Of a stretch of 18,086 nucleotides of DNA, positions 1 through 18,086 are shown piece by piece. The position numbers and the translations under genes were made by a program. Origin of the DNA: Candidatus Thorarchaeota archaeon (GTDB lineage: Archaea; Asgardarchaeota; Thorarchaeia; Thorarchaeales; Thorarchaeaceae); the NCBI GenBank assembly GCA_019057475.1, contig DXJO01000055.1, forward strand, positions 1 through 18,086. Direction: 5' to 3'. The notes under the pieces were generated by a model that made no database searches, had not been told where the DNA came from, and worked only from the letters and a program-made list of their open reading frames with translations. Position 1 is the first letter of the stretch; every line of letters begins with the position of its first letter.

Positions 1-257
1 GATGATGACAGACAAAGCCCCTGCTGACTCCAGCGGAGAATGGAGGATGGTGACATCTGGCAGGGGAAGGGTGGAACACAGGAGTTTCTTGCAGTTGAGT
101 GTCACTCACATGAAATGTAAGAAATGGGTTATCTGGTTTGTTATCGAATATTCTCTAGAAAATAAAAAGGTTCTATTTTTTATAGTAACTTAGTAATTAG
201 GATAAACAAGGTATCTAAAGTTGTTAAATAAACTCATAACTCTCATGGTGAGAACTA

Positions 258-1313
258 TTGATTGAGATCAGAAACGCCGTAGAGGAGGATAATTCCGCGT
301 TAATAGAGCTCCAGAAGAAATGCCCCATGGGGAGAAGCCTCATCCTCCAGTTCGACAGCTCCCCCAGCTACTTCAACCGTTCCAAACATCAAACCGAGAA
401 CCACATCATCGTCGCAATGGAAGAAGGAAACATAGTAGGCTCCGCCTCCTGCGCCTTCATGGAAAAACGAGTAAATGGAAAAACCCTCAGAACAGCATAC
501 AACTACGGCCTCATGGTTGACCCCAATCACAGACGTAAAGGGATCGCCACACTCCTCACTGAACGTAGAGAGGAGATAGCCACGGAACACGACATCGACA
601 TGATCTTCTGTCAGATCATGCAGGACAACATGCCATCCATCAGAATACAGGAAAAGAGAAACTTCATACATGTCAAAGACGTCACCGGCTACGTACTCAT
701 GGTCTACAAACCCCAAAGACCATCAACCAACGGCGTAATTCGACCAGCAGAGGAACCCGACCTCCCACGCATCGCGGACCTCATCAACGACACCTATAGT
801 GAATATGACCTCTACAAACCCCACAAAGTTGACGAGTTCAAGGAACTCATAGAGAAAAGAGCTCACTACGACCTCAACAACATCCATGTCTACGAGAAAG
901 AAGGAGAAGTAAAAGCATGCCTCGGATACTGGGACTACAATAAGGTCATACAGATGACAGTCCTCCAGCTCGCAAGAAAGGATCAACTCATGAACCTTGC
1001 ACTAGCCTTCCTAGGCATATTCACCAAGCTACCAAGAATCCCCAAACCCGGACAACACTTAACACAATACTTCCTCCAAGATATAGGCTTCACAAAACCC
1101 GAATACCTAAACGAACTAGTAAAACACGTCAACAACATAGCACTCAAAAACGACATCAGAGTCCTCACAACACTGGGAGTAGAAGAACCCATCACAGACG
1201 TCCTGTCAAAGTTCATGAACGCAACCTCAACAGAACGCATCTACGCCAAACCACTCAAAGAACTAGACCTAACCGGATTCGGACAAAAAAAGATCTTCAT
1301 CTCAATGGAATAG
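258..1313 (+). CDS. GNAT-family N-acetyltransferase (N-terminal GNAT plus a probable second degenerate GNAT fold)
   Basis: 351-aa ORF. Acetyl-CoA motif A 'LMVDPNHRRKGIATLL' and 'N.PS' motif; a second 'IRPAEEPDLPRIADLIN' GNAT-like start; GGTGA SD at ~247-251 before a TTG start. Confidence 0.85.
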   Translation: MIEIRNAVEEDNSALIELQKKCPMGRSLILQFDSSPSYFNRSKHQTENHIIVAMEEGNIVGSASCAFMEKRVNGKTLRTAYNYGLMVDPNHRRKGIATLLTERREEIATEHDIDMIFCQIMQDNMPSIRIQEKRNFIHVKDVTGYVLMVYKPQRPSTNGVIRPAEEPDLPRIADLINDTYSEYDLYKPHKVDEFKELIEKRAHYDLNNIHVYEKEGEVKACLGYWDYNKVIQMTVLQLARKDQLMNLALAFLGIFTKLPRIPKPGQHLTQYFLQDIGFTKPEYLNELVKHVNNIALKNDIRVLTTLGVEEPITDVLSKFMNATSTERIYAKPLKELDLTGFGQKKIFISME

Positions 1314-1380
1314 ACTATCACTGCTTTCATAGGTAACATCGCCATCAGCAAGTGTTCGCGTTTTCTGGATAGTCAACATC

Positions 1381-1998
1381 TTACCCGATATTCCTCCAGA
1401 TTGGGCCTTTCGCCACAAGATAGATCTCGGCACTAGTTTTTCTTGATGCTTCGGGTTTCACTAGCTTTACAGACTTGAACTTTGCACGAGTTGATTTGAG
1501 AAACTCCTGAAACCCCTGACCTTGGAAAACCTTGGTTAGAACTTTCCCGTTCTTCGTGAGAAATCTGAGTGCGAGTTCAATTGTGTGTTCTGCGAGGTCG
1601 ATTTGCCTGATTGCATCTAGACTCCATGTTCCCGAAACCTTAGGTGAACAGTCTGAAAGCACCAGATCTACAGCCCCCTCGGTTGCCTCCTCGATTGCTT
1701 CGATAATCTCAGGACTTGTGATGTCTCCTAGGATGAACCTCACGTCCTGAATTGGCGGCATGAGATTCAAATCCACGGCAACGATTCTAAGTCCAGGATC
1801 AAGTTCTCTCAAGACCTGAGTCCACCCGCCTGGGCTGCAACAGAGTTCTAGGACCTTGTCAACGCCTTGGAGAAGATTGTGCTTCTTCGCAATCTGTCTA
1901 AGCTTGTAGGCAGACCGACTTCTGTATCCATGCTTCTTGGCGGCTTGGTAGTAACGTTCCTTCTTCCGGTCTTTTTCACCGCCTCTAGGCTTTCCCAA
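1381..1998 (-). CDS. rlmE: RlmE/RrmJ/FtsJ-family RNA 2'-O-ribose methyltransferase
   Basis: 'YRSRSAYKL', motif I 'ELCCSPGGW', K-D-K-E tetrad (AYKL, LSDCSP, TKVFQG, SAEIY). Start moved to TTG at 1998, just after the trm1 stop, with GGAG upstream; the ORF-track start at 2058 overlaps trm1. Confidence 0.9.
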   Translation of the reverse strand: MGKPRGGEKDRKKERYYQAAKKHGYRSRSAYKLRQIAKKHNLLQGVDKVLELCCSPGGWTQVLRELDPGLRIVAVDLNLMPPIQDVRFILGDITSPEIIEAIEEATEGAVDLVLSDCSPKVSGTWSLDAIRQIDLAEHTIELALRFLTKNGKVLTKVFQGQGFQEFLKSTRAKFKSVKLVKPEASRKTSAEIYLVAKGPIWRNIG

Positions 1999-2002
1999 TG
2001 TG

Positions 2003-3208
2003 TTATCCCGCTCCTGTGAGATTCCTGATGATGTGCACCATCTCGCTGACCGGACCATTGGTCCTTATTGCAGTAGGTCGGAAGTGCGTTTGTGACACTC
2101 TATAGCCCATATTTCTGAGTTCCTCCATGACTGCTGAGGTTTTGGGCGGTACAAGGTTATGCAAATCACACAGCTCGTGAATATCGACATAAGCGTATTT
2201 CATCAGGCCACACTCCTTTTTCATCAGGTCCAACAATCGAGGAACACGCTTGTGGAATGAATCCTCGTAATCGGGAAGCATTTCTCCAGCTAAGTTCAAG
2301 AACTCGGAATCATATAGGTTAGCAATCCACAAAGGACCCGCAGCCCGCACCTTACCATCGCAATTCTCTTTCTGATGCTGAAATCCAGAATCCGGTGAAA
2401 TAGCTCTGAGGGATACTGATTCAGTATGCATGCAGTTCGGACAGTAACGCATGAAACCGATACTATCCGCCTGCCGGTTGGATGTGATTCTGTCCGCCTT
2501 GATTCCGAACCAGACTCTGATGTAGTGATTCGTGCTCAAAGCAGCCAATGGACTGATGGAGTAATCATTCATTCCTGCCACGGAGTATGTGAGTCCCACC
2601 AGCAACCTAACTGCAATCTCATGTGAAAACGGCGCTCTTATGGACGATCCTCCATACTTCCTCAGGGCGACACGCGGATATACTCCGCACAAGGCTGGCA
2701 TATCAGTCGCAGTTAGACCCAGCATTGCTCCACGCGGGTTGAGCGATTGAATAGCGGCGTTCAAGTACGGTGCTGGTGAACCAAACGGGTCAACATCCAC
2801 AAAATCAAACCTCTTACCCCGTGACTCGGTTATCAACAGCACTTTGGCATCGCCCTTCTTCACTAATGCCCGCTTTCCAAAGCTGAGCAGTTCTATGTTC
2901 TTCTGCACCATTTCCACAGCTAGTGGGTTGACATCGAACATCTCTGCATGGAATTCACCCGCGCACTCGTTTAGATAACGAAGAGTTCTAACGCCTGACC
3001 CGGTGAGAGGCTCACACATCAGGTCAACGGGATTCTTCTTCATATATGTGGAGAGGAAGAGAACTGACAAATCCCGATTCAATTGCATGCGCTTATTGTA
3101 GAAAACTGGCAGGTCTGACGTGGCCAGTCCTTGGCCTCGACTGTAATGCTCTACATCTGCGCACAGGAATGTGGTCCTGCCTTCTGAATACTCCTTGATG
3201 ACAGTCAT
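2003..3208 (-). CDS. trm1: tRNA (guanine26-N2)-dimethyltransferase Trm1
   Basis: 'VFYNKRMQLNRDLSV', 'GSGVRTLRY', 'DVDPFGSP', 'TATD', 'HYIRV', CPNC Zn-finger remnant, 'GPLWI', C-terminal 'THF.PTAIRTN'. Confidence 0.95.
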   Translation of the reverse strand: MTVIKEYSEGRTTFLCADVEHYSRGQGLATSDLPVFYNKRMQLNRDLSVLFLSTYMKKNPVDLMCEPLTGSGVRTLRYLNECAGEFHAEMFDVNPLAVEMVQKNIELLSFGKRALVKKGDAKVLLITESRGKRFDFVDVDPFGSPAPYLNAAIQSLNPRGAMLGLTATDMPALCGVYPRVALRKYGGSSIRAPFSHEIAVRLLVGLTYSVAGMNDYSISPLAALSTNHYIRVWFGIKADRITSNRQADSIGFMRYCPNCMHTESVSLRAISPDSGFQHQKENCDGKVRAAGPLWIANLYDSEFLNLAGEMLPDYEDSFHKRVPRLLDLMKKECGLMKYAYVDIHELCDLHNLVPPKTSAVMEELRNMGYRVSQTHFRPTAIRTNGPVSEMVHIIRNLTGAG

Positions 3209-3338
3209 GTAATCGATTCAATTCATTCTGATGCGCTAATAAGAAGATAGCCATGGCTCGCTCACAACAGAGTGCTGGTCCGTAACCTCTAAAGGGAGCG
3301 TGAAGCTGAGCCTGCATGTATAACTACAGGTGTTCGAA

Positions 3339-3827
3339 ATGACGACCAGAGTGAAGATATCTACTGACAAGGGTGACATAATGGCGGAGTTCTGGAATGA
3401 CGACGCAATCAATACGATCAAGAACTTCATCACGTTGGCCCAGAGCGGTTTCTATGATGGCCTCGCTTTTCACCGTGTTGTGCCTGATTTCGTAATTCAA
3501 GGTGGCGATCCACTTGGTAATGGTACTGGTGGCCCTGGATATGCAATCCCCTGTGAAACGACTGGAGGAAGGCAGGTACATGAGGACGGGTCGTTCTCTA
3601 TGGCTCACGCGGGAAAAAACACCGGTGGGTCTCAGTTCTTCATAGTTCTGAACGGGAACAATTGCAAACACCTTAACAACAAGCATACAGTGTTCGGGAA
3701 GGTCACCGAGGGTTTTGATGTAGTTCAGAAAATCAGACAAGGCGGCAAGATGCTCAAGGTTGATGTTTTGGAAGTAGGTCCCGCCATAGAGAATCAGAAA
3801 CTACAGAAACTCCCTTCAAGAGGCTGA
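3339..3827 (+). CDS. Cyclophilin-type peptidyl-prolyl cis-trans isomerase
   Basis: 'FYDGLAFHRVVPDFVIQGGDP', 'SMAHAGKNTGGSQFFI', 'HTVFGKV'. AGGTG SD at 3328-3332 favours ATG 3339 over GTG 3330. Confidence 0.95.
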   Translation: MTTRVKISTDKGDIMAEFWNDDAINTIKNFITLAQSGFYDGLAFHRVVPDFVIQGGDPLGNGTGGPGYAIPCETTGGRQVHEDGSFSMAHAGKNTGGSQFFIVLNGNNCKHLNNKHTVFGKVTEGFDVVQKIRQGGKMLKVDVLEVGPAIENQKLQKLPSRG

Positions 3828-3849
3828 AGCGTCCTCACATCTCCAAAAC

Positions 3850-4752
3850 TTGGACTTGATGACAATGAGATTTGGTGTTGTTCCTCTAGAGTTTAAGCCT
3901 GCAATCGACCGCATCGTGGTGAACGGGGTTCCTGACTTCAGTCGCTTCGACATTGTCGAGATTGTACGGGAAGCTGTTGGAATGGAACACATCAGCGTGA
4001 TCGAGGTCTCCATGGACATTGAGCATATCGCTCCGGGTACATTGACACCCGAGGTCATTGATCGGCTGGTCGATTTGAAGGATGAACTCAAGCACTCATA
4101 CTCGGTTCACTTGCCTCTCTGGTCCACTGAGCCAGCTAGCTTCAACGAGTTTGTAAGAAGGGCAACAGTCGACACCACTGTGAGCTCAATCAAGCTCGCG
4201 GAGCCCTTGGAACCTGAGGCCTACGTCTTCCATTCCACTGGAGCACTCGCCACCGAGTTCTCTCAACTTGATTTCTCCAAGGACATGGTTGCAATGGTCT
4301 GTGGATATATGTCCATATTCTCAGCAAAGAGTGTCGAGGAAGTTCTCACCAAGTCTGAATTAGACCCCAAGAAGTTTGCAATCGAAAACATCGAATTTCC
4401 GTTTTCACTTACCCGTGAGATAGTGGATGAGTACGACACTGGCATATGCTTTGACACAGGACATGCATTGACACGCTACTCTGGTGATGAATCGGTAATT
4501 GAGTTCTACAATGCTCATAAGGACAGAATCATCGAGTTCCATCTACATGATGGAATCTATGAGGAGCGAGAGGGTGTTGTAATTCATGACGATCACATAG
4601 CACTAGGTACGGGTGAGATGCCAATTAGGGAGCTCCTCATGGAGGTCGTCAAGGACAAATTCAACGGTCCGGTGATATTCGAACTGACGTCGGCGGAAAC
4701 CATAGAATCGCTCCGGAAGATCAAGGAAGTTGTTCCAGAAGCCCTCGGATAG
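3850..4752 (+). CDS. Xylose-isomerase-like/AP endonuclease 2 TIM-barrel metalloenzyme, CbiR (cobamide-remodelling phosphodiesterase)-like
   Basis: Metal-ligand motifs 'SVHLP', 'VFH', 'IENIE', 'FDTGH', 'FHLHDG', 'DH..LG.G', 'IFE'. The true start may be one of the ATGs a few codons downstream. Confidence 0.75.
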   Translation: MDLMTMRFGVVPLEFKPAIDRIVVNGVPDFSRFDIVEIVREAVGMEHISVIEVSMDIEHIAPGTLTPEVIDRLVDLKDELKHSYSVHLPLWSTEPASFNEFVRRATVDTTVSSIKLAEPLEPEAYVFHSTGALATEFSQLDFSKDMVAMVCGYMSIFSAKSVEEVLTKSELDPKKFAIENIEFPFSLTREIVDEYDTGICFDTGHALTRYSGDESVIEFYNAHKDRIIEFHLHDGIYEEREGVVIHDDHIALGTGEMPIRELLMEVVKDKFNGPVIFELTSAETIESLRKIKEVVPEALG

Positions 4753-4924
4753 TGCAAAATCTTTTTATCATGAGTGACTTTGTCGATTTGCCATCCATGG
4801 GCCCGTGGCATAGACTGGTGATTGCGCCGCTCTGATAAGGCGGATGTCACGTGTTCAAATCACGTCGGGCCCACCATCTTCTTGGAGTCATCTTTGAGTT
4901 TCATCATGAACGCCTTCTGGTATT

Positions 4925-5275
4925 TCAGTACCATAGTCCGGATTTCTTCTTCATCTTTCTTGCACCCGTAAGACAACAGAGCGTTATCAGGACTAAAATC
5001 ACAAGTACTACGAAAATCGCGGTCGTTTCAAATACCTGGGATGGAGGTACTGTACCTAACGAGAGCATCCAGAAGAAGATGACTGCAATAATCACCAGAA
5101 ATAGCTCAAAACAGATGTAACTAGCGTAGTTGTCAGCAGCCCCACACAATGGCGTGCAATAAACGCCCCAGATCTGAGAGTTTGGTGTATGTCTTCCGCA
5201 CCACTTGCAGCGCTGTCCAGCATACCCATACTGACCCTGTTTTGGGTATACAGAATCGAATTCATCTGCTCCCAA
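4925..5275 (-). CDS. Small membrane protein with CxxC...YCxxxC Zn-finger and two TM helices
   Basis: 'CKWCG...YCTPLC' followed by two hydrophobic segments and a basic tail 'RKMKKK'; fills an otherwise empty gap; TTG start. Confidence 0.6.
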   Translation of the reverse strand: MGADEFDSVYPKQGQYGYAGQRCKWCGRHTPNSQIWGVYCTPLCGAADNYASYICFELFLVIIAVIFFWMLSLGTVPPSQVFETTAIFVVLVILVLITLCCLTGARKMKKKSGLWY

Positions 5276-5437
5276 TCAAAGCCCTCTATGATTACAATCC
5301 CTGGAACGGGTAATATGTTTATTGTCAACTCTTTTTTTCAACGCCTCAACATCCATTATGTCCAATGAACATCGATGCCGGGATCACTTCTGAGCTGTGG
5401 TGCAATAGCTAGAGAAACGATGATCCCATCTATTCCC

Positions 5438-7324
5438 TTAGAGCTGGAGTTTGAATGTATATTCCTCATCTTGAATGGCCAGATTACTCTCTACAACTTT
5501 CCCAGTCTTGTGTATGAAGCGAACCATCTTCTGGTTTTGGGGGTGGACGTATGCAATGAATCTCTTGACACCCTTGCTCTTGGCAATTCGCATGAGGTGG
5601 TTCAGCAAGAATGTCCCTACTCCTCGACCTTGGTAATCGTCCTCTACAAGTAGAGCAAACTCAGCTGCGTTTTTGCTTCGGTCCAGCAGATATCTTCCTG
5701 CTCCAATTATTTTCTCAGCTTCTTTCTCGTCGTCGGTACTGATTACTGCTACAATCGAGATGTCGCGGTCTTGGTCTACATTGTAGAAGTCTTGGAGTGT
5801 CTGCCTTCTGAGGCTTCTCAATGGAGTAAGAAACCGGAAATAGATAGACTCCTCACTTAGATTATAGAACAGTCCTTTGATTCGGTCTGCGTCATCTGGA
5901 CGAATCAATCTGAATTGCACGTTGACATCCCCCTCAGGGCCCTTGAACGTTTCTTGGCACTCGTATTCCGTCGCAAAGTATGTGCCTTGGACCTGAAATG
6001 GCACTTGGTCCTCGAACACATAGTGCATCTTCTTCGCCGCTTCCAATAGCTCATTCCTGAACTTCGGATGTGCAACAGCAATCAGTGACAGAACACGTTC
6101 TCGTATCGTTTTTCCATGGAGCGTAGCAAGGCCGTACTCGGTGATGATATAATCGACATCACCCCGTGTTGTGACGACCCCCGCTCCCTCGCTGAGGCGC
6201 GGCACAATCCTTGAAACCTCCCCATCCATTGCGGTTGATAACATGCAGATGATGGCTTTGCCACCCGGGGATTTAGATGCGCCGCGGATGAAGTCAACTT
6301 GGCCGCCAATCCCGCTGTAGAATCTATGACCAATCGAGTCTGCACATACCTGTCCTGTTAGGTCAATCTCAAGCGCAGAGTTGATTGCTATCATTCTCTT
6401 GTTTTGACCAATGACGTGCGGGTCGTTGACATAGGCAGTGTCATGAAAATGGAACATTGGATTATCATCTATGAAGTCATAGAGCTTCTTTGTACCCATT
6501 GCGAAGCTGGCGATCACCTTGTCCCGGTGAATGGTCTTTTTCTTGTTATTGACAATGCCGCTCTCAATTAGCGGAATCAGACTGTCACTAAACATCTCTG
6601 TATGTATCCCTAGGTCTCTAACGCCTGTTTCCATTAGATTACTACAGACTGACTGTGGGAGGGCGCCTATCCCCAGCTCCAATGTGGACCCATTTTCAAT
6701 AAGCCTCGCCACAAACGAGCCGATGAGGTCTATTACTTCGTCCACTTCCTGCGCCTCAAGCTCTCGCAGGGGCTCGTTGTGGGGCACCAAGTAATCCAAA
6801 TCATTGACCTGTATGAAAGAGTCACCGTGTGTGACAGGCATTCTGTTGTTAACCTGAGCTATGACAAGATTCGCACTCTCTGCAGCTGATTTCGTGATAT
6901 CGACTGCGATACCGAGAGAGCAGTAGCCATGTTCGTCTGGGGGGCTCACTTGAATCATCGCAACATCAAGTGGCATTCTCTTGTGGCGGAAGAGTCTAGG
7001 AATATCAGATAGCATGATGGGCGTGTAATCTGCCCTCCCCTCAGCAACTGCATCGCGTATGTTGGCACTGACGAAGAAGGAGTTGTGTCTGAATTGAGCC
7101 TGGAACTTTGGATCCGCGGAAGGCGTATCTCCAAGGGTCAGGAGATGGACAATCTCATTGTCAGCCATCTGATCTGCACACTTAGCAAGTTCTTGCACAA
7201 GATAATAGGGGACGCCACAACCAGTTCCCAGGAAGATACGAGAGCCTCTTCCAATCTTCCCAATGGCGTCATTAGCTGTCAGGACTTTCTTCTTGTACTT
7301 CTCAGTCCACTTAGTCCTTGGCAT
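5438..7324 (-). CDS. Acetyl-CoA hydrolase/4-hydroxybutyrate CoA-transferase-family protein fused to a C-terminal Pat-type GNAT acetyltransferase
   Basis: N-terminal ~430 aa: 'GRADYTP', 'LGIHTEMFSD' (catalytic Glu), 'SGIGGQVDF.RGA', 'VDYIITEYG'. C-terminal ~170 aa: 'RLIRPDD', 'LSEESIYFRF', 'AEFALLVEDDYQGRGVG', 'N.KM'. Confidence 0.92.
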   Translation of the reverse strand: MPRTKWTEKYKKKVLTANDAIGKIGRGSRIFLGTGCGVPYYLVQELAKCADQMADNEIVHLLTLGDTPSADPKFQAQFRHNSFFVSANIRDAVAEGRADYTPIMLSDIPRLFRHKRMPLDVAMIQVSPPDEHGYCSLGIAVDITKSAAESANLVIAQVNNRMPVTHGDSFIQVNDLDYLVPHNEPLRELEAQEVDEVIDLIGSFVARLIENGSTLELGIGALPQSVCSNLMETGVRDLGIHTEMFSDSLIPLIESGIVNNKKKTIHRDKVIASFAMGTKKLYDFIDDNPMFHFHDTAYVNDPHVIGQNKRMIAINSALEIDLTGQVCADSIGHRFYSGIGGQVDFIRGASKSPGGKAIICMLSTAMDGEVSRIVPRLSEGAGVVTTRGDVDYIITEYGLATLHGKTIRERVLSLIAVAHPKFRNELLEAAKKMHYVFEDQVPFQVQGTYFATEYECQETFKGPEGDVNVQFRLIRPDDADRIKGLFYNLSEESIYFRFLTPLRSLRRQTLQDFYNVDQDRDISIVAVISTDDEKEAEKIIGAGRYLLDRSKNAAEFALLVEDDYQGRGVGTFLLNHLMRIAKSKGVKRFIAYVHPQNQKMVRFIHKTGKVVESNLAIQDEEYTFKLQL

Positions 7325-7489
7325 AATTATACCTCTCTCCGTTGAGCTCAGAACCGACCTCCAAGCATATAGGGATTTCCAAGCAACGCGGTATACCCCT
7401 TTCCATATCTCTCAGTTAGTCGGAAGCCTTTTGTGCTCAGTGCGTTGCGCCGAGTTCAATATTAGACAGCCTTCTAGGTGACGACAATC

Positions 7490-8752
7490 ATGTCTGAGAA
7501 CGTTGGAAATAGGTATCTTGTTATTGTTGGTGCAATAATTGTCCAGCTGTGCCTTGGAACCATCTACGCTTGGTCCGTGTTTCAGGATGTGCTCGAAACC
7601 GGATCCGGGTACGGATGGGAACGCCTGTACACACAGCTGCCCTTCGCCGCCGGTCTAGCATCCTTTGCATTGTTCATGATCTTTGCTGGTCGCTGGCAAG
7701 ATAGTGTTGGACCAAGAAAAGTTGCTACGGTAGGTGGTATCCTCCTGGGCACTGGGTATATCCTCGCATCGTTAGTCGATATGCTCGGCTTGGCCTCGAA
7801 TTCGGTAATGGGTACTGTCTACTTGGTCATCACCTATGGGATAATCGGTGGTGCAGGCATTGGCTTTGCATATGTATGTCCAATAGCCTCCTTAGTGAAG
7901 TGGTTTCCTGACAAGAAGGGCGCCATCACTGGAGTAGCCGTGGCTGGATTTGGCGGTGGCGCGTTGATATTTCTCTATGTGGAACAATACCTCCTGGCTT
8001 TGTCAGGCAGTTATGTTGGAATGCCGTTCCTAGTACTTGGTATCGTCTATCTTGTAGGCGTTATTTTGGGTGCCCAAGTACTTTCAAACCCACCAGTCGG
8101 TTGGACCCCACCGGGTTGGACACCTCCTCAGTCAACCGCTGATGGCGCTGGCACTGGAATGACTCCAGGTGGAATGATTAGGACATCTTCATTCTGGTTG
8201 CTCTGGCTCATATTCGTGTTCGCTGCTACTGCTGGTCTCATGACTCTGGGCAATGTTGTCCGGGCAGCCAAAGAAATCGATCCCCTTGTGAACGCTTTAG
8301 GTCTGGGAGCTCTAATCGGCGGAATTATGTCGATTTTTAATGCCGCCGGCAGAATCGTCTGGGGTGCGCTGTCAGACAAGATCGGACGCGTTACTGCAAT
8401 GATTCTGATGTTCCTAATCCTTGCACTGGCAATGTTTGGCTTCTCTGCCATCGCCCTGGAACCGAACTCATGGATTGTGGTGACAGCAGTTGCCTCTGTC
8501 ATCGGTTTCTGCTTTGGTGGTAACTTCGCACTGTTCCCATCCGCAACTGCTGACTACTTCGGCTCAGAGAATGTGGGCAAGAACTATGGAGTCGTGTTCA
8601 CAGCATATGGTATTGCAGGTATTGTGGGTGCACTGGTAGCAGGTATTTTTGGTCAACTGGCCGGCTACTCTTTGGCCTTCCTGATTACAGGGGTTCTTGC
8701 AATCATTGCAGTGGTTCTTACAGTAATCCTGAGGTTCACTCGCAAGGAGTAG
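7490..8752 (+). CDS. MFS transporter, OFA/monocarboxylate (oxalate:formate antiporter-like) family
   Basis: About 12 TM helices; 'LGTIYAWSVF', 'GRWQDSVGPR', 'KWFPDKKG...G', 'GRIVWGALSDKIGR', 'DYFG..N.G.NYG'. AGGTGA SD at 7476-7481 favours ATG 7490. Confidence 0.9.
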   Translation: MSENVGNRYLVIVGAIIVQLCLGTIYAWSVFQDVLETGSGYGWERLYTQLPFAAGLASFALFMIFAGRWQDSVGPRKVATVGGILLGTGYILASLVDMLGLASNSVMGTVYLVITYGIIGGAGIGFAYVCPIASLVKWFPDKKGAITGVAVAGFGGGALIFLYVEQYLLALSGSYVGMPFLVLGIVYLVGVILGAQVLSNPPVGWTPPGWTPPQSTADGAGTGMTPGGMIRTSSFWLLWLIFVFAATAGLMTLGNVVRAAKEIDPLVNALGLGALIGGIMSIFNAAGRIVWGALSDKIGRVTAMILMFLILALAMFGFSAIALEPNSWIVVTAVASVIGFCFGGNFALFPSATADYFGSENVGKNYGVVFTAYGIAGIVGALVAGIFGQLAGYSLAFLITGVLAIIAVVLTVILRFTRKE

Positions 8753-8763
8753 TATATTCAACT

Positions 8764-8804
8764 GAGGTCAAGGGCTTCGGCCCTTGGCCCTCCCACTTCT
8801 TTTC
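8764..8804 (+). terminator. Hairpin with cUUCGg tetraloop plus pyrimidine tract after the MFS gene
   Basis: GGTCAAGGGC-TTCG-GCCCTTGGCC followed by CTTCTTTTCT. Confidence 0.65.
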
Positions 8805-8907
8805 TGGCTTGACCTTGATTTTCTGCCTAGGAGAGAGAGATAAGCTCATATAGGATTAATTCAGGCCCTCGACCGAAATATCGATTGATATTGTTCAAGA
8901 TTTCCGG

Positions 8908-10905
8908 GTGACAAATTTGTCAGAAAAGAAGATTACAGTCACATCAACTGAAGCTCGGAAGTTCGATCCTCCAAAGGGCTTTGCCGACAAGGCATACATC
9001 AAGAGCTACGAAGATCGAACTAAGCTCTGGAAGAAATCCATTGACGACCCCGATGACTTCTGGCTTGATGTGACAAAAGAACTATGTTACTGGAAGAAAG
9101 AACCCACTAAGGGCTTCGTTTGGAAGAACCCTGAGAGGGCTGAATTCACATGGTTTGAAGACGGCGTTACTAACATGGCTTACAACTGTCTTGACAAGCA
9201 CATTGAGGCTGGGAAGGGCAAGCAATTGGCCCTTATCTGGCAGGGTGAGCCTGAGGACGACTCCAAGACCTATACCTACGAGGAGCTCCGTGACGAAGTC
9301 AATAAGGCCGCAAATGTTCTGAAGAAGCTAGGCGTGAAGAAGGGCGACAGAGTTGCTATCTATCTACCAATGATTCCCGAGCTGGCTATCGTAATGACTG
9401 CGTGCACACGCATTGGCGCCATTCACAGCATTGTGTTTGGGGGTTTCAGTTCAGATGCTCTCAAGGACCGGATCAATGACTGCGATGCCAATGTATTGAT
9501 CACGGCTGATGGTTATTACCGTGGTGGCAAGACCATCACTCAGAAGAAGCTTGCAGACGCCGCGGTTGAGAAAGCCCCAAGTGTAAAGAATGTGCTTGTT
9601 ATCAAGAGGACTGGCGCCGAAATCGAATGGACCGACGGTCGTGATGTCTGGTACCATGAGATGATGAAGGACGCCTCCCCAGAGTGTGAAACCGAGTGGC
9701 TCAATGCTGAGGACCCACTATACATTCTCTACACCAGCGGTTCCACCGGCAAGCCAAAGGGTGTCCAGCACACTCTAGGCGGATATCTGACCTATGTGAC
9801 CCACACCTTCAAAATGATATTTGACTGGCATGAGGGCGACATCTACTGGTGCACCGCGGACATCGGCTGGGTTACTGGCCACTCCTATATTGTCTACGGG
9901 CCACTCTCAGCCGGCGCTACTACGCTTATGTTTGAGGCAGTTCCGACCTATCCTGATGCCGGAAGATTCTGGCAGATAGTCGAAAAGTACAAGGTCACAC
10001 AGTTCTACACTGCTCCAACCGCCATCCGTGCGCTCATGAAGTTCGGCGATAGGTGGCCTAATGAGTACGACCTCTCAAGCTTGAAACTTCTGGGCACTGT
10101 CGGTGAACCAATCAATCCTGCAGCATGGATGTGGTACCGCGAGGTAATTGGTCATGAGAACTGTCCGATTGTTGACACCTACTGGCAAACAGAAACAGGT
10201 GGAGTGATTATTACTCCCTTGCCTGGTGCCACACCAACGAAGCCTGGTTCTGCTACACTACCATATTTCGGGGTCGATCCAATAGTTGTAGGTGAAGATG
10301 GTATGCCTGTCAACGCAAACGAAGGTGGATACATCTGCATGAAAACGCCCTGGCCGGGCCTGATGCGGACTCTCTATGGTGACCATGACAGGTTTGTCAG
10401 CACATACTTCTCTCAGTACAAGAATCCTGACACAGGACTTCCCATGTACATGACGGGCGATGGTGGTCGTTTTGACGAAGATGGCTACTACTGGATTATG
10501 GGCCGGATTGATGATGTCCTGAAGGTTTCAGGGCACCGTTTGGGGACGGCAGAGATTGAATCTGCCCTTGTTAAGCACCCAACAGTCGCAGAGTCTGCAG
10601 TCGTCGGTTTTCCACATGAAATCAAGGGAGAATCAATCTACGTGTTTGTGACCTTGAAGCTTGGCGTGGAGAAGACAGAGGACCTCAGGCAGGAACTACG
10701 CCTGCATGTGCGAAGAGAGATTGGTCCAATTGCAACTCCTGAGAAAATCCAATTCGCTGATGCACTTCCGAAGACGCGGTCCGGCAAGATCATGCGTAGA
10801 ATTCTGAAGCGCATAGCTGCTGACAAGATTGACGAGATTGGTGACACTAGCACTCTGGCAGATCCAACAGTCGTCGAAACCTTGGTTGAAGAGCGGATCA
10901 AATAG
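8908..10905 (+). CDS. acs: AMP-forming acetyl-CoA synthetase
   Basis: '[11 protein letters not shown]', '[14 protein letters not shown]', 'VGEPINP', 'DTYWQTETG', 'GRIDDV', A10 motif '[12 protein letters not shown]'. Start is GTG 8908 or TTG 8917. Confidence 0.97.
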
Positions 10906-10920
10906 CTTCGAATCGGTTAT

Positions 10921-10959
10921 GAGAGCGGCCGGAAGGCCCTCTCCAAACCCCTCTTTTTT
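10921..10959 (+). terminator. GNRA-tetraloop hairpin plus T-tract after acs
   Basis: GAGAG-C-GGCC-GGAA-GGCC-CTCTC then CAAACCCCTC and T6. Confidence 0.65.
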
Positions 10960-11031
10960 CGCGGACAGAATGACTTTAAAAACCCTCACTGACTTAGAAT
11001 TACCTAGCAACGCTACTAATGGTGAGTCAAC

Positions 11032-11256
11032 ATGGTTTGTGTATATGTGCTTATTCGCGCTGATGGTGACAAGGTCTGGGAAACAGTCACTGGGGTTAAG
11101 GAAATTGACGGAGTCACACGAGCCGAGGTAGTGACTGGTCCTTATGATGTCATCATGACGGCAGAACTACCCTCAGTAGAAGGGCTCAGGCGTTTAATGA
11201 AGTCCGTACATGATGTGGACGGCGTCGAACGCACCGAGACCTGTATCGGCATCTAA
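11032..11256 (+). CDS. Stand-alone Lrp/AsnC ligand-binding (RAM) domain protein
   Basis: 74 aa with 'VYVLI', 'I.GV', 'VTGPYDVI', 'GVERTETCI' and no HTH; GGTGA SD at 11021-11025. Confidence 0.88.
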   Translation: MVCVYVLIRADGDKVWETVTGVKEIDGVTRAEVVTGPYDVIMTAELPSVEGLRRLMKSVHDVDGVERTETCIGI

Positions 11257-11429
11257 TTGCACCTGATTTGGCGTGTCCATTCGCCACTAGCGATAGGATG
11301 GGCAGTCCGGAACAGTGTGAGTCAATGTTTTCACCCGCATGAGCAATTTACTCCCAAAACACTCAAGTCAATCGATATCATGGTGGAATAATGCGCATAG
11401 ATAGTACTTCACTCTGAGGTGACTGATGC

Positions 11430-11945
11430 ATGCCCTTCACTCCATACCACTTAGGTCCTGCTCTCCTATTTGGCGTCCTCCTCTTTCCAATCGTGGATAT
11501 TACTGCTCTTTTCCTGTCCAGCGTACTCGTTGATGTTGAACCACTGTACGTCATTATGTTTGCGCCCGGCTTACCCTTGCACGGAATACTGCATACGTAT
11601 GTTGGAGCTACTGGCATAGCGGTCCTAAATGCAGTTATCGTATGGTTTCTGAGAGATTGGACTCATCGGATTCTGGCCATTTTCAAGATCGATCAGAACT
11701 CCTCATTCATTGGAATTTTCGGAACTAGCCTTCTTGGAACGTATTTACATGTTTTCCTTGACTCATTTCTATATCCCGAGATGAACCCCCTCTTTCCCCT
11801 GATGGGCAACCCGTTTCTGGGGCTCGTTTCATCCGCAGCTGTTTATCAGTTCTGCACAATCTGCTTTTTCCTAGGGTTCGTCCTCTATTTGGTTCGCTTT
11901 CTTGTTATTCCCGTAGTTAGGCGATTCAACATTAACGAAACCTAG
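11430..11945 (+). CDS. Membrane-bound metal-dependent hydrolase-like protein (YdjM/DUF4184-like)
   Basis: 'MPFTPYH', 'VDVEP', 'LHGILHT', 'HVFLDS', 'P.FP' in a multi-TM protein; GAGGTGA SD upstream. Confidence 0.7.
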   Translation: MPFTPYHLGPALLFGVLLFPIVDITALFLSSVLVDVEPLYVIMFAPGLPLHGILHTYVGATGIAVLNAVIVWFLRDWTHRILAIFKIDQNSSFIGIFGTSLLGTYLHVFLDSFLYPEMNPLFPLMGNPFLGLVSSAAVYQFCTICFFLGFVLYLVRFLVIPVVRRFNINET

Positions 11946-11999
11946 TTTGGACGACCACATCTGTTTGTTCACCAGTCCTGAAATCGCCCTGAGAGGAAG

Positions 12000-12041
12000 C
12001 TTTATATATATTTAATACTCAGTACTATATAGCACACAGTA
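12000..12041 (+). promoter_or_regulatory. TATA box plus a 26-bp imperfect palindrome (putative PadR operator)
   Basis: TTTATATA at ~12001 after purine-rich GAGGAAG; TACTCAGTACTATATAGCACACAGTA at 12016-12041 matches its reverse complement at 20 of 26 positions. Confidence 0.6.
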
Positions 12042-12102
12042 CAAAGTGATGTACAATGATAAGTGACACTAACTACAAATCGCACAACGAGGTGGCCTAA
12101 TC

Positions 12103-12474
12103 TTGGAAAAGAGTCGAAAGAACGTACTTGAAGAGATTGAGCGCTGGTCCAAGGAGATCAAGCGCGGGGCCGCCTCGCTGGCAATCGTTGCAATCCTGGA
12201 TGAACAGACTGCATATGGTTATGAAATCGTGAAAACACTGGGTGAGAGAGCATCATTCCTGCAGCTCGAACAGGGAACGGTCTATCCACTCCTGCGGCGC
12301 CTGGAGAAAAGGAAGCTGCTGGAAAGTGAATGGAATTATGATGATCCTACGAAGCCCAAGAAATACTACAAGCTCACTGCAGACGGCAAGATGGCGTTGC
12401 AGATGATGACAGAGACATGGTCTGTGTTATCGGATGAGTTGAAGAGATTAATCGAAGGAGATGATTCACAATGA
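12103..12474 (+). CDS. PadR-family transcriptional regulator
   Basis: 'YGYEIVK', 'GTVYPLLRRLE', 'KKYYKLT..G', C-terminal W-containing helix; GAGGTGG SD at 12089-12095; TTG start. Confidence 0.93.
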   Translation: MEKSRKNVLEEIERWSKEIKRGAASLAIVAILDEQTAYGYEIVKTLGERASFLQLEQGTVYPLLRRLEKRKLLESEWNYDDPTKPKKYYKLTADGKMALQMMTETWSVLSDELKRLIEGDDSQ

Positions 12475-13598
12475 GTGGAAGTCCAATGAACATGATTGAG
12501 AAGTATCTGGAACGAGTCAGAGTGTACCTTCCTATTGATAGCGAAGATGCGCTGACTGAGATAAGAACACATCTGATAGAGGAAGCCGAAACACTCGGTC
12601 AGGGCGAGATTACACATGGCTCTGTCATGCTCGCTATAGAGAGATTTGGCAATCCAAAGGAAGCAGCCAATGCATATGCCGGCATTGGGAAACGAGTGGG
12701 TCCTCTTCCTGCTGAGTATGTTCAACCGGCAATTCGAATAGTTCTCCTGCTTGTAGCGCTAGGTGCTGCATTCATCATGGGTAGCTATGTTGTGGGCATT
12801 TCAATTTTCGACGTCGTTGGGATAACCAACTTTCCATTCAACATACCCGTAATGGTTGCACTATCACTTCTCTATGCAGCGATCATCATCGCCGGCCTGT
12901 CAGCTATTGAAAAGAGAAACGCGCCTCCTAGCGAGAAGACTGTGCTTGAGAGTTTCCTTGGCCTTGGCAGCGATGTATTCAAACCCAAAGGTCGTTGGGA
13001 TGCAGCAGCCGAAGTTGTTCTTGGTGTGGTTTTTGCAATGGTCCTTCTCCTGTCACCAATACGGATTCTCTTCAGAGAAGATTTCCTGCTATTCATGAAC
13101 GTGATTGCAGTCTTGCTACTCATGGATGCATCGAAGGGCCTTCTCTTCTTCATCGCTGGGGAGAACAACTTGAATCTACTATTTGAGGCGGTTCTGGGAG
13201 GAATCTGGGTGGTCCTGTGCATGTTCCTTATCAATATACAGTGGCCACTTGAGCAGGTCTATGCTTTCGATGGAGCGGAATGGGTATTGATTCGACTCGC
13301 GGACTTTCCATTTGAGATTGTAGAACTTTTCGGCAGATTTGAAGTCTTGGCATTGCTCTGGGCAATCGGTGTCTTCATAGTCGTTGTTACTAACATGTGG
13401 AGCATCCTGGTTTCATCGATGAAGATCGCGATGTATCTCAAGGAGGATAAGGGACTCTGGTGGCAGGGCCGCTGGGGGCGCGGACGTCATCGCTTCCCAT
13501 TCCTTCATCGCGATTCGGATCAGAATCAAGCGCATTCTGATGATGGGACTACTTACAGTGATGGGCACAAAGAATCTGACAATATTGACGAAACGTGA
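12471..13598 (+). CDS. PadR-associated multi-TM membrane protein with N-terminal HAAS-like helical domain
   Basis: 'IEKYLERVRVYLP...EIRTHLIE...AIERFGNPKEAA' followed by about 6 TM segments; ATGA overlap with the padR stop. Confidence 0.8.
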   Translation: MSGSPMNMIEKYLERVRVYLPIDSEDALTEIRTHLIEEAETLGQGEITHGSVMLAIERFGNPKEAANAYAGIGKRVGPLPAEYVQPAIRIVLLLVALGAAFIMGSYVVGISIFDVVGITNFPFNIPVMVALSLLYAAIIIAGLSAIEKRNAPPSEKTVLESFLGLGSDVFKPKGRWDAAAEVVLGVVFAMVLLLSPIRILFREDFLLFMNVIAVLLLMDASKGLLFFIAGENNLNLLFEAVLGGIWVVLCMFLINIQWPLEQVYAFDGAEWVLIRLADFPFEIVELFGRFEVLALLWAIGVFIVVVTNMWSILVSSMKIAMYLKEDKGLWWQGRWGRGRHRFPFLHRDSDQNQAHSDDGTTYSDGHKESDNIDET

Positions 13599-13611
13599 TG
13601 GTTTCGTACTT

Positions 13612-13651
13612 GAGGGAGCTAGCCAAGAGGCGGCTCCCTCTACCTTTTTTT
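13612..13651 (+). terminator. Hairpin plus T7 tract after the PadR operon
   Basis: GAGGGAGC...GCC-AAGA-GGC...GCTCCCTC then TACCTTTTTTT. Confidence 0.7.
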
Positions 13652-13661
13652 CTCTGCAACA

Positions 13662-14351
13662 CTAGAGATGGTGTTCAGAAGCGATACTCGCCTTTGGGAT
13701 AGAGGCCTGCTCTCTTCGATACCATGGGTTTGACAGCGCGACGGTTGCGAGAAGCGTTGCCGCTACAGTGATAGCCCCTGATACGAAGCCGAGCCCCGCT
13801 GTGGACAGGGGTATACGCGAAACTTGACCGACCAGCGAAAGAAGTGTGGAGATGACCATGAGGTCGCTTCTTACTTCCTTCAATCGACCCGTCTTCCAAG
13901 TAATGATGAATGTCAATACCATCCCGCCTATGAACGCTATGATCAATGGCAGATGCAGCATCATAATGGTATCCTGAGTGGGTCCAAACAGAGCAATCGC
14001 AACCCAGTATGCAGTCATCAGTCCCATAATTCGAAGATGGTGTTTCTGAAACCTGTGTAGCCATATATTCAGAAGCACCACCATCATCGGTAGAGCAATG
14101 CCTCCAACGACAAGGGCACGCACGCGGAAGAATTCCAAACTTGTCGGAATCAATCCAATCATGGTGAGCGACAGGAGCATCTGGTTCAAAGCGTGCGCTG
14201 TAAACACGATACTGAACGCCAATGGGAGGTCGCTGTAAAGGCGGTTCTCCTGTCTATACCACAGGAGGAAAAGATACATCGAGAGCACGATGGATACTAT
14301 GGCAGCGACTACACTCGGCATAATTGTTGTGTCTAACGTTACTTGCATCAT
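13662..14351 (-). CDS. Hypothetical polytopic membrane protein (about 7 TM)
   Basis: 229-aa ORF with about seven hydrophobic segments; AGGTGG and AGGA upstream on the minus strand. Confidence 0.75.
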   Translation of the reverse strand: MMQVTLDTTIMPSVVAAIVSIVLSMYLFLLWYRQENRLYSDLPLAFSIVFTAHALNQMLLSLTMIGLIPTSLEFFRVRALVVGGIALPMMVVLLNIWLHRFQKHHLRIMGLMTAYWVAIALFGPTQDTIMMLHLPLIIAFIGGMVLTFIITWKTGRLKEVRSDLMVISTLLSLVGQVSRIPLSTAGLGFVSGAITVAATLLATVALSNPWYRREQASIPKASIASEHHL

Positions 14352-14550
14352 CTTCCTGATTCCACCTTGAGACCTCTACTGGCGTTGTTGCAGACCCGGG
14401 GAATTTAAGGTCCGAGAGAAAGGCACCTAGGAACCGACACCAAAATGCAGGAATAGCAACCGCCAATGAGCCGCATTTGCGCATCTCTCTGACATTTTCT
14501 ACTCATGAAACGAAATTAATATCTCCCAACGCTCCTGTTTTCTCATACAA

Positions 14551-15180
14551 ATGCCTGATTGGGACAACATATTCACAAAACAAGGCCGCGTCTTCGAAGA
14601 GCCACATCGAGATATGACCCGACTGGTTGAGCTTTTCAGAAACCGTGATGTGACCAGGATACTTGACTTAGGATGTGGCACTGGTCGTCATCTTGTCTTT
14701 CTTTCAGGAATGGATTTCGAGATGTATGGATTTGATGCTTCCCCCAGAGCTTTGTCGCTTGCTCGACAGTGGTTGGATGAGGAAGGGCTGACAGCTGACA
14801 TTCGGATACATCGGATGGAAGAACCATTTCCGTATGGGGGCGGTTTTTTCGATGCAGTGATCTCCATCCAAGTGATTCACCACAATCTCATGACAGATAT
14901 ACTAGCCACGGTAAGAGAAGTTGAGAGAGTGATAAGGCCAGGCGGCATTTTATTTGTTTCAGTTCCTGTAATGCATATGGGGCCTGTGGAGAAGGAGCAT
15001 GATTGGGATCACCGGGAAGTGGAGGCTGGCACATACATCCCGCATAAAGGCCCAGAGAGTGGAATTCCTCATCACTACTTCACACCCGCAGAGCTGACAA
15101 GGGTGTTCAGCGCTTTCGCTCTTCTGGAACTGTATATGGACGATACAGAACACAGATGTTTCTTGGGTGTGAAGAAGTGA
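14551..15180 (+). CDS. Class I SAM-dependent methyltransferase
   Basis: Motif I 'ILDLGCGTGRH', 'GFDAS', 'FFDAVIS..VIHH', 'RVIRPGG'. Confidence 0.9.
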   Translation: MPDWDNIFTKQGRVFEEPHRDMTRLVELFRNRDVTRILDLGCGTGRHLVFLSGMDFEMYGFDASPRALSLARQWLDEEGLTADIRIHRMEEPFPYGGGFFDAVISIQVIHHNLMTDILATVREVERVIRPGGILFVSVPVMHMGPVEKEHDWDHREVEAGTYIPHKGPESGIPHHYFTPAELTRVFSAFALLELYMDDTEHRCFLGVKK

Positions 15181-15213
15181 AACAGCACGCCTTCACAAAT
15201 GTGTGGTAGCTGA

Positions 15214-16398
15214 CTACTCTAGTCCAAAGGTGGGAAATATGAGCTTCTTAATCTTCTCAATGGTTTCATCTAACTCTCTCTTGACCTTGGGATAATGCTC
15301 ATCATTCATCCGCCTTGGTCTATCAGTCCATCCGCCACGCTTTACCTCGAATCCATAGCTCTGACACAGCTCTATCCACTCAGCTGGGAGGACTGGCGGC
15401 AGAGCGACTCCGGCCAAGTTTGCGAGTACAATGGTCCATATTTTGGCCGTAGCCACGGGATTATAGCCCCCTCCTCCTACTACTACAAGCTTCTTGTTGC
15501 CCAGATGCACCAGCTGCTGTACAGTCGATGAGAGACGATGATATGTATCATAAGTCAGCATCAAATCGGCAAGTGGGTCCCCCATGTGAGCATCTCCGCC
15601 AACGTCCCAGAACACGAAATTAGGCTTGTAAGCCAGCCATATAGGTACGACAACGCTCTCGAATGCCCTCCAGAATTCAACATCATCTGTGAGTGGTGGC
15701 AACGGTATGTTCACGGAATAGCCCTTGCCCGCACCAACTCCCACTTCTTCAGGTCTTCCGGTCATAGGAAAGAAACTCATGCTGAGTTCGTGCATTGAAA
15801 TTGTTAAGACATTAGGGTCATCGTAGAATGCTTGCTGTGTGCCATCGCTGTGATGGACATCTGTATCGAGGTACAGGACCTTCTTGTCGGGATAATTCTC
15901 CTTGTATTTCTTGATAGCAATCACGCAATCATTGAGATAGCAGAATCCTGCAGCCTTACTCTCCATCGCATGATGAAAGCCACCCACGAATGACATGGCA
16001 TTTCGAAATCGGCCTTCGGCCACTCCCATCACTGCATCTATAGCTGCTCCAACAGGGAGGCTGGCATACTTATCGACATCTTGGAATACGGGGCACTCAT
16101 CCGTGTCGAGTCCAAATCGTGAAGAGAACGCTGAGCCCGTGTTTCCAAATAGCTCAAGGGTTTCAATGTACGATGAATCATGGAAAAGAGAGAGTTCCTC
16201 CCGTGTCGCCTGCCGCATTGGCTGCAGAGAAATTTTGTCAGACTTGGTGAGTCCGGACATGACAGGCAGACTCCAGGTGATGTCAAGTCTAGCACGATTC
16301 CAGAATGGATTGGGCTCTGTCTTCATTCTGTCTAGATCGTCGAGACCATCCATTACCAACAATTCTTTTGGTCCATAGAGAGCAGTCTTTTCCGACAA
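15214..16398 (-). CDS. Zn-dependent histone-deacetylase-family (class I/AcuC-like) protein deacetylase
   Basis: 'GGFHHA', 'GFCYLND', 'DTDVHHSDG', 'FFP.TG', 'N.PL', 'GGDAH.GDPL', 'GGGGY'. GGAGG SD favours TTG 16398 over ATG 16416. Confidence 0.92.
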   Translation of the reverse strand: MSEKTALYGPKELLVMDGLDDLDRMKTEPNPFWNRARLDITWSLPVMSGLTKSDKISLQPMRQATREELSLFHDSSYIETLELFGNTGSAFSSRFGLDTDECPVFQDVDKYASLPVGAAIDAVMGVAEGRFRNAMSFVGGFHHAMESKAAGFCYLNDCVIAIKKYKENYPDKKVLYLDTDVHHSDGTQQAFYDDPNVLTISMHELSMSFFPMTGRPEEVGVGAGKGYSVNIPLPPLTDDVEFWRAFESVVVPIWLAYKPNFVFWDVGGDAHMGDPLADLMLTYDTYHRLSSTVQQLVHLGNKKLVVVGGGGYNPVATAKIWTIVLANLAGVALPPVLPAEWIELCQSYGFEVKRGGWTDRPRRMNDEHYPKVKRELDETIEKIKKLIFPTFGLE

Positions 16399-16637
16399 TG
16401 CATTTCCTCCATACATCTTCCCGACTTACTGAATGCGCGTTCTTGACGCCTCCACGTCGCTATATAGTCCTACGCCTAGGACTGATGCAACTCTCCTAAT
16501 GACCTCTCCTAATATCCATAATGAAATTGGTTAAGAATTGGAAAAATACGCCATAATTTGCCTTTTTCCTGATTTCATATTCCATTTGAGCCTGTGCGAA
16601 AGCCTCATTATTCCTCGGTACTTACCGTAATCTTGTC

Positions 16638-17666
16638 ATGTCGAAGTTTGAGCTGCTCAAACAGACGCTATTGGGGAATCTGGGAGCTCAGATACCTTTC
16701 TCCGTGTGGAAACATCATCCTGAGAAAGATCGTACTCCAGAGGGACTTGCGGAAGAAGAGATTGCGTTTCATCGTGAATTCGATCATGACCTACTCAAGA
16801 TAAGCTTCCATGGCCGCTATGCAGTGGTCGATTGGGGGTGTCTTGCAGTGTATGATGGGGCCATCTCTGGTTCTACCACATGTGCAAGCTGTGCTGTTGA
16901 GAGGCTAAGCGATTGGGAAACCCTGGAGCCCCTAGATGTCAATGCGGGAGAACTTGGCAATCAAGTTCGGGCTGTAGAATTGGTCAGCAAGTACACTGAA
17001 GGTTTGGTTCCAACAATGGCTACAGTATTTGATACAGCCCTAGTGGCAGACAAACTATGCATGGGCAAGTTCACCGACTACATAGTTGATGGTCCTGAGA
17101 TTATGCGAAGCACCCTCGACATGATAACCGATGTCATGATTGACTTTGGTCGAGCTGTTCTTGATGCAGGCTCTGATGGCATCTTCATTGCATCACAACA
17201 TTCTACTCACTCAGCCATATCAGAGAGGCAGTATCTGGAGTTCGTGTTCCCCTATGACCTGAAAATAGTAGAAAAGCTCCGTGGAAAGGCCGATTTCATT
17301 GCGTTGCACCTCCACGCCAGGGAAAAGGATGAAGAGATTCGCTTCGAAAAGATTGCGAGGACACCCGGTGTAGATGCAATAAATTGGGAGGATCAAACCG
17401 CTGCTCTCTCGCTGAGAGAAGGCAAGATAATCTCTCAGAAAGCAGTTCTCGGAGGCATAGACCATATGGGTACGCTACGGACCGGTACTCCCGACGAGGT
17501 CAAGGCGCAGATCTTTGATGCTGCCCGTGAAGCAGGCTTGGTTAGACTCATGATTGCCCCTGGGTGTGTCATAACCGTTGATACTCCAAGAGAAAACATT
17601 CAAGCTATGGCTGATGCAGTACGATCAATCGATCCGTTCTCTAACGAATGGGAAGCACACTCTTGA
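16638..17666 (+). CDS. Uroporphyrinogen decarboxylase (URO-D/MtaA-CmuA) superfamily protein
   Basis: 'AGSDGIFIA', 'YLEFVFPYD', 'LHLH', 'VLGGID', 'GTPDEV', 'IAPGC', 'TPRENIQA'; lacks the HemE 'RQAGR' motif. Confidence 0.85.
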   Translation: MSKFELLKQTLLGNLGAQIPFSVWKHHPEKDRTPEGLAEEEIAFHREFDHDLLKISFHGRYAVVDWGCLAVYDGAISGSTTCASCAVERLSDWETLEPLDVNAGELGNQVRAVELVSKYTEGLVPTMATVFDTALVADKLCMGKFTDYIVDGPEIMRSTLDMITDVMIDFGRAVLDAGSDGIFIASQHSTHSAISERQYLEFVFPYDLKIVEKLRGKADFIALHLHAREKDEEIRFEKIARTPGVDAINWEDQTAALSLREGKIISQKAVLGGIDHMGTLRTGTPDEVKAQIFDAAREAGLVRLMIAPGCVITVDTPRENIQAMADAVRSIDPFSNEWEAHS

Positions 17667-17729
17667 TCAAGAATACTGAGGGTTGGATAGAAATCCTGCA
17701 ATAACCAGAGCGCAAATCGCATATTCACT

Positions 17730-17784
17730 AGTCACAAGATGTGACTCTATTCTGTGACCCTCAGATGTGGCTCCGCATTATATA
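17730..17784 (+). promoter_or_regulatory. Inverted repeat, 13-bp-phased TGTGRC repeats and TATA box upstream of the small-ORF array
   Basis: AGTCACA-AGA-TGTGACT at 17730-17746; TGTGAC/TGTGAC/TGTGGC at 17740, 17753 and 17766; TTATATA at 17778-17784. Confidence 0.55.
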
Positions 17785-17813
17785 CTGATTTTGAGTGTTA
17801 TTCCTTGTGAAAT

Positions 17814-17927
17814 ATGATGGCTCTGGCAACAAACAACCGGAACTCGTCTGTGCTGAAGAACAAGACCGTGGTCAAGACTCAGTCAACTGATGCTCTTAGC
17901 TACGCCTACATGACTGTTGTGAGGTGA
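17814..17927 (+). CDS. Small peptide 1 (MMALATNNRNSSVLKNKTVVKTQSTDALSYAYMTVVR, 37 aa)
   Basis: Manually translated. ATG lies about 30 nt after the TATA box (leaderless-type geometry); similar to the next small ORF. Confidence 0.6.
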   Translation: MMALATNNRNSSVLKNKTVVKTQSTDALSYAYMTVVR

Positions 17928-17934
17928 AAAGGAT

Positions 17935-18030
17935 ATGGCTCTTGCGAAGGACTACCGCTCACTACAGAAGAACACCCAGAAGACTCTGGTGTCGACCAAG
18001 GCAATCGCTCTTGTCTACTTCAGGAGATAG
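17935..18030 (+). CDS. Small peptide 2 (MALAKDYRSLQKNTQKTLVSTKAIALVYFRR, 31 aa)
   Basis: Strong archaeal SD GAGGTGA at 17921-17927, 7 nt before the ATG; similar to peptide 1. Confidence 0.68.
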   Translation: MALAKDYRSLQKNTQKTLVSTKAIALVYFRR

Positions 18031-18036
18031 ACCTAG

Positions 18037-18086
18037 ATGGCTGGAAACAACGGCAAGACCGTTGGAACTCTCTCTAGTGCTCCTGA
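18037..18086 (+). CDS. ORF start (MAGNNGKTVGTLSSAP...), truncated by the window end; third peptide or a larger gene
   Basis: SD AGGAGA at 18022-18027; ATGGCT start as in peptides 1 and 2; shares NN and KTV elements. Confidence 0.55.
   Translation, partial: MAGNNGKTVGTLSSAP

Follow-up and report, generated by a model that had tools for sequence, protein, structure and literature searches.

A candidate regulon of small basic microproteins and bactofilin in Thorarchaeia and related Asgard lineages

Organization of the locus

The window analysed here is a stretch of 18,086 nt which represents the entire contig C37 of a 3.3-Mb Thorarchaeia MAG (genome G000), and its neighbouring genes have relatives labelled Thorarchaeota. 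At its end, three consecutive small ORFs (P1, P2 and P3) are found, each starting with ATGGCT and separated by gaps of 7 and 6 nt. An earlier note on this DNA had described these ORFs together with a TATA box upstream of P1 and with SD-like sequences, GAGGTGA for P2 and AGGAGA for P3, formed by the final codons of the respective preceding ORF, and coordinates, gaps, SD-like elements and TATA box were all confirmed (Table 1). Its description as an array of related ORFs holds for the paralogous P1 and P2 but not for P3, which is not their paralogue and whose ATGGCT start is not kept within the genus.

Table 1 Features of the microprotein cassette and its promoter in the window
Feature	Position	Strand	Basis
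Palindromic operator, type I box: 7-3-7 inverted repeat, core GTCAC-N5-GTGAC	17730..17746		Pattern counts
Half-sites at 17741, 17754 and 17767, spaced exactly 13 bp apart	17741..17771	+	Sequence, promoter comparison
CCGC element at BRE position and TATA box (TATA 17778-17784)	17772..17784	+	Promoter comparison
P1, basic microprotein of 36-37 aa	17814/17817-17927	+	Likely start 17817; 37-aa gene call in 9 public contigs
SD for P2 (GAGGTGA, SD-like) in last codons and stop of P1	17921..17927	+	Sequence
P2, 31-aa paralogue of P1	17935..18030	+	Sequence, family profile, dN/dS
P3, 5' part; 40 aa in full on C50/C48, family unrelated to P1/P2	18037..18086	+	127-nt contig overlap, synteny

Several lines of evidence argue that P1 and P2 are not chance ORFs. 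Pairs of adjacent, MAL-started ORFs of 25-40 codons occur twice in the genome and never in five shuffles; a P1/P2 profile gives matches in 85 of 85 family genomes, with up to 14 per genome and 11 (at E ≤ 0.1) in the genome of the window; the frames of the listed matches, mostly 34-38 codons long, are free of stops; and dN/dS among congeners is below 1 (0.50 for P1, 0.34 for P2 and 0.55 for P3, as estimated from few and mutually related sequences). Hence, the small genes are supported as real, coupled and conserved, including the codon-level conservation which the earlier note had proposed to look for, and the P1/P2 family adds 5-14 missed genes to each Thorarchaeia genome. Contigs from RNA libraries of one study, derived from relatives, covered the equivalent of 17584-18086 and little else in 12 kb; as the runs had been picked by that very stretch, extend over the promoter as well and may hold DNA, this was not taken as a sign of expression.

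The final 127 nt of the window overlap the starts of contigs C48 and C50, while the end of contig C51 is a near-identical copy of the window promoter and P1, so the assembly evidently broke at a two-copy repeat. According to synteny in congeners (L002, L003, L085), the gene order at the window copy is URO-D, P1-P2-P3, tRNA-Leu and TBP, and that at the twin copy is a 768-aa gene, P1-P2-P3 and a PAS kinase. Beyond the window, P3 is completed (40 aa) and is followed by a hairpin with U-tract and then by the convergent tRNA and TBP genes. Contig overlap and synteny thus identify the genes just beyond the window, the first of which lies on the opposite strand, as housekeeping or signalling genes, tRNA-Leu and TBP or the PAS kinase of the twin copy, in place of the modification enzymes which had been expected there.

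Further observations concern other genes of the contig and genome. The tRNA-Leu(CAA) gene (L020:334-452; G000 C50) contains an intron, was missed by default ARAGORN and found with introns allowed, and displays an apparent extra T-arm insert absent from L002. Three TBP homologues are encoded (G000 C50:602-1192; C40:21398-23001), two of which are arranged divergently and share about 33% identity with the first; no peptide-type boxes were found between this pair (C40:21398-23001). Within the window, a PadR regulator overlapping a HAAS-domain membrane protein (12103-13598, +) represents a known membrane-signalling pair. An acetyl-CoA hydrolase/transferase-like gene (5438-7324, -) seems, by eye, to carry a GNAT domain at its C-terminus and lies near genes for an acetyl-CoA synthetase (8908-10905, +) and a histone-deacetylase-family protein (15214-16416, -).

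The P1/P2 family and the question of modification

Outside the family, the P1/P2 profile gave a single weak match in 311 Asgard genomes, and a search of 1.8 billion representatives returned 43 matches, nearly all being family members of 29-46 aa. The peptide families had no match in Pfam, NCBIfam, PDB, Atlas or Rfam. Several candidate relationships were rejected: the long library matches P0008 and P0032 are low-complexity repeats, the similarity of the P1 N-terminus to the eukaryotic eS1 tail has an E-value of 1.2, HbYX, PIP, WH2 and VIM motifs (compared by eye) are inconsistent across the family, and mimicry of a host protein segment found no match in long ORFs.

Family members are basic, 28-37 aa long, and share the core S-T-x-A-(I/L/V)-x-Y-A-Y and a final Arg. 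The 113 collected peptides have a median length of 33 and a median charge of +5, and 106 end in Arg, encoded by AGG or AGA in 102 of these 106 compared to 46% genome-wide. This residue is partly imposed, since the SD of the next ORF overlaps the last codons, yet some last-in-operon copies keep it while using CGN codons. Conservation is concentrated in the last 12-14 residues; at the putative ancestral (regulator) locus, too, the N-terminus is variable and the C-terminus is the conserved part. Neither TM nor signal stretches were found in the peptides, Cys and double-Gly are almost absent, and the maximum 15-residue hydropathy is 1.47 (median 0.33). With a helical moment of 0.20 versus 0.21 after shuffling, the peptides are not amphipathic, while aromatic residues are spaced i/i+2 in 71% versus 25% of shuffled sequences. 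The AF2 model of P1 consists of one low-confidence helix (pTM 0.26).

These properties bear on two alternative explanations. The median net charge, the many copies under strong multi-site promoters and the co-regulated efflux and acetyltransferase genes could indicate abundant basic nucleic-acid-binding or storage proteins of a resting state (SASP-like), or cationic antimicrobials from a multi-peptide operon (aureocin A70-like) with MFS/GNAT self-protection. This is quite unlikely, as the peptides are hydrophilic and non-amphipathic, occur class-wide with a conserved motif and not patchily, and match no such family in sequence. The earlier note had favoured a RiPP cassette instead, which is not supported: no maturase was found near the annotated loci, and none proved co-distributed or co-regulated. 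Radical SAM, RRE, YcaO, peptidase or ABC exporter genes were not found within 10 kb of these loci, the neighbouring genes vary from locus to locus, and the genome of the window has no YcaO and no LanC above cut-off. Maturation by a distant RRE-rSAM-SPASM enzyme, or by the methyltransferase encoded convergently to the putative ancestral locus, would fit the Tyr-rich peptide cores, the single RRE-rSAM-SPASM gene per genome in 62/85 genomes and the recurrence of a class I methyltransferase as convergent neighbour. In the genome of the window, however, the single RRE-rSAM-SPASM gene lies 54 kb from the nearest peptide copy, has no promoter boxes and is outside the regulon, and the enzyme was not found in 5 of 6 congeners and 6 of 7 genomes of another genus, all of them peptide-bearing. 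Moreover, a variable N-terminus followed by a conserved C-terminus is the reverse of a leader/core layout, and Cys and double-Gly sites are almost absent and hydrophobic stretches missing, which altogether makes the peptides highly improbable RiPP precursors. The orphan enzyme itself (L189:5323-6741; G000 C39) is 73-81% identical across 62/85 Thorarchaeia, with no precursor seen alongside.

P3 and the 3' hairpin

P3 belongs to a separate family of 30-46 aa, variable apart from an acidic C-terminal tail of nine residues which, at the window locus, falls beyond the window end. It was detected in 62/76 family genomes versus 0/224 other Asgard genomes. The codons of the tail fold as a hairpin (median z -3.2) which precedes a U-tract and contains the P3 stop. 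In the covariation analysis, 80.5% of cells were paired and 18 two-sided changes were counted, in a test that is inflated by the relatedness of the sequences; a Leu/Trp swap in the tail, for example, corresponds to a U-A to G-C exchange in the hairpin. As the peptide is kept where the hairpin is rebuilt, selection seems to act on both peptide and RNA, and P3 may serve chiefly as translated lead-in to the terminal hairpin. Of 51 loci, 30 have a convergent gene next to P3, and in the rest this gene varies. Since it is mostly convergent, the hairpin can be regarded as the point where a small, independent mRNA ends.

A stop codon inside a conserved hairpin, lengths close to the exit-tunnel span and conservation of the last 12-14 residues are also features that ribosome-directed peptides would display, either as termination arrest peptides (TnaC- or SpeFL-like) or as short ribosome-holding mRNAs, linking the state of translation with either the 3' hairpin or downstream MFS/GNAT genes. 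Some peptide operons are indeed coupled to DHA3-type MFS genes, and the Hermodarchaeia counterpart described below ends in two overlapping stems before a U-tract. Against this, the motif-to-stop register is not fixed but varies by three residues, with tails of 3, 4, 5 and 6 residues in 51, 48, 41 and 3 peptides, respectively. Furthermore, there is usually no downstream gene to control: none shares the transcript at the window locus or at most P3 loci, while one is present at some MFS loci, and the ORFs directly before MFS_1 genes have lost the core motif. Such a ribosome-directed role is therefore improbable. Conversely, lone copies remain intact, and together with the variable or convergent gene after P3 and the motif loss before MFS_1 genes this argues for action in trans.

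Promoter classes and the divergent regulator

Three promoter classes were distinguished in Thorarchaeia. Type I is the class of the window cassette; its strict pattern was matched in 62 of 86 family genomes, against 0 for the reversed control, and nearly all of the 54-bp promoters that were read place the ATG 32 nt past the TATA. With three repeats it precedes peptides; the two-repeat form stands before a gene for a membrane protein of 369 aa and before bactofilin (PF04519), as is also seen in the genome of the window, where bactofilin lies at C42:337783-339030. This membrane protein (L053:2037-3143; G000 C29) is built from repeats, occurs Thorarchaeia-wide and has no family match. Type II (53/86 genomes) comprises three TGGTCA sites, a weak TATA position and GTGACC, with the ATG about 25 nt later, and heads other peptide copies, MFS genes and an 1104-aa GNAT protein. 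Its interpretation as structured RNA was discarded for lack of a consistent fold, and the element was treated as DNA sites. The 1104-aa protein (L127:3651-6962; G000 C40) carries a single N-terminal GNAT domain and has the type II promoter in several genomes; at L097, L098 and L106 the same promoter class precedes a coupled pair (~110 aa and ~85 aa) next to universal-stress-like genes. Type III, GGTTTG-N5-CAAACC abutting the TATA, was found in 20/86 genomes under the strict pattern and heads peptides and MFS genes. The MFS genes after peptide cassettes belong to three different subfamilies. Boxes before MFS, GNAT and membrane genes would fit a broader stress regulon. In some genera, the genes around a peptide operon are one of TFIIB-type Zn-ribbon kind, one for SMC and two unknown ones (L091:8532-15366).

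The type III site separates a peptide operon from a divergent gene for a winged-helix regulator of about 250 aa, which is of PH1932/ArsR type and present in 56/59 family genomes; in the genome of the window it lies at C21:20781-21542. The operon lies opposite this regulator in 25/25 orthologue loci from 11 genera (the window copy not being among them), compared to 0/3 loci of regulator paralogues and 0/2 Hermodarchaeia loci. We infer that the ancestral peptide locus of Thorarchaeia is the one beside the regulator, and that the window copy arose by duplication and is controlled by type I. A class I methyltransferase with N-terminal Cys-rich knuckle (L179:3242-4048 and orthologues) recurs as convergent neighbour of the regulator and its peptide operon. 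The regulator model (pLDDT 87.6) matches Pyrococcus PH1932 over the whole length (Foldseek E 6e-10; Z 14.6, rmsd 4.6, 183 aligned).

Such a constant pairing, with the operator abutting the TATA, could point to feedback in which P1/P2 (or P3) are ligands of the divergent regulator, either intracellularly or after MFS export in an Rgg/SHP-like manner. The PH1932 fold of the regulator and the three MFS subfamilies behind peptide cassettes, though MFS genes make up ~1% of the genome's genes, agree with this possibility. Nevertheless, feedback is unlikely, because no TPR domain was found in the regulator model, the peptides have neither hydrophobic leader nor cleavage site, Hermodarchaeia and f23 peptides occur without an adjoining regulator of this type, and the adjacency is fully accounted for if the regulator simply controls the operon. 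A complex prediction of the regulator dimer with P3 and P1 scored 0.10 and speaks neither for nor against binding.

Bactofilin in three Asgard lineages

The type I box is present in 65/76 genomes of family f1, 6/19 of f12 (Hermodarchaeia by record names), 4/11 of f23 and 0/68 of f9. This range fits that of an HTH_45 profile, found in 41/43, 17/19, 3/3 and 0/40 genomes, respectively. The 101-aa HTH_45 protein is encoded directly upstream of the bactofilin promoter in Thorarchaeia, at C42:339139-339441 in the genome of the window, and close to it in Hermodarchaeia. Its adjacency to bactofilin and its co-occurrence with the box in related lineages make it the leading candidate for an activator of the GTCAC box.

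In Hermodarchaeia, the three-repeat box heads a single basic ORF of 28-30 aa ending in an aromatic run and Cys-Arg (15/19 genomes), located 88-90 nt downstream of the box at all 19 loci listed, and the two-repeat box heads bactofilin in 5/5 cases. Behind the micro-ORF lies a conserved stem, its arms GUGCYC/GRGCAC being similar to the hairpin of Thorarchaeia. At 15 loci (among L240-L259), two conserved overlapping stems lie before a U-tract, 20-80 nt past the stop and with little covariation, and are candidates for a pseudoknot or a terminator/antiterminator pair. The Hermodarchaeia promoters (L240-L259, L235-L239) carry CCGCC directly before the TATA, reminiscent of the upstream BRE of eukaryotes and not of the purine-rich form of archaea. 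In f23, either bactofilin or tandem Lys-rich ORFs of 27-33 aa lie downstream of the box.

No profile similarity was detectable between Thorarchaeia and Hermodarchaeia peptides, so the peptides of the three lineages may be analogues. What is constant is the pairing of bactofilin with basic proteins of about 30 aa that end in a short hydrophobic or aromatic run. Motif evidence thus points to co-regulation of peptides and bactofilin through a common box in three lineages, and judged by these promoters the regulon is older than Thorarchaeia.

Proposed function and significance

The cassette is under coding selection, occurs class-wide in multiple copies, is translationally coupled, and has its own promoter and 3' hairpin but, at the window locus and most P3 loci, no regulated downstream gene. 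The explanation we tentatively prefer, at somewhat less than an even chance, is that the peptides are small, unmodified, trans-acting microproteins of an Asgard morphogenesis or stress regulon, likely targeting bactofilin or envelope machinery. The cassette would form a self-contained mRNA of ~350 nt, giving small, unmodified, cytoplasmic proteins that act in trans, and the HTH_45 protein encoded beside bactofilin would activate its GTCAC box. P1 and P2 would be basic chains, mostly disordered, that dock on a protein through their short aromatic C-terminal motif; the target would most likely be the co-induced bactofilin or envelope machinery, with P1/P2 as polymer regulator or adaptor in a programme of shape change or stress/dormancy. 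Thorarchaeia would have placed additional copies under the control of two more promoter classes and of the ArsR-type regulator. Because peptides and bactofilin have a common dedicated control site, the peptides may help to control cell shape.

Action on bactofilin is ranked first, owing to the constant bactofilin-peptide pairing, the binding of short basic client peptides by bactofilins (LmdC 1-38, KD ~15 µM; PMC10945521) and the role of archaeal bactofilins (halofilins) in shape transitions (PMC11459167). It is followed by feedback or signalling, nucleic-acid binding or antimicrobial action, ribosome-directed action and RiPP formation. That the peptide tails are not amphipathic helices, unlike SpoVM, counts against the bactofilin reading. 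So do the missing profile similarity between Thorarchaeia and Hermodarchaeia peptides and the boxes before MFS, GNAT and membrane genes, and co-regulation need not imply contact. In its most far-reaching form, which is fairly unlikely, a conserved HTH_45 activator would switch on bactofilin together with lineage-specific microproteins of ~30 aa capping, bundling or anchoring filaments in at least three Asgard lineages, to which Thorarchaeia would add a peptide-responsive ArsR circuit. If true, the closest relatives of eukaryotes would thereby gain their first defined developmental regulon and their first microprotein regulators of a cytoskeleton.

Gene regulation and changes of cell state are almost unexplored in Asgard archaea. 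In the present case, a putative regulon emerges from a rigid promoter grammar, two candidate regulators and unannotated microproteins; a cytoskeletal polymer is among its members, and it extends across deep lineages. As all parts are small and can be made, regulator-DNA and peptide-bactofilin binding are testable in vitro without culture.

Comparison with known systems

Trans-acting regulatory microproteins are known as a kind, while the present components and a cross-lineage regulon of them have not been described; a literature search, with subscription papers outside its scope, returned no description of the peptide family or the promoter boxes. Examples from Bacillus sporulation are MciZ, acting on FtsZ, and SpoVM, acting with SpoIVA, which are basic microproteins of 26-40 aa co-induced with the polymer-forming protein they act on. 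The likeness lies in small basic proteins being co-induced with a polymer-former, here the candidate partner bactofilin; in contrast to MciZ and SpoVM, with which no sequence match exists, the Asgard tails are non-amphipathic and the genes form multi-copy operons. With aureocin A70-type bacteriocins the Asgard peptides share the cationic character but not amphipathicity. PH1932 (PDB 1ULY, 2CWE) has the same whole-length fold as the regulator opposite the ancestral operon, although identity is 20-22% and a beta-hairpin insert sets the two apart.

The Rgg/SHP (RRNPP) systems of streptococci (PMC13361665) likewise pair a short peptide gene with a divergently oriented regulator gene and show a conserved peptide C-terminus and co-regulated transport genes. 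Their regulator, however, is a TPR protein and that of Thorarchaeia has the ArsR/PH1932 fold, and the Thorarchaeia peptides are hydrophilic, arranged in arrays of 2-4 and mostly encoded distant from the regulator. TnaC, SpeFL and PepNL (PMC11890864) are also short ORFs with conserved C-termini and RNA structure nearby, whereas the register of P1/P2 to the stop is variable and a downstream gene is usually missing. Finally, although known bactofilin clients are tails of membrane enzymes, the Asgard peptides are free microproteins and no common motif was seen, clients such as LmdC 1-38 (PMC10945521) are likewise short and basic.
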